Source: an uncultured Phycisphaerales bacterium (GTDB taxonomy: Bacteria > Planctomycetota > Phycisphaerae > Tepidisphaerales > Tepidisphaeraceae). From it: a stretch of 64,000 bases of DNA. The notes beneath the pieces were generated by a model, which saw nothing but the letters and a program-made list of their open reading frames with translations, ran no database searches and was not told the DNA's origin. A program made the position numbers and the translations under genes. Every line of letters begins with the position of its first letter. Within the stretch, counting starts at the first letter, position 1. Positions 1-64,000 of this stretch are shown here, one piece after another. The stretch lies in NCBI GenBank assembly GCA_963758525.1, contig CAVWVQ010000003.1, positions 512,001 through 576,000 of the forward strand, written 5' to 3'.

Positions 1-24
1 TGTCTCTGCTCTCGGAGGATTAAA

Positions 25-180
25 ATGAGCACGCCTTTGATAGCTCTCGGTGGAACACTGCTTGGCGGGGTCATTGTCTGCGCCGCGTTTCTCGTTCGCG
101 TGGTGCAGGAAGTTCGACGGGATCGAGCTCCAAAACCCCTAGTCCGACCCAGCAGCCAGCGCATTTCTGCGCCTGTCTAA
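25..180 (+). CDS. Small (51 aa) single-pass membrane protein, unknown function
   Basis: GGAGGA RBS upstream of ATG at 25. Reads MSTPLIALGGTLLGGVIVCAAFLVRVVQEVRR...APV to TAA at 178-180: hydrophobic N-terminus, then a basic tail. Below the ORF-track size cutoff. Confidence 0.5.
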   Translation: MSTPLIALGGTLLGGVIVCAAFLVRVVQEVRRDRAPKPLVRPSSQRISAPV

Positions 181-201
181 CACGCAAGATCGCGTTGTCT
201 G

Positions 202-1542
202 TCAGAGCACGGCGACTGACTCAGTCCCAACTCTTAGCGCGGCAAACATCGCCCGAGCCTTCACCAGCGTTTCTTCATACTCCGCGACCGGATCGGAGTC
301 GGCGACAATCCCGCCGCCAACGGGGATATGCACCCGGCCCTGCTCGACGATCATCGTGCGAATTGCGACGTTCAATTCGAGATGCCCGTCGACGGAGAGG
401 TACCCGATCGCGCCGCAATATGGGCCGCGACGCACTGGCTCGAGTTCGTCGATGATCTGCATCGCGCGGATTTTCGGCGCACCGGTCACGCTGCCGCCGG
501 GAAAGGTGGCTCGAAGCAAATCGACCAGGCCGACGTCGTCGCGCAGCGTTCCCTCGATCGTCGCGGCGCCGTGATAAACCGTCGGATGCGCCTCGATTAC
601 CCGCGACTCGCTCACGCGAATGCTGCCGATCGCGCAGACCCGGCCGAGATCGTTGCGCTCCAGGTCAACGATCATGTTTAGCTCAGCCTGATCCTTGACG
701 CTGCGGGTCAGTTCCTCGCGCATGCCCGGCCCCAACGCGCGGGTGCCCTTGATCGGCCGGGTGATGATTTGCCGTCCGGAGCCGGTTGGACGCACGCGAA
801 GAAACAACTCCGGCGAATTGCAGAGCAGCGAAGTGCGATCAAACTGGAGAAATGCGCCGTACCAGGCGGGATGGCGCTCGAGGAGCCGCTGATAGACTTC
901 AATGGGGCGTCGGCCGAGCAAGCCGACGGTGAATCGCTGCGAGAGATTGACCTGAAAGACATCACCCGCCCGGATGTAGTCGATTACCCGCGCCACTGCC
1001 TGCTGGTAGCCCGCGGACGTGAAATTGCTCGCCAGCGGAACAGAGTTGAGCGGCCCAGGCTTGATTTCGTTCGCGTCAGTCTCTGGGCGCGAGCTTTCGA
1101 GATCGACGGCGAAAATCCGCCCGGTATGGTTCTGCGCGTCCAAGCTGTCGAAATAGAGAAACTCGAACCAGGGAACGTCAAGATCGTCAGCCGCGCCGCT
1201 AGGAAGTGTTTCAAACAGACGACCGGTGTCGTAGCCGAAGTATCCGACCCAACCCCCTTTGAAAGGCGGCCCCGCAGCATCGCACGGCTCCAGATTGAGC
1301 TGCTCGCCGAGCCAGTGCAAAGCGTCGATGGGGTCGGGCCAGTGTTGAACAGGCTGACGCGCGAGAGCTTCGTGCGAGAGAACCGTCGCACCGCCTGCCG
1401 GGCGATCGCACCGCAGCGAACGACGCGGCGTCCCGAGGCGATAACTCCATCGGCTGTAGGGGGAATCGACGCCCGGCGCGCTGTCGAGCCGGCACGCGTC
1501 GGTGGGATATCGCCACGCATCAATGGGACGGATTTCGATCAC
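202..1542 (-). CDS. pabB: Aminodeoxychorismate synthase component I / anthranilate synthase component I family protein
   Basis: Chorismate-binding motifs GDVFQVNLSQRF, SPELFL, RPIKGT, AELNMIVDLERNDLGRVC, FPGGSVTGAPKIRAMQII. The PIKGT motif favours PabB. Start trimmed to GTG at 1542 because the upstream part of the listed ORF is repeat DNA. Confidence 0.8.
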   Translation of the reverse strand: MIEIRPIDAWRYPTDACRLDSAPGVDSPYSRWSYRLGTPRRSLRCDRPAGGATVLSHEALARQPVQHWPDPIDALHWLGEQLNLEPCDAAGPPFKGGWVGYFGYDTGRLFETLPSGAADDLDVPWFEFLYFDSLDAQNHTGRIFAVDLESSRPETDANEIKPGPLNSVPLASNFTSAGYQQAVARVIDYIRAGDVFQVNLSQRFTVGLLGRRPIEVYQRLLERHPAWYGAFLQFDRTSLLCNSPELFLRVRPTGSGRQIITRPIKGTRALGPGMREELTRSVKDQAELNMIVDLERNDLGRVCAIGSIRVSESRVIEAHPTVYHGAATIEGTLRDDVGLVDLLRATFPGGSVTGAPKIRAMQIIDELEPVRRGPYCGAIGYLSVDGHLELNVAIRTMIVEQGRVHIPVGGGIVADSDPVAEYEETLVKARAMFAALRVGTESVAVL

Positions 1543-1551
1543 GGCCGCTTT

Positions 1552-2007
1552 GTACCACGGGTTTCCAACCCGTGCGAAGAGCGTGAAGTAACACGATTCT
1601 GAAGCGCGTGCCCGCTTTTTCGGGAGCTCGCAACTCTTCCCCCTCCCCTGGTACTCCGGGGAAGGGTTGGGGTGGGGGCCTGCTCGGAATAGCAAGAAAT
1701 GGCTACGGAAGCGGGTTCTTATTTCCTGCCCCCCAACTCGTTGCTCCGCCCTACGAGGAGGAGGCAGGAAAGCAGCTCCTGTTTTTTTTGGGGACGCCCG
1801 AAAATCGCAAACCCGCACCCCAGCCCTCCCCCGGAGTACCAGGGGAGGGGGAAGGTATCGCAGCGCCCAAAGTGATACGCTTCCGGAAGAACGGGTGCGC
1901 ATGTTTTGAACCCGTGGGAGTGGAGATTGGGGTGCCAGGCAATCACCACGTTGAAAACGGGATTTTTGAAAATCACGCAACCAGCACGGGTTGGAAACCC
2001 GTGGTAC
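1552..2007. repeat. Nested REP-like doublet: outer 24-bp perfect inverted repeat enclosing an inner palindrome pair
   Basis: GTACCACGGGTTTCCAACCCGTGC (1552-1575) has its exact reverse complement at 1984-2007. Inner arms CCCTCCCCTGGTACTCCGGGGAAGGG...GGGGTGGGGG (~1641-1679) and their inverted partner (~1812-1850). Confidence 0.85.
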
Positions 2008-2011
2008 GGGG

Positions 2012-3403
2012 TTAGGCCAGAGCGCTGACCACGCCCATTTCCGAGGCGAAGAGCTGGGCGGCGGTGACGGTCACATATCCGTCGTTCACGTTCGAGTCGT
2101 GGCCCGCGCCGTCCACGCCCCAGGGGTTGCGGAGAACCACGGTGGTGCCGTTGGTCGACACCACTTCGTAGGCATGGCTGCCGATCAGGGGAGCGCCCTG
2201 GGCTGGCGTGTTGATGCCGATCGTGACGGCCTTGTTGGCCGCGAGCTGGCTGGCGATGGTGGTCATGAGCTGGCCGGCATTGGCGAAGCTGTAGAACCCG
2301 GTGCTGGCGACGCCCAGACTGGCGAACGATTCGGTCATCCATCCGCTGTTGAGCGAAGCATACGTGTTGGCCCCGGTGCGGAAGTCGGCAAACGCCTTCT
2401 CCATCACCGCAACCCACATCGAACCGCCCTGGCCGAAGTTCGCATACGCCGGCGCGCCCCAGCTCCAGGTCGGCAGGCTCCCGTCAACATGCACATAGTT
2501 TGCCTGGCCGCCCTTGAACATCTGCACCAGGTACGACCCGTCGGCCAGTTGCACGACACTCTGCTCGATCCGCATCGCATCAACCTTGGCCACCGCCGCG
2601 AGGGTCGAGAGATAGTAGCAGTCGCCGACGTATCCCTGACGGATGTCGTCCTGGGTCGGGCCGTTGGCGGCGAAGAGCGGGTGATTGGAAAAGTTGGCGT
2701 AGGTGAGGCCCGAGGTCGTGACCGCCGGCTCGGCAATCGTCGGCAGCGCGGTGGCGGCGGGAGCCTTCCTGTTCTTGAAGCTGCGGCCCTTGCCGGCCTT
2801 CTTGGCGCCGCTCGTGGCAGACGCCGGGGCCGTGCCGTAGAAGCTGCTGACGCGATGCACGGCGCCGTAGGCCAGCTCATCGGATCGAACGTTGAAGAGC
2901 TGCTCGCTGGCCGAGTTGTCCATCCAGAAGCTGTCCTTGCCCGCGCCGCCGTAGACCTTGTCGGCCACGCTCCCGATGGTCACGATGGTGTCATTGCCGA
3001 TGCCGGCGGTGATGGTGTTGGTTCCGGTGCCGGCATAGATCGTGTCGTTGCCGCTGCCGGAGACGAACGTGTCGTTGCCCGCGCCGCCTTCGATGGTGGT
3101 GTTGGTGTGAACCGAGGCATCGACCGCAACCGAGTCGTTTCCGTTGCCGCTGTTGATCAGGATGCTGTTGAAGGTGCCGGCGACGGTCGTGGTCCAGCCA
3201 CCGGTGTTCCCGATGACCAGGCCGGCGGCGGTCTGCTTGACGGTGATCTTGTCAGCCGCGCTGGTGCCGATAATCTGCAGCTGCGAGCCGGTGTAAACCG
3301 CGGTCTGATTGATCGTCAGAGGCGTGCCCGAAAGCATCTCACGGCTCTCCAGCACTTCCACAACCGCGGTTCGGATCGACTTGATTGACTTGTTGTTTCG
3401 CAT
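2012..3403 (-). CDS. Extracellular calpain-like (C2 family) cysteine protease with Ca-binding GGxGND repeats and LEPR-XLL-type N-terminal motif
   Basis: QGYVGDCYYLSTLAAVA (catalytic Cys), WVAVMEKAFA, HAYEV (His), LRNPWG (Asn); repeats GGAGNDT/GSGNDT/GIGNDT; N-terminal VEVLESREMLS. Start placed at ATG 3403. Confidence 0.85.
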   Translation of the reverse strand: MRNNKSIKSIRTAVVEVLESREMLSGTPLTINQTAVYTGSQLQIIGTSAADKITVKQTAAGLVIGNTGGWTTTVAGTFNSILINSGNGNDSVAVDASVHTNTTIEGGAGNDTFVSGSGNDTIYAGTGTNTITAGIGNDTIVTIGSVADKVYGGAGKDSFWMDNSASEQLFNVRSDELAYGAVHRVSSFYGTAPASATSGAKKAGKGRSFKNRKAPAATALPTIAEPAVTTSGLTYANFSNHPLFAANGPTQDDIRQGYVGDCYYLSTLAAVAKVDAMRIEQSVVQLADGSYLVQMFKGGQANYVHVDGSLPTWSWGAPAYANFGQGGSMWVAVMEKAFADFRTGANTYASLNSGWMTESFASLGVASTGFYSFANAGQLMTTIASQLAANKAVTIGINTPAQGAPLIGSHAYEVVSTNGTTVVLRNPWGVDGAGHDSNVNDGYVTVTAAQLFASEMGVVSALA

Positions 3404-3746
3404 GACTCTTCCCGTCTGACTTCCCTGCTCGCCCGACTGGCTACGTCTGGCGGCAAGAAGGAAATCCAATACATTGGGAAGAGAGGCAAATCTGAATTTG
3501 CGCGGCTGCAGGTGCCGATAAAAAAGGAAGGCACAGAGGCACAAAGGCACAAAGGCAGGAAGTGTTGGTCCTCGCCAATGCCGCCGTCGTGGCTTGCCCT
3601 TCGCGGAGATGAAGGATCGGCAGCATCGAGCGAAGCTTTAAAAACTAAAGACCGCAAACTTAACAGCACCTGCCCCATGCCCCCCAAGCAACCTTCGATC
3701 AAGTCCTCACCCTATTTGGTCCGATAACTTTTGGGGAGCCCCTTCT

Positions 3747-5417
3747 ATGACTGCGATTGCGCCACCAATCGAATCATCGTCAACGCTTGCCCAGCGCGCA
3801 GCCGCGCACAATTGGTCGGCAAACGTCGCGGCGCTTCGATCTATCCAGAGTGAACTTCCCGAATCGCTCCCGAATCTGCCGCGCGATCTGGACTTCGTCT
3901 TCGCGCGCGATGGAGCGCTTACCGCGATCAGCGGAGAGGGCAATTGGTGGCGAGGCTGCTCCTTGCCGCGGCGAGCGGCTCAGGCAATATTGAAGACGCT
4001 CGATTCCAAGGGTCGCATTTCCTGCTTTCTTTCGCCGCCGCACGCGGCTCAGATTCGCGTAGCGCTGGACGCACTTCGGTCCGATCAGGCGATTGTCGTC
4101 CTTGTTCCCGAGTCGACGACCCTGGCGGTCATGCTTCGATGCGAAGACTTTTCCGAAGACATTTGGTCTCACCGGCTTCTGTTTGCGAGGGGAACTCGCT
4201 GGAATGATGAACTCGCCGGCATCTTCGAGTCGAATCCGGGGCTGCCGACGCCTGAGCAGTTCGTTCGCGGCGCCGCTGCGGACCACAGCGAAACCGATGC
4301 GCTGATCCCAATCGCCCAGAAGGTCTTTGCCGCACAAACGACCCGGCGCGTAGAACAAGTCGCGGCACTGCGCGGGAGCTGGAGGGCAACCGATCGTCCT
4401 TCGCCGCGCGTTTGCCTGGTCGCGCCGTCTCATTTTCATTTGTGGGAAGATGGCGGCAACGTTCTGACGAACGCGTTCGCAGGCGCGCCAGGTGAGGCGT
4501 GCGACATCGTCCGGTTCGACATCGACGATCCGACTTCCGCCGCTCCGCTGGCGCTTGCAGAAAGAGCCCACGACTGCGACGCCATTGTCAGCCTGAACCT
4601 TTCGCGGGCCGATCTGCCCGACGTATTGCCACGAGAAATGCCATGGATCACCTGGCTGGTGCGCGAGCGCGTTCCCCACATCGACTCGTCGGGCCCGCGC
4701 GACGCGCTGCTGGTTGCCGATCCACGCTGGCGGAGTGACGCGATTGCAAAAGGCTGGCCCGCCGAACGCGTTGAGATTGCGTTCTGGCCGGCCCTGGAAA
4801 TGGGGCTGCCGGAGACGCACGGCGGTTTTCTGGCATTGGCAGCCAACACGCAATCACTGAACGCGCCGGCCCAGGTGGTGGATATGTCGAGCCAGCATCT
4901 GCTATGGGATGCGATCGCCGCGGAGATTGCGGATGATCCGTTTGCGGTCACGCCCGATGCCGGGAAATACCTTCGCCGTCGGCAGCGAGAGATGCAGATT
5001 CCCGATGAGGGATTCGACCAGGCGTGCTTCCTCGACTGGCTCATTACGCCGACGTTTCAGCAGAGCATCGCACGGCTGCTGATGAAGGCCCAACTTCCCA
5101 TTCGAGTTTTCGGCAAGGGCTGGAAAGAGATCGAAGCGTTTTCGGCAATCGCCGCCGGTCCGATCAGCTCGCGCGACGAGCTCAACCGATTGGTTACGTC
5201 CGCTGACGCGCTGATCTATGCGTGGCCGATTCCCCGGGCTCATCCGATCGACGCCATCCACCGGCCGGTGCTCCGCCCGGCTCTCGGTCGCACTCAATTT
5301 CTTAACGCCGCCAGGCTCGCGCTCCAAGGGCGGCTGCAGCCAAATCCTTCTGCCCAGCGCGTTTTGCGCGGTGATCAAATCCTTGCGATGCTGCAACGGC
5401 TGCGCATCGCGCCATGA
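3747..5417 (+). CDS. Hypothetical protein, possibly distantly glycosyltransferase-related (CgeB-like C-terminus)
   Basis: 556-aa ORF with GGGGAG RBS and normal composition. C-terminal IRVFGKGW...DELNRL resembles CgeB/DUF3880-type proteins, but the resemblance is weak. Confidence 0.55.
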   Translation: MTAIAPPIESSSTLAQRAAAHNWSANVAALRSIQSELPESLPNLPRDLDFVFARDGALTAISGEGNWWRGCSLPRRAAQAILKTLDSKGRISCFLSPPHAAQIRVALDALRSDQAIVVLVPESTTLAVMLRCEDFSEDIWSHRLLFARGTRWNDELAGIFESNPGLPTPEQFVRGAAADHSETDALIPIAQKVFAAQTTRRVEQVAALRGSWRATDRPSPRVCLVAPSHFHLWEDGGNVLTNAFAGAPGEACDIVRFDIDDPTSAAPLALAERAHDCDAIVSLNLSRADLPDVLPREMPWITWLVRERVPHIDSSGPRDALLVADPRWRSDAIAKGWPAERVEIAFWPALEMGLPETHGGFLALAANTQSLNAPAQVVDMSSQHLLWDAIAAEIADDPFAVTPDAGKYLRRRQREMQIPDEGFDQACFLDWLITPTFQQSIARLLMKAQLPIRVFGKGWKEIEAFSAIAAGPISSRDELNRLVTSADALIYAWPIPRAHPIDAIHRPVLRPALGRTQFLNAARLALQGRLQPNPSAQRVLRGDQILAMLQRLRIAP

Positions 5418-5517
5418 CACGCAGACAGCGTCTTTTTGCATTTCACTCCACGGCTGCGCGCGACCCTTTCCCCTCTCCCGGCCGAGAGCGCGTTTGCGAA
5501 CGTCGAGCGACTTTACT

Positions 5518-5633
5518 CCCTCTCCCGGTATTCCGAGAGAGGGCAGGGGTGAGGGTGATTTTTGAACTCGGACACCGTTGGTCCTCGAAATCACCCTCAC
5601 CCCAACCCTCTCCCGGAGTACCGGGAGAGGGGG
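5518..5633. repeat. REP-like palindrome doublet (family A) between convergent genes
   Basis: CCCTCTCCCGGTATTCCGAGAGAGGGCAGGGGTGAGGGTGATTT ... AAATCACCCTCACCCCAACCCTCTCCCGGAGTACCGGGAGAGGG inverted arms. Confidence 0.85.
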
Positions 5634-5653
5634 TTAGCACGTTGAGACCTGGA

Positions 5654-6607
5654 TCACGATCCGCCAAGCTGCGTGATCGTGCGGCGCAGTGCTTGAGAAT
5701 ATTGCGCAAGCCCATCGATCGAACGATCGACCTTCAAGTTTTTGAGCGATTCATCCCCGCGGCGCGCCACGATTCCCCGCAGTTGCGCGTGCATGGCCCG
5801 CTGCGTGGGAGAAAGCAACAGGTCGGCGTCGGTGCCCTGCGCCAAAGCCGTGTTGATCTTTGTCGCCTGCAGAGGTGTGAGCGGCAGGTAGCAGTATTCC
5901 GGAAACTGCGCAAGCGTGAACTGCTGCACTTCGCCGGGCCGCAGGTTCGCGTCGCCGGGCGCGACGATCGAACGAAAGCACTGCATCGCGCCGACCTGAT
6001 GCAGCACGGACGCATAGTCCACACGGGTTGCGTCATATCGCACCTGGACCACTTCATCCCCTCCGATCGTTCCCGTGCGCGTGGCAAGGATCCCGTTCAG
6101 TTTTCCAATCTGCCGCTCCCCTTCCCAATAACAGCCGACGGCGAACGTCGCGGTTTGCGGAGAAGCGGGGTTGTATTCGTCGGCCACCAGTTGGAGATAC
6201 GCGGGGACATCGCGATGAGCAGCCTTGAGCGCCGCGATCATCCGCGCAAGAAGCTGCGGGGCAGCGACATCGCCGGTCAGATTGTTCGACAACGAGCGCC
6301 CGTCGCCGTCCGTGAAACCGACAGCCACGGCGTTTGGCGCGCCGTCGCAATTGATGAGCGGCGTGAACAGATCGTTCGCGGCGTCAACGACGATTGGATG
6401 AGCAAGCGGACCGCGGAGCAAAGCGCGAGCGGAAACCTCGTCTATCCAAAAGATCGGCTTGCCCGACTCGCGCGACAAATGCCGAGCCTGGGAAACATTG
6501 TGCGACCAGCAAATCGCGGCGTGATCAGCCGGAGAGCGTGCGTCAGCGGCCCAGAACGCGCCAGCAGAGCACCACAGCAGCGTGAGAATTGCGAATGCGA
6601 CGCGCAT
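5654..6607 (-). CDS. Exported protein with degenerate thioredoxin-like N-domain and MsrA-like domain
   Basis: Signal peptide MRVAFAILTLLWCSAGAFWA; SGKPIFWIDEV...LAHPIVVDAANDLFTPL; then TATFAVGCYWEGE...EVVQVRYD, similar to the MsrA GCFWG motif region. Confidence 0.65.
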   Translation of the reverse strand: MRVAFAILTLLWCSAGAFWAADARSPADHAAICWSHNVSQARHLSRESGKPIFWIDEVSARALLRGPLAHPIVVDAANDLFTPLINCDGAPNAVAVGFTDGDGRSLSNNLTGDVAAPQLLARMIAALKAAHRDVPAYLQLVADEYNPASPQTATFAVGCYWEGERQIGKLNGILATRTGTIGGDEVVQVRYDATRVDYASVLHQVGAMQCFRSIVAPGDANLRPGEVQQFTLAQFPEYCYLPLTPLQATKINTALAQGTDADLLLSPTQRAMHAQLRGIVARRGDESLKNLKVDRSIDGLAQYSQALRRTITQLGGS

Positions 6608-6713
6608 GGGCTGGAGTTGTTGTTGATAACAGTTGGAGCCACAGGATTATTTCGATCGCGACTCGCGAATGACCGCAACTCGTGGGAATGCCGAACGCTT
6701 CTCCGCCGGGGCG

Positions 6714-6797
6714 TGCCCGATCTCCCGGACTGCCCGATCTCCCGGACTGCCCGATCTCCCGGACTGCGCGATTTCCCGGACTGCCCGATCTCCCGGA
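6714..6797. repeat. 17-bp tandem repeat, 5 copies
   Basis: Unit TGCCCGATCTCCCGGAC at 6714, 6731, 6748, 6765 (variant TGCGCGATTTCCCGGAC) and 6782. Confidence 0.9.
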
Positions 6798-6955
6798 GCG
6801 TTGCCACTCTTTCCCCCTCCCCTGGTACTCCGGGGGAGGGTTGGGGTGGGGGCTTGCTCGGATAGCAGGAAATTTGGTTACCGAAGCGGGTTGCTACTTC
6901 CTCCCCTCAATCCTCGTGGCTCCGCCCGGATACGAACCGGAAGCACGAAAGCAGC

Positions 6956-8127
6956 TAGTGTAGTGTGTCAGGCTAATACACTCTTATTCAGCACCTCGCG
7001 CGCCCGTCGGACTTTTACAATAATGTCCTCGGCTTTTGCCGTCCATTCGAATGACTTGGGGTTCTCGTTGTGCGCTGCGATGTAGGCCATGATCGCGTCT
7101 GTTAACTCCGGCACGCTGCGGAAAACGCCACGACGGATTCTTTTGTCCGTGATCTCCCGGAACCACCGCTCCACCAGATTCAGCCACGAGCTGCTGGTCG
7201 GGATGAAGTGCATGTGAAAGCGTGGATGACGCTTGAGCCAGCTCTTCACTTTCGGGTGCTTGTGCGTGGAGTAGTTGTCTGCGATCAGGTGCAAGTCCAG
7301 GTCCGCTGGCGTCTGCTCGTCGATCTGCCTGAGGAACTTGATCCACTCTTGATGCCGATGTTTCTCCATGCATGTGCCGATGAGTTTTCCCTCGGCTACA
7401 TTCAGTGCCGCAAAGAGCGTCGTCGTTCCGTTCCGCTTGTAATCATGCGTCATCGTCCCGCATCGTCCCTTCTTCAGCGGCAATGACGGCTGAGTGCGAT
7501 CCAAAGCCTGAATCTGTGTCTTCTCATCCACGCAGAGCACCAACGCGTGCTCCGGCGGATTGAGGTACAAGCCCACGACGTCCACGACTTTCTCGATGAA
7601 CTGTTTGTCGTTGCTCAACTTGAAAGTATGGATCAGATGCGGCTTGAGCCCATTGGCCCGCCACACGCGATTGACCATCGCGGAGCTGGCCCCCAATTCC
7701 CTGGCCAGCGTCCGGCAACTCCAATGCGTGGCGTTCTTCGGCCTTTTCTGGGTGGTCCACTCGATGATGCGAGCGGTCATCGCGTTGCGACTCACCGGCG
7801 GACGGCCCCCGCGCGGAGCATCTTTTTTGATTCCTTCCAGACCCTTCTCGATGAATCGCTTGCGCCACTTGCCGACCAGCAACCGGTCGGTCTCCAGCGA
7901 CTGCGCGATCAGGTTGTTGGCGACGCCTTCGGCAGCCTGCAAAATAATCTGCGAGCGAAGGACCAGTCGTGCCGGCGTGCTTCGGCCGCGCGACCACTGT
8001 TCCAAAACTCTACGTTGTTCATCCGTGACGGTGACATCGGGTGCGATGCGCAAGGGGTTATCCTCCTGTTGGAGGATCAGACACGCAACTAATAATTAGG
8101 ATAGCTTATTTATGATACACTACACTA
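6956..8127 (-). mobile_element. IS630-family insertion sequence
   Basis: Terminal inverted repeats CTAGTGTAGTGTGTCA (6955-6970) and TGATACACTACACTAG (8113-8128), 15/16 match. TA within CTAG at both ends fits IS630 TA target duplication. Encloses a single transposase ORF. Confidence 0.92.
6968..8053 (-). CDS. IS630-family transposase
   Basis: N-terminal HTH region, THWSCRTLA; DDE motifs VLCVDEKTQIQAL, LIADNYSTHK, SWLNLVERWF. TTG start with GGAGGA RBS; stop codon lies inside the terminal IR. Confidence 0.95.
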   Translation of the reverse strand: MRIAPDVTVTDEQRRVLEQWSRGRSTPARLVLRSQIILQAAEGVANNLIAQSLETDRLLVGKWRKRFIEKGLEGIKKDAPRGGRPPVSRNAMTARIIEWTTQKRPKNATHWSCRTLARELGASSAMVNRVWRANGLKPHLIHTFKLSNDKQFIEKVVDVVGLYLNPPEHALVLCVDEKTQIQALDRTQPSLPLKKGRCGTMTHDYKRNGTTTLFAALNVAEGKLIGTCMEKHRHQEWIKFLRQIDEQTPADLDLHLIADNYSTHKHPKVKSWLKRHPRFHMHFIPTSSSWLNLVERWFREITDKRIRRGVFRSVPELTDAIMAYIAAHNENPKSFEWTAKAEDIIVKVRRAREVLNKSVLA

Positions 8128-8178
8128 GCGGATTTTCGGGCACGCCCTTCCCGCGCTGGTGCGCGAAACGGGCTGCCA

Positions 8179-9519
8179 TCACGCAGCGCCGGCTGGCGCT
8201 GGCGCAACGGGCTTGTCGAGATACACGCGTTCCTCTTCGGGCGAATATCCCAGCAGCTCGGCGAATCGTCCCCATGCGATCAACGACTTGGTCAGGGCTT
8301 CCACATCCTCGGTCGGCAGACGCATCACAATCTCTTCCTGCACGATGTCCAACGGCAGCGAATGGTCCTTCGCCTCCTGCAGAATCTGCACGATAAACCG
8401 GAACAAGCCGAGGGTTTGAAGCTGCTGGTTGAGCAACATCTTGCGGGTGTTGATGTCGCCGTCGAGGAACTTGGAGCCGAGCGGCGTGAGCACGACCCGA
8501 TTCTTAGGGGTGTCGAGGAAGTCGAACATCTCGCCGGTTTTCACGACCGAAAGGGTGTGTCCAAAGTCGTAGTCGGTCAGGCCGTCGAGACGGAAAACAT
8601 CCATCGCCCCGCCGTTGTCGCGGAGGATTTCCATCAGACCGAACACTTCGCCGAGGTTGATCGAGGGGACCGGCTCGATCGTGGGCACTCCGGCTGGCGC
8701 GGCGGCGGCGGGCTGCTCGGGGAGATGCTCGGAAACGATGACATCGTGCAACCGTTGCACGAGGGCGAGAAACGCGGGCGATTGATAGCCGCGCGGATGA
8801 GGGACCGTATTGGGAATGATCTGGCGGATGTGCCCGGGCTTGGTCCCCAGCACGACGATCCGATCGGCCAGGAAGACGGCTTCTTCAATAATGTGCGTGA
8901 TCATCAAAATGCTCTTTACCGACGCGATTGACGATGCATCGGGAGCGCCCGAATGCGCGGTGGTCCAGAGGCGGTAGACTTCGCTGCGCAAGCTCTCGGC
9001 GGTGAACACGTCGAGCGCGCTGAAGGGCTCGTCCATGCACAGCAGTTCGGGGCCACGTGCCAGTGCGCGGGCGATGCCGACGCGCTGTTTCATGCCGCCG
9101 GAGAGTTCCTTGGGGTACGCTTCCTCCGAGCCGTCGAGACCCACCATGTCGATGCAGCGCGCGACGCGGCTGGCAGCGTCGCTGGCGTTGAGCGGCAGGC
9201 CGTTGAGGGCGACTTGCACGTTTTCGCGCACCGTCAGCCAGGGGTAGAGCGCGAAATTCTGGAAGACGATGGAGATGCCGGAGTGAATGCCGGTCAACGG
9301 CTTGCCGTGGGCAAGGACCTGCCCGCTGGTTGGACTGATCAATCCGACCAGCGAGCGGAGGAGCGTGCTTTTGCCGCATCCGCTGGGGCCGAGCAGCGCC
9401 ACGACTTCGCCGGCGTTGACTGCCAGGGAGACGTTCTCGATCGCCGGCCGCGCGTCGGGCCCGCCGAAGCGGACGGTGACGCCTTTTGCTTCGCAGATGG
9501 GGGTTCCGTTTTCAGGCAT
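8179..9519 (-). CDS. NitT/TauT-family ABC transporter ATP-binding protein with C-terminal AAA-associated domain
   Basis: Walker [25 protein letters not shown], Walker [13 protein letters not shown], plus a ~170-aa C-terminal extension typical of this subfamily. Confidence 0.9.
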
Positions 9520-9528
9520 GGGATCGCC

Positions 9529-9577
9529 GGGTTCAGGGTTCAGGGTTCAGGGTTCAGGGTTCAGGGTTCAGGGTTCA
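9529..9577. repeat. Heptamer tandem repeat (GGGTTCA)x7
   Basis: Directly visible between the permease and ATPase genes. Confidence 0.9.
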
Positions 9578-9715
9578 GGAAATTCTACCGCACGTTCGTG
9601 ACTCTCGCGTCGCCGCGAAGGGCAAGCCACTTCCGGCGACGTTGGCGAGCACCAAATACTTCTTAGCTATTCGTCCCTGCTTCCCTTCGTGCTCCGTGCC
9701 TTCGTGCCATTCCCC

Positions 9716-11471
9716 TCACATATTCAAACTGTACCGATCTTCGGCTAGGCGATAGAGCCGTTTCCAGAAAAATCGGTTGAGCAGCACGACAAAGATCGCC
9801 ATCGTGACCACGCCGGCCGCGAGCAGAGGATAATTTCCGTCGGCGGTGGCGACGCTGATCAATGAGCCCAGGCCAAAGGCAATGTGATTTCCGTTGTCGA
9901 CGTATTCCGCGACAATCGTCGCGTTCCACGCTCCGCCGGCCGCGGTGATCAGGCCGGTCAGGAGATAGGGGAACACGCAGGGGAGATAGAGCTTTTTCCA
10001 GACCTGCCATCGGCTCATGGGGTAGACGGTTGTCACTTCCTTCAAATCATGCGGAATCGCCAATGCGCCCGCGATCACATTAAACAGCACATACCACTGC
10101 GCCGAGCAGCATGAGCGACACGCAGCCGATCGTGAAGGGGACATGCAGGACGACCAGCAGCATGGTGACCAGGGGAAAGAGCATCGGCGCGGGGAAACTG
10201 GCGACAACCTGAATGATCGGCTGCAACCGCTCCGACCAGCGCGGCGAGAGGCCGATGAGAATGCCGACGGGCAGCGCCCACGCCGCTCCGAGCGCGACCG
10301 CCGCCGTCGTGCGCGCAAACGATGCGAGCAACGCCAAACCGACGCCCAGCCAATCGTGATGATGATCCGCTGCGCCTGCCAAGGGCAGCGCGACCAGCAG
10401 CTTGACCAGCTCGTAGCCGCCCCACAGGCAAAACACGATCGCTCCGCCGGCCATCGCCCAGTTGAAGATCGGCCGAATCCGCGGCCACAGGGGGCCGCCG
10501 AAAGACGCATTCTGGGGCGCGGCTAATTTGATTCGCGTGCGTGAGCCCTTGGGACGCAGCAGCAGCGCCAGGCGATGCAACCCGGCATAGATCCGCGATT
10601 TCTCCAGGATCTTGAGAACCCACGATTGCGGCGGATCAGCCTGGGCCAGTTCGTCCATGCGAAAACGCTGCGCCCAGACGACAATGGGCCGCCAGAAGAC
10701 CTGGTCCACCACCACGATCATGATGACCATCGCGATCACGGCGGCAACCATCGCGGAAGTGTCTTTCCGATTGATCGCCTCGTTCATGTAGGAGCCAATG
10801 CCCGGCAGGCGATAGTCATGCACGCCCAGGGTGAAGGCTTCGTTCACCGTCAGAAAGAACCAGCCGCCGGCCATCGACATCATCGAATTCCAGACCAGGC
10901 CGATCATCGCGGCGGGAACTTCCAGCGACTTGAAGATCTGCCAGTCGGAGAAATGGTTGATGGCGGCGACTTCGCGGAGCGTCGAGGGGATCGCGCAGGC
11001 TGCCGTGAAAGCTGAAGGTCATGTTCCAGGCCTGCGCCGTGAAGATCATGATCACGCAGGCGATTTCCAGCCCGATCTCGCGGGTGGGAAACAGATGCAC
11101 CATCGCCAGCACCAATCCGGGAAGAAAGCCGAGCACGGGAATGGCCTGGAGCACGTCGAGCGCGGGAAGCATCAGTTTCTCTGCGCGATGGTTGTGAGCG
11201 GCGATGGTTCCATACACCAGCGTAAAAATGAGCGAGATCAGATAAGCGGCAAATCCGCGCACAGGCTGAGCATCGTGTACTTGGGCAGTGCGCGAAACCG
11301 CAGATCGATGAAAACCTGCTCCGTGTACGGAGCCGCCATCCGGCGCGAGAGGACGACCATCAATCCGACGGCCCCTGCGATGACGAACAAAAACAGCAAC
11401 TCCGGCCCCAGCGCAACGGGCCGCTTGAGCGCTTCGCGCACCCGCCTTGTGTGGAATACAACCAGCGCCAT
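9716..11471 (-). CDS. NitT/TauT-family ABC transporter permease (two membrane domains), with ~3 apparent frameshifts
   Basis: Consecutive frames give MALVVFHTRR..., LDVLQAIPVLGFLPG...AQAWNMTFSF, LVWNSMMSMAGGWFFL..., QWYVLFNVIAGA...LITAAGGAWNATIVAEY. Breaks near 11260, 10995 and 10100. Confidence 0.85.
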
Positions 11472-11517
11472 TCACTGCTCCTGCCCTGTATGACCTTGCG
11501 CCAGTGGGCGTCTTTTA

Positions 11518-11617
11518 CCCCTCCCCTGGACTTGGGGGGAGAGAGATCGCGGCTGGGGCGCTGTCTGCTTGCCAGCGAGCCCTCACCCTGACCCTCCGCC
11601 GGAGTACCAGGGGCGGG
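11518..11617. repeat. Degenerate REP-like doublet (family A)
   Basis: CCCCTCCCCTGGACTTGGGGGGAG ... CCCTCACCCTGACCCTCCGCCGGAGTACCAGGGGCGGG. Confidence 0.7.
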
Positions 11618-11746
11618 CAGAAGACTTTTGCGTCGCGCGTCGTCGCGCAAGGATATCTGTGTGCTCGATCTCCCAACCGCGAATCGCCGAATGCTACGGA
11701 TGAGCGGCGATCGTGCAAACTTTGAAGCGAAGGGGTGGAACGGGAA

Positions 11747-11884
11747 AACGTGAAGACTGAAACGTGAAGACGTGAAACGTGACAAAGGCGAGGCCTCATC
11801 ACGTCTTCACGTTTCACGTCTTCACGTTTCGTTTGAGTCGATTTCAGATTTCAGATTTGAGATTTGAGATTTGAGATTTGAGAT
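11747..11884. repeat. Intergenic short tandem repeats: inverted ACGTGAA(A/G) arrays followed by a GATTT(C/G)A heptamer array
   Basis: AACGTGAAGAC...ACGTGAAACGTGA mirrored by TCACGTCTTCACGTTTCACGTCTTCACGTT, then about 6 GATTTCA/GATTTGA units. Confidence 0.85.
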
Positions 11885-11904
11885 GGATGGTAATGTGAGC
11901 CTAT

Positions 11905-13053
11905 TCACGGCGCAGTCGCCGGCTCCGTCGCCGGTCCGTGAATCTTGTCGTACAAGCCCTGTATCAGCTCCAGCGGCTTATCGACCGGAGTGTCGGAACG
12001 CGTGGTCATCAGCGTCGTCACCTCTCCGGCCTTGGCGCGTTCGAAGATGTGGACGGGTTTGCCGTCGGTTCCGATATAGGCCACGACGGCCTTCTCCGGC
12101 GTCAGCGTGAAATGCACGAAGCCATAGACGGTGCGCGAGAACGGGTGGAGGTTGTCGTGGAGCATCGGCGCGGAGTGCGCTCCCCCGCCGCCGCACATGA
12201 CGAAGCTGTTCGGCCAGTGCGCGATTTCCAGGTGCTGCAGGTTGTGCTCGTGGCCGCAGAGATAGAAGTCGACATGGTATTTCTTGAACAGCGTGCCCCA
12301 GTCCTTCTGTAAAACGCCGTTGTTTCCCGCGACGCCGTTGCTGAAAAGCGGGTGGTGGGCGCAGCAAATCAGCCATCCGGTGGTGCGCGGCTTTGCCAAT
12401 TCCGCCTCGAGCCAGCGGCGCTGCTCGGCCCAGGCGAGATCGTTGATCACCTGCTTATTGCTGTCCAGCATGATGACGGTGACCATCGGATCATCCGCCG
12501 GCAGATCGACGCGATAGCGTCGGGCGGGAAATTTCCACCGCGACTCGGGATGGCGTCTGGCGTACTCCAGCTCGATCGCATCCTTGTGATCGTCGTAGTC
12601 GTGGTTGCCCAGGCACGCGTAGAACGGCATCGGCAGCCGCACAGGGTCATACATCTTCTCGAAGAGCGCCTGCCATTGGGGATCATCAACGCCTCCGACG
12701 AGCTTCCCGTAGAAGTTGTCGCCCGCCAGCAGCATTGCCGCGAACGGAACGTGCTGGCTTTGTGCGTAATTCGCCAGCGCGTTGGCGACCGCCTTCTGCG
12801 CGTACTTTCCTTCTCCCCAGTCGCCCATCGCAAGCAGATCGACGCGCGGCCCGGCGGGGAGCGATGCCGGGGACGTCTGGGCTTCGGATCGCGAGGGAAT
12901 CAGCTCGAGAGTCGGGAGAAAAAGCGCGGACGAGACGACGCGGAGAAATTGCTTGCGCGACACGAGCGGATGGCCGGAAACTGCCGTCAGCTCCGACGTG
13001 CTGGCATCGCCAATCCGCGAAGGGCACGCTGGGAGCGTGGGCTTTTCGTGCAT
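11905..13053 (-). CDS. Calcineurin-like metallophosphoesterase (purple/tartrate-resistant acid phosphatase-like), probably Tat-exported
   Basis: Motifs GDWG, GDNFY, GNHDY, HHP, GHEH; N-terminal SRKQFLR plus a hydrophobic stretch. Confidence 0.88.
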   Translation of the reverse strand: MHEKPTLPACPSRIGDASTSELTAVSGHPLVSRKQFLRVVSSALFLPTLELIPSRSEAQTSPASLPAGPRVDLLAMGDWGEGKYAQKAVANALANYAQSQHVPFAAMLLAGDNFYGKLVGGVDDPQWQALFEKMYDPVRLPMPFYACLGNHDYDDHKDAIELEYARRHPESRWKFPARRYRVDLPADDPMVTVIMLDSNKQVINDLAWAEQRRWLEAELAKPRTTGWLICCAHHPLFSNGVAGNNGVLQKDWGTLFKKYHVDFYLCGHEHNLQHLEIAHWPNSFVMCGGGGAHSAPMLHDNLHPFSRTVYGFVHFTLTPEKAVVAYIGTDGKPVHIFERAKAGEVTTLMTTRSDTPVDKPLELIQGLYDKIHGPATEPATAP

Positions 13054-13111
13054 CGCATGGATTCTAACCCACGATTGCCGCCCGCCGCGAACCATCTATG
13101 ATGCTGCGCGC

Positions 13112-14371
13112 GTGGGAAGCCAGCTCGACATTTTGATCGCAGCCGTGGGAAGCCACGGGGACGTCCATCCATTTGTGGGCATCGGAATGGGGCTGCGCGC
13201 TCGCGGGCACCGCGTGCGGGTGATCGTCAATCCGCACTTTGAGTCGATCGTGCGCGGCGCCGGGCTGGAGATGGTGCCGCTGGGGACCGACGCGGAATAT
13301 CGGGCGCTGGCCACGCATCCCGATCTGTGGCATCCGACGCGGGGACCGAAATACATCTTTCAGCAAATGGGGGCGCTGGTTCCGCCGGTTTATCAGGCGA
13401 TTGCGGATCACCATGTGCCGGGGAAGTCAGTGGTCGTGCAATCGACGCTGGCGATGGGCGCTCGCGTCGCCCAGGACAAGCTGGGGATTCCGACGGCGAC
13501 GGTTCACCTGCAGCCGGCCGTGATCCGCAGCGTGATTCTGCCGCCGATTCTTCCCGGAGCGGTGCTCCCGTGGTGGCTTCCGATGATGGGACGCCGATTG
13601 CTGCTGTCGTTTGCGGACAAGTTCATTCTCGATCCGATGGTCGCGCCCGAGCTGAACCGATTTCGCGCGACGCTCGGGCTGTCGTCGCCGGCGCGCAATA
13701 TCGTGCACGGGTGGTGGAATTCGCCGCAGCGGGTGATCGGGCTGTTTCCCGCGTGGTACGCGCCGCCGCAGAGGGATTGGCCGCCGCAACTGAAATTGAC
13801 GGGTTTCCCACTGTATGACGAGCGCGGCGTTTCATCGCTGTCGCCCGAGCTCGACGCGTTTCTTCGCGGCGGGACTCCGCCGATCGCGTTCACGCCCGGC
13901 TCGGCGATGTGGAAAGCCGACGAGTTTTTCAAGCAGGGCGCCGAGGCGTGCCGCATTCTCGGCCGGCGCGGGCTGCTGCTCTCCAGGCATGCCGATCATA
14001 TTCCGCGCGATTTGCCGGCAGGGGTAATTCACGTCCCCTATGCGCCATTCGGCGAGCTTCTGCCGCGATGCGCCGCACTGGTGCATCATGGCGGGATCGG
14101 AACCACAGCACAGGCAATGGCCGGCGGCGTGCCGCAGATCATCATGCCCTTCTCGCACGATCAGCCCGACAACGCCGACCGGGCGAACAAACTGGGCGTG
14201 GCGCGGGCGATTCCACCGCGCGATTTCACGGCTGAGCGGGTCGCGCGGGTGTTGTCTGAGATGCTGGACGACTCAATGGTCCGCGACTCGTGCCGGGCGG
14301 TGGCGAAGCGGTTTGAGAAGTGCGACGCGATCGCGCGCACGTGCGAGCTGGTCGAAGAACTCACTGCTTAG
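13112..14371 (+). CDS. GT1-family glycosyltransferase (RhlB/sterol glucosyltransferase-like)
   Basis: GSHGDVHPF N-terminal motif; HHGGIGTTAQA...PQIIMPFSHDQPDNA C-terminal signature. Start set at GTG 13112. Confidence 0.9.
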   Translation: MGSQLDILIAAVGSHGDVHPFVGIGMGLRARGHRVRVIVNPHFESIVRGAGLEMVPLGTDAEYRALATHPDLWHPTRGPKYIFQQMGALVPPVYQAIADHHVPGKSVVVQSTLAMGARVAQDKLGIPTATVHLQPAVIRSVILPPILPGAVLPWWLPMMGRRLLLSFADKFILDPMVAPELNRFRATLGLSSPARNIVHGWWNSPQRVIGLFPAWYAPPQRDWPPQLKLTGFPLYDERGVSSLSPELDAFLRGGTPPIAFTPGSAMWKADEFFKQGAEACRILGRRGLLLSRHADHIPRDLPAGVIHVPYAPFGELLPRCAALVHHGGIGTTAQAMAGGVPQIIMPFSHDQPDNADRANKLGVARAIPPRDFTAERVARVLSEMLDDSMVRDSCRAVAKRFEKCDAIARTCELVEELTA

Positions 14372-14517
14372 TGGAGTCGCAGTAAAACTGTTGAATTGCT
14401 GCATAGATGCGCCGTTGGACACGCCTCGCGAGCGAGGCGGCTAAAGAATTCAGAGTGCTGCGCACGCGGGTGCGCTGACTTCCCCCTCCGCGCCGATCCC
14501 GCTATGATCCGTCGACT

Positions 14518-14814
14518 ATGAGCGTGAAAGTACGAATCCCCTCGCCTCTTCGTTCCTATACCAACGGCGTCGATGTCGTCCAAGCCGAGGGCGCCAGCGT
14601 CGGCGAAGTCCTCAATAACCTCAAAGCCGGCGCGGCAGGCATCGAAACCCGCCTTTTCAAAACGCCGGGAAATCTCAATCGATTTGTGAACGTCTATCTC
14701 AATGACGAAGACATCCGCTTCCTGAAGAACCTCGATACGCCGGTCAAAGCCGGCGACGAGATCAGCATTGTCCCGGCGATCGCCGGAGGGATCTGCGATG
14801 CCCGGCAGCTATAG
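14518..14814 (+). CDS. MoaD/ThiS/CysO-family sulfur carrier protein with a residual tail after the GG motif
   Basis: VRIPSPLR...NRFVNVYLNDEDIRFL..LDTPV...DEISIVPAIAGG, then ICDARQL*. Confidence 0.9.
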   Translation: MSVKVRIPSPLRSYTNGVDVVQAEGASVGEVLNNLKAGAAGIETRLFKTPGNLNRFVNVYLNDEDIRFLKNLDTPVKAGDEISIVPAIAGGICDARQL

Positions 14815-15055
14815 CAAACGTTGCTGGTTCACCTTTCCGACGCGCCTGCAGGTGGAGCAGCCGATCATCTGGGAGATGAGCCAGAAGTTTCCGCGCGTCA
14901 GCTTTGACATCCGTCAGGCGAGCGTGAATAACGAGATTGGGATCATGGCGGTTCTACTCAAGGGAACCGAAGCGGAAGTCATCGCGGCGATCGAGTTTCT
15001 GCGCTCTCGGGGGGTGACGGTGGAGCCGATTGAGAAGAGTGTGGTTGAGGGGTGA
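14798..15055 (+). CDS. NIL domain-containing protein
   Basis: FTFP....EQPIIWEM...F..SFDIRQASV...GIMAVLLKG....I..L...GV.VEPIE pattern. Overlaps the moaD-like gene, a known gene pairing. Confidence 0.8.
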   Translation: MPGSYSKRCWFTFPTRLQVEQPIIWEMSQKFPRVSFDIRQASVNNEIGIMAVLLKGTEAEVIAAIEFLRSRGVTVEPIEKSVVEG

Positions 15056-15056
15056 T

Positions 15057-16031
15057 TCAGTTTGAGTTGCGATCGTCGCCCGGCGTCAGTTGACGCATCG
15101 CCTCGCCCAGCAGTTTTTCCATCGCCGATGGCTGATCAGCACGAATTGTCAGATCCCACGCCGTGTCCCATTTGCAGGAAACGGGCGTGAATCCCATCGA
15201 TCGCAAGTGCTCGGCCAAATCGGGCATGTGGGCGGCCCCGTAGAAAATTGAGATCCGCTTCTTCCCCTGCGCGAGTGTGTCGGCAAGCACTTTCAGCGCG
15301 ACTTTATTTCGCTCGCCGAGAATGACGGTGCCGCCGAGGGCATCGAGGCCCTTGCCGCTTTTTTCCATCTCATCAAACTGGCGGGCGACGAGCAGCTTGA
15401 TCTGCCGTTCCATGTCGGGACGGGTGAGCAATCCTGCCAGTTGTTCGATCGTTTGACCTGCATCCTCACCGGGCTGCTCCGGCGGCGGATTATTGAAAGC
15501 CTGCAAAAGCTGCTTCATGAACAGCATCTCAAATGTCTCGCCGCGCTCCTGTTGCAGCTTCTCGAACGCTTCCTTGTCGAGATCGGCATGGACGAAGTTC
15601 GGCTTCGTGTAGTCGATCACATCCAGCTGAAATGAAAGATTCAGCACGTCTTTCATCAGGTGCTGCGCGACACTGATCGGATTGTCCGAAGCCGGCGCTT
15701 CGACGCCCGGCGGGGGCAGCGGCGAATCCTTGGGCTTCACCAGCTCGTACAGCACCGCGTCGTCGGACGCGAATTCCGCATTCAGCTGCTCGTAATACTC
15801 GCGCTCGGCAATGTGAATCGCCGCCACGAGCCGAACGGTCTGCCCGGCATCGTTGCGGTAGGTGACCACTGCCGTCTGCAACGATTTGCCACGATCGCCA
15901 TCATCGCGAAGCCGCATGAATTGCGAAGGCTCGATCGGTTGAGTTGCCGGGGTATCGGCGCGAACCCCCGTGATTGCTAACAGCAGCACGGCCACTATCG
16001 GAGCAACGAATCGAGTGGATGATCGGGTCAT
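15057..16031 (-). CDS. Conserved exported hypothetical protein (TraB/GumN-like)
   Basis: Signal peptide; LVAAIHIAEREYY, DAVLYELV, FVHADL, ERNKVAL, IFYGAAHMPDL. Start at ATG 16031 with AGAGGA RBS. Confidence 0.7.
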   Translation of the reverse strand: MTRSSTRFVAPIVAVLLLAITGVRADTPATQPIEPSQFMRLRDDGDRGKSLQTAVVTYRNDAGQTVRLVAAIHIAEREYYEQLNAEFASDDAVLYELVKPKDSPLPPPGVEAPASDNPISVAQHLMKDVLNLSFQLDVIDYTKPNFVHADLDKEAFEKLQQERGETFEMLFMKQLLQAFNNPPPEQPGEDAGQTIEQLAGLLTRPDMERQIKLLVARQFDEMEKSGKGLDALGGTVILGERNKVALKVLADTLAQGKKRISIFYGAAHMPDLAEHLRSMGFTPVSCKWDTAWDLTIRADQPSAMEKLLGEAMRQLTPGDDRNSN

Positions 16032-16095
16032 GGACGTTCCTCTTGCAGATAGTGTATGCGTGATGTCTGCTTGTCGATTACAAAAATAACCTTCC

Positions 16096-16208
16096 CCGTG
16101 GCATGGGCGTCCCGCCCATGTTAGCGATGTGGAGCTTAAGAAACCGCTCGATATCAAGTGTTTTTCGACTTCCGCGTCGCCAACACGGGCGGGACGCCCG
16201 TGCCACGG
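16096..16208. repeat. REP-like doublet (family B, GTGGCATGGGC type)
   Basis: CCGTGGCATGGGCGTCCCGCCCATG ... CACGGGCGGGACGCCCGTGCCACGG inverted arms. Confidence 0.85.
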
Positions 16209-16501
16209 GGAGAGCGTTGCGCTCGACTGGCATTTTAGAGTTTTCAGTGGTCCCGCGAAGGGCAAGCCACGGTTGGCGTGTTCGGCGAGTCTGAGACGCT
16301 CCGCGGCCCTTCGCTCCGCGACGACGCAAGCGACGGCGATGCTGTTGGCGAGGTCGATGCGATTCGATGTCAGAGGTTGTCTCTTGAGGGTCATCCGTGC
16401 GCTCCTCCCTTTTTGTCACGTTCCAATCACCAATCACCGGCGCGACGCATCCCCTGCAAACGTGCCTCGGTCGGCGATATCCGCTATATTCCCCGACCTC
16501 C

Positions 16502-17677
16502 ATGGCAAGCGTTCAACTCGAGAAAGTCAGCAAGGTCTACCCTGGCGGCATCACAGCCGTGGACGGGATCGACCTGACGATTGCCGATCAGGAATTCGTG
16601 GTGCTCGTGGGGCCTTCGGGCTGCGGCAAGACTACCTCGCTGCGGATGGTGGCGGGGCTCGAAGAAATCTCGTCCGGCGTCATCCGCATCGGCGAGCGGA
16701 TCGTCAACGATGTCGCGCCGAAAGATCGCGATATTGCCATGGTCTTCCAGAATTATGCCCTCTATCCGCACATGACCGTCTTCAACAACATGGCCTTTGG
16801 CCTGAAGTTACGGCGCGTTCCCAAGGCTCAAATCGAGCAGCGCGTCCGCGCGACTGCAAAAACGCTGGACATTGAACATCTTTTGGATCGCAAGCCCAAG
16901 GCGCTCTCGGGAGGTCAGCGGCAACGGGTGGCGGTGGGTCGGGCGATCGTGCGGGAGCCGGCGGCGTTTCTGTTTGACGAGCCGTTGAGCAATCTGGATG
17001 CGAAGCTGCGCGTCACGACCCGTGCGGAACTGAAAAGGCTGCATCAGCGCCTGCGAACGACGACCATTTACGTGACTCACGACCAGGAAGAGGCGATGAC
17101 GCTGGGCGAGCGAATCGTGGTGATGAAAGATGGGGTAATTCAGCAGGCCGACCCGCCGTTGAAGACCTACAATCATCCGGTGAATCGGTTTGTCGCCGGG
17201 TTCATCGGGATGCCTCCGATGAATTTTTTCGACGGCGCGATCAAGCGCGTCGATGGCGAGTTGATCTTTGAAGAAGGCGTCGCGCAGGCCGCCAGCGGGT
17301 TGACGTTGCCGGGCAGCGGCTTTAGGCTATTGGTGCCGCTTCACCTGCGGGAGCGGCTGGATGGCTTCGTCGGAACTCATCTGGTGATGGGAATTCGGCC
17401 GGAGCATTTCCACGTGAATCCCAGGGACGCGGGTGCTGCGAACTGGGCGAATCTGCAGGTGAGACTGAACGTGATCGAACCCTTAGGGAACGACATGGAT
17501 GTTTATATGAGCACGAATCTCCATCAGAACGTCGTTGGGCGCGTTGAAGCGCAGGACGGCCTGGAGATCGATACGCAGGCGACGCTGTATGTCGATCTGC
17601 GAAAGGTCCACTTTTTCGAGCCCGGGATGACCGGGTCGAACCTCAGCGCCACCGAGTTCACCCATGCACTTGCTTAA
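16502..17677 (+). CDS. Carbohydrate ABC transporter ATP-binding protein (MalK/UgpC family)
   Basis: GPSGCGKTT, VFQNYALYPHM, LSGGQRQRVA, FLFDEPLSNLDAKLR, FVAGFIG, C-terminal TOBE/OB region GIRPEH. Confidence 0.93.
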   Translation: MASVQLEKVSKVYPGGITAVDGIDLTIADQEFVVLVGPSGCGKTTSLRMVAGLEEISSGVIRIGERIVNDVAPKDRDIAMVFQNYALYPHMTVFNNMAFGLKLRRVPKAQIEQRVRATAKTLDIEHLLDRKPKALSGGQRQRVAVGRAIVREPAAFLFDEPLSNLDAKLRVTTRAELKRLHQRLRTTTIYVTHDQEEAMTLGERIVVMKDGVIQQADPPLKTYNHPVNRFVAGFIGMPPMNFFDGAIKRVDGELIFEEGVAQAASGLTLPGSGFRLLVPLHLRERLDGFVGTHLVMGIRPEHFHVNPRDAGAANWANLQVRLNVIEPLGNDMDVYMSTNLHQNVVGRVEAQDGLEIDTQATLYVDLRKVHFFEPGMTGSNLSATEFTHALA

Positions 17678-17771
17678 GCCGCATGGACAAACTCGCGGGC
17701 GCAACGCCGTTCTTCGGAGGATTTGCCGATGAGCGATTGACCGGCGTTTTGTCAGGTTCGCTCGATGCGTG

Positions 17772-17800
17772 GGCCGCCGATTTTGGTGGCCTTTTGTTTT
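17772..17800 (+). terminator. Intrinsic terminator/attenuator-like hairpin upstream of nusA
   Basis: GGCCGCC-GATTTT-GGTGGCC stem followed by TTTTGTTTT. Confidence 0.55.
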
Positions 17801-17858
17801 GGGCCAAAATTTCAGGGAATTGACGAGTTGGCAAAACTGAATAGGCGAGGAAAACGAA

Positions 17859-19408
17859 ATGAACGCTGAACTGATCCGCATCGTGGACGGTATCGCCCGC
17901 GATAAAAACATCGAACGCGAACAGGTTTACTCCGATATCGAGCAGGCCGTGGCTTCGGGTCTGCGCAAACATTTCAACACCGAAGACACGACCGAATTTC
18001 AGGTGCAGTTGGATCGCTCCAGCGGCGACATCAGCGTCTCCCGCCAGGGTACCGTGATCCCGCTGCATTCCATGGGCCGCATCGTGCGCAGACCGTCAAG
18101 CAGGTGATGATCCAACTCATCCGCCAGGACGAGCGCGGCAGCATCTACGAAGAATACAAGGACCGCGTCGGCACGATCGTGAACGGGACCATTGCGCGGT
18201 TCGAGGGCGGCACGATGATCGTCAACCTCGGCCGCGTCGAAGGGATCATGCCGCGGAGCGAGCAGATTCCCGGCGAAACGCATCAGCCCGGCGAGCGCGT
18301 GCAGGCGCTGATCATGGAAGTGCGCGACACGCTCAGCGCCGTGAAGATCATCCTCAGCCGCAGCCACCCGGAGCTGATCCGCCGCCTGTTCGAGCGCGAA
18401 GTGCCGGAAGTGGGCGAACGCACGATCGAGATCAAGGCGCTGGCCCGCGAGCCTGGGCATCGCACGAAAATCGCCGTCAGCTCCATCGACAGCAAAGTGG
18501 ACGCGGTGGGCGCCTGCGTTGGCGTGCGCGGCAGCCGAATCAAGAACATCGTCGAAGAGCTCGGCGGGGAAAAAATCGACATCGTCCGCTGGAATGAATC
18601 GAGCCAGATTCTGATCGGCAACGCGCTCAAGCCGGCGGAGGTCACGGAAGTGGCGCTCTGCTTCGAGCTGGGACGCGCCACGGTTGTGGTCAACGACGAT
18701 CAGTTGAGCCTCGCGATCGGCAAGCGCGGACAGAACGTGCGCCTCGCGGCCCGCCTGACCGGCTGGGACATCGACATTCTTACCCCGCCGGAATTCCAGA
18801 ACGGCGTGCAGCGGCTGGACCAGACGCTCAAGAAGATCGAGGGGATCACGCAGGAAATGGTCGACAAGGTGATCGCGCTGGGTCTGATCGACGTGCGCGA
18901 CATCGAGGAAGTTGGAGCCGACCCGCTGATGGAAGTGCTCGGTCTGGACGAAGCCAAGGCAACGGACGTGGTCACGCGCTGCGGGGACGAGGCGAAGATT
19001 GTCGCCGTCGAGCAGGAAGCGAAAAAGGCCGCCGAAGCATCGGCCAAGGCCAAAGACCGCGCGGCAATGCTCTCGGGCGGGGGCAGCGCCGGGAAATCGG
19101 ACTCGCTGGGCGGCTCGGCTGCCGCCCGGGCGTTTGCCGATGCGCTGCAGATTCCGCAATCGGACGAGCCTGCCGCGGACGTTTCGCAAACGATGCCCGG
19201 AGCGATGGAAGCCGCCGAGGGCGGCGCCCCCGAAACCGTCACGCACAAGCAGACGGCCGAGTCCAACGGCGACGATCTTTCGCCCGAGGAAGAGGCGATT
19301 CAGGGACTCAGCGAGCCGCTGGAGAATCACAAGGAATTAACTGACGAAAATGAGGAGACCGCCGCTCTGGCGGAAGGGCGCATTGCGCCGCCCGAAGAGC
19401 AGGCGTAG
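17859..19408 (+). CDS. nusA: Transcription termination/antitermination factor NusA (one apparent 1-nt deletion near 18084)
   Basis: MNAELIRIVD...GRI joins AQTVKQVMIQ after the shift; S1 and KH motifs REPGHRTKIAV, DAVGACVGVRGSRI, LSLAIGKRGQNVRLAARLTGW. Confidence 0.95.
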
Positions 19409-19502
19409 CGAACAACGAGGACGAGGTTTGGGCCGCTGCTCTGTTGGGAGTTCGGTCCGGCGCGGCACATCGCGTCACAGGTGAGTCTGTCAGGAGATCG
19501 GT

Positions 19503-22364
19503 TTGGCAAAAGGCATTCGAGTCAACCAGTTGGCAAAAGAGCTCGGCATCGAGAGCAAGGCGATTCTCGCCAAGTGCCGCGATGAAGGGTTGGCAGACAA
19601 AGTCGTCAACCACATGAGCATGATCAGTATCGGTCTGGCGGAGACCGTGCGCGAATGGTTCGCCGGCGGCGGCGGGGTGAGCACCGCTGTCGAAACGGCC
19701 CCTCCGGTCGAGACGACCCGGGTGAAACGCACGGCCAGGAAGAAGAAAAGCGAATTCGACGAGGCCGGACCGTCAGAGACTGTGGTTGCGGAGCCGGCCG
19801 AGACGCCCGTGCCCGTCGAGATCGCGCCCGAGCCGGTGGTCATCGCAGAAGCGCCGGTCGTTGCGCCGCCCCCGCCGGAACCCGAACCGGTTCAGGTGGA
19901 GGCAGCACCGATTGCACCACCGGTGCTCCCCGAGGAGCCGCCTGTCGCGGAGCCGGTTGCACCGCTCGCGCCGGCGCCCGCACAACCCCTCAAGCCCGCC
20001 GCGACGGTGACGCACCCTGTGAGCGCGCCCGGCGGCAAGCCGCAAGGGCCCGCTGCACCGGCTGATCCCAATCGTCCGGCGCTGTCGCGCCCCACCATCA
20101 CGTTAAGCAATCGCGGGACCGGGCCGTCGATCGTCGAGCGCAAGCCGGTGGTCATCGCCCCGAAGCTGATGACGCTGGAGCCCGCCAGGATCAGCGGGCC
20201 GACCGTCGTGCGCGTCGAGAAGCCGGATAACATTCCCGCGCCGCGCGCGCGCCGCCCGGTCGGTCAGGGCAGCGACGCCCCAACCTTCACCGCCCAGGCG
20301 CGTCCCCAGGCGGGTCGTGGGGTCAAGCCCGCGGAGGACGATGAGGAAGCGGAAGCAAAGAAAAAGGCCGCCGCGAACGCCAAGAGCGGCCGGACCCTTT
20401 CCAACCGCCGGCGCGGCCCCGACGGGCGCCGCGGCGACGCCGTGGAAAAACTCCGCGAATTCACCGATCAGGATCTGGAAGAGCGGCGCACGCGTCTCAA
20501 CGCCGCCGCGTCGGCCCGGGCCGCGTTCAACCGGCATATCGAAGGCGCCCGCACGCGCGGCACGCACATCCAGATGAAGACCGCCGCCGAAAGCGGCGCT
20601 CCGGTCGACATCGAAGAGCCGATTACGGTCAAGAATCTTTCCGCCGCCTTGGGCATCAAGAGCAACGACATCGTCAAGAAGCTCTTCCTGCAGGGAATCG
20701 GGAACGTCACGATCAACTCGTCGCTCGACCGCGACACCGCCGGGGCAATCGCGCTGGAATACGGCGTTGAGCTGCATATCCAGGAGGAGTCGACTCTTGA
20801 GGATCGGTTCCTCGCCGAGTTCGAGTCCCGCGAGGTCGATCCGGAGAAGCAGGTCTGGCGGCCTCCGGTGGTCACGATCCTCGGGCACGTCGACCACGGC
20901 AAGACCAGCCTGCTCGACAAGATCCGCAAGGCCAATGTTGCCGCGGGCGAAGCGGGCGGCATCACGCAGCACACCGCCGCATGGATGGTGACCCTCGGCG
21001 ACAAGAAGATCACGTTTATCGACACTCCCGGCCACCAGGCATTCACCGCCATGCGCGCCCGCGGGGCAAACATGACGGACGTGGTCGTGCTCGTGGTCGG
21101 CGCGGCGGAAGGCGTTCAGCCGCAGACGATCGAGTCGATTAATCACGCCAAGGCGGCGGGTGTCCCGATCGTCGTGGCGCTCAACAAGATCGATCGCCCC
21201 GACGCGAATGTGAACGCCGTGCTCGGTCAGCTTGCCGGCAACGGGCTGAATCCCGTCGAATATGGCGGCGATACTGAAGTCGTGCGAACCAGCGCCGTCA
21301 CCGGACAGGGAATTCCCGAACTGCTGGAAATTCTCGATCTCCAGAGCCAGATCATGGATCTCAAGGCAGATCCCACCGCCCCGTCGCGCGGAACGGTGAT
21401 CGAATCGCGGGTTGATCCGGGGCTTGGTCCGGTCGCAACCGTGCTGGTGCAGAATGGCACGCTGCACGTCGGCGATGTCGTGATCTGCGGGCCCGGCTAT
21501 GGGCGCGTGCGCATGCTCCTCAACGATCTGGGCAAGCATATTCAGGAAGCCGGCCCGTCGACCCCCGTGGTCCTCAGCGGGCTCGATGTGCTGCCGTCCG
21601 CGGGCGACAAATACTTCACGATGACTGACATCGATGAAGCCCGCAATATCGCCGAAGAGCGGCAATCGCAGGTCCGCCAGGCGTCACTTGCCGGCAAGAG
21701 CCAGGTCACGCTGGAGAACCTCTTCGACACGATGAAGGCCAGCGACATCAAGACCATCAACCTGATCATCAAGGCTGACGTGCAGGGATCGGTGGAGACG
21801 CTGCAGAAGACGGTCACCGACGCCAACACCGACGAGGTGAAGGTGCGCGTGATTCACGCGGCGGTGGGCGGCATCACCGAGAGCGACGTGGAACTGGCCG
21901 ACGCGTCCAACGCGGTCATCATTGGCTTCCACGTGGTGCCGGATGAAACGGCAAGAGCGATGGCCGAGCAACGGCGCGTGGAGATTCGCCTGTATCGCGT
22001 CATCTACGAGATTTTCGACGACCTCAAGAAGGCCCTTTCGGGTCTGCTCGAACCGGAAGTCCGCGAAAAACTTCACGGCCACGCGGAAGTCCGCAAGGTC
22101 TACAAAGTGTCGAGAGTCGGCAACATCGGCGGCTGCTTCGTCACCGACGGCCACATCCAGCGCGGCAGCAAGATCCGCCTGTCCCGCGGCGGCATCGTCA
22201 TCACCGATGATCTCGCGATCGAGTCGCTCAAGCGCCTCAAGGACGATGCCAAGGAAGTCAAAGCCGGCCTGGAATGCGGCATCAAGCTCGCCGGTTACGA
22301 CGACATCAAGGAGGGCGACATCCTGGAAGCGTACATCCGGGAGATGATTCAGAGGACGCTGTAG
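19503..22364 (+). CDS. infB: Translation initiation factor IF-2
   Basis: TTG start with [56 protein letters not shown]. Confidence 0.98.
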
Positions 22365-22367
22365 GCC

Positions 22368-22468
22368 GGTGATTGGTGATTGGTGATTGGAACGTGACAA
22401 GACGAGGATCCGCGAAGCACTCGATTATCGTTCTGCCACTCTTGTCACGTTCCACGTTCCAATCACCA
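22368..22468. repeat. GGTGATT heptamer repeats forming a long inverted repeat
   Basis: (GGTGATT)x3-GGAACGTGACAAGA ... TCTTGTCACGTTCCACGTTCCAATCACC. The same right arm recurs at ~16413-16438. Confidence 0.75.
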
Positions 22469-22473
22469 GAACC

Positions 22474-22755
22474 ATGACGATCGGCATTCTACAGCTTGAG
22501 ATCGAAATCCCCGATGCCATGTCGCTCAAAGACAAGCGGCGGGTGGTGAAGAGTCTGATCGACAAGATCGCCCACGGGCACAACGTTTCGATCGCGGAGA
22601 TCGGCGCGCTGGACGAGCATCGCCGCAGCATTATCGGCCTGGCGATGGTCGCCAACGACCGCCGCTACGTTGAAGGCGGCCTGAGCAAACTGGTGGATTT
22701 CGTACGCAACGATGTCAGAGTAAACCTGATCGATTTTCAAACGGAGATGTTGTGA
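22474..22755 (+). CDS. DUF503 (YlxP-like) protein
   Basis: SLKDKRRVVKSL...NVSIAEI pattern; conserved position between infB and rbfA. Confidence 0.88.
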   Translation: MTIGILQLEIEIPDAMSLKDKRRVVKSLIDKIAHGHNVSIAEIGALDEHRRSIIGLAMVANDRRYVEGGLSKLVDFVRNDVRVNLIDFQTEML

Positions 22756-22762
22756 GGAAGAC

Positions 22763-22866
22763 AGGGACAAAGGGACAGAGGGACAGAGGGACAAAGTGGA
22801 AGACTTTGTCCGCCAGTTTCTTGTCTTTCACTTCGTCCCTTTGTCCCTTCGTCCCTTTGTCCCTTT
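22763..22866. repeat. Inverted pair of octamer arrays (GGGACA(A/G)A / (T/C)T(T/C)GTCCC)
   Basis: Four GGGACAAA/GGGACAGA units mirrored by four TTCGTCCC/TTTGTCCC units. Confidence 0.85.
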
Positions 22867-22892
22867 CCTTCCCCCAGTTTTGACCCCACACA

Positions 22893-23273
22893 ATGTCCCG
22901 TCGCACCGAACGCGTTGGCAGCACGATCCGCCAGGAACTGGCGCAGATCATCCTGCGCCAATTGAACGATCCGCGGCTGACGGGGCTTCCCAGCATCACG
23001 CGCGTGAAAGTGAGTCCGGATCTGTCGGTGGCCGACGTATATGTCACCATCATGGGAACCGCCGGACAGCAGTCGGCCGCGCTCAACGCGCTGCGGCATT
23101 CGGCGGGAATGATGCGGGCGAAGCTGACGCAGTCGATCGCGCTGCGGCAGGCGCCGTTTCTTAAGTTTCACATCGATGAGAATCTCAAAAAAGAACTGGC
23201 CGTTCTGGACCTGCTTCGCAAGGTGGAACTGGAACGCGAGCAACAGGAACCGGAAACCGAAAACGAAACATGA
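22893..23273 (+). CDS. rbfA: Ribosome-binding factor A
   Basis: MSRRTERV...DPRL....ITRVKVSPDLSVADVYV...LRQAPFLKFHID. Confidence 0.95.
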   Translation: MSRRTERVGSTIRQELAQIILRQLNDPRLTGLPSITRVKVSPDLSVADVYVTIMGTAGQQSAALNALRHSAGMMRAKLTQSIALRQAPFLKFHIDENLKKELAVLDLLRKVELEREQQEPETENET

Positions 23274-23893
23274 AGAACGCAACGAAACACGCTGACGAAT
23301 TGAAATCGCTCTTCCGCCGGCTCGTGAAAGAGTGGAAACCCGCTCCGCGCGAGCCGCAGGAAGCCCTGCGGGCATTGGTGCGCGGAGCGATGTCATATGA
23401 CATGCCCGACTCCAAGGCCGCCGAGGCGATGCGCCACATTCAGGAGGAGTTCGTCGACCTCAACGAGCTTCGCGTTGCCACCGACCTGGAAATTCACGAG
23501 CTGCTGGGGGTGCGCTATCCGGCCATCGAGCAGCGCGTGGCCATGATCACGCTGTCGCTCAACAACATCTTTGAGCGCGAGCACACGATGAATCTCGAAC
23601 GGCTCAAAGGCGTGAGCAAGCGCGACGCCCGCCAGTTTCTCCGGGAATTGCCGGAGATTCATCCGTTCGTGGAAGCCTATGTGATGCTCTATGCCTTTGA
23701 TGGGCACTCTTTCCCCATCGACAATGAAATCCTCGCCTTGTTGCGCGAGCATGAGATTGTCGATGAACAGACGCCCCTGGAAGAAGCGCAGCGGTTTGTC
23801 GAGCATCATCTGAAAGCGGAGGAGTGCTACGAGTTTTTCGTGGCGATTCGCCAGGAACTGATGCAGGATCACAAGGGAAAGAAGAAGAAGTAA
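23270..23893 (+). CDS. Conserved hypothetical protein (HhH-GPD/endonuclease III-like fold, degenerate)
   Basis: FVDLNELRV...IFEREH..NLE...FL..LP.....V.AYV.L.....HSFPID pattern; ATGA overlap with rbfA. Confidence 0.6.
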   Translation: MKNATKHADELKSLFRRLVKEWKPAPREPQEALRALVRGAMSYDMPDSKAAEAMRHIQEEFVDLNELRVATDLEIHELLGVRYPAIEQRVAMITLSLNNIFEREHTMNLERLKGVSKRDARQFLRELPEIHPFVEAYVMLYAFDGHSFPIDNEILALLREHEIVDEQTPLEEAQRFVEHHLKAEECYEFFVAIRQELMQDHKGKKKK

Positions 23894-23906
23894 GGAGAAG
23901 GCCCGG

Positions 23907-24167
23907 AGGCACAGAGGCACGGAGGCACAGAGGCACGGAGGCACGAAGGGAAGACGAAAAAAATGAGAAGGCACGAAGACACCGAGGCGCGGAGGAACGA
24001 AGGGAAAAGCAGCAGAGATGGCGCGGACAATTCCGGCGCTTCTGCTCTTCCCTTCGTGCCCGCATGCCAGCGTGCCTCCGTGCCTCTCCTCACTTCGACT
24101 CTTCCCTTCGTGCCTTCGTGCCTTCGTGCCTTTCCTCACTTCCACTCTTCCCTTCGTGCTTTGGTGC
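23907..24167. repeat. Inverted octamer arrays (GGCAC(A/G)(G/A)A / TTCGTGCC)
   Basis: AGGCACAG/AGGCACGG units at ~23907-23948 mirrored by CTTCGTGC units at ~24053-24167. The same unit occurs at 3529-3556 and ~9684-9708. Confidence 0.8.
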
Positions 24168-24177
24168 CTTACCACAT

Positions 24178-25069
24178 ATGACCGACCGACTTCCCAATGA
24201 CACGCTTCGGCTCGGCCTGCCCAGCGGAAGCCTTCAGACAGCAACCATCGACTTGTTCGGCGCGCTGGCTACCACGTTTCGCTGCAGGATCGCAGCGTTT
24301 TTCCGCGCATTGACGACGACCAGCTTTCGGCGGTGCTGTTTCGCACCAGGAGATCAGCCGGTACGTGGTCGATGACATCGTCGACTGCGGATTGACCGGC
24401 TACGACTGGATCGTCGAAAACGGCAACGAACAGGACGTGGTGGAAATCTGCCAGTTGAGCTATTCGCGGGCGTCGGCCAATCCGGTGCGCTGGGTGCTCG
24501 CCGTCCCCGAGGAAAGTGCCATCCGCGATCCGAAGGATTTTGAGGGGAAGATCATCGCCACGGAACTGGTCAGCACCACGCGCCGCTATTTTGCATCGCG
24601 CGGGATCAACGTGACCGTCGAATTTTCCTGGGGCACCACCGAGATCAAAGCCCGGCTGCTCGACGGCATCGTCGAGTCCACCGAAACCGGCTCTTCATTG
24701 CGGGCCAATAATCTGCGCATCGTCGATACGCTGCTGACCAGCACCACGCGGTTCGTCTCCAGCAAACGCTCCTGGGCCGTCGCCTGGAAACGCGAGAAGA
24801 TGGAGAACATGGCCATGCTTCTGCGCGGCGCGATCGAAGCGCGTGCCAAGGTCGGTCTGAAGATGAACGTCCCCGAAGCCCGGCTGCAGGAAATCATCGC
24901 GTTTCTGCCCGCGGAGAAAAGTCCGACTGTGAGTCGACTCGCGGATAGCGACTGGGTGGCAGTGGAAGTCATCCTCGAAGAACGCCAGGAGCGCGAGTTG
25001 ATTCCTTCATTGAAGCGCGCGGGGGCGACGGGGATTATCACGTATCCGCTGAATAAGGTCATCCCCTGA
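24178..25069 (+). CDS. hisG: ATP phosphoribosyltransferase, long form (two apparent 1-nt deletions near 24260 and 24345)
   Basis: [48 protein letters not shown], and C-terminal regulatory domain SPTVS...[10 protein letters not shown]. Confidence 0.93.
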
Positions 25070-25092
25070 ATAGAGCTGTAGACGATTTTCCC

Positions 25093-25254
25093 GTAGGGTC
25101 CGCTCGAGGGCGCCAAGAGGCGAAAGTTTGACAAACGGCGATATCGCCCTCGTGCGGACCATCGGGGTGCGCCGCGCCCGATGGTCCGCAGAAGAGCCGA
25201 TTGCACTCATTTCTTCGAACCACGTTTCTCGTGCGGCTCTTCAACGGACCCTAC
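25093..25254. repeat. GTAG-type REP doublet, copy 1 (left of TA cassette)
   Basis: GTAGGGTCCGC...GCGGACCAT...ATGGTCCGC...CGGACCCTAC with internal stems CGAGGGCG/CGCCCTCG and AAGAGCCG/CGGCTCTT. Confidence 0.88.
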
Positions 25255-25324
25255 GCGCTTGACATGTTCCGACATATCGCGAGATAATGTACAGAACTCA
25301 GTACAATGCTCCGATGAGGTGTCC

Positions 25325-25618
25325 GTGACCCGCAGCTCAGATATCACCAGCTTTACCGACTTTCGTGCGCATCTGCGCGATCACCTGAACGAACGGAAGG
25401 CAACAAGCCGGCCGCTATTTGTCACCACCAACGGCGAAACCGAAGCCGTTGTGCTCTCCCCCACCGCGTTCGATGAGCTGATGGACCAGGCTGAATTGGC
25501 GAAAAGCCTTGCAATGCTTGACCGGAGCATGGAGGACGTAGAAGCCGGACGCGGTCAACCGCTGAAACAAGCTGTTCGCGATATTTGCGCAGAGCTTGGA
25601 CTGAAGCTCGCTCGCTGA
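25325..25618 (+). CDS. Type II TA antitoxin, Phd/YefM family
   Basis: DITSFTDFRAHL...RPLFVTTNGETEAVVLSP..FD pattern; GTG start with GAGGTG RBS. Confidence 0.88.
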   Translation: MTRSSDITSFTDFRAHLRDHLNERKATSRPLFVTTNGETEAVVLSPTAFDELMDQAELAKSLAMLDRSMEDVEAGRGQPLKQAVRDICAELGLKLAR

Positions 25619-25956
25619 GCTACCGTGTCTTTGTTACCCCCGCCGCTCGCGCCGAGATTCTGGAACGCGCCCGCTATATTGCCGTTGACTGCCAAGCTCC
25701 ACTCAGTGCGGCACGATGGCTTGAACAAATATTTGCCGCCGCAGACACGTTGGCCGATTTCCCGCGCCGCTGTGCTCTGGCGCCGGAGAACGCTTTTCGA
25801 AACTACGAAATTCGTCGCCTATTGATCGGCGACTACTTTCTGTTATTCACGATTGTCGAAAGCGATCAAACGGTGTGGGCGATCGGCTTTCGGCATGGCA
25901 GCCGCTTGCCCCGCCCGGATGAGTTGCCTGATTCGCCTCCTCGCGAGGAGGGGTGA
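25615..25956 (+). CDS. Type II TA toxin, RelE/ParE family
   Basis: YRVFVTPAARAEI....YIA....AARW....L..FP.R.....E.....IRRL..GDY.LLF.I......V....FRHG. Overlaps the antitoxin stop (CTGA); start codon uncertain. Confidence 0.85.
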   Translation: MSYRVFVTPAARAEILERARYIAVDCQAPLSAARWLEQIFAAADTLADFPRRCALAPENAFRNYEIRRLLIGDYFLLFTIVESDQTVWAIGFRHGSRLPRPDELPDSPPREEG

Positions 25957-25962
25957 TTAGCC

Positions 25963-26123
25963 GTAGGGTCCGCTCGAGGGCGCCAAGAGGCGAAAGCATG
26001 ACAGACTTGGGCCATCGCCCTCGTGCGGACCATCGGGGTGCGCCACGCGGATGGTCCGCAGAAGAGCCGCGTCGCACTCTTCCTTGAACCACGCTTCTCG
26101 TGCGGCTCTTCAGCGGACCCTAC
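25963..26123. repeat. GTAG-type REP doublet, copy 2 (right of TA cassette)
   Basis: Direct repeat of 25093-25254: stems conserved, loops diverged. Confidence 0.88.
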
Positions 26124-26125
26124 GC

Positions 26126-26510
26126 GCCTATCGCTCAAGGCAATATGGGGCTGTAACACAAATTGACATTGGTGGCGATTGGTACAATAAGCCGGAATGT
26201 CATTCGCGTAGGGCGGGATTCATCCCGCCGTCTCCTTCCTTAGTAACTTCGATTGCTCTATATGGATTCTGCGTTCATTGGTCTCTCGGAGTGGTGCTCG
26301 TAGTTTTCGCGTTTGCCGCATACTTTCGAGCGAAGCGGCTCCTTGCACCGGGGCGTTGAGCGGATGATGCTGCGGGCTGAGCGTTCAGAGTGGGTGTACC
26401 AACCCACCGTCCCCTCATTCTATGACTTGGCGATTTGCCGTAGGGCCTATCGCTCAAGGGAATATGAAGCTGTAACACAAATTGACATTGGTGGCGATTG
26501 GTACAATAAT
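26126..26510 (+). promoter_or_regulatory. Duplicated ~63-bp promoter-like segment (copies at ~26126-26190 and ~26446-26510)
   Basis: GCCTATCGCTCAAGG(C/G)AATATG(GG/AA)GCTGTAACACAAATTGACATTGGTGGCGATTGGTACAATAA occurs twice and contains TTGACA and TGGTACAAT. Confidence 0.6.
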
Positions 26511-26516
26511 TTTGAC

Positions 26517-26714
26517 ATGTCCACTCGAACGAGTCTGAACGTCTCTCTAACTCCCGAGCTCGACCAGTTCGTTCAACAGCGGGTCGCGACCGGCCGCTAT
26601 CAAACCGCCAGCGAGGTCGTCCGTGAGGGTCTTCGCCTCGTTCTGCAGGACAGCCGCGGAACGCACGACCTGCGCATCTCCCCTTGGCACGGTCCAGAGA
26701 ATTGCGTCGGTTGA
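26517..26714 (+). CDS. ParD-family (CC2985-like) ribbon-helix-helix antitoxin N-terminus, truncated or fused
   Basis: MSTRTSLNVSLTPELDQFVQQRVATGRYQTASEVVREGLRL matches the ParD RHH consensus; no cognate ParE follows. Confidence 0.8.
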   Translation: MSTRTSLNVSLTPELDQFVQQRVATGRYQTASEVVREGLRLVLQDSRGTHDLRISPWHGPENCVG

Positions 26715-27290
26715 CAACATCTCCGTGGTCAGGCATGACGCCGCATACATGCTGTTGGTAGAGAAACAAGGCATTTTCAATCGCTTGAAACAGGACGGAT
26801 TCGCCGAACAGCATCGTTGCGTGATGCTGAGCGGCAACGGGTATCCTGGCCTGTCATTTCGCCGGGTCATCCACACGCTGCACCAACAACTCCGCATCCC
26901 GCTCTATGTCTTGGCTGACAATGACCCGGCCGGTTACGAGATGTTCTTCCTCGTTACGCGCGGCTCCGCTCGCACCACTGGGAGCATCAGGGCCGCTTCG
27001 GCAGTTCCAGGAGCGGCGTTCGTCGGCGTGCAGGTCCGCGACTACGGATTGTTCTCTCTGCCGGATGACGCCGGCATCACATTGAACGAGGAGGAGCGGC
27101 TACAATTATTGCGTCTCAAGTCTTGCACGTGGTTGCGACAAGACCCGCTTTGGCAACGAGAATTTGACCAGCTGTTGGAACGCGGGTTTAAGGTAGAGAT
27201 GGAAGCGTTTTGTTTCTTTCGCTCTCGTTCATGGCGTCGTCGTACCTGCCAGACCGCATTGCGCGGCTAACCACCTTTGGGCTCCGCGAA
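26638..27290 (+). pseudogene. DNA topoisomerase VI subunit A (Spo11-like) TOPRIM-domain fragment, frameshifted
   Basis: MLLVEKQGIFNRL..D.F.....CVM.SGNGYP....RR....L...L.IP.YVLADNDPAG, WQRE...LL..GFKVEMEA, then in the next frame SFMASSYLPDRI. Collinear with the Topo VI-A C-terminal half; the winged-helix domain with the catalytic Tyr is absent. Confidence 0.72.
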
Positions 27291-27433
27291 GCGGCCAGGC
27301 GTGATGCGTTCGCCGTTCCCCCTGGTACGACGCAGCAAACCAGCGGGGATGAATCCTGCCCTACTGCGATTGACCACCCCGTCACCTCGTTGGCTCCGTG
27401 GAACTCGAAGCCCGCTTTTGCTACGATGTGAGT

Positions 27434-27507
27434 GCTGAGGTAGCTCAGTTGGCTAGAGCGTCGGGTTGTGGTCCCGAAGGTCACGGGTTCGAGCCCCGTC
27501 CTCAGTA
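27434..27507 (+). tRNA. tRNA-His (GUG), non-canonical: no genomic G-1, G1.U72, A73, CCA not encoded
   Basis: Acceptor GCTGAGG/CCTCAGT; D-arm GCTC-AGTTGGCTA-GAGC; anticodon arm TCGGG-TTGTGGT-CCCGA (GTG at 27468-27470); T-arm ACGGG-TTCGAGC-CCCGT; discriminator A at 27507; base at -1 is T. Confidence 0.95.
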
Positions 27508-27525
27508 TTCCCCCTTTTTTGAATT

Positions 27526-29039
27526 ATGGCAGATTCTGCTGCACCAACCAGCGACCTCGTCGCCCCGGAAACGCTCAAGGGTTTTCAAGACCTTTTGCCG
27601 CGGGAGATGATTCTGCGCAACAGCGTCGTCCGCAAGATCCAGGCGGTCTATGAGAAATTCGGCTTCCTGCCGATCGATACTCCTGCCCTGGAATACCTCG
27701 CGACGCTCATCGGAACCGGCGGCGACGAGACGAATAAATCGCTGTTCCGCCTGGAGAGCCCCGAGGCGGATCAGATCGCGATGCGGTTCGATCTGACGGT
27801 GCCATTCGCCCGGCTGATCGCGCAATATCCGGACAAGCTCACGCTGCCGTTCCGGCGGTATCACATCGGGCCGGTGTTTCGGGTGGACAAGCCGGGGCCT
27901 GGGCGTTTTCGGCAGTTTACGCAGTTCGATATCGACGCGGCCGGGTCGAAGAACATTGCCGTTGACGGAGAGATCGTTGCAGCCATGACCGAGGCGTTGC
28001 GCTCCGTCGGCTTCAGCAATGATGCCACCGCAGACGCGAAGCGGCGGTTTGAGATTCGCGTCAACAACCGCAAACTGATGGATGCGGCGCTGCTCGACGC
28101 CGACATCTCCAGCCCGCAGACCGCGACGCACGTGCTGCGCGTGATCGACAAGCTGCTGAAGGTTGGCGTGGACAATATTCGCCGCGAGCTGGGGGAGGGA
28201 CGAACTGATGAATCGGGCGACCGCATCCGCGGCGTTGGCCTTTCGCCTGCAGTGATCGACAGGGTGCTCGCCTTTATCGATATCCGCGGCACGTCGCGCC
28301 ATGAAGTGGTGGAGCAACTGCGAAAGAAGCTTTCCGATTCGGAAGCCAGCCGCGAGGCGCTGCTCCAGATGGAGCAGTTGAGCGGCGCGCTGGACAATCT
28401 TGGAGTGAGCGAAAGCGAAGCGGTGTTCGATCCGAGTCTCGCCCGCGGGCTGGATTATTACACCGGGCCGGTATTCGAGGCATGGCTGCCGGGCGCGCCG
28501 GAATTCGGCTCGATCATGGGCGGGGGCGCTACGACGGTCTGGTGAAGCGCTTCTCAAATCTCGCGATCCCCGCAACGGGCGCGTCGATCGGCATCGATCG
28601 ATTCCTGGCTGCCGTCAGCGCGCTGGGAATTGCGGACGCTCCCGCGACGACGGTCAAGGTGCTGGTGATCGCGATGGCGGGCATGCCGGTCGGCCCCCTG
28701 CTGGCAATTGCCTCCGAGCTTCGCCGCGCCGAGATTGCCACGCAGCTATTCTTCCCGCCTGATGTGGAGGGGCCGGGCATCGCCAATAAGACCTCCATGA
28801 AAAAGCAGATGTCGTACGCCAATGCCGCGGGGATTCCGGTTGCGATCATCGTCGGTGAAAATGAGATTGCCGCGGGGCAGGTTTCAATCAAGGATCTCGA
28901 CGCGGGCAAGGAGCAGCGCGCGGGCATCAGCGGTCGTGACGAGTACAAGGAAGCCGGCAAAAGCGGTCAGGTCACCGTCGCCCGCGGCGACATGATTCGC
29001 ATCGTTCGCGAAATGCTGGGGGCGGCATCTGGACGCTAA
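27526..29039 (+). CDS. hisS: Histidine--tRNA ligase, alphaproteobacterial-like type (one apparent 1-nt deletion in a G run near 28522)
   Basis: KGFQD, MRFDLTVPFAR, motif 2 FRVDKPGPGRFRQFTQFDID, insertion LGEGRTDESGDRIRGVGL, RGLDYYTGPVFE, GGGRYDGLV..F....PATGASIGIDR, anticodon-binding domain KKQMSYAN...IIVGENE. Confidence 0.95.
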
Positions 29040-29068
29040 TAACCGGTGCGTAAGCAGCGGGAGCCGGC

Positions 29069-29332
29069 GTGGCAAAGAAGAATCGCAATAAGCCGCTCAC
29101 TTCGCGCACGCTCGACGGGGAGGCTTACCGCAAGGGGGCGCTGGAGCGGCTCGACGACGCGGGTCACCTTTTGCGTCATGAACGCCTCGGGGATGCAGTC
29201 TACCTTGCCGGACGCGCTGTCGAGGGAATGCTCCGAGCGGTGATCTGGTACCACGATGATCTTTGTCTGTGTCGTAGAGGAATCTCAAAAGACCACGACT
29301 CCGTTCGAGCTTCGGCTGTGAATGGCGTATAA
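29069..29332 (+). pseudogene. HEPN-like protein N-terminal fragment
   Basis: ALERLDDAGHLL....DAVYLAGRAVEGMLRAVI resembles the HEPN N-terminal helices (AxYLAGYAVECxLKA). Similarity stops after ~60 aa. Confidence 0.55.
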
Positions 29333-29360
29333 TTCGCCCTCCGACAGGGAGTCGTCACCA

Positions 29361-32060
29361 ATGCCGCGGGCTGCTTTGCGCATCTTGCTTTTCACGGGCG
29401 TCACCACCGCGATGGGATGCGCGTCACATGGGACACAGCCGGCCGTAACGCAGGCAGCCCCGATTGTGATCGTACCGGGTCCCACCCCGCGCCCGTCGAA
29501 CATTCGCGCCGAGATCCCTCTCGATCAGGTTCCGCCGCGCCCGAGCCTGGCTTCGCCTGCGTCACCGAGCACGTCGAATCCGCCGCCCATCGAGGCGGTT
29601 CGGGACTTCGCGCAGGCGCGCATCGCGATGCTCGACAACGAGCGGTACACCGCGATCAATCTCCTCGAAAGGGCAGTCGCGCTCGATCCGGACAGCTTCG
29701 AGCTCAATGAAACCCTCGGCACGCTCTATCAAGGGAATGCCACGTCTGACGAGAGATCGATCGATGCGTTCGAGCGTGCCGCCGCGATCGATCCGGATCA
29801 TCTGGAACTGCAGATCAATCTGGGGCGACAATATCTGGCCAGCGGAAAGACATCGCTGGGCACCCGGCATCTTCTGCTGGCGCTGCAAACCACTGATTAT
29901 GAGCGCGACGAGCCATCGGCAGCCGAGTTGGAGCTTTTCCTCTCAAACGCCCTTTCTCAGCAAGGCTATGCTCGCGCTGCGGTCACGCTGCTGGAGCGAT
30001 TATCGGTGCGGCTGAGCAGCCCGAGCATGGGAATGCGAGCCCGCCCGGCGATGCTGCTCCTGCTCGAACATCCCGAGGGGATCACGCTCCAGATCGGAAT
30101 TCTCCAGCAAAAACGCGGTCGATATGCCGAGGCGCTGGCGGCGTACCAGGAAGTGCTGCAACGCGATCCTGGGAATGTGGAAGCGCAAGGGCGTGCCATC
30201 GAAACCCTGGCGGCCCTGGGCCGGCATGACGACGCGGCCGAACGCGCCGCCGATCTGGTCGTGAAATCGCAGGCGCGCGAGCCCTCTCTATCGCTGCTCC
30301 GCGACTCGCTTCGCAACGCCGGCGGCGATCTGGCGGTCTGCGATCTGCTGGGCCGCCTGTATCAACAACATCCGAAGATCCGCCAGCTCCTGTTCGCACG
30401 GCTCGACCTGCTGCATGCGATGGGAAAGTCCGATGACGCCGCGCGGGCGCTGGCCGACGCGACGGCAGCACATCCAGACGATCTGGAGCTCTCGGCGCAT
30501 CAGTTCCACGCGCTGGCCGACCGCGGCGATCGCGCCGGCGCCGCCCGCCTGCTGATCGGCGATACCGCCCGCCATCCTGAGTGGACTGCAGAAGCGGTTC
30601 AACTTTTTGAGGAACTGCTGCAGCCTACCTCCACCGGCCGGCTGAAGCTCGAAGATCTTCGCGGGTTGAAGCTGGATCGATCGGAAGAACCGGCCCGGCT
30701 CTATTGGATCGCGCGCTGGGCGACCAACTGGCATCGCGACGGCATCGCCCGCCAGTCGATCGAGCAGGCAGTCGCCGCGGCCCCCGTTTTTGCTCCCGCG
30801 TACCGGGATCAATTGGAATTCATTTTCTCCCAGCTTCAGGGTGCGCCAACCACCAATCCTTCCGCTGATGCACTGGCCCGGCGGGCGGCGGAGAGCAACC
30901 GATCTCTCGGAGCCGAGTTGGGGGGACTGATTCTGCTGCGGCTGAATCAACCTGCCGAGGCGTTGCAGCAACTTGCCGCCGCCGCGAAGGGCAACCCCAA
31001 CGACGCGCAGCTCGCGCTCGAGTACGCCGAGACAAACAGCGCCAACGGCGACGATCCCGGTTTCGAATCGGCGATGTGGAAGCTGCTCAGCGACCATCCG
31101 ACGTATGACGATGGATATCTCACGCTCTACACCTATTACGTCGCGCGCGGGTCGGAGGCGATGGACGACCGGGTCCTTTCGACCTGGCTCGCGGCGGAGC
31201 CGGACAGCGTCGGCGCGCTGCGGCTGCAGGCGCGCGACTACTTCCGCGCCAATCGTTCTGACGCCGCCGAGGCGATTCTGCTGCGGCTTTTGAACACCCG
31301 CGGAGATGATCCGCAAGTTGTGAGCGGTGTATCGGCATTCTATGCCCAGACTGGCAAACCGGAGGGGCTGCCGAAGACGCTCGAAGATCGGCTGGCGCGC
31401 GATCCTGGAAATTTCGCAGCCGTCTCGGCGCTGGCGCAGCTGTACGTGGATGCGCACAGACACTCCGATGCATCGCGTGTGCTCGACTCCTCTCGCAAAT
31501 ACGAGGCGCATGATCCGGACGTGCTTTACATTCTTTCTGGGCAGTACATCGAGAACGATCAGAAGGATGTCGCCGAGGAGGTGCTGCGCCAGGTGCTGGC
31601 AGTCGATCCGACGCACGCCGGAGCCGCGAACGATCTGGGATATTTCCTGACCGAGGAGGGGCGACAACTGCCCGAGGCCGAGGCGTTGATCCGCCGGGCG
31701 GTGGAGGCCGAGCCGTTCAATGCGTCCTTTCTCGACAGCATGGGGTGGGTCCTGTACAAACTGGGCCGATTTGCCGAAGCGCAGAAATATCTTGAGCACG
31801 CCGCCGGCGCGGAAGCCGACCCGGTTGTGTTGAATCATCTGGGTGACGATCAGTATCGTCTGGGCGACAAAGACGCCGCGTCGAAGAGCTGGAAGCAGGC
31901 GGGGGAGCGCCTGCTGGCGGCGGGCGACGGCCGCGAAGATTTGAAGGGTCTGCAGCAGCAGCTTCTGCAGAAGCAGCAGCAGTTGGACTCGGGCCGGCCG
32001 GTCGATGTCGCGCCAGCGACCCAGCCGGCCGCGACACAGCCGCAGGCGAAAGGGCAGTGA
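29361..32060 (+). CDS. Large TPR-repeat lipoprotein
   Basis: Lipobox-like LLFTGVTTAMGC; many TPR-like helices; C-terminal ANDLGY...A...IRRAV..EP.N...LDSMGWVLYKLG...HLGD. Confidence 0.85.
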   Translation: MPRAALRILLFTGVTTAMGCASHGTQPAVTQAAPIVIVPGPTPRPSNIRAEIPLDQVPPRPSLASPASPSTSNPPPIEAVRDFAQARIAMLDNERYTAINLLERAVALDPDSFELNETLGTLYQGNATSDERSIDAFERAAAIDPDHLELQINLGRQYLASGKTSLGTRHLLLALQTTDYERDEPSAAELELFLSNALSQQGYARAAVTLLERLSVRLSSPSMGMRARPAMLLLLEHPEGITLQIGILQQKRGRYAEALAAYQEVLQRDPGNVEAQGRAIETLAALGRHDDAAERAADLVVKSQAREPSLSLLRDSLRNAGGDLAVCDLLGRLYQQHPKIRQLLFARLDLLHAMGKSDDAARALADATAAHPDDLELSAHQFHALADRGDRAGAARLLIGDTARHPEWTAEAVQLFEELLQPTSTGRLKLEDLRGLKLDRSEEPARLYWIARWATNWHRDGIARQSIEQAVAAAPVFAPAYRDQLEFIFSQLQGAPTTNPSADALARRAAESNRSLGAELGGLILLRLNQPAEALQQLAAAAKGNPNDAQLALEYAETNSANGDDPGFESAMWKLLSDHPTYDDGYLTLYTYYVARGSEAMDDRVLSTWLAAEPDSVGALRLQARDYFRANRSDAAEAILLRLLNTRGDDPQVVSGVSAFYAQTGKPEGLPKTLEDRLARDPGNFAAVSALAQLYVDAHRHSDASRVLDSSRKYEAHDPDVLYILSGQYIENDQKDVAEEVLRQVLAVDPTHAGAANDLGYFLTEEGRQLPEAEALIRRAVEAEPFNASFLDSMGWVLYKLGRFAEAQKYLEHAAGAEADPVVLNHLGDDQYRLGDKDAASKSWKQAGERLLAAGDGREDLKGLQQQLLQKQQQLDSGRPVDVAPATQPAATQPQAKGQ

Positions 32061-32066
32061 GGAGAC

Positions 32067-32165
32067 TTGAGATCTCAAATTTGAAATTTTGAATCTCAGA
32101 TTTGAAATCTCAAATCTGAGAGATGTCTGATATCCGAATTTGAGATCTCAGATTTGAGATTTCTG
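32067..32165. repeat. GATTTGA/TCTCAAA-type heptamer array with inverted segments
   Basis: TTGAGATCTCAAATTTGAAATTTTGAATCTCAGATTTGAAATCTCAAATCTGAG...GATTTGAGATTT. Confidence 0.75.
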
Positions 32166-32185
32166 AACGATTCTGGCGGAAGCAC

Positions 32186-32911
32186 ATGGCAGGTCACAGT
32201 CACTGGTCAAAAATCAAGCGTGCCAAGGGCGCCACCGACGCGAAGCGCGGCAAGGTCTGGAGCAAGCTGGCGCGCAAGATCATCATCGCCGCCAAGGGCG
32301 GCGGCGACCCGCGCGACAACCTTTCTCTGCGCTACACGATCGACGAAGCCAAAGCCGCCAACATGCCCAAGGACACGATCGAGAAAGCAATCCTGAAAGG
32401 GACGGGCGAACTGGGCGGCGAGAACTATGAGGCGGCGGTCTACGAGGGCTACGCGACCGGGGGTGTTGCGATCCTCATCGACGTGCTGACCAACAACCGC
32501 GCCCGTACTGCTCCGGAGATGCGCGAGATTTTCGAGCGCAACGGCGGAAACTTCGGGGCCAGCGGCTCGGTGTCGTTCCAATTCACGCGCCAGGGAATCA
32601 TCGCGATCAAAGCCGACGCCATCGAAGAGGACGCGCTGATTGAAGCCGCGCTCGATGCCGGAGCCGACGACGTGAAAAACCAGGGTGAAGTGTATGAGGT
32701 GCTCACGACACCGACGGCATTTCACAAAGTGAAAGAAGCACTTGCCGCCGCCGCGATCCCGATCGAAGCGGCGGAGATCACGAACTTGCCGACAACCACG
32801 GTTCCCATCGAAGGCGAAGCCGCCCAGAAGCTCCTGAAATTGATCGATGCGCTGGAAGACAACGATGACGTGCAGAACGTTTCACATAATGGGGAAATAG
32901 CCGAGGGATAG
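32186..32911 (+). CDS. yebC: YebC/PmpR family protein
   Basis: MAGHSHWSKIKRAKG..DAKRGK, NMPKDTIEKAI, YEGY..GGVA, TNNRART, LEDNDDVQNV. Confidence 0.95.
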   Translation: MAGHSHWSKIKRAKGATDAKRGKVWSKLARKIIIAAKGGGDPRDNLSLRYTIDEAKAANMPKDTIEKAILKGTGELGGENYEAAVYEGYATGGVAILIDVLTNNRARTAPEMREIFERNGGNFGASGSVSFQFTRQGIIAIKADAIEEDALIEAALDAGADDVKNQGEVYEVLTTPTAFHKVKEALAAAAIPIEAAEITNLPTTTVPIEGEAAQKLLKLIDALEDNDDVQNVSHNGEIAEG

Positions 32912-32922
32912 GGCTGGAGGCA

Positions 32923-33152
32923 GAAGCCAGAAGCCAGGAGCCGGGAGCCAGAAGTCAGAAGTCAGAATTCGGATGGAGCACGGACTGTCATCGAATCTGC
33001 AGCGCTTTGTTCCCCTCTGGCTCTTTACTTCTTGCTCCTGGCTCCTGGCTTCTGACTCCTGGCTCCTGGCTCCTGGCTCCTGGCTCCTGGCTCCTGGCTT
33101 CTGGCTCCTGGCTTCTTCGCTTCTGGCTCCTGGCTTCTGACTCCTTGGCTTC
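32923..33152. repeat. Inverted heptamer arrays (G(A/G)AG(C/T)CA / TGGCT(C/T)C) between convergent genes
   Basis: About 6 GAAGCCA/GGAGCCA/GAAGTCA units at 32923-32965 facing more than 12 TGGCTCC/TGGCTTC units at ~33035-33150. Confidence 0.85.
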
Positions 33153-33157
33153 TCGCT

Positions 33158-33550
33158 TCACGATCCCGACGCATTCCGCACAAACAGCGCGAGCAGCTCG
33201 CCGCGACTGCAGACTTTGTAGTGGCGGTACAGGCGCTTGACGTACACATGAACCGTGTGCGGGCTCACACCAAGATGCCGCGCGATCTGCTTCTCGCTGT
33301 CTCCGACAAGGAGCCGGCCCAGCGTCTGACGCAAACGGGGGGAAAGCGATGCGCCAGGCCCCTGATAAGCCTTGCTGGAATAATGGCTCCCAAGCAGACG
33401 GCAGATCTCCGCCAGCAGGCGGCGGCGATGCTCGACCGAGTCGGTGAGCGGATCGGCAGAGTGTGTCATCAGACGCACGATGCCGACCATGTTTCCCAAA
33501 CGCCCTGATCGTGCGCGCGCCATAACGACACTCCCGCGAGCTTCTCCCAC
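33158..33550 (-). CDS. Small LuxR-type HTH transcriptional regulator (start uncertain)
   Basis: LSPRLRQTL..LL.GDSEKQIARHLGVSPHTVHVYVKRLY....V.SRGELLA. Confidence 0.8.
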   Translation of the reverse strand: MGEARGSVVMARARSGRLGNMVGIVRLMTHSADPLTDSVEHRRRLLAEICRLLGSHYSSKAYQGPGASLSPRLRQTLGRLLVGDSEKQIARHLGVSPHTVHVYVKRLYRHYKVCSRGELLALFVRNASGS

Positions 33551-33567
33551 GCGACAATCATTTCCCT

Positions 33568-35070
33568 TTAGAAACCGTTCTGGGCGATCTCCACCGCCTT
33601 GAGCATCGCCATCGCTTTGCTCATCGTCTCTTCAAATTCCGCCGCGGGGACGGAATCTGCGACAACGCCGGCTCCCGCCTGCACATCGAACACCCCGTTC
33701 TTCCATACGATCGTCCGCAGGGCGATGCAGATATCCATATTTCCCGCGAAGTCCACGTATCCGACCCCCCCGCCGTATGGCCCGCGCCGGGTGGGCTCCA
33801 ATTCGTCAATGATCTGCATGGCGCGAATTTTCGGCGCGCCGCTCACCGTGCCGACCGGCAGCGAAACTCGCAGCGCGTCAAACGCCGTCATTCCTTCGGC
33901 AAGCTCGCCCGACACGTTGGTCGTGATGTGCATCACATGGCTGTACCGCTCGACACTCATCACGTCATCGACCTTCACCGACCCGACGCGCGAGACGCGA
34001 CCCACATCGTTGCGATGCAGATCGACCAGCATGATGTGCTCGGCCCGCTCCTTCGGATCGGCCAGCAGCTCGGCTTCGAGCGCCTTGTCTTCTGCCGGCG
34101 TGGCCCCGCGGCGCCGGGTTCCCGCCAACGGGCGGCTGGTCACCTTTGCGTCTTCCACCCGGCAGAGAATCTCGGGGCTGGAGCCGATCAGCGTGCACTG
34201 CGGGCTCTTGAGATAAAACATGAACGGCGACGGATTGATGATCCGCAGCGCGCGGTAGACATCAAATGGATCGGCCGAGCTTGGCACGCGCAATCGCTGG
34301 CTCGGCACGAACTGGAAGATGTCGCCGGCGCGGATGTATTCCTGGCCCTTGCGGATGGCTGACTCAAAATCCTCTTTCGAAAAGTTGCTCTCGAATTGAA
34401 GCGTCACCGGGCCGCGCGGATCGATCTCCCCCACCGCCGACAACGGAGGCTGCTGCAGGCGCTGCACCACGGCATCGACACGCCGGCACGCATCGCGATA
34501 CGCCGCCTCCGGACCCGCTGGGCCCATTTGGGCGTTGGCGACCACCTTGATCGTCTTGTCCACATGATCGAAAATCACCATCTCGTTGTAGAGGCCAAAG
34601 AGCAGATCGGGCAGCCGGCGATCATCCCGCGGAGCGCCGGCGAGCTTTTCGCTCTCGTAATAGCGTGCCGTGTCATACCCGGCGTAACCCACCAGGCCTC
34701 CGGTGAACGCAGGAAGGTTCTTGTCCTGGTGATACTTCCTGCCGGGAAGGAGCCCCGCGAGATCCGCCAGCGGATCGGTGGTTTCAAACTCCCGCGCCGG
34801 CTGAAACGCGTCTCCGCTCCAGATCGCGGCCCTTTTTCCCGCCGCCTGGTAGACGAGAGACGGCGCGGTGGCGATAAAGCTGTAGCGGGCGATCTTTTCG
34901 CCCCCGACGACGCTCTCGAGGAGAAACGAATGCGGGTCCCGGCCCAGAACCTCAAAAGCGCTGACCGGTGTGAGCCGGTCGCCCAGAAGTTGCCGATAGA
35001 CCGGAATGATCTGCGCCCCGGCTTGTGCCGCGGATGCAAACGCCGCTGAATCAGGAAAGTACCGCCTCAT
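33568..35070 (-). CDS. trpE: Anthranilate synthase component I
   Basis: D.LTPVSAF, FLLESV.GGE..ARYSF, GDIFQFVPSQR, NPSPFMFY, RPLAGTRRRG, KERAEHIMLVDL.RND, GTVSGAPKIRAMQII. Confidence 0.93.
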   Translation of the reverse strand: MRRYFPDSAAFASAAQAGAQIIPVYRQLLGDRLTPVSAFEVLGRDPHSFLLESVVGGEKIARYSFIATAPSLVYQAAGKRAAIWSGDAFQPAREFETTDPLADLAGLLPGRKYHQDKNLPAFTGGLVGYAGYDTARYYESEKLAGAPRDDRRLPDLLFGLYNEMVIFDHVDKTIKVVANAQMGPAGPEAAYRDACRRVDAVVQRLQQPPLSAVGEIDPRGPVTLQFESNFSKEDFESAIRKGQEYIRAGDIFQFVPSQRLRVPSSADPFDVYRALRIINPSPFMFYLKSPQCTLIGSSPEILCRVEDAKVTSRPLAGTRRRGATPAEDKALEAELLADPKERAEHIMLVDLHRNDVGRVSRVGSVKVDDVMSVERYSHVMHITTNVSGELAEGMTAFDALRVSLPVGTVSGAPKIRAMQIIDELEPTRRGPYGGGVGYVDFAGNMDICIALRTIVWKNGVFDVQAGAGVVADSVPAAEFEETMSKAMAMLKAVEIAQNGF

Positions 35071-35090
35071 TGGTGGCGGATTGTAGTCCG

Positions 35091-35453
35091 ATGCCGTTTG
35101 AAATCACCACCACGCGAACGTTCAGCGCCTCCCACCAGCTTCGGCTCTACGACGGGTCGCTCGAACCGCTGCACGGACACAACTGGCGGGTGTGCGTCCG
35201 GGTTTGTGCGGCAAAGCTGGATGCAATCGGCGTCGTCATGGACTTTCACGACCTGGAACGCCGCCTGAATTTGATCGTGGAACCCCTCCACAACCGCCAT
35301 TTGAACGATGTTTCACCCTTCGATCGGCAAAATCCGTCCGCCGAGCAGGTGGCTTTGCACATTGGGTCGAGCTTGACTCTGCCCGATGGTGTAAAGACGC
35401 TCAGCGTTGAGGTTTGGGAGACCGACGAGAACTCGGCGGTTTATCGGGCATAA
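35091..35453 (+). CDS. 6-pyruvoyl-tetrahydropterin synthase family protein with an ExLHGH (PTPS-III-like) motif
   Basis: FSASHQL....LEPLHGHNWRV, G.VMDF, NPSAE, VWET. No Cys in the CxxxHGH position. Confidence 0.85.
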   Translation: MPFEITTTRTFSASHQLRLYDGSLEPLHGHNWRVCVRVCAAKLDAIGVVMDFHDLERRLNLIVEPLHNRHLNDVSPFDRQNPSAEQVALHIGSSLTLPDGVKTLSVEVWETDENSAVYRA

Positions 35454-35530
35454 GATCAGCCATACGTTGACGCTGCGGACACGGAGAAATAACATTGTCG
35501 GCGATAGCGCGCCGGGTGAGGCTGGCTGAG

Positions 35531-36025
35531 ATGAAATGTGACAACTGCAATAAGAACGCCACCGTCCATCTGACCGAGGTGCAGGGCGGCAAGCGCGTGG
35601 AGAAACATCTCTGCGAGCAATGCGCCCAGCAGGCGGAGGGCATTCCGGTCAAGAGCAACATGCCGATCAACGAACTGCTGACCAACTTCGTGATGGCCCA
35701 CTCAGGACTGCAGAAGGAGACCGGCACCGGATGCGATCAGTGCGGCATCACCTGGGCGGAATTCCGTCAGAGCGGGTTGCTGGGGTGCCAGCACGATTAC
35801 ACCGTTTTTGAGAAGGACCTCACGCCGCTGCTGCAACGCGCGCATGAGAATGCGACGCATCATCTCGGCAAGGTTCCCGCACGGCACGGGGGAAGCGGAG
35901 TGCCGATGAAACGCCAGGTGGATCTCACGCGTCTTCGCAAGGAATTGGCAAAGGCCGTCGAGGGGGAGGATTACGAACGCGCCGCCAAGCTGCGCGACCA
36001 AATCCGTCAGGCGGAAGCATCATGA
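35531..36025 (+). CDS. mcsA: McsA (CxxC motifs plus UvrB/UvrC motif), activator of McsB
   Basis: MKCDNC..NATVHLT, HLCEQCA, CDQCG.T..EF...GLLGC, H.GKVP, EDYERAAKLRDQI. Confidence 0.9.
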   Translation: MKCDNCNKNATVHLTEVQGGKRVEKHLCEQCAQQAEGIPVKSNMPINELLTNFVMAHSGLQKETGTGCDQCGITWAEFRQSGLLGCQHDYTVFEKDLTPLLQRAHENATHHLGKVPARHGGSGVPMKRQVDLTRLRKELAKAVEGEDYERAAKLRDQIRQAEAS

Positions 36026-37079
36026 TGAAGATCAGCGATCTGACCAGCCGTGCGGGCGAGTGGTTACGCGGGAACGGGCCGATGAGCGAGATCGTCATCT
36101 CCTCCCGCATCCGGCTGGCACGCAACGTCTCGGGCTTCCCGTTTCTCACGCGATGCACGCGCCACCAGCGGCAGCAGCTCGAGACGCGCATCCGCGAAAC
36201 CGTCCTGGGCGCGAATATCGCGCCGCAGGTCCTGTATGTCGATCTGGAGGCAGCGCCGGAGGTCGATCGCAATCTGCTGGTGGAGCGCCACCTGATCAGC
36301 AAGCCCCACGCTGCCGCCGAGGGGGCACGCGGGGTGGCTGTCGCGGAGAACGAAACCATCTCCATCATGGTGAACGAAGAGGATCACCTTCGGATTCAGG
36401 TGCTGCGCAGCGGGCTGCAATTGGAAGAGGCATGGGAGCAGATCAACAAGGTGGACGATCAGCTCGAATCGCAGCTCGACTGGGCGTTCCATCCACGATT
36501 CGGCTACCTGACCGCCTGCCCCACCAACGTCGGCACCGGCATCCGCGTCAGCGTGATGCTGCACCTCCCGGCGCTGAAGCTGACCGGTGAGATTGAAAAG
36601 GTGTTCCGCGCCGCCAAGGAAATGCGCCTCGCCGTTCGCGGACTGTATGGCGAAGGAACCGAAGCCACCGGCGATTTCTATCAGATCAGCAATCAAACCA
36701 CGCTCGGCAAAAGCGAAGACGACATCATCAGCGACTTCAAGCATGTCGTGATCCCCAAGATCATCGAATACGAGCACGTCGCCCGCCGAACGCTTCTCAG
36801 CGACCGGACCGTCGCGCTGGACGATAAAGTCGCCCGGCGCTTGGCGTGCTTCGCTCCGCTCGGCTCATCGCCAGCGAAGAAACACTGCTGCTGCTGAGCC
36901 ATCTCCGCATGGGCGTTCACATGGGCCGCGTCAAAGACATCGACATGCGGACGATCAACGAATTATTCCTGCTCACCCAGCCCGCGCATCTGCAAAAGCT
37001 GCACGGCCGCAAGCTCGACGGCGACATGCGCCGGGCGATCCGCGCCGATTATATTCGCCAGCGGCTGGGGGGGAATTAG
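36022..37079 (+). CDS. mcsB: Protein arginine kinase McsB (one apparent 1-nt deletion near 36836)
   Basis: ISSRIRLARN, MVNEEDHLRIQ, GYLTACPTNVGTG, VRGLYGEG, YQISNQ.TLG; next frame LLSHLRMG...TQPAHLQ...RADYIR. Confidence 0.93.
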
Positions 37080-37085
37080 TAGTTA

Positions 37086-37160
37086 GGGTTCAGGGTGTCA
37101 GGGTTCAGGGTGTCAGGGTTCAGGGTGTCAGGGTTCAGGGTGTCAGGGTTCAGGGTTCAG
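37086..37160. repeat. Tandem 15-mer (GGGTTCAGGGTGTCA)x4 plus GGGTTCA units
   Basis: Directly visible between convergent mcsB and Uma2 genes. Confidence 0.88.
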
Positions 37161-37194
37161 GAGCAGATCGCGTTTCTCCAAAGTTCATCCATGT

Positions 37195-37807
37195 CTAACA
37201 AACGATAGAAGCGTCCGACGTGTCGTCCTCGAATTTCACGCCGGCGTAAATTTCCGCGAGGGGAATGCTCATCGGGACGCTCTGCAACTGCATCGCCGCG
37301 TCGATATTTTTCCACGGATTCAGCAGCCAGGCGCCGTGGGGTTGTCGTAGAAACGTTTCTACCAGCGGATATTGCTGCGACACCACCACATATTCCTGCA
37401 GCGAGGGGACCTGGCGGTACAAGTCGAATTTCTGTCCGCGATCATAACGTTCGGTTGAGTCGGACAGCACCTCGACGACAATGCGAGGGTTCGTGATCGT
37501 CGTCTGATTCGGATCGTCAACATCGAATTCCGGACCACCGCAGACGATGCTGATGTCCGGATAGACATAAGACGCGCGGCCAGAAATGCGGACGCGCATG
37601 TTGCTGTCGAGGGGGCTCGCACGGGTTGTTGCGCAGCCGCGTGCCGAAGGCGACGAGCAGATTCGTGTTGATCCTGCTGTGCCGATAGGTGCCCCCCGAC
37701 ATCGCAAGAATTTCCCCGTCGTGATACTCGTGGCGCTCCTCCGCCTGCTCCTCCATTGCGCAATACTCAGCGATGGTGTACCGACGTTTTTCCGCAGGCA
37801 TCGTCAT
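37195..37807 (-). CDS. Uma2 (DUF820) family endonuclease-like protein (frameshift in a C run near 37612)
   Basis: YTIAEY..ME.....RHEYHDGEI.AMSGG...H..I, then YPDISIVCG, NP.IVVEVLSDSTE.YDRG.KF..Y...PSLQEYVVVSQ. Confidence 0.9.
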
Positions 37808-37845
37808 TCACAAAGTTTGAATTGCTGCAAGCTGAAAGCTGAAAC

Positions 37846-40800
37846 CTATTTAGCACTATCCCCCCGCAGCACCTCATCCACTGTCGTCGTGAACGTCCCC
37901 ATCACGCTGGTCTCCACCTTTGGCTGCGTGATCGTCCCCTTTACGTTGATCTTCAGCAGTTCGTCCCGGGCGCCTTTGAGCAGATCGTTCAGGATCGGCA
38001 CCTTGATCCCGCCGGGGTTGTCCGTCACGAAGCTCATGCGCACCTGCTTGGTGCCAAAATCGAGATGGCCGGTTCCGGTCATCAGCATCGTGTCGGAGCG
38101 AAGCTCGATCTGATCGAAATTCACGCGCTGTCCGTCAAGGCTGTATCGCGCCGTGCCGCGGTGGAATGGCTGGGCGATGGGCAGGGCAAGATTGGTCACC
38201 TGCAGCAGGCCCAGGATCAGCGGAATGCGATACATCTCTTTGCCGGTGACCAGGACGTCGCCCCGGCCGCGCCGCGATGACAGGTCGCCCCAGGCTCCTT
38301 CCAGCGAGAGGCTCGCAGTGAGATCTCCCTGGATCGAGGGATCGGTTTCGCGTGCCAGCTCGCGCACGTCGGCGTTCCGCACCACCAGGTCCAGGGTATA
38401 GCGCGATGGGCCGTCGTTCGGAAAGGCGATGTCGACTTCGCCGGCCATCTCTCCGTTGGCAAGCTCCGCCTCCATCTTGGTGAGCCTCAGGCCGCTCCCG
38501 TCCTCGGAACGGATCAGCTCCGCGCCGAAATGATGCAGCGTTCGGCCGGCCATGGAAAAGCTGTCGGCATCGATGTTTCCGTGAATTCCGGTGAGAGCAC
38601 CGTCGCGAAATTGGGCATCGAGCCTGATCGTTCCATCGACGTCATCCAGGGGGACGCCGACATCCAGGCCGCCGCCGCGCAGCGACAACGCAAGAGAAAA
38701 ATCGAGCGCGGAGCCGGCGGAGGCGGCGGCGGGCAGCACCGGCGCAGCCGCCGAGGGCTGCGTCGCCGGAGGCTGCGGTGCGCGATACACAAGCTTGGCG
38801 AATCGGAAATTGCACGGGCCGTGCAGCTTGAGCCCGTCGATAATCGTCTGTACGGATTCCGGCATGGCATCGCGCAACGCCGGGCCGATCATGACGTCTT
38901 TTGCGGTCAACTGAAGATCGAAGCTCGGCTGCGCGACAAGCTCGCCGGTTCCTGCCAATGTGAACGCGGCATCACCATGCCGGGCGGTCAGACCGGAGAT
39001 GATCAGGTGATCGCCGTTGATCGATATTGCGCCTTTGACGGCATCGAACCGATACGGCAGCCCCACCGGTTTGATTGACAGGACGCGCGGCTGCAAGACC
39101 AGCCGAATATTCTCCGCCGAGGCCGGTTGCGTCGGCAAAGTTGCGTTGGCGGTTGCCGGCTGGGTGGTCGGAGCGATGCTGACATTTGCCGGCTGGGTTG
39201 CCGGAGCCGCGCTGACGCTCGTCGGCCGCGTTTCCGCAGCGACCGACGCGCTCGATGGCGGCGCCTGCGCCGCGTCGGGAGCCGGCGCGCCGGTATAGGT
39301 CAGGTCGACATCAACCGTTCCATGCGGCTGCAGAGCGTCCCAGCCGGCCTGCGCCCTTGCAGGGAGCAGACCGTGCAAATCCTGATCCAGTTCCAGACCC
39401 ATGACCTGCGCCTGAAGTGAGATTCGCGGTTCTCCCGCCGGCCAGCTCACGTCACCCGCCACACCGACGGTCGCACTGCCGCGATGTGCCGCCGCATAGT
39501 CAATCCTTAATTCATCCGGCGTCAGTTGCATCGCAGCCGAGACATTCGAGAGCGAAAATGTCGATCCCTGCGGCGTCATCTGGCCGTCGGCCAGCTTGAG
39601 TCTGAGATTGAAGCTGATCGGATTGTCCGTGAAGTCAGCAGCATCCGCCGGAGATGTCGTCGGCGTCGAACTCTTTTTCTTCACCACCGGCGGCGGTTGC
39701 GAGAGATCACCGTCGACATCGAGCATTCCTTTGACGCCCAGCTTCGTAATCCAGCCGCGCTTGTCGGCGGGGATCGCCGCGATGAGCTCCCCGTCGAGCG
39801 GAACGCGCCGCGCGATCAGATGCAGCAGCGTCCGAATCGGCCGCCCGCCGGGCATCGCACTGAGATCCACCGGCGCGTCCGGGTCGAAGCCTGCCCCCCA
39901 GGCAACGCGACCATCGATATCAACCGACGATTCGCCGCGCTGCGCCTGCATGTGTTGCACGTCGACGTATCCATCGCGGACTTTCAGATTGCCGCGCACG
40001 TGATGCAGCGCGTACGGAAAGCCCACAACCGCGCCGCTCGCATCGTCCAAGGCAACATCCGTATCAAACGTCCAATGGCCGCCCCGTCCGCCGGGGTTGT
40101 GGGCGCGGGTGACGAAATCGCCAAAGTAAGAGGGATATTGCGGGCCGTTTGCCCCCAGCAGACGCAGGGCTTGGCGCACCTCTGGCGGAAACGCCTGCTC
40201 TAGCGCCGGTTCAGAGCAGACGCCGCTCCCGGAGACACGCACATCCACCGCCGGGTCGGTGTCTGGTATCAGCGGGCCGATCGACCCTTCGATCGTCACG
40301 TATGAATCGCGATTGGGCCCCCCTTCAACACCCCGCCCGCGGACATCGATGATATGCACCGTTTCGTTCTCGTTGTTTCGGTCCGGCCCGAACACGATTT
40401 TTCCAGTCGCCTCGCGAAGCGGATACGGGAAATGATCGAACGAAAACTGGCCGTTGACGATCTCCACGCTCCCGCTGGCGATTGGGCGCCCTGCCTCCGA
40501 CGGACGCTCCAATTCCACGTCGATACGGGCCGTCCCCTGCGGGCGCAGGCTGTTGTAGAACTCTCGAACGCCACGGGGAAGCGACTGGACGTACCTCGGC
40601 GACGCGGGGATATAGATGTTCTCAGTCTCCAACGATGAAACGCGAATCTTAAACGGCGCGGTCGGACCATACCCCGCGTAGTGCCCGCTGACGCGCACGC
40701 CGTTATTCTCGACGCGCCCGCTCAGGTCGTTCACCTCGATTCCGCGCTCGGTGAAGATCAGCATCCCGGAGACCTGGCGGAGCGCGATTGTTTTCTTCTC

Positions 40801-41802
40801 CGCGACCTGCGAAAGATCGCGAAAACGAATCAGCGACTCGGCGCCCCATTCTTCGGGCCCGACCGCGAGTGTGACGCCGTTCAGATTGGTCTCCACACGA
40901 AACCGGGGGGGTGTTCCGTCGCGGGCCGGCACGTAGCGCACCACGGGAATATCCAGGCGCCCGGCCAATTCGTGACGCTGCCACCAATCTCGGACCGCGG
41001 CCGGCAGCATCTTCTGAAGGTCATGCCCAAAGTCCCAGTCCTGTCCAAACTGGAAGTTGCGCAGGTTTGCATCCATCCCGCCAGTCGCGGTGTCAACCGT
41101 TCCGGTCACGTACGGTCCCACTCCTTCGCTCCCGCGACTTTGCAGCTCAAAGGAAAAATGCTGTCCGTCGGCCGAGGGAAGCACCTGCCCGTCCAGCGCC
41201 ATCGACCCCTGCTCGACCAGCTTTCCGTTGACGACTTCGCTCATCTCCAATCGCGCGTTGCGCAGGAGTATCTCCGGCAGTTGCGCCGCCGGCATCCGCG
41301 AAGGGAGTACGGGCCGGGGTCGCTTGGCGCGAAGTTTGGTCAGGCGGTGATAATTCCAGAGGTTGTCAGAGGGGTTGACCGCGAGCAGGACGCGCGGCTT
41401 CTCCGCGATGATCTGCGTTGCCTCCAGTTGGCCGCCGAGCATCGAGCGCGGATCGTAGAGCACGATGATCGTCTGAGCGTTAAATATCACCGAGTCGGGC
41501 GCGTCCCCGTCCTCGTCAACATGAACTCTGACATTCTCCAGCCGCAGACCCTCGAAGATAGACAGCCGGGCAGCGCCGACTTCGACGCGGCCGCCGATGA
41601 GCCTGGTGAGATAGGACTGCGCCATTTCCCGCACGCGAGTGGAGTCGGTGAGGTAGTCGTAGCCGCCGATGATCAGGCACAGAACGGCCAGCAGCATCGC
41701 GATGGCCCAGCGGCGCATTCGCCCGCAATGGGGACGGAATGGGTGGCCGGCGCGCCACGGGCGGTCGAAGAGGAGTTCGGGGCTGACGGAATAGCGCGAC
41801 AT
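37846..41802 (-). CDS. Large AsmA-like envelope protein
   Basis: N-terminal TM anchor, long beta-rich body with repeated FPY.L segments, and AsmA-like C-terminus (G.G.LDF.....INVKGT...PKV). Confidence 0.75.
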   Translation of the reverse strand: MSRYSVSPELLFDRPWRAGHPFRPHCGRMRRWAIAMLLAVLCLIIGGYDYLTDSTRVREMAQSYLTRLIGGRVEVGAARLSIFEGLRLENVRVHVDEDGDAPDSVIFNAQTIIVLYDPRSMLGGQLEATQIIAEKPRVLLAVNPSDNLWNYHRLTKLRAKRPRPVLPSRMPAAQLPEILLRNARLEMSEVVNGKLVEQGSMALDGQVLPSADGQHFSFELQSRGSEGVGPYVTGTVDTATGGMDANLRNFQFGQDWDFGHDLQKMLPAAVRDWWQRHELAGRLDIPVVRYVPARDGTPPRFRVETNLNGVTLAVGPEEWGAESLIRFRDLSQVAEKKTIALRQVSGMLIFTERGIEVNDLSGRVENNGVRVSGHYAGYGPTAPFKIRVSSLETENIYIPASPRYVQSLPRGVREFYNSLRPQGTARIDVELERPSEAGRPIASGSVEIVNGQFSFDHFPYPLREATGKIVFGPDRNNENETVHIIDVRGRGVEGGPNRDSYVTIEGSIGPLIPDTDPAVDVRVSGSGVCSEPALEQAFPPEVRQALRLLGANGPQYPSYFGDFVTRAHNPGGRGGHWTFDTDVALDDASGAVVGFPYALHHVRGNLKVRDGYVDVQHMQAQRGESSVDIDGRVAWGAGFDPDAPVDLSAMPGGRPIRTLLHLIARRVPLDGELIAAIPADKRGWITKLGVKGMLDVDGDLSQPPPVVKKKSSTPTTSPADAADFTDNPISFNLRLKLADGQMTPQGSTFSLSNVSAAMQLTPDELRIDYAAAHRGSATVGVAGDVSWPAGEPRISLQAQVMGLELDQDLHGLLPARAQAGWDALQPHGTVDVDLTYTGAPAPDAAQAPPSSASVAAETRPTSVSAAPATQPANVSIAPTTQPATANATLPTQPASAENIRLVLQPRVLSIKPVGLPYRFDAVKGAISINGDHLIISGLTARHGDAAFTLAGTGELVAQPSFDLQLTAKDVMIGPALRDAMPESVQTIIDGLKLHGPCNFRFAKLVYRAPQPPATQPSAAAPVLPAAASAGSALDFSLALSLRGGGLDVGVPLDDVDGTIRLDAQFRDGALTGIHGNIDADSFSMAGRTLHHFGAELIRSEDGSGLRLTKMEAELANGEMAGEVDIAFPNDGPSRYTLDLVVRNADVRELARETDPSIQGDLTASLSLEGAWGDLSSRRGRGDVLVTGKEMYRIPLILGLLQVTNLALPIAQPFHRGTARYSLDGQRVNFDQIELRSDTMLMTGTGHLDFGTKQVRMSFVTDNPGGIKVPILNDLLKGARDELLKINVKGTITQPKVETSVMGTFTTTVDEVLRGDSAK

Positions 41803-41809
41803 GGCGAAG

Positions 41810-43015
41810 CTATCCCATGCGTCCTGGGCGCAGATTGGCAAGGATAGAACCGGCTGCTGCTGCCATCGGCGGAATCGCCGGCTGGAGATAGCGCAGGGAG
41901 CCGACCGAAGCCATGTGCACGACTGTGAGGTATGCCGCCGGTATCATCAAAAACACCTTTGCCGTCAGGGGGATTCTTCCTCTTATCAGACCCGCCAGCA
42001 ACAGCAGATCAAACGGCACGCAGTACGACAATGCCACCGCCCGGTACGCCGAAGAGGAGTACTGCTCGCTGAGCGGCACCGGCGACCAGAGCCGGGCGAG
42101 CTTCAGAAATGCCAGCGCTATCACGCGACGCGGATGATTGAAAATAAACGCCCGCGCACGACCGGCCAGGTAATCAGATCGCTCGACTTCGCCCATATCG
42201 CGCAACTGAGGCATTTCACGGACAAACGCCTGATTGCTTCCGCCGGTGGCGGCGGGGTTCCAACCATCATACGCCGTGATTCCGCCGTTGGTTGTAGTCC
42301 AAATCCAACGGCCGAGCACGCTGGGCCGCGAATTTCGCCATGCCCAGGGAAGAAGGATGACAGCGACGACCGCTGCTGCCAACACCGCTCGCCTGAGTCG
42401 AGCGGCGCCGCCGCCCCACGACGCCACAGCGAAGATCACCGGCAAAAGCAACACCGACGGGCGAACATATATGGAGAGAGCGAGCGTGGTCGTCCCTGCC
42501 ATCCAGAACCACTTTCGCCGTGGAATAGCGGCAGCATCGTTTCCGTATGACAGCAGAACCATTCCCCACGCGAGCATCGTTGTGAGCAATGTTTCAGAAA
42601 GCAAAAGTCCCGAAAAGTAAATCAAGAGCGGGTTGATCGCAACGAGCAGTGCTGCAAGCAATGCGGCGGCATCCTTACCTGACAAATGCCGGGCAAGAAG
42701 AAATGTCGCAAGTACGGTCGACGTATCCAGCAGCGATTGCAACAGTCGAACGAGCGGAATCAGACAGTCGCACTTTGCGATCATCCACGGATAACCCGGC
42801 ATACGGTAGGCATAGACCGTTTGGCCAAATCGCTCATCAAAAAACTCCGATCCCGCTCCGTAGAAAATGTTGCTCGCAATCGCCAGGTACTCTCGTTGAT
42901 CCGGCAGGGCATCGATTGCCTCTTTATTGCCGGACTGCCTGAATGCCCACCCAAGGCGCAACGAGAGTGCGAGAATAAGAACAATCCAAATAGCCCGCGG
43001 ACGCCGTTGAAACAC
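41810..43015 (-). CDS. GT-C fold membrane glycosyltransferase (ArnT/PMT-like)
   Basis: D..EY..IA.N, AYRMPGYP, LLSETL, LPWAWRN, TTNGG, RY..P; multiple TM helices. Confidence 0.8.
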   Translation of the reverse strand: MFQRRPRAIWIVLILALSLRLGWAFRQSGNKEAIDALPDQREYLAIASNIFYGAGSEFFDERFGQTVYAYRMPGYPWMIAKCDCLIPLVRLLQSLLDTSTVLATFLLARHLSGKDAAALLAALLVAINPLLIYFSGLLLSETLLTTMLAWGMVLLSYGNDAAAIPRRKWFWMAGTTTLALSIYVRPSVLLLPVIFAVASWGGGAARLRRAVLAAAVVAVILLPWAWRNSRPSVLGRWIWTTTNGGITAYDGWNPAATGGSNQAFVREMPQLRDMGEVERSDYLAGRARAFIFNHPRRVIALAFLKLARLWSPVPLSEQYSSSAYRAVALSYCVPFDLLLLAGLIRGRIPLTAKVFLMIPAAYLTVVHMASVGSLRYLQPAIPPMAAAAGSILANLRPGRMG

Positions 43016-43058
43016 CGCGGCAACACTACCAGAAATTTGTGTCGCTCACTTATGCCAC

Positions 43059-43172
43059 CCGTGGAACGGGCATCCTGCCCGTGCTGGTGGCGCAGCAGTA
43101 AAAAAGATTCCTTGATCGCGGACAACTTGTTTTCCCCCTCGTCGCCAGCACGGGCAAGATGCCCGTGCCACC
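43059..43172. repeat. REP-like doublet (family B)
   Basis: GTGGAACGGGCATCCTGCCCGTGCTGG ... CCAGCACGGGCAAGATGCCCGTGCCAC. Confidence 0.85.
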
Positions 43173-43184
43173 AGGGCAAGCAAA

Positions 43185-45206
43185 CTACGCCGGGTCGGTG
43201 GCGATCTTGCGCATTGCGGACTCAAGGCGTTGAAAGCTGATCGGTTTTGTGAGGTGATCCGCAAACCCCGCTTCCCGGCTCTTGCGCAGGTCCTCGTCCA
43301 TTCCAAAACCGCTGAGCGCGATGCCGCGCACGCCGTGACTCTGGCGGAGTTGCTTCATCAGATCCAGCCCGCTGCCGTCGGGCAGGCCGATGTCGCTCAC
43401 CAACACGTCGAACTTCTGGGCGGCGAACGCTTTCAACGCGCCGCCGACACTTTGTGCCAGCGTTACGTCATGGCCCAAGTGCCTGAGCAATCGCTCCATT
43501 GCACGAGCGGTGTCTTCGTGATCGTCCACCAGCAGAACTCGCAGCGACTTGGGAGCTTCCGCAGAGACAGCGGGCGGGGCGCCGGAGGAAGGTTTCGGCG
43601 CGTCGGCAGGCGTGAAAGCCGCCGTGAACACGGCGCCCTTTCCTTTCCCGTCGCTCCGCACGGACAGATCTCCGCCCTGCATCTGCATCAGCGATTTGCT
43701 GATCGTCAGTCCCAGCCCCAGCCCCCCGTACTGCCTGGTGATCAATCGCTCGCCCTGCTCGAACGCGTTGAACAGCCGCGGCAGCAGATCCGCGTCGATG
43801 CCGATTCCGGTATCGCGCACCTCCAGAAACAGACGCTCTGCCGCTCCCTCGTTCCCGCGAAAACTGCGGACGCTCACCGAGCCCCCTGCCGGCGTGAACT
43901 TCAGCGCGTTCTTGATGAGGTTCCAGGCGACTTGCTGAAGTCGCGCTGCATCGGCAAGCACCCACGGCGCCGCCTCGTCCAGGTCCACGCGCAATTCCAG
44001 GCCCTTCGCCTCAAACTCCGGGCGGGCGGTTGTGACCACGGTCCCCACCGCTTCGAGAAGATTCGTGGGAACCACGTTCATCGCGAGCTTCCCTTTGCCG
44101 ATCCGCGTCAGATCCAGCAGATCGTCGATGAGCTGCGCCTCCAGTTCCACGTTTCGGCGAATCATCTCCAGCGCGGATTTGGATTCCACGCCGATTCCCG
44201 GCTCAGACTCCAGCGACTGCACGGTGGACAGGACCGGCGTGAGCGGAGTGCGCAACTCATGGCTCAAGATCGACAGGAAACGGTCCTTGGCCGCGTTGGC
44301 GGATTCGGCGGCGTCCTTCAACTCGGCCATTTCCGCCGCGAGCTGGCGATCGCGCTGCTCGCTGGCTTCGGCGGCAGCACGCGCCTCTTTCTCGCGGGCG
44401 AGCATTTCCGCGCGATATTTCTCCGCCAGCTTCCGCTCGGTGATATCGACGCATGACGCGATGTAGCCGGCAAGCGTCCCGCCGGCCAGCAGTCGCGGCG
44501 CGCCGCTGCACAGCACCCATCGCCACTCCCCGTCCGCGCGGCGCAGACGGAATTCCAGATCGAATCGCGCGCCGTTGCGGCCCGCGGCGTCGCAGGCGGC
44601 CAGACAGCGGGCGCGGTCCTCCGGGTGCACCGCGTCGGCCCACCCGAGCCCCGCGCCCGTCTCGGCGGTTTGTCCGGTAAACTCGAGCCACGGCCGGTTT
44701 AGATAGACGCTCGACAGCTTCTCATCCGTCACCAGCAGCATGATGGGCGCGGCATCCGCCATGGTGCGAAACCGCTGCTCGCTCTCGGCGCCGCGCGCCG
44801 TCGCGGTCTGCGCCTGAGATTCAGCCTCGCGGAGCCGCACGACATGACGAACCGCCTGGCTCAAGAGATCGCGCGATAATCGCGACTTGGATAAGGAGTC
44901 ATTGGCGCCTGCCTTCATGATCTCCACGGCAAGCTGCTCATCCACCGGGCCGGTCAGCATGATAATGGGAGTCTGACAGCCCGCCTTGCGTACCTCGCGC
45001 AGCACGCTGAGGCCGTCGATTCCCGCAAGCTGATAATCGAGCAGCGCGCAATCGAAGGGTTCAGAGAGCAGCAGCTTCATGCCCTCCGCGCCGCTGCATG
45101 CCGACAGATATTCCGCGCCGAGCCCCGACGCGTTGAGCGCGCTGCGGGCCATTTCACGGTCAACTTCGTCATCCTCGATAATGAGAATTTTCACGCGCTG
45201 CACCAT
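43185..45206 (-). CDS. Hybrid sensor histidine kinase (REC-PAS-HisKA-HATPase-REC)
   Basis: ILIIEDD...LLDYQL; PAS W...VHPED; LSHELRTPLTP; QVAWNLIKNALKFT; DTGIGI; GGLGLGL; VLLVDD...SDIGLPD...HLTKP. Confidence 0.95.
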   Translation of the reverse strand: MVQRVKILIIEDDEVDREMARSALNASGLGAEYLSACSGAEGMKLLLSEPFDCALLDYQLAGIDGLSVLREVRKAGCQTPIIMLTGPVDEQLAVEIMKAGANDSLSKSRLSRDLLSQAVRHVVRLREAESQAQTATARGAESEQRFRTMADAAPIMLLVTDEKLSSVYLNRPWLEFTGQTAETGAGLGWADAVHPEDRARCLAACDAAGRNGARFDLEFRLRRADGEWRWVLCSGAPRLLAGGTLAGYIASCVDITERKLAEKYRAEMLAREKEARAAAEASEQRDRQLAAEMAELKDAAESANAAKDRFLSILSHELRTPLTPVLSTVQSLESEPGIGVESKSALEMIRRNVELEAQLIDDLLDLTRIGKGKLAMNVVPTNLLEAVGTVVTTARPEFEAKGLELRVDLDEAAPWVLADAARLQQVAWNLIKNALKFTPAGGSVSVRSFRGNEGAAERLFLEVRDTGIGIDADLLPRLFNAFEQGERLITRQYGGLGLGLTISKSLMQMQGGDLSVRSDGKGKGAVFTAAFTPADAPKPSSGAPPAVSAEAPKSLRVLLVDDHEDTARAMERLLRHLGHDVTLAQSVGGALKAFAAQKFDVLVSDIGLPDGSGLDLMKQLRQSHGVRGIALSGFGMDEDLRKSREAGFADHLTKPISFQRLESAMRKIATDPA

Positions 45207-45367
45207 ACCCGCGACGCCCGCGCAACCCTAGCCCTCCCCCGGCGTACCAGGGGAGGGGAAAAGCGGGCCAGCCTAAAATGTGACACACGCTTCATCTCGG
45301 CAATTTGCGACGGGCGAGGGCGCGTGATACGGTAAAATGTCGAATTCATTCGTGAAAGAGGGACCGT

Positions 45368-46081
45368 TTGCCAGACTACGCACAATACGCATCAAGTTCG
45401 ACGGCGTTCAGCGGCGAAGTGCCCGCCAATCTGCAGTGCGGCTTCTGCAAGGCGCCGATCCAGGGAGCTTTCTACCGGACGTTCAACCGCTTCGCATGCG
45501 AAAACTGCGTCAAGCAGATCAGCGGCGTGATCGAGAAAAACGTGGCGGTGCCGGGGCCGCTGTTGAAGGCGTCCGCGGCAGGGCTTGTGGTCGCGGCGGT
45601 TTGCGCGGCGGCGTGGGCCGCGATCGTTCAGATCACCCATTATCAGATCGGCATCGTGGCGTCATTCATCGGCGTCGCTGTCGGCAAAGCCGTTTTCATC
45701 GCGTCAGACAAGCGACGCGGTCACGCGTATCAAGTGATCGCCGCGCTCTTTTCCGTGGTGGGGATTCTCGGCGGCAAGCTGCTGCTGACTGGATGGCAGG
45801 TTGCCGACGAGCTGAGCCGTCAGAATCTTGCGGCCACGCCGATTCAAATTGTGCGAATCGTCATCAAGTTTACCGAGAACGATCCGTCGGCGGTGTTCAA
45901 CGCTTTCGATCTCCTCTGGGTCGGCATCGCGGTCTACGCGGCGTGGCGGATTTGCAAGGCGCCGCAGATCACTGTCGCAGGGCCGTTTCCGCTGAATCCG
46001 ACTTCGACCAATCCAATGCAATTTGACACTGTCGAACATGTCGATCCAGTGGAATCGTCCGATTTGCCGGAGGCGCATTGA
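45368..46081 (+). CDS. Membrane protein with N-terminal CxxC-CxxC zinc-finger-like motif
   Basis: CGFC...ACENC, then about 4 hydrophobic segments; overlaps the next gene (TTGA). Confidence 0.65.
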   Translation: MPDYAQYASSSTAFSGEVPANLQCGFCKAPIQGAFYRTFNRFACENCVKQISGVIEKNVAVPGPLLKASAAGLVVAAVCAAAWAAIVQITHYQIGIVASFIGVAVGKAVFIASDKRRGHAYQVIAALFSVVGILGGKLLLTGWQVADELSRQNLAATPIQIVRIVIKFTENDPSAVFNAFDLLWVGIAVYAAWRICKAPQITVAGPFPLNPTSTNPMQFDTVEHVDPVESSDLPEAH

Positions 46082-47079
46082 CGACAGCGTCCGCGCCGAC
46101 CTGCGCCCGTTGCGGGGCGGCGCTTCCAGCCGATGCATTGGCATGTCCGCGGTGCGGCGCGCTGATTCACGCGGAGGAACTCAAGCAGCTTGCTGCCGAG
46201 GCGGCATGGCAGTCGCAATACAACCCCGAGCGGGCGATCGCCCTTTGGGAAGAATGCGTCAAACGTCTGCCGCCGCAATCCAAACAATATGCCGCGACGC
46301 AAGCGGAGATCGGGAAGTTGCGCGCGAGCTCGCGGTCGACCGTGGAGGTTGAACCGGGCGCGGTTCCGGCCGCCCGCCAGGATCCATTGGGCGTCTCGCT
46401 GCTCAAGACCGGCGTTTCAATGCTCATCAGCATCGTCGTGTACAAGTTCAGCTTCGGCTGGCCCGGGGCGATCGGGTTTGTCCTGCTGATTCTCATCCAT
46501 GAACTGGGGCATGTCATCGCGAATCTTCATTACGGCTTGCCCGCGAGCGCGCCGATTTTCATCCCCTACGTCGGAGCGGTGATCAACCTGCGTGGGGCGC
46601 CGAAGAACGCGTACGTCGAAGCGGTCATTGGCATCGCCGGCCCCGTTGCCGGCGCGCTCGCATCGCTTGCCTGCTTCGCCTGGTATGCGTCGGGCGGCCC
46701 TCAAATCGCGCTGACCCTCTCCTGGTTCGGGTTCATGATGAATCTGTTCAATCTCCTGCCCGTCCCGCCATTGGACGGCGGCCGCGTGGCGGCGGCGATC
46801 AGTCCGTGGATCTGGGTGCTGGGGCTGGGGGGAATGGGCTGGATGCTGCTGGATGAATTCAAAGGCGGCCGCGGGCCGGGGATACTGTTGATCATCTTGA
46901 TTGTGGCGCTTCCCAGGATCATCAGCACGCTCAAACCATCCGGGCGCTCCGGCCCCTATTATGCGATCGGCAAGGTGGCTCCGGTTGTTATCGGCATCTC
47001 GTATCTTGCGCTGCTTGGCCTGCTTGCGGGCATGCGGTGGTATACCGCGGCGTTGTTGCCGCCGGGCAACGGTTTTTGA
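46078..47079 (+). CDS. Site-2 protease (M50 family) with N-terminal zinc ribbon
   Basis: CARCG...CPRCG; IHELGH; IAGP; NLFNLLP.PPLDGGR. Confidence 0.92.
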   Translation: MTTASAPTCARCGAALPADALACPRCGALIHAEELKQLAAEAAWQSQYNPERAIALWEECVKRLPPQSKQYAATQAEIGKLRASSRSTVEVEPGAVPAARQDPLGVSLLKTGVSMLISIVVYKFSFGWPGAIGFVLLILIHELGHVIANLHYGLPASAPIFIPYVGAVINLRGAPKNAYVEAVIGIAGPVAGALASLACFAWYASGGPQIALTLSWFGFMMNLFNLLPVPPLDGGRVAAAISPWIWVLGLGGMGWMLLDEFKGGRGPGILLIILIVALPRIISTLKPSGRSGPYYAIGKVAPVVIGISYLALLGLLAGMRWYTAALLPPGNGF

Positions 47080-47099
47080 GGACACCGCCGGGGCGGGGG

Positions 47100-47266
47100 A
47101 TCTCAAATTTGAAATTTGAAATTTGAAATCCCAGATATTTCAGATCCGAGATTTGAAATTTGAGATTTGAAATTTGAGATTTGAGATTTGAGATCTGAGA
47201 TTTGAGATTTGAGATTTGAGATTTTAGATCTGAGATTTCAGATTTCAGATTTGAGATTTCAGATTC
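47100..47266. repeat. Long GA(A/G)ATTT-type heptamer array (~20+ units) between convergent genes
   Basis: AAATTTG/AGATTTG/AGATTTC/AGATCTG units. Confidence 0.9.
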
Positions 47267-47281
47267 GAGAAAGATCCAAAC

Positions 47282-49054
47282 CTACGACGGCTCCGCGGGA
47301 ATGGGAAAGTGAAGGCGAAACCGGGACCCCGCGCCGGGCGTGCTGTAGACGTCGATGCCTCCGCCGTGCACCTGAGCGACGTGCTTCACGATGGACAGGC
47401 CCAGACCCGTGCCGCCCATTTCGCGCGAGCGGGAGCGATCGACGCGATAGAACCGCTCGAAAATGCGCGGGATGTCGTCGGTTGGAATTCCCAGGCCGTT
47501 GTCGGCAACTTCCACGAACACCTCGAAGTCCTCTTGTCCGACGGTGACGCCGATGGTGCCGCCCTCCTGCGTGTACTTGATGGCGTTGTCGACGAGATTG
47601 GCGATCGCGCGATCGATGTAGTCGGGATTGCCCAGCACTCTGGGAAGATTCACCGCCGATTCCAGCCGCAAGGTTTGCTTTTTTTTCTGGGCGGCGGGCA
47701 GCAGCAGCTCGGTAATCCGGCGGGCCAGGGCCGGAATGTCAACGCTCACCGGTCGCGGCAACTCCGGCGAGCCTTCCAGCCGTGACAATTCCAGCAGATC
47801 GTTGACCAGATTCGTCAGTTGATCGACATGCTTGCTGATGGTCGCCAGAAACTGCATTCCCTTTTCCGGATCGCGCAACGCGCCGTCCTGCAGCGTCTCG
47901 GTAAATCCCTTGATGACCGTCAGCGGCGTTCGCAACTCATGGCTGACGTTCGCGACGAACTCCTTGCGCAGCTCCTGATAGCGCACCGACCGCGTCGTAT
48001 CGTGAGCGACGATGACGATTCCCGTCGCCCGGCCCATCTGCGGGTACTGCCGGATCGTGATCTCCAGATGCCGGCCCATCATCGGGCTCACGGGAAACGC
48101 CGACACCTCCTCTCCCGCCAGCGCCGCGGTGGCGGCGCGCAGGATCGGCTCGACCCGCAGCACCTCCCACAGCGCCTTGCCAATGGCGCCGGCCCCGTCA
48201 AAATCGAGCAGTTCGGCGGCCTTTTCATTGGCCAGAAGAATGCGCTGCGATCGATCGGCCGCGATGACGCCCTCGCTCATGCTGGCGAGGATCGCCGAAA
48301 GCTCAGCGCGATCGTTGGCGGTTTGCTGGATAAGGCCACTGAGTGATTCAGCCATGGTGTTCAACGATGTTGAGAGTGTCCCTATTTCTCCACCGCCAGA
48401 CGGGTGAAAACGGCGGTTCAGTTCTCCCCGAGACAGTGCGTTGGCGAAGGCCGCGACCTCCCGCACCGGCTCGGAACTGACCGACACGAGATAAAAGCAC
48501 AGCGCCGCCGCCACGCACATCGCCACGAGCGACATCGCGGCAATCGCGCCGTACACGACCCGCAGCTGGTGATCCAGATCCGAGAGGTGAACGGCGCAAC
48601 GCACGAAGATCCTGCTTCCATCCGAAGTGCTCTCTCGCCGCGCGACGTAGAGCAGATCGGTGTCGATCGTGTCGCTGTGCCGCACCGCGCTTCCCTCGCC
48701 CTGGGCCAGCGCCTCGACGACCTCGGGACGGTTCAGATGGTTTTCCATCCGGCTCGGGTCTGCCTCGTTGTCGCCCAGCACCCTCCCGTCGCCGGCAATG
48801 ATCGTGAGCCGGTATCGCAGCGGATCGTGCAGTTTTTGAACGAGCCGCTCGACTCCCGGCGCGTCGCCCGACTCGATCAACGGCGCCGCCAGTTGCCAGA
48901 CAAGCGCTGCCTCGCGGCTCAGCGACTGTCGGGTTTCCTGAAAATACGTGGTGCGCAATCGCAGCGCGGCGAACAACCCGACCGCTCCCGTCGCCGCACA
49001 TAACAACAGAAGGTAGGGAAGAAACAGGCGCCGAAAAAACCTGCTGGAAAGCAC
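47282..49054 (-). CDS. phoR: Phosphate regulon sensor histidine kinase
   Basis: Two TM helices, ENH.NRPEV..AL extracytoplasmic motif, HAMP, PAS, FVANVSHELRTPLTVIKGF, FERFYRVD..RSRE.GGTGLGL. Last gene of the pst/pho operon. Confidence 0.92.
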   Translation of the reverse strand: MLSSRFFRRLFLPYLLLLCAATGAVGLFAALRLRTTYFQETRQSLSREAALVWQLAAPLIESGDAPGVERLVQKLHDPLRYRLTIIAGDGRVLGDNEADPSRMENHLNRPEVVEALAQGEGSAVRHSDTIDTDLLYVARRESTSDGSRIFVRCAVHLSDLDHQLRVVYGAIAAMSLVAMCVAAALCFYLVSVSSEPVREVAAFANALSRGELNRRFHPSGGGEIGTLSTSLNTMAESLSGLIQQTANDRAELSAILASMSEGVIAADRSQRILLANEKAAELLDFDGAGAIGKALWEVLRVEPILRAATAALAGEEVSAFPVSPMMGRHLEITIRQYPQMGRATGIVIVAHDTTRSVRYQELRKEFVANVSHELRTPLTVIKGFTETLQDGALRDPEKGMQFLATISKHVDQLTNLVNDLLELSRLEGSPELPRPVSVDIPALARRITELLLPAAQKKKQTLRLESAVNLPRVLGNPDYIDRAIANLVDNAIKYTQEGGTIGVTVGQEDFEVFVEVADNGLGIPTDDIPRIFERFYRVDRSRSREMGGTGLGLSIVKHVAQVHGGGIDVYSTPGAGSRFRLHFPIPAEPS

Positions 49055-49126
49055 GCATGCATCATATGCCAGGCGAGCGGCGTTCACCAAAATGCATCCC
49101 GAAGGGCAACACTGAACACCGCAAAA

Positions 49127-49849
49127 CTATGATTGGCCGCCCGCCACCGAGTTCTCCGCGAGGGCGTCCGCCTGGAACTTGTAGCCGAAGCCCCGCACGG
49201 TTTCGATCATTTCGCCGCCGGCTCCGAGCTTCTTGCGAATGGCGGTGATGTGCACGTCGACGGTCCGGTCGAACACCGCCGAGTCGGTTTCCAGCGCGGC
49301 GTCAATGATTTCGTCGCGGCTGAAGACGCGTCCCGGGCGCGCGGCCAGAAACTGGAGAATGCGAAATTCGGTGGCCGTCAGCGAGACGCGCGTTCCCGCG
49401 AACTTCACTTCATGCCCGTTGAGATCGATGGTCAGCTCCCCGGTGCGGATGAGCTGAGGCGTTTCCTGCTGGCTGGAACTGCGGCGCAACACCGCCTTCA
49501 CGCGGGCGACCACCTCGCGCGGACTGAAAGGCTTGGTGATGTAGTCGTCGGCGCCAAGCTCCAGGCCGACGATTCGGTCCGCCTCGGTGGCCTTGGCCGT
49601 CAGCATGATCACCGGCGTTCGGGCCGAACGATGATCGGCGCGAAGGCGCTGGCACACCTGCAGCCCGTCGATGCCCGGCATCATCAGGTCCAGCACCACC
49701 AGCTCCGGCCGATGGCGCTTGATGACCTCCAGGCCGCTCTGCCCGTCGCTGGCCGCGATCACATCGTACCCCTCCTTCTCGAGGTTGTATCGCAACAACT
49801 CGATCAGGTCCTTCTCGTCGTCAATCACCAGAATGGTGCCTTTATTCAT
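49127..49849 (-). CDS. phoB: Phosphate regulon response regulator (OmpR/PhoB family)
   Basis: ILVIDDE, LDLMMP, GADDYITKPFS, LTATEF, RTVDVHI..IRKKL, IETVRGFGY; operon context. Confidence 0.9.
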   Translation of the reverse strand: MNKGTILVIDDEKDLIELLRYNLEKEGYDVIAASDGQSGLEVIKRHRPELVVLDLMMPGIDGLQVCQRLRADHRSARTPVIMLTAKATEADRIVGLELGADDYITKPFSPREVVARVKAVLRRSSSQQETPQLIRTGELTIDLNGHEVKFAGTRVSLTATEFRILQFLAARPGRVFSRDEIIDAALETDSAVFDRTVDVHITAIRKKLGAGGEMIETVRGFGYKFQADALAENSVAGGQS

Positions 49850-50577
49850 AAATTCACTCCGGCTCCAGGGGAGCCGACTCGCGATGCAAGGTCGACCGAA
49901 TTGGTCTTGCTGCCGGGCATGAGCGACGGCTTTTGATGCCGAACGTCCCGGCCCTGAATCCAGTAGATGATTTCCTCGGCAATATTTGTGGCGTGGTCGC
50001 CGATCCGCTCGAGATTCCGCGAGATCAGCACCAGCGACATCGCCTGCTGAATCGTGCGCGGATCGCCCATCATGTGCGTCAGCAGGATGCGGAAGATCTG
50101 ATCGCGGAATGCGTCAACCGTATCCTCATCCTCCAAAACCTTGTCGGCCAGCGCGACGTCGCGATTCGACATCGCCGTCAGGCTGTTCCGCAACATCTTC
50201 TGCGCGACCTGGGCCATGATGGGCAGATCAACCAGCGGTTTGATGGGCGGACCTTCCAGAACGTAGTGCGTGTTCTGGCAGATGTTCACCGCCTGATCCG
50301 CGACACGCTCCAGCTCGCCGCCGATCCGCGACGCCATGAAAACGAATCGCACGTCGGCGGCAACCGGCTGCTGCAGCGCGGTGAGCTTGACGGCCTTGTC
50401 GTCCACCTCCACCTGCAGGGCATTGACTTCCTTTTCCTTGTCCAGGCAGCTTGTCGAGAGAGCCTCGTTGCGCTCGATGAGCGCGCGCATGGCAAGCTCG
50501 ATCATCTTTTCGGTGATGCTCCCCATCACCACCACCTTCTGCAGCAATTCCTCGAGCAACTCATCAAAGTGTCGCAT
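49846..50577 (-). CDS. phoU: Phosphate signalling protein PhoU
   Basis: QQPVAADVR, ELERVADQAVNI, RNLERIGDHATNIAE. Confidence 0.95.
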   Translation of the reverse strand: MRHFDELLEELLQKVVVMGSITEKMIELAMRALIERNEALSTSCLDKEKEVNALQVEVDDKAVKLTALQQPVAADVRFVFMASRIGGELERVADQAVNICQNTHYVLEGPPIKPLVDLPIMAQVAQKMLRNSLTAMSNRDVALADKVLEDEDTVDAFRDQIFRILLTHMMGDPRTIQQAMSLVLISRNLERIGDHATNIAEEIIYWIQGRDVRHQKPSLMPGSKTNSVDLASRVGSPGAGVNL

Positions 50578-50628
50578 GACGCTGTTCCCTTTCGGTGTCT
50601 AACTCAGCAGCGGCCTTAACGAATCGGG

Positions 50629-51582
50629 TTATCCGAAGCGTCCCGTCACGTATGCCTCGGTTTCCTTCAGGTGCGGATTGAGGAAGATGCTGTTGGTCGG
50701 CCCATATTCAATCAGCCGGCCCAGGTACATGAAGGCGGTGTAGTCGCTGCATCGCGCGGCCTGCTGCATGTTGTGCGTGACGATCACCACCGTGTACTTG
50801 CCACGGAGCTGATAGATCAGGTCTTCGATCTTCGCTGTCGCCACGGGGTCCAGGGCAGAGCACGGCTCGTCCATCAGCAGGACCTCCGGCTCGGCGGCAA
50901 TCGCGCGGGCGATGCACAGGCGCTGCTGCTGACCGCCGGACATGCCAAGGGCGCTTTGGTGCAGCCGGTCCTTCACCTCATCCCACAGCGCCGCTCCGCG
51001 CAAGGATCGCTCGCAGACCTCGTACAGCACGCTGCGCCGCTTTTCCCCGCCGATGCGCAGCGCATAGACCACGTTCTCGAAAATCGACATGGGAAACGGA
51101 TTGGACTTTTGAAACACCATCCCCATCCGCTTTCGCAATTCGATGACATCGACGGCGCGGTCGTGAATCGGCTGCCCGTTGAACAGGATCCTTCCCTCCA
51201 AACGGATGTGATCGATCAGATCATTGAGCCGGTTGATGCTGCGCAGCAGTGTCGATTTTCCGCAGCCGGACGGCCCGATCAGCGCCGTGACTTTGCCGAC
51301 GGGGATGGTCATGGTAATGCCATGCAGCGCCTGCGACTTGCCATAGAAGAGCTTGAAATCCTCGACGCTGACCACGAATTTCTCGGCCGCCAGCTCCGGG
51401 TGAACTTCCGTTCCGCGCTTGGTGTCGGGCGTCACCAGCGTCGCACTGGCGGTTTGCCGGGGGGACGGGCGCGGCGGTGACGGAGGCTCGTGCGCGGGCG
51501 GCGCAACGATCTGCCGCTCCACCGGCGCCGGCGGAACCACCGTCGTCTGGGTTGTTACGGGAGTCTCGGCTGCGGTACTCAT
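50629..51582 (-). CDS. pstB: Phosphate ABC transporter ATP-binding protein
   Basis: [67 protein letters not shown]. Confidence 0.97.
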
Positions 51583-51612
51583 TTCAATCGCTCCGGAAAC
51601 GGCTTGCGGCCT

Positions 51613-52514
51613 TTAGTGTTTTCGCTGTCGCGAGATCGTCGCGATAAACATTCGCACCATGATGTTCAGAACGAATATCAGCAGGATCAGGATCAGGATT
51701 CCCGCCCAGGCGAGTTGTCGCTGCGCCGGGTCAGGTCCGCTGGCGTACCTGAAAATATCCAATGTCAGCGCGGGGAAAGGCTGTTTCGGGTCGTGCGACA
51801 GCAACGTGGAACCCAGCGCGGTGAAGAGCAGCGGCGCCGTTTCCCCCGCCACCCGCGCCACCGCCAGCATCACTCCCGTAATGATGCTTCCCGTGGCGGC
51901 GGGCAGCACCACGATCAGAATCGTCCACGCCTTGGTGGCGCCCAGGGCGATCGACGCCTCGCGATAACTCCTTGGCACCAGCAGCAGCATTTCCTCGGTC
52001 GTGCGGGCCACGATCGGGATCATGATAAACGCCAGCGCCAGCGCCCCGGCATATCCGCTGTAGTGACCCAACGGCACCACGACCAGCTGATAACCGAGGA
52101 TCCCGACGACGATGCTCGGCACGCCCGTCAGCACGTCGGCGATAAATCGCGTTGGCGTCGCAAGAATCGAATTGGCGCTGTATTCCGACAGATAGATCCC
52201 GCACAGCATTCCGATCGGAACCCCCACCAGGCTTGCGAGGCCGATCAGAATGCAGGTTCCCTCGACCGCGTTCTTCATTCCCCCCGGCGCCCCTGCATGC
52301 CAGGGGGGATCGGCATTTCCGTGAAGAACGACCAGTGCAGCGACTTGAAGCCGATGTGCGTCAGGTATCCCGTCACCAGCGCTAGCAGGGTGATGATGAT
52401 CAGCGTGAACACAACGCAGATGCCGAACATGACGGTGCTCTTGGCACGGGAGAGCGCCACGAAAATCGCATGCGCTTCGTGCCGGCCGGGAGAGGTTGGG
52501 ATCACATTGGTCAT
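51613..52514 (-). CDS. pstA: Phosphate ABC transporter permease PstA (frameshift near 52280-52290)
   Basis: NAVEGT, GIYLSEY, L.GVPSIVVG..GY, RTTEE.L..VP...REA..ALGA, ARVAGETAPLLFT. Confidence 0.92.
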
Positions 52515-52530
52515 GAGAAGCAATCAGCCG

Positions 52531-53889
52531 TCATTGCCCGCGGGAGCCGCCGGCATTTCTGCCGACGACCAGATAACGTGCAACGATATTAAACAGCAAC
52601 GACATGAGCAGCAGCACCAGCGCGACTTCGGTTAGCGCGGCGCGGTGCAGATCGGTGCTGGCCTCGGCAAATTCGTTGGCCAATAAGCTCGACATGGTCT
52701 GGGCTGGGGCAAACAGCGACGCGCGAATCTGATTGTTGTTTCCGATGACCATGGTGATGGCCATCGTTTCCCCCGCGGCACGGGCCAGCCCGAGCATGAC
52801 CGCGCCGAAAAGCCCCGACCGGCAGAACCGCAGCATTTCCCAGGAGCTTTGCCACCAGGTCGCTCCCAGGGCGACGGTCGCCTCGATCTGCGCCCGCGGC
52901 ACCGATCTGAGCACGTCGCGGCTGATGGCGGTGATGATGGGCAGGATCATCACCGCCAGCACCACCGACCCGCACAGCATGTCGCGGCCGGTCAGCGGCA
53001 GTTGACGGGTCACGACATGTCCGAGCACGTTGTTGTGCTCCTGAAACATCCACGCCACCGTCGGAGCCGAACCCAGCATCGCCTGCAGCGCCTCGCCGAT
53101 TCCCGGCGCGTGTGCTCCCGCGAAAGCCGCGACCCGCCCCGACAAGCCCAGCGATATCACCATCAGACTCAGGGGAAGGAAGACGGAAACCACCGCCGCC
53201 GTCACCGATCTTCCGACGGCGCGGCGCGATGCCACGACAGACGCGATGACGCCGACGACGACGGAAGCAAGCCCCCACCCAAAGGCCACCCAACTCGGCG
53301 GCGGCAGCAGATCGTAGAGGAACTTGGCGGCCGGTTCGATGTGCTCCTGAAGGAATGGCCCTAAAACAAACAAGCCCCAGATCCCGTAAGCGATCGATGG
53401 AATCGCCGCCAGGAATTCGATGAGGAATGAGACCGGCCCGGCCAGCAGACGCGGAGCGATGCGCACGAGAAACAGCGCCGCGCCCAGGCTCAGTGGAACA
53501 GCGATCACCAGGGAAATCACCGAGCTGACGGCCGTGCCGTAGATCACCGGCAGCGCGCCAAACGCCGGCGGCAGCGTCTGCATGACAGTTTCGCCGTCTT
53601 CGTCCATGACCGGCTCGCCATTGGCGTCGTGCTTGGGAACCTCCAGCTCATTGGGCCGCCATTCGCTGGAAACCAGGAATTTAAATCCAAAGGCCTTGAT
53701 GCTTGGCACCGCCGCATATGCCAGGACGGCCACCAGCGACCCGAGCATCAGCAGAACGATGATTGCGGCTCCGCTGGTGAGGACGCGCAGAATCAGATCC
53801 GAGCCAACGCGCCGGCTCCCGCTGACCAGTGGTCGCGCGGGAGCCGGTCGATAAGGGACAGTGGGAAGCGGTGCGACTTCAGTGGTCAT
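52531..53889 (-). CDS. pstC: Phosphate ABC transporter permease PstC (with internal insertion)
   Basis: FGALPVIYGT, EFLAAIPSIAYGIWG, VLAVMILPII, ALGATWW, LGLARAAGETMA..MVIGN, LANEFAEA. Confidence 0.95.
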   Translation of the reverse strand: MTTEVAPLPTVPYRPAPARPLVSGSRRVGSDLILRVLTSGAAIIVLLMLGSLVAVLAYAAVPSIKAFGFKFLVSSEWRPNELEVPKHDANGEPVMDEDGETVMQTLPPAFGALPVIYGTAVSSVISLVIAVPLSLGAALFLVRIAPRLLAGPVSFLIEFLAAIPSIAYGIWGLFVLGPFLQEHIEPAAKFLYDLLPPPSWVAFGWGLASVVVGVIASVVASRRAVGRSVTAAVVSVFLPLSLMVISLGLSGRVAAFAGAHAPGIGEALQAMLGSAPTVAWMFQEHNNVLGHVVTRQLPLTGRDMLCGSVVLAVMILPIITAISRDVLRSVPRAQIEATVALGATWWQSSWEMLRFCRSGLFGAVMLGLARAAGETMAITMVIGNNNQIRASLFAPAQTMSSLLANEFAEASTDLHRAALTEVALVLLLMSLLFNIVARYLVVGRNAGGSRGQ

Positions 53890-53907
53890 ACGCGTACGCT
53901 CCGCCGA

Positions 53908-54972
53908 TCACTTGGACGCGACTGGCGAGCCACCGAAGGAAATATGAGAGAGGGCCGTGTCAATCTTCTTCTGGATGCTCTCTTTCAACGGTGCGTAGTC
54001 AAGGTCAGGGGCGAACTTTTGCGCGTCATGCGTGGCCCACTTGAGATAGGCCACCAGTGCCTCCGCCTGCTCCTTGGTCTTCAGGTTGTTCAGGTCCTTA
54101 TAGACAATAAGGTAGGTGAACGAGGCGATCGGGTAGGCGTCATCGCCGGGCTGGTTCCAGATGTTGCTGGCCAGAAGATCGCCTTCCATGGAGTCCACCG
54201 CCCCTTCGCCCGCCGCGGCGACGCGCTGGGGCGAGGCCTTGACGAATTTGCCCGCCTTATTCTGGATTGCGCCGTATTGAATCTTGTTCTTGTCGGCGTA
54301 ATTCTGTTCGAGATATCCGATTGCGCCCTTGGTGCCCTGCACCACTTGAGCGACGCCGGCATTCCCCTTGCCGCCCGACCCAACCGGCCACTTGACCTGC
54401 TTGCCGATCCCGATCGAACTCTTGAAATCCGCGCTCTGGGTGGAGAGATAGTTGGTGAACACGAAGTTGGTGCCGCTCCCGTCAGTGCGCCATGCCGGGG
54501 TGATCGCAAGATCCGGCAATTTCACGTCGGGGTTGAGCTTGGCAAGTGCCGGATCATTCCAGTTGTTGACCTTCCCCATGTAAATGTCGGCAAGCAGCTC
54601 GCCGGTGAAGTTCAGGTCTTTTTCGACACCCGGCACGTTGTAGGCCGGAACGATCCCGCCCGCGCACGAGGGAACTTCGATAAAGTTCTCCGCGCCGCCG
54701 GCGGCTGCGAACTCCTTCTTGCCCATCGGAGCGTCGGAACCGGCGAAGTCGATCGTCTTGTCGGTAATCCCCTTGATGCCGCCGCCTGAACCGATCGCCT
54801 GATAGTCGATCTTCACATCCGGGTTCACCTTCTGATACTCCGCAATCCACCGCTCGTACAGCGGCGCCGGGAAGGTGGCCCCTGCTCCCTGCAGCCGCGT
54901 CTCGCCCCGGGCCGAGGCAAAAGACAATCCGATCATTCCCAATGCCGCCAATACGCCTCGTGTTCCTCTCAT
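53908..54972 (-). CDS. pstS: Phosphate ABC transporter substrate-binding protein
   Basis: Signal peptide; GAGATFPAPLY, YQAIGSGGGI, DFAGSD, RTDGSGT, GGKGN.GV, YPI.SFTY. Start at ATG 54972. Confidence 0.96.
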   Translation of the reverse strand: MRGTRGVLAALGMIGLSFASARGETRLQGAGATFPAPLYERWIAEYQKVNPDVKIDYQAIGSGGGIKGITDKTIDFAGSDAPMGKKEFAAAGGAENFIEVPSCAGGIVPAYNVPGVEKDLNFTGELLADIYMGKVNNWNDPALAKLNPDVKLPDLAITPAWRTDGSGTNFVFTNYLSTQSADFKSSIGIGKQVKWPVGSGGKGNAGVAQVVQGTKGAIGYLEQNYADKNKIQYGAIQNKAGKFVKASPQRVAAAGEGAVDSMEGDLLASNIWNQPGDDAYPIASFTYLIVYKDLNNLKTKEQAEALVAYLKWATHDAQKFAPDLDYAPLKESIQKKIDTALSHISFGGSPVASK

Positions 54973-55013
54973 CGCGCGTCTCCTTGTTTGGTGAGAGGAA
55001 TTGTCGGGACATT

Positions 55014-55053
55014 CACTAAGATTCAATCCGGCAATTACTAAGAAATGATTAAG
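55014..55053 (-). promoter_or_regulatory. Candidate Pho-box-like direct repeats upstream of pstS
   Basis: On the minus strand: CTTAATC (55053-55047), CTTAGTA (55042-55036), CTTAGTG (55020-55014), spaced 11 and 22 bp in an AT-rich patch. Confidence 0.55.
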
Positions 55054-55217
55054 ATTTTCTGGATCTGCGGAATGAGTGCGGCGTTTTGCCGCACTCATCC
55101 CCGGCTCTCTGCGCATTTCATCTGCTTGTGTACGTCCAAACAGGTAACCGGAACCCACGGAGCAAGCTCCGTGGGCGTTGGAAACCTTAGTACAGCGCCC
55201 CATTGAAAGAGGGCCAC

Positions 55218-55289
55218 ATGTAGGGCGGGATTTATCCCGCCGATTCGCATCCGGCGGAGGCATCCGGCGGGATAAATCCCGCCCTACAT
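55218..55289. repeat. GTAG-type REP doublet with perfect 25-bp inverted arms
   Basis: ATGTAGGGCGGGATTTATCCCGCCG ... CGGCGGGATAAATCCCGCCCTACAT. A single related arm lies at 26208-26230. Confidence 0.9.
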
Positions 55290-55314
55290 TGATGGTCCCT
55301 TTGCGGATGTGTAC

Positions 55315-55524
55315 TTAGCGACGCCAGTAGCCCCTGTGCCAATAGTAGCCTCGACCGCGACCACCCCAGAAATAGTGACCTCGCACCCAGATCGCGCCGG
55401 GCCATGGGGCGACGCCGACAACCTCAACGCGATCCGGCGGCGGAGGGCCCGGCCGGTCTGGCACAACGATACATCCGGTGGCGATGCTCCCCATCAACAC
55501 CAGCGCACTCAGTAGGGTTCTCAC
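55315..55524 (-). CDS. Small lipoprotein with YXWGXW/WXXGXW repeats
   Basis: AAAGGAG RBS, GTG start; LVLMGSIATGC lipobox; PPPP.RVEV...AP.PG.IWVRGHYFW....YYWHRGYW. Confidence 0.8.
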   Translation of the reverse strand: MRTLLSALVLMGSIATGCIVVPDRPGPPPPDRVEVVGVAPWPGAIWVRGHYFWGGRGRGYYWHRGYWRR

Positions 55525-55600
55525 GGAAGGCTCCTTTCGAGGATTGCAGTTTCTAATTCGCACGCTGCATAATGCGGGCCAGCTTCTTCTGTTCAGACAC

Positions 55601-55644
55601 AAAACAAAGTCCCCGGTTGGGAGCCATTGCACCCAACCGGGGAC
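55601..55644 (-). terminator. Intrinsic terminator after the PilZ gene
   Basis: 13-bp stem GTCCCCGGTTGGG/CCCAACCGGGGAC followed on the minus strand by TTTGTTTT. Confidence 0.8.
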
Positions 55645-55675
55645 CTGATTGCTGATTGATTCTTTGCCCGTCCCT

Positions 55676-56113
55676 CTATGCCGCCAGCGGCTGGGTCGAG
55701 AGATACAACCCGAGCATGCCGCGGTCAATATCTTCCATATCGACGAGCTGCCCGGCCACCTCAAACTGTTTGCCAACCTGCTGAACCCGGCTGACGGTCA
55801 TCCAGCCGACCCAGTCCTTGCGCGGCTCCATCTTCTCCCCGCTCGTATCCACGAACGGACAGATGCCGGCATAGGTCGGCAGCTCGAGGCGGACGCGAAT
55901 CTGGTGATCCGTCTTCAGATTTGCCTGGGCGGTTCTGACCCGAACCCCTCCTGCCGAGATATCCACAATCCGCCCAAACGTCTCGCCGGCTCGCTTGTCC
56001 CCATCCCAGCGTTCAACCCCGATTTCCTGAGTTTCCAAATCGTGTCGACGGAAGTTCCGGCGATCTTTGCCAGTCTTGGTCTTACCGGAACTACGCTCGT
56101 GCAGGGTGGTCAT
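55676..56113 (-). CDS. PilZ domain (c-di-GMP-binding) protein
   Basis: DRRNFRR (RxxxR) and DISAGG (DxSxxG); AGAGGAG RBS before ATG 56113. Confidence 0.85.
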   Translation of the reverse strand: MTTLHERSSGKTKTGKDRRNFRRHDLETQEIGVERWDGDKRAGETFGRIVDISAGGVRVRTAQANLKTDHQIRVRLELPTYAGICPFVDTSGEKMEPRKDWVGWMTVSRVQQVGKQFEVAGQLVDMEDIDRGMLGLYLSTQPLAA

Positions 56114-56293
56114 TCGTGCTCCTCTTTGGCGATAGGTTGACGCATGAAACTCATCGGACAGAAGCATCCTCGACTTTGGATGGTTGGGCGCTTCCGGGAC
56201 TTGGGGCATTTTCTTCCGTTATTGGACGATCCCCATAACGCTCGACAGCGTCTCACAGCCGGAATAGTGTTAGCCGGAGATGCCGTGCTTCAT

Positions 56294-56378
56294 CCCTGAA
56301 CCCGGACACCCTAAATCGTGACACCCTTAGCCCTCACATCCTGAACCCTGACACCCTGAACCCTGACCCCTGACACCC
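56294..56378. repeat. CCCTGAA/CCCTGACA short tandem repeats
   Basis: Reverse complement of the unit seen at 37086-37160. Confidence 0.7.
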
Positions 56379-56380
56379 CC

Positions 56381-58042
56381 TTGTCCCGCATCCTCATCCT
56401 CATCCTCTTCATGCTCTGGCTGGCCTGGGACCCCGCCCAGTCGGTGGCGCCGCCGCCGCTCTCCATTGCGGTCCCTGTTTTCCTGGGAGGCTATTTTCTT
56501 TTGGTGCTCGGCACCGCAATCTGGGGCCGCCACGTTTCTCGCAAAGTGGCGGCCCGGAACTTCCAAACCAGCTTGCGGCGATTCAATCTCACAATGGAAG
56601 CCGCCCGCATCGCAATTCCGATCTGGTTTGGAATCGGGCTCTGTTTCCTCGGCTGGCGCGATGCGGTTGCCGAAGTGCTGCGACCTTCGCTCATGATCAG
56701 CGTCCTGGGAGTGATCGTCGGCACGCTCCCGCCATTGGCGGCGTGGATGGGACTCTGGTGGTCGCAATTCCCGGCCGATCGCGCGCTGCGGGAGCAGAGC
56801 ATTCTTGCTCTGATTGACAACGATCTTCCGCTGCACGCCCCCCCGCGATTCGCCAGCTATTTCCTGTCCAATCTCCGCCTGCAGGTCTTGTTTCTCGGAA
56901 TCCCCGTGCTGCTGATCGTGCTCGGCCATGACGCGGGCATCCTGCTGGGAAGCTTTCTTCATCTGCAGGAGCGACCGGCGGAGATTCTGGAACTGGCGTC
57001 CTGGATCGTCTCCATCGCCGCCATCTTCATCTTCGCGCCCGAGATCCTCCGTCGCGTGCTGCACACCGAATCGCTCGGCGATTCCGCATTGCGCCAACGG
57101 CTCGATGCGCTGTGCCGACGCACCGGGATTCGCTACCGTGACATCCTGTTGTGGAAGACCGATCACAACATGGGCAACGCCGCCGTCATGGGTTTTGTCC
57201 CGCGCCTCCGGTACATCCTCCTGTCCGATCTGTTGATCGAGAGCATGCCGGATGACGAAATCGAGGCCGTCTTCGCGCACGAATTGGGTCACATCGTGCA
57301 TCGGCATCTGAACTGGTACGTCGTTTTCGTGGTGGTGCTGGGACTGATCAACGCCGGCCCGGGCACTCGCCTGGGCGAGGCCATCGCCAGCCGCCTGGGC
57401 GGACACGCTCAGGATCTGCTTCCCGCCTCCCTCATGATGGGGACGTTCCTGCTGCTCTTTGGGTACGTGAGCCGCAAATTCGAACGCCAGGCGGATGTGT
57501 ACGCCGCCCGCACGATGCAGATGCGCCATGTGCAGCAATCACCGGACGGCGCTTCAATTGAGCGAATCGTTGACAGTTCCAGCGGCCCTATTCTCCCCTC
57601 CGCTGGTACTCCGGGAGAGGGTCAGGGTGGGGGCCTTCTCCGTCAGGGGCGCTCGAATTCGATGCGAGCCATTGGCGCGATCGAGCCCCCACCCCAGCCC
57701 TCCCCCCGAGTACCAGGGGAGGCGGAAAACGTCGCTGTCGCGCAGCGTGCGGCGTCTGACGCCCGCCCGCTCAGTCAGCCTTTCGTTTCCTTTGTCGGCC
57801 CCTACGGCGCATCTCTGTTCGCCTCCGCCCTGCGTCGCGTTGCCGTGGTGAACAACATCCCGGTCGGCGCCCGAAGCTGGTGTCACGGGTCGATCGCCAC
57901 GCGCATGGAGTATCTCCAGGGGCTCAGCGCGGATCCGCAACGAACCACCCGCTTCGATCATTTCATGCGTCGGCTCTACGCATCCATCATCGCCGCCCTG
58001 GTCGTCTCCGCGACGGTGTTCGCAATGACTTCTTACTCCTGA
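56381..58042 (+). CDS. M48-family (HtpX/Ste24-like) membrane zinc metalloprotease
   Basis: GNAAVMG, ILLSD.L, EIEAVFAHELGH, SRKFERQAD, HGSIATR; multiple TM segments; contains an in-frame REP doublet. Confidence 0.9.
   Translation: MSRILILILFMLWLAWDPAQSVAPPPLSIAVPVFLGGYFLLVLGTAIWGRHVSRKVAARNFQTSLRRFNLTMEAARIAIPIWFGIGLCFLGWRDAVAEVLRPSLMISVLGVIVGTLPPLAAWMGLWWSQFPADRALREQSILALIDNDLPLHAPPRFASYFLSNLRLQVLFLGIPVLLIVLGHDAGILLGSFLHLQERPAEILELASWIVSIAAIFIFAPEILRRVLHTESLGDSALRQRLDALCRRTGIRYRDILLWKTDHNMGNAAVMGFVPRLRYILLSDLLIESMPDDEIEAVFAHELGHIVHRHLNWYVVFVVVLGLINAGPGTRLGEAIASRLGGHAQDLLPASLMMGTFLLLFGYVSRKFERQADVYAARTMQMRHVQQSPDGASIERIVDSSSGPILPSAGTPGEGQGGGLLRQGRSNSMRAIGAIEPPPQPSPRVPGEAENVAVAQRAASDARPLSQPFVSFVGPYGASLFASALRRVAVVNNIPVGARSWCHGSIATRMEYLQGLSADPQRTTRFDHFMRRLYASIIAALVVSATVFAMTSYS
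57595..57722. repeat. REP-like doublet (family A) inside the M48 coding sequence
   Basis: CCCCTCCGCTGGTACTCCGGGAGAGGGTCAGGGTGGGGGC ... GCCCCCACCCCAGCCCTCCCCCCGAGTACCAGGGGAGG. Confidence 0.88.
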
Positions 58043-58116
58043 GCTGACTTCCGGCTCCTCCCCTTTTTCCTTTCACTGCGTTCCGCAGTTTACCCGCCGC
58101 GGCGGGTGCCTTACCC

Positions 58117-59007
58117 TCACTTCCTCCGTGCCTCCGTGTCTGCCCTCGCTGCCTTCAGTTCTCCCTGCGCCTCAATCAACTCCTGCTTCGCCGCCACGGT
58201 GTCTGGATCCACTTCCGCCGCCGCGCTGATCACCTTTTGCAATGCTGTTTTGGCATTGATATATCGCTGCGCCGTCGCGACCAGTTCCGGGTTGCCCGGA
58301 TCACCGTTGGCGCGGGCGGCGTTGAGTGCCGCATCGGCGGCATCGAGTTCTGACTTGGCCGACTGATACGCCGGCGTCTGCGAAAGTGCCGGCAACAGAC
58401 CCGCTGTTGCCGCTTCAACCTTCGCGCGTGCGCGGCTGACGGCCGCCGAAGCCTCGCTGTATCGCTGGGTTGCGCTGGGCGTTAGCGCCGCCGGGAAACT
58501 CGGTGCCGCAGTCACGGCAGCCGGCGCGGGCGGCGGAGGCGCGGCCCCCTGCGAAGCCCCGGAAGCATTCGGCGAGGGCGCCGAACCTCTGCTGCCCGGC
58601 GTCATGTCGAAAATGGTGCCGCTGCCAACCGGCTTCTCCACCACGGGCGCCGGCGCGGCGACCACCGGGGCCGGAGCCGGCTTCTGATCGATGACCGGCG
58701 CCGGTTTGAAGCGAGCTTCCCATTGCTTGAGCTGATCCACCACCTGCACGCGCGTGCCTTCATGGGAGATCCCGAACCCCGCGACTGAACCGCATGCCAG
58801 CAGACCCAGGAACGGCACGAACTTCCCGGTGTTTCCAATCAGCATCGATCCGAGAACCGCGAGCAGCGCCAGCATCAGGCCGACCGCGCCGATGAAGACG
58901 GCTCCCTTTTCCAGCCGGCCGGTTTGCAACGCGTACCACGCCACCCCGCCGGCCGCGATCGCGAGGATTCCCAGCGCGCTGATTTTCTTTCGTCGCGAGC
59001 GTGCCAT
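58117..59007 (-). CDS. Hypothetical membrane protein with Pro/Ala linker and coiled-coil C-terminus
   Basis: Three N-terminal hydrophobic segments, a low-complexity linker and an Ala-rich helical tail. Confidence 0.65.
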   Translation of the reverse strand: MARSRRKKISALGILAIAAGGVAWYALQTGRLEKGAVFIGAVGLMLALLAVLGSMLIGNTGKFVPFLGLLACGSVAGFGISHEGTRVQVVDQLKQWEARFKPAPVIDQKPAPAPVVAAPAPVVEKPVGSGTIFDMTPGSRGSAPSPNASGASQGAAPPPPAPAAVTAAPSFPAALTPSATQRYSEASAAVSRARAKVEAATAGLLPALSQTPAYQSAKSELDAADAALNAARANGDPGNPELVATAQRYINAKTALQKVISAAAEVDPDTVAAKQELIEAQGELKAARADTEARRK

Positions 59008-59085
59008 GCCGGTTCCTTGCACTCGCGCGTCCGCGCGATGGGTGAAGGTTCACTTGAAGCAGTCTCCCGCTTTTAGATCACACGT

Positions 59086-59636
59086 TCAAGACTGCTTCCG
59101 CGACCACGGAACATCCTGTATTCCCGCCTCAAAGTTTGACCAGCGCGCCTGCACGAAGAGCCAGTCGCTCAGCCGGTTCAAATACGTAAGCACAAGAGGA
59201 TCCATCCGCTCCGCCATCGCGAGCTGCACCGCCAACCGCTCCGCGCGCCGGCAGACCGTTCTTGCCACGTGCAGCCGGGCGGCGGTTTCGCAACCGCCGG
59301 GCAGAATGAAATTCCGCAGCGGCGCGAGCGGCGCCTCGGCGGCGTCGATCTCCTTTTCCAGGCGATCGATGCTCGCCTGCCCAAGCGGTTCCATCCCTGG
59401 CGGGCGCGAGCGCCAGCGGGCGTCGCCAATTCCGCGCCAATCACAAACAGCTCCCCCTGCGTCACCGTCAGCAGCTTCCGCAACGAACCTGGCGCGGGGA
59501 CGCAAGCCATGCCGATCCCTGCGTTGAGCTCATCGACCGTGCCGTAACATTCTATGCGCGGATCGCTCTTGCGGACCCGGCTTCCGCCGAACAATCCGGT
59601 CGACCCGTCGTCGCCGGTGCGGGTGTAAATCTTCAT
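59086..59636 (-). CDS. PduO-type cob(I)alamin adenosyltransferase (frameshift near 59400-59420)
   Basis: MKIYTRTGDDGSTGL.GG.RV.K...RIECYGTVDELNA, LF.IGAELATP; next frame LRNFILPGG...AARLHVARTVCRRAER, YLNRLSDWLF..AR. Confidence 0.93.
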
Positions 59637-59638
59637 GT

Positions 59639-60760
59639 TCAGGCCGTCGTGTTCAGGTAAACGTACACGTCGCCGTTGCGCAGCAGAATCAGATCATCTT
59701 TCCCGCTGCCGGTCAGATCGGCCGAGTAGATCCCAAATCCCGTCGGCCCGGCCCCTGCCACCGGCGTCGACTGCGCGAATGTCGCGTCTCCATTCCCGCT
59801 CAAGACCCGCAGCGTCGTCGTGAAATCCACCACCGCCAGGTCGTCGTCCCCGTCCCCATTGAAATCGCCCGCCGCGATCGACTCCAAAAACGCGCCGGCG
59901 TGAATCACCACCGGCGCCTTGGAGAACGTTCCATCCCCATTCCCAAGACGCAGGAAAATTCCGTCGCGAAACGTTCCGTTCACCGCGGCAATGTCTTCGA
60001 TGCCGTCGCCGTTGAAATCGCCTATCGCCAGCCAGACCGGGGCGGTGCCAAGTTGCGACGTCATCTTCAAGGCAAACGTGCCATTCCCGTTTCCCAGCAG
60101 CACGCGCACGCCCTTCTGGGCCGGCAGCGCAACGACCACGTCGGGAATTCCGTCCCCGTTGAAATCGCCGGTGGTCATGTAGCTGATCGAGCCGACGCTG
60201 ACATGATATCGCACCTCTGGAGTGAGCAGGCCCCCGTCGTTGTTGATGATCCCGACGGCGTGCGGCGTGCTGATCGCCAGATCAGTGAACCCATCGTGAT
60301 TGAAGTCCGCCGCCACGATCTTGCGGCCGCCTTGAATAATGCGGTAGCTCTGGGCTTTGGCAAACGTTCCATTCCCACTTCCGAGGTACACTATCACTAC
60401 GTCATCCGTGTCGCTCGCCCCGGCGAGGTTGATGGTTTTCGTGACTGGAAGCACGTCAGTCACCACCGCCAGATCCGTCTTCCCGTCGCCATTAAAATCT
60501 CCGGCGACAACAGCAATCGGATGGTCCAGCGTGATCGGCGTCCCCTTGAAGAACGTCCCATTGCCATTATTGATCAGGATGGTGATGGAATTATTTTCCG
60601 GATTCGGGATCGCCATGTCCGAAAATCCGTCCCCGTTGAAATCACCCAGCGCCACGTAATGCGCCGGCTGCCCGCTGCGGTAGATGGCCGGCGCGGCGAA
60701 CGTCGCCGCCGCACTGAGCAACACCCGGCTCTCCAACGCCTCCACGCCATTCACCGACAT
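59639..60760 (-). CDS. FG-GAP/VCBS-repeat extracellular protein with LEPR-XLL-type N-terminal motif
   Basis: VEALESRVLLS, then about 7 GDFNGDG.xD repeats with LGNG.GTF turns. Confidence 0.9.
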   Translation of the reverse strand: MSVNGVEALESRVLLSAAATFAAPAIYRSGQPAHYVALGDFNGDGFSDMAIPNPENNSITILINNGNGTFFKGTPITLDHPIAVVAGDFNGDGKTDLAVVTDVLPVTKTINLAGASDTDDVVIVYLGSGNGTFAKAQSYRIIQGGRKIVAADFNHDGFTDLAISTPHAVGIINNDGGLLTPEVRYHVSVGSISYMTTGDFNGDGIPDVVVALPAQKGVRVLLGNGNGTFALKMTSQLGTAPVWLAIGDFNGDGIEDIAAVNGTFRDGIFLRLGNGDGTFSKAPVVIHAGAFLESIAAGDFNGDGDDDLAVVDFTTTLRVLSGNGDATFAQSTPVAGAGPTGFGIYSADLTGSGKDDLILLRNGDVYVYLNTTA

Positions 60761-60850
60761 ATTCAACTCCTGGCCCAACCGCGCCGCGAAAGTCCGGGGA
60801 GCGTACACGAAGCACGCCATGTGAGATAGTCGGTGCTTCCCGCTATAATC

Positions 60851-61090
60851 ATGGCATTACGTAAGACGACTTCCAGCAGTTGCTCGACGCACTGGCAGAG
60901 CGATCACCGTTTCGTGCCTTTCACCGTTGAACTGGTCGGCGGTCGGCGCTTCGAAGTTGATCGCGCCGGGCGCTGGTGGAGCGAGACGGGGTCGCCGTGT
61001 TTATTGCCCCGGGAGGAGTGCCAATCTGGTTTGATCAAGAGAGCGTCACGGCGATAGCCGGCGACACGGCGGGCACCTCGGCGTAACCGC
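60851..61090 (+). other. Small conserved hypothetical gene, frameshifted or degenerate
   Basis: Stitching frames gives DDFQQLLDALAERSPF..FTVELVGGRRFEVDR..ALVERDGVAVFIAPGGVPIWFDQESVTAI, resembling a small-protein pattern I associate with planctomycetes (from memory). At least two shifts are required. Confidence 0.45.
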
Positions 61091-61174
61091 CGTCTCGCGT
61101 AATGTCGTTCTCTTTTGGAAGGCTTTTGCCGCGCCTCCCGCGAAGATGGGATACTTCCAATACAAGCGTCAATC

Positions 61175-61648
61175 ATGACAAGAGCAGATGACAATGCGGG
61201 CGAAAGTGATCCCTTTGACCTGAACCGCTTCCTGGCCGCGCAAGAAGATTGCTACGACGATGTTCTCGCGGAACTCAACGCCGGCCAAAAGCGCACGCAC
61301 TGGATGTGGTTCATCTTCCCGCAGCTTGATGGCCTGGCGTTCAGCGCAATGTCAAAACGGTATGCGATCAGGAGTCTCGAGGAGGCTCAAGCATACCTCG
61401 ACCACCCCATCCTCGGACCGAGACTGCTCCAATGCGCGCAGGCGGTCGTAGACGTTGAAGAACGATCCGCGGCAGAGATCTTCGGCTCCCCCGACGATCT
61501 CAAACTGAAATCGTGCGCAACGCTCTTCGCGGCAATGTCACCTCCCGATTCCGTATTCGAGCGCATCCTTGCGAAGTATTATGACAACGTTCCAGATGAC
61601 CGGACGCTGCAACTGGTCGAGAAGTTGAAGAAACAGGCGGCCGATTGA
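61175..61648 (+). CDS. DUF1810 domain protein
   Basis: DPFDLNRFLAAQ...Y..V..EL..G.KRTHWMWFIFPQL.GL..S.MS..YAI.SL.EA.AYL.HP.LG.RL, IFGSPDDLKL.SC.TLF. Confidence 0.92.
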   Translation: MTRADDNAGESDPFDLNRFLAAQEDCYDDVLAELNAGQKRTHWMWFIFPQLDGLAFSAMSKRYAIRSLEEAQAYLDHPILGPRLLQCAQAVVDVEERSAAEIFGSPDDLKLKSCATLFAAMSPPDSVFERILAKYYDNVPDDRTLQLVEKLKKQAAD

Positions 61649-61728
61649 AATGGCATCTGGCTGAGACGTTGTTTCGGAAACCTTCCCCCTCTCCCGGTAC
61701 TCCGGGACAGGGCTCTGAATCAGGTGAA

Positions 61729-63632
61729 GCTGAAGCAAACGGATTCAGCAGGCTGGCTGCACGAACAAGGTGCAGCGGAGAATTGCCAACACTCAGAAGC
61801 TGGCTCTTCACTTGATCGCGGCGGGCCTGGTCATCCGCATTGCGGAGACAATGGCCTTGGCCAATCCGTGTCACAACCCATTGAGATCTTCGCGCGCTGC
61901 GCAAATTTTCCCGGGCAGGCGATCAGCCAAAAGATCAAGAGCCGCGAAGACGCGAAGACGCGAAGACAAACGCGAAGGAAGACAATTCAATTGCACCTGA
62001 AACCCCAAGGCACAATTCCCTGGGCTTCGATCCCTTATTTTTGATTTTCTTACCTTCGCGTCTCTCTTCGCGTCTTCGCGGCTCTTCGTTTTGGTTGCGG
62101 CTGAAGCAAACGGATTCAGCAGGCTGGCTGCACGAACAAGGTGCAGCGGAGAATTGCCAACACTCAGAAGCTGGCTCTTCACTTGATCGCGGCGGGCCTG
62201 GTCATCCGCATTGCGGAGACAATGGCCTTGGCCAATCCGTGTCACAACCCATTAAGATCTTCGCGCGCTGCGCAAATTTTCCCGGGCAGGGGATCAGCCA
62301 AAAGATCAAGAGCCGCGAAGACGCGAAGCCGCGAAGACAAACGCGAAGGAAGACAATTCAATTGCACCTGAAACCCGAAGGCACAATTTCCTGGGCTTCG
62401 ATCCCGCATTTTTGATTTTCTTACCTTCGCGTCTCTCTTCGCGTCTTCGCGTCTTCGCGGCTCTTCGTTTTGGTTGCGGCTGAAGCAAACGGATTCAGCA
62501 GGCTGGCTGCACGAACAAGGTGCAGCGGAGAATTGCCAACACTCAGAAGCTGGCTCTTCACTTGATCGCGGCGGGCCTGGTCATCCGCATCGCGGTGGCA
62601 ATGGCCTTGGCCAATCCGTGTCACAACCCATTGAGATTTTCGCGCGTGTGCAAATTTTCCCGGGCAGGCGATCAGCCAAAAGATCAAGAGCCGCGAAGAC
62701 GCGAAGACGCGAAGGAAGACAATTCAATTGCACCTGAAACCCCAAGGCACAATTCCCTGGGCTTCGATCCCGCATTTTTGATTTTTCTTACCTTCGCGTC
62801 TCTCTTCGCGTCTTCGCGTCTTCGCGGCTCTTCGTTTTGGTTGCGGCTGAAGCAAACGTTTTCAGCAGGGTGGCTGCACGAACAAGGTGCAGCGGAGAAT
62901 TGCCAACACTCAGAAGCTGGCTCTTCACTTGATCGCGGCGGGCCTGGTCATCCGCATTGCGGAGACAATGGCCTTGGCCAATCCGTGTCACAACCCATTG
63001 AGATCTTCGCGCGCTGCGCAAATTTTCCCGGGCAGGCGATCAGCCAAAAGATCAAGAGCCGCGAAGACGCGAAGACGCGAAGCCGCGAAGCCGCGAAGAC
63101 AAACGCGAAGGAAGACAATTCAATTGCACCTGAAACCCGAAGGCACAATTCCCTGGGCTTCGATCCCGCATTTTTGATTTTCTTACCTTCGCGTCTCTCT
63201 TCGCGTCTTCGCGTCTTCGCGGCTCTTCGTTTTGGTTGCGGCTGAAGCAAACGTTTTCAGCAGGGTGGCTGCACGAACAAGGTGCAGCGGAGAATTGCCA
63301 ATACTCAGGAACTGGCTCTTCACTTGATCGCGGCGGGCCTGGTCATCCGCATTGCGGAGACAATGGCCTTGGCCAATCCGTGTCACAACCCATTGAGATC
63401 TTCGCGCGCTGCGCAAATTTTCCCGGGCAGGCGATCAGCCAAAAGATCAAGAGCCGCGAAGCCGCGAAGCCGCGAAGACAAACGCGAAGGAAGACAATTC
63501 AATTGCACCTGAAACCCGAAGGCACAATTCCCTGGGCTTCGATCCCGCAGTTTTGATTTTCTTACCTTCGCGTCTCTCTTCGCGTCTTCGCGTCTTCGCG
63601 TCTTCGCGGCTCTTCGTTTTGGTTGCGGCTGA
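61729..63632. repeat. Tandem array of five ~370-395 bp structured units
   Basis: Units begin GCTGAAGCAAAC at 61729, 62100, 62479, 62846 and 63241 (lengths 371, 379, 367, 395, 387). Near-identical, differing by SNPs and by copy number of the CGCGAAGA/TCTTCGCG octamer. Confidence 0.95.
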
Positions 63633-64000
63633 GCGAAGCGAGGCAGCGCTGGGCATATCTCTCGCCTGCGCGAGTGATGGAAAAAGCTTGATCTGCTGGA
63701 CAGTGCCGTCGTTATGGAGTTCGAGGACACGGCCCTGGCGCAGATCGAAATCCTCGCCGTTGAGCGTGAGGAACAATGGATTAACCGATTCCCGCAGGTA
63801 GCCGAATGTGCGGCCGTTATCGATTTTCAGGGAGCCCTTATCGATCCACTCCAGCGAATGGGTGTTGTACGAGCTGCCGACGGCGATGCCGAATTCCCCG
63901 GCATAGACGATCACATAATGGACGTCGACACCGTCATCCACGATCAGCGCGGAATGGTCGTTGTGCGTGATGGAGGTCGTTTTGGGATATTCGCTGCGGA
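63447..64000 (-). CDS. Hypothetical protein, 5' end beyond the window; 3' end runs into the tandem array
   Basis: Frame is open to the window edge (RSEYPKTTSITHNDHSALIVDDG...LNGEDFDLRQGRVLEL). The last ~65 codons derive from repeat DNA. Confidence 0.6.
   Translation of the reverse strand, partial: RSEYPKTTSITHNDHSALIVDDGVDVHYVIVYAGEFGIAVGSSYNTHSLEWIDKGSLKIDNGRTFGYLRESVNPLFLTLNGEDFDLRQGRVLELHNDGTVQQIKLFPSLAQARDMPSAASLRSAATKTKSREDAKTRRREERREGKKIKTAGSKPRELCLRVSGAIELSSFAFVFAASRLRGS

Follow-up and report, generated by a model that had tools for sequence, protein, structure and literature searches.

The window, a stretch of 64,000 nucleotides, carries on its forward strand a tRNA-His(GUG) gene of the ΔG-1 type at 27434..27507, called by ARAGORN and matched by the Rfam tRNA model with 68.6 bits. 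In the assembly sequence the base at position -1 (27433) is T, so that a genome-encoded G-1 is missing; the acceptor stem (5' GCTGAGG, 3' CCTCAGT) forms G1·U72, C2:G71 and U3:A70, and the discriminator (27507, again in the assembly sequence) is A73, followed by TTC, with no CCA encoded. Lack of CCA is normal here, since at most 12 of the 82 ARAGORN tRNA calls genome-wide end in cca. The C2:G71 pair was present in all 75 distinct ΔG-1 tRNAs compared, and the conserved C-G71 pair of ΔG-1 tRNA-His that is printed as 'C3-G71' (PMC3064791) is here taken as C2:G71. The D-loop (AGTTGGCTA) has 9 nt, as in ΔG-1 tRNA-His with its extra base 20a; that of canonical tRNA-His within the host's family mostly has 8 nt, but canonical tRNAs from further families of the Phycisphaerae can have 9 nt too, and the length by itself is therefore not diagnostic. 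The ATG of hisS follows at 27526. The original prediction had described T-1, G1·T72, A73, the lack of an encoded CCA and the start of hisS 18 nt past A73, all of which were borne out by ARAGORN, Rfam and the sequence. A possible extended -10 box (TG-c-TACGAT, 27419..27427, forward strand), recognized by eye and with our own pattern, the promoter scan being silent, ends 6 nt ahead of G1 and could possibly permit a leaderless or near-leaderless tRNA-hisS transcript. As a trait of the whole clade such a promoter was not convincing, the pattern being found in 11 of 95 ΔG-1 loci vs one of 29 canonical loci.

The hisS gene (27526..29039, forward strand), delimited from reading frames, domain matches and trees, is the sole HisRS gene of the genome. 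It falls into two frames in the assembly (27526-28545 and 28482-29039), with the break at a run of five Gs (28522-28526); read through the break it encodes about 504 aa, and in alignments it was read through with an X. The one-base frameshift is likely to be an assembly error, because a contig of run X1 (151 nt, depth 2.1, weak alone) has one extra G at this run, the aligned homologues shown all read GGGRYD across the break point, and the same kind of split affects nusA and hisG elsewhere in the window. Frameshifts were common in the assembly, in which seven of 48 test frames (partly redundant) were split.

Both genes lie within an insertion of about 4.2 kb (approximate extent 25070..29321). 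It is flanked on the left by the host gene hisG (24365..25069, forward strand, from domain matches), the 5' part of which is frameshifted in the assembly, and on the right by a TPR-repeat host gene (29322..32060, forward strand, from domain matches and synteny). This segment is regarded as an insertion because two other members of the family (G018 and G003), which retain the empty site, have hisG, the TPR gene and yebC in an unbroken row; in both same-genus genomes synteny breaks directly after hisG. Domain matches placed two further forward-strand features in the insertion, a type II toxin-antitoxin module of a Phd/YefM antitoxin and a ParE toxin (25181..25956) and part of a gene with the Toprim domain of topoisomerase VI subunit A/Spo11 (26623..27270), and a short ORF of 87 aa without a Pfam or NCBIfam match occupies the right edge (29069..29332, forward strand). 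Repeat analysis revealed palindromic GTAG-containing repeats at 25083-25260, 25952-26230 and 26429-26510 (span 25083..26510), which we take to be REP-like, and part of the repeat at 26126-26230 recurs some 260 times genome-wide. The insertion shows no recognizable integrase, transposase or att site, and searches of IMG/VR (four loci, 34-37 %) and of phage and plasmid collections gave no close homologue. The neighbouring YebC matched Humisphaera sp./Tepidisphaeraceae at 78-82 %, in agreement with the predicted placing of the host in the Phycisphaerae; YebC of still closer relatives, outside the genomes sampled here, is 87-92 % identical.

The genome (G000) is a MAG of 6.47 Mb in six contigs, 90.9 % complete and 6.1 % contaminated, and at this completeness neither a second hisS nor a Thg1-like gene was found in it (no match to PF04446, a profile that gave matches in three of 14 genomes used as controls). 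A second tRNA-His, which the original prediction had missed, is present at C3:3765639-3765710 inside an array of 15 tRNAs; it has T-1, C1:G72 and A73, and thus lacks both G-1 and C73, so that no G-1:C73 tRNA-His backup was found in the 90.9 % complete MAG.

Relatives of the host carry the canonical system. HisRS matches were found in 39 of 40 relatives, all of them 24-34 % identical to the window enzyme (26-27 % in the same genus). Among the relatives' tRNA-His (29 loci fetched, 27 parsed, including L132 from G004, which also entered the body comparisons below) all 27 have G1:C72 and C73 and 26 have G-1. The U72/A73 pattern was found in none of the 140 other family genomes, and the suggestion that the altered system might be native to this Phycisphaerae lineage was not upheld. 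In the same-genus genomes G001 and G002 the canonical tRNA-His immediately precedes hisF and hisS immediately follows tig (gene names from reading of the translations). Both sites are assembled in the window genome; the tRNA is absent from the hisF site and other genes occupy the tig site. Canonical hisS and canonical tRNA-His are therefore both gone, a complete displacement of the two partners at the level of the species, although a canonical copy outside the assembled 90.9 % retains a small probability. Among the 141 sampled genomes of the family one species has thus exchanged enzyme and tRNA alike, the two abandoned sites can still be seen, and the pair has been caught soon after replacing the native one, in a recent event confined to a single lineage. 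Together with the empty insertion site in G018 and G003, the two emptied native loci support the predicted arrival as a two-gene unit.

The same observations bear on whether the insertion is mis-joined foreign DNA, or hisS a pseudogene with the real hisS missing from the MAG. The contamination and completeness values and the hisS frameshift leave room for such an artefact, as does the fact that no contig of run X1 bridges the insertion junctions; positions 27433 and 27507 likewise lie outside the matching X1 contigs. Yet with both native sites assembled and empty the cell would have no HisRS at all. Run X1 yielded exact short contigs in hisS (28801-28951) and in the TPR gene (29842-30161) at similar depth, as well as the contig with the frame-restoring G in an assembly where test frames are split anyway, and the GC3 of hisS (0.77) is like that of its neighbours (0.74-0.81). 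We regard an artefact as very unlikely.

Profile and PDB matches identified a class IIa fold, motifs 1-3 and an HGTP anticodon domain in the window HisRS, all of which it shares with canonical HisRS (E. coli; T. thermophilus 4RDX, PMC4357726); no solved structure from its own clade was found in the PDB, the best matches being distant. It differs from the canonical enzymes, with 25 % identity to E. coli HisRS, in the parts that handle the tRNA end: the RPQxGR loop and the RGGR pocket are absent from the enzyme, and G-1 and C73 from its tRNA, so that the two do not form a canonical pair. The motif-2 loop RVDKPGPGRFRQF, the insertion LGEGRTDESGD and PATGASIG are all present as originally read. 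These motifs are not a matter of chance, since they occurred in six of six alphaproteobacterial enzymes and in none of 32 canonical rows. The looser pattern KP.[PL]GR was found at 70 of the 80 best-matching clade loci, in all six alphaproteobacterial and 24 of 25 planctomycete enzymes and in none of the 32 canonical rows; the GRxDxSG insert had the same distribution among the best-matching loci (70/80), the alphaproteobacterial enzymes (6/6) and the canonical rows (0/32). The motif-2 Gln is replaced by Gly (KPGPGR) in the window enzyme and in all six alphaproteobacterial enzymes and is retained in 30 of the 32 canonical ones; Gly at this position occurs in only 37 of the 80 best-matching clade members. 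In the legend to Fig. S1 of PMC3937112 this Gln marks readers of G-1:C73, with Gly instead in the RRCH clade. In the alignment the window enzyme also has a C-terminal insert in the anticodon-binding domain, and Lys stands in place of the Arg to which the G-1 phosphate binds. The canonical G-1 pocket loop is RGGR, and its Gly-Gly is reported as Asp-Asp in C. crescentus (PMC4357726); by alignment alone, the corresponding loop reads SPEA in the window enzyme, neither RGGR nor Asp-Asp, and is Asp-rich in the sampled alphaproteobacterial enzymes.

These changes in the pocket and in motif 2 are typical of G-1-independent HisRS, and they weigh against G-1 being added after transcription and required by the enzyme, as in most eukaryotes. 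A73 is the eukaryotic state, and some bacterial Thg1-like proteins are reported to accept A73 substrates (PMC3245924); against this, the genome gave no match to PF04446 with a profile that was positive in three of the 14 control genomes, and an extra G-1 was reported to cut charging by C. crescentus HisRS five-fold (PMC3064791). Post-transcriptional addition of G-1 therefore appears extremely improbable.

Among the matches listed, the enzymes closest to the window HisRS (Omnitrophota/Verrucomicrobiota-type) were 57-62 % identical over about 490 columns, and no donor-side enzyme above 62 % was found. Identity was 36-40 % over about 490 columns to the alphaproteobacterial enzymes (Rhizobiales, Rhodobacterales) and 23-25 % to the family's native enzymes and that of E. 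coli (25 %). The best 80 HisRS loci, among the matches listed, came from records of Omnitrophota, Hydrogenedentota, Sumerlaeota, Verrucomicrobiota, Nitrospirota, Ignavibacteria/Bacteroidota, Acidobacteriota and Actinomycetota. Trees were reconstructed from 89 of the 159 collected proteins and, more carefully, from 41. The ΔG-1 HisRS, those of Alphaproteobacteria included, formed one clade (support 100/99 in the 41-row tree and 100 SH-aLRT in the 89-row tree), and within it the window enzyme joined those of Omnitrophota, Sumerlaeota, Verrucomicrobiota and Hydrogenedentota in a subclade of 11 rows (100/99), inside which its own position had no firm support. In this sampling, which was without C. 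crescentus (Caulobacter) and SAR11 enzymes, five alphaproteobacterial enzymes (95/87) were sister to an actinomycete-titled enzyme (99/95), and the alphaproteobacterial HisRS nested within a clade of other planctomycete enzymes (100/100). An AU test on 25 rows (LG+G4) rejected a grouping of the window enzyme with the alphaproteobacterial ones (p-AU 5.2e-59) and also a single clade of all non-alphaproteobacterial ΔG-1 enzymes (p 0.0015, for a group chosen after the tree was seen). The description of the enzyme as alphaproteobacterial in type thus holds for its membership of the ΔG-1 clade but not for its origin; the sequences make a member of the Omnitrophota/Sumerlaeota/Verrucomicrobiota/Hydrogenedentota subclade the likely donor, rather than an alphaproteobacterium. 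The alphaproteobacterial enzymes may themselves be recipients of the ΔG-1 system, since those sampled nest inside a planctomycete-rich subclade. Second HisRS-like matches in three genomes (G308, G370 and G293) sat on a very long branch, are probably HisZ and were set aside.

Across phyla, enzyme clade and tRNA type covary. tRNA-His genes were held by 22 of the best 80 loci, 19 of them on the same strand and within about 400 nt upstream of hisS; the other 58 genomes were searched whole and 51 gave a tRNA-His match, bringing the total to 73 of 80. Among the 74 copies parsed from these genomes A73 was present in 73 and U72 in 72, and position -1 was T in 51, G in 10, C in seven, A in three and unknown in three. 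The single copy with C73 comes from an apparently chimeric contig. Five unparsed loci (L128, L136, L160, L180 and L182) were left out of the counts, and all counts over kin genomes are descriptions and not statistics, as kin are not independent. In a survey of 400 Planctomycetota genomes, a real U72/A73 tRNA-His was found in 23, clustered in a few families (a 24th match, in G137, was not a tRNA and was removed). All 23 carry the divergent HisRS, and the predicted adjacency was found in seven of them, with the tRNA just upstream of hisS. Two genomes tested from the same families as these 23 (G376 and G286) gave only weak, canonical-like matches. G086 (L095), in which a single contig carries both types of tRNA and two HisRS, was considered as a dual-system cell and discarded because that contig is probably chimeric: in the stretch compared, the initial 20 kb or so have a GC content of 0.51-0.62 and match G088 at about 90 %, and the next 20 kb have 0.41-0.45 and no such match. 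At the alphaproteobacterial hisS loci the linkage was absent in six of six (no tRNA within 1.5 kb). The ΔG-1 pair is likely to spread among many bacterial phyla as a two-gene unit, the linkage of which decays after transfer, being kept at about a quarter of loci and at none of the six alphaproteobacterial ones. We know of no linkage between the genes for tRNA-His and HisRS in Acanthamoeba or Trypanosoma.

The explanation that we favour, with considerable confidence, is that the insertion holds the only HisRS of this bacterium together with a G-1-less tRNA-His, that the two were probably acquired jointly by horizontal gene transfer and the native genes lost, and that the enzyme probably reads G1·U72, A73 and the anticodon and not G-1:C73. 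RNase P, a type A RNA gene of which is present in the genome, would cut the transcript at +1, or transcription would begin at G1; the host's CCA-adding enzyme would complete the 3' end; and the imported HisRS, with its altered G-1 pocket and motif-2 loops, would charge the product. For the related enzyme of C. crescentus, U72 and the anticodon are reported as the main determinants, with addition of G-1 lowering charging five-fold and E. coli tRNA-His charged 250-fold worse (PMC3064791), and for Consotaella HisRS the GUG anticodon is described as mattering less than G1·U72 and A73 (PMC7590224). By analogy the imported HisRS would be unable to use the host's tRNA-His, and the host's HisRS unable to use the imported tRNA. 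As each type of HisRS performs badly with the tRNA of the other, newly arrived genes would function only as a linked pair; the native pair would then have become redundant and both of its genes have been lost. Mutual non-recognition would explain both why the genes travel linked and why the native ones were lost later.

The body of the tRNA is nearest to the canonical tRNA-His of the host's family and thus fits poorly with a simple intact co-transfer. Outside the acceptor stem 47 of 53 positions are shared with the canonical tRNA of G001 and at most 43 of 53 with any sampled ΔG-1 tRNA, and yet positions 2, 71, 72 and 73 of the acceptor match all 75 distinct ΔG-1 tRNAs and none of 15 family tRNAs. 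The G31:C39 pair closing the anticodon loop occurs in 13 of the 15 family tRNAs and none of the 75 ΔG-1 tRNAs, and U38 in 15 of 15 vs six of 75. The log-odds score of the body was +10.6, against -14.6 or less for ΔG-1 tRNAs and +19 or more for family tRNAs in leave-one-out comparisons. The tRNA could therefore be a mosaic, in which gene conversion during a period of coexistence of the two pairs gave an imported ΔG-1 tRNA short tracts of the native tRNA-His, in the anticodon loop (30-40) and the T-arm (50-66), and left its foreign acceptor stem in place. This would refine joint transfer and not replace it, and we advance it tentatively, as a real possibility that falls short of probable: host-like and ΔG-1-like positions are interleaved (29:41, 45 and 49 are ΔG-1-like), the informative bases are few, kin lack independence, scores of 5-23 are also reached by canonical tRNAs from further families of the Phycisphaerae, so that convergence or an unsampled donor could account for the body, and the T-arm string also occurs in a host tRNA-Asp. 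A host-like body would likewise be expected if hisS alone had been imported and a copy of the native tRNA-His rebuilt in its acceptor stem and moved beside it. That course appears very unlikely, as it would take 11 or more acceptor changes, all to the precise state of the clade, a 9-nt D-loop in place of one that is mostly 8 nt in the family, and relocation to the very position held by tRNA at 19 of the 80 best-matching clade loci.

The nearest known relative is the pair of the RRCH Alphaproteobacteria (Caulobacter crescentus; PMC3064791, PMC3937112), which shares with it the lack of G-1, G1·U72, A73 and the 9-nt D-loop in the tRNA, KPGPGR with Gly for Gln, the GRxDxSG insert and the C-terminal insert of the anticodon domain in the enzyme, and the absence of Thg1. 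The window pair differs in its planctomycete host, in belonging to another subclade (36-40 % identity), in an SPE-type instead of an Asp-rich pocket loop and in its host-like anticodon loop; its tRNA and hisS are 18 nt apart, compared with 70 kb in the S. meliloti record, and it marks a recent displacement in a single lineage, whereas the RRCH trait is an old synapomorphy. By its sequence features, the pocket loop apart, it is a ΔG-1 pair, new in subclade, gene linkage and host. In the literature covered (subscription journals largely outside it, supplements apart) no description of a ΔG-1 pair in bacteria beyond the Alphaproteobacteria was found. A 2023 review lists only Alphaproteobacteria and some protists for the G-1-less system (PMC9976931), the divergent HisRS is said to be restricted to Alphaproteobacteria (PMC3245924), and G-1-less 8/4 tRNA-His are described in phages and an alphaproteobacterium (PMC5389517). 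The G-1-independent HisRS of Acanthamoeba and Trypanosoma likewise serve a tRNA-His without G-1 or Thg1-dependent addition; they are eukaryotic, lie outside the trees reconstructed here and are likened by description (PMC9976931). Among mobile tRNA-synthetase operons the closest parallel is TrpRS-A of CPR bacteria, where tRNA-Trp(A73)-TrpRS-A operons, like archaeal-type TyrRS/tRNA-Tyr pairs, represent lateral gain of a foreign tRNA identity with tRNA and synthetase in one operon; the TrpRS-A operon has archaeal donors and coexists with the canonical pair, whereas the window holds a bacterial His pair that has fully replaced the native one (PMC5370408).

More broadly, histidine tRNA identity may be horizontally mobile, carried by a unit older and wider than the Alphaproteobacteria that jumps between phyla, passes through a dual-system stage of which the mosaic tRNA would be a trace, and evicts the native genes, with the RRCH group as one recipient from the planctomycete-rich subclade. 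We put this forward as a conjecture, plausible but somewhat less than probable; if true, it answers where the unusual tRNA-His of the RRCH Alphaproteobacteria came from, and it offers a testable origin for their ΔG-1 pair. The ΔG-1 trait was used as a marker to place SAR11, and the swap described here weakens it as a phylogenetic marker. The candidate orthogonal pair that had been proposed is only partly new, because orthogonal translation already makes use of ΔG-1 pairs from C. crescentus, Afifella and Consotaella (PMC3064791, PMC7590224). Recoding would be limited because C. crescentus HisRS needs the GUG anticodon, and the activity of that enzyme in E. coli is reported as poor (PMC7590224). 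The clade nevertheless offers orthogonal translation a large pool of divergent ΔG-1 enzymes, with about 60 % mutual identity and less than 40 % to those in use.

Enzymes of the ΔG-1 clade, the Caulobacter-type histidyl-tRNA synthetases (HisRS) whose tRNA-His typically has U72/A73 and no encoded G-1, were variable in the motif-2 loop. Gln was retained in this loop (KPQP) by the clade enzymes of three Bryobacterales records (L047, L056 and L062). As these enzymes are paired with a U72/A73 tRNA-His in all three records, the motif-2 Gly is an imperfect marker. A tRNA-His gene linked to hisS was also present in a record titled Bifidobacteriaceae (L046:503–2087), in which the tRNA has G1:C72/A73 and a D-loop of 7 nt and the HisRS has a two-residue insert in motif 2.

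In the window, an extended -10-like box (27419–27427) ends 6 nt upstream of G1 of the tRNA-His gene, and transcription might start at G1 or the adjoining base. Palindromic repeats with GTAG (25083–26510 and 27346–27364) lie on both sides of the Phd/ParE toxin–antitoxin module, one part of them occurring in about 260 copies across the genome. An ORF on the reverse strand (26313–26714) has a C-terminal half that presumably resembles a ParD-type ribbon–helix–helix antitoxin. Runs of 8-nt tandem units, together with their inverse, were found between two core genes (23891–24176). Frameshifts break nusA (17859–19408) and hisG (24100–25069), and are of a kind typical of long-read assembly errors.

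The native hisS site behind tig, where genomes of the same genus keep canonical hisS, is now occupied by three other genes (contig C4:97505–103932), whose translations read like an outer-membrane factor, a membrane-fusion protein and an RND transporter. A second tRNA-His gene of this genome is located in a 15-gene tRNA array (C3:3764011–3766477, equivalent to L308:9012–11478) surrounded by ordinary chromosomal genes; it has T-1, C1:G72 and A73, and is similar to the neighbouring tRNA-Gln(CUG) gene. Comparable arrays were present in G002 (same genus), G005 and G021, with C73 in the array tRNA-His. Five ‘tRNA-Ser(GGA)’ genes called by ARAGORN at C3:4444824–4445528 are spaced at about 77 nt with an identical short sequence at both ends, and are more likely a CRISPR-like repeat array than tRNAs.

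Two HisRS types and both tRNA-His types were found on a single contig of another genome (G086 C2; L229, L230 and L301), but a GC step near 28 kb suggests that this contig is chimeric. The planctomycete G105, which already has the linked pair, also carries another U72/A73 tRNA-His (C1:4430326–4430378, L257), which differs from the first in sequence type.
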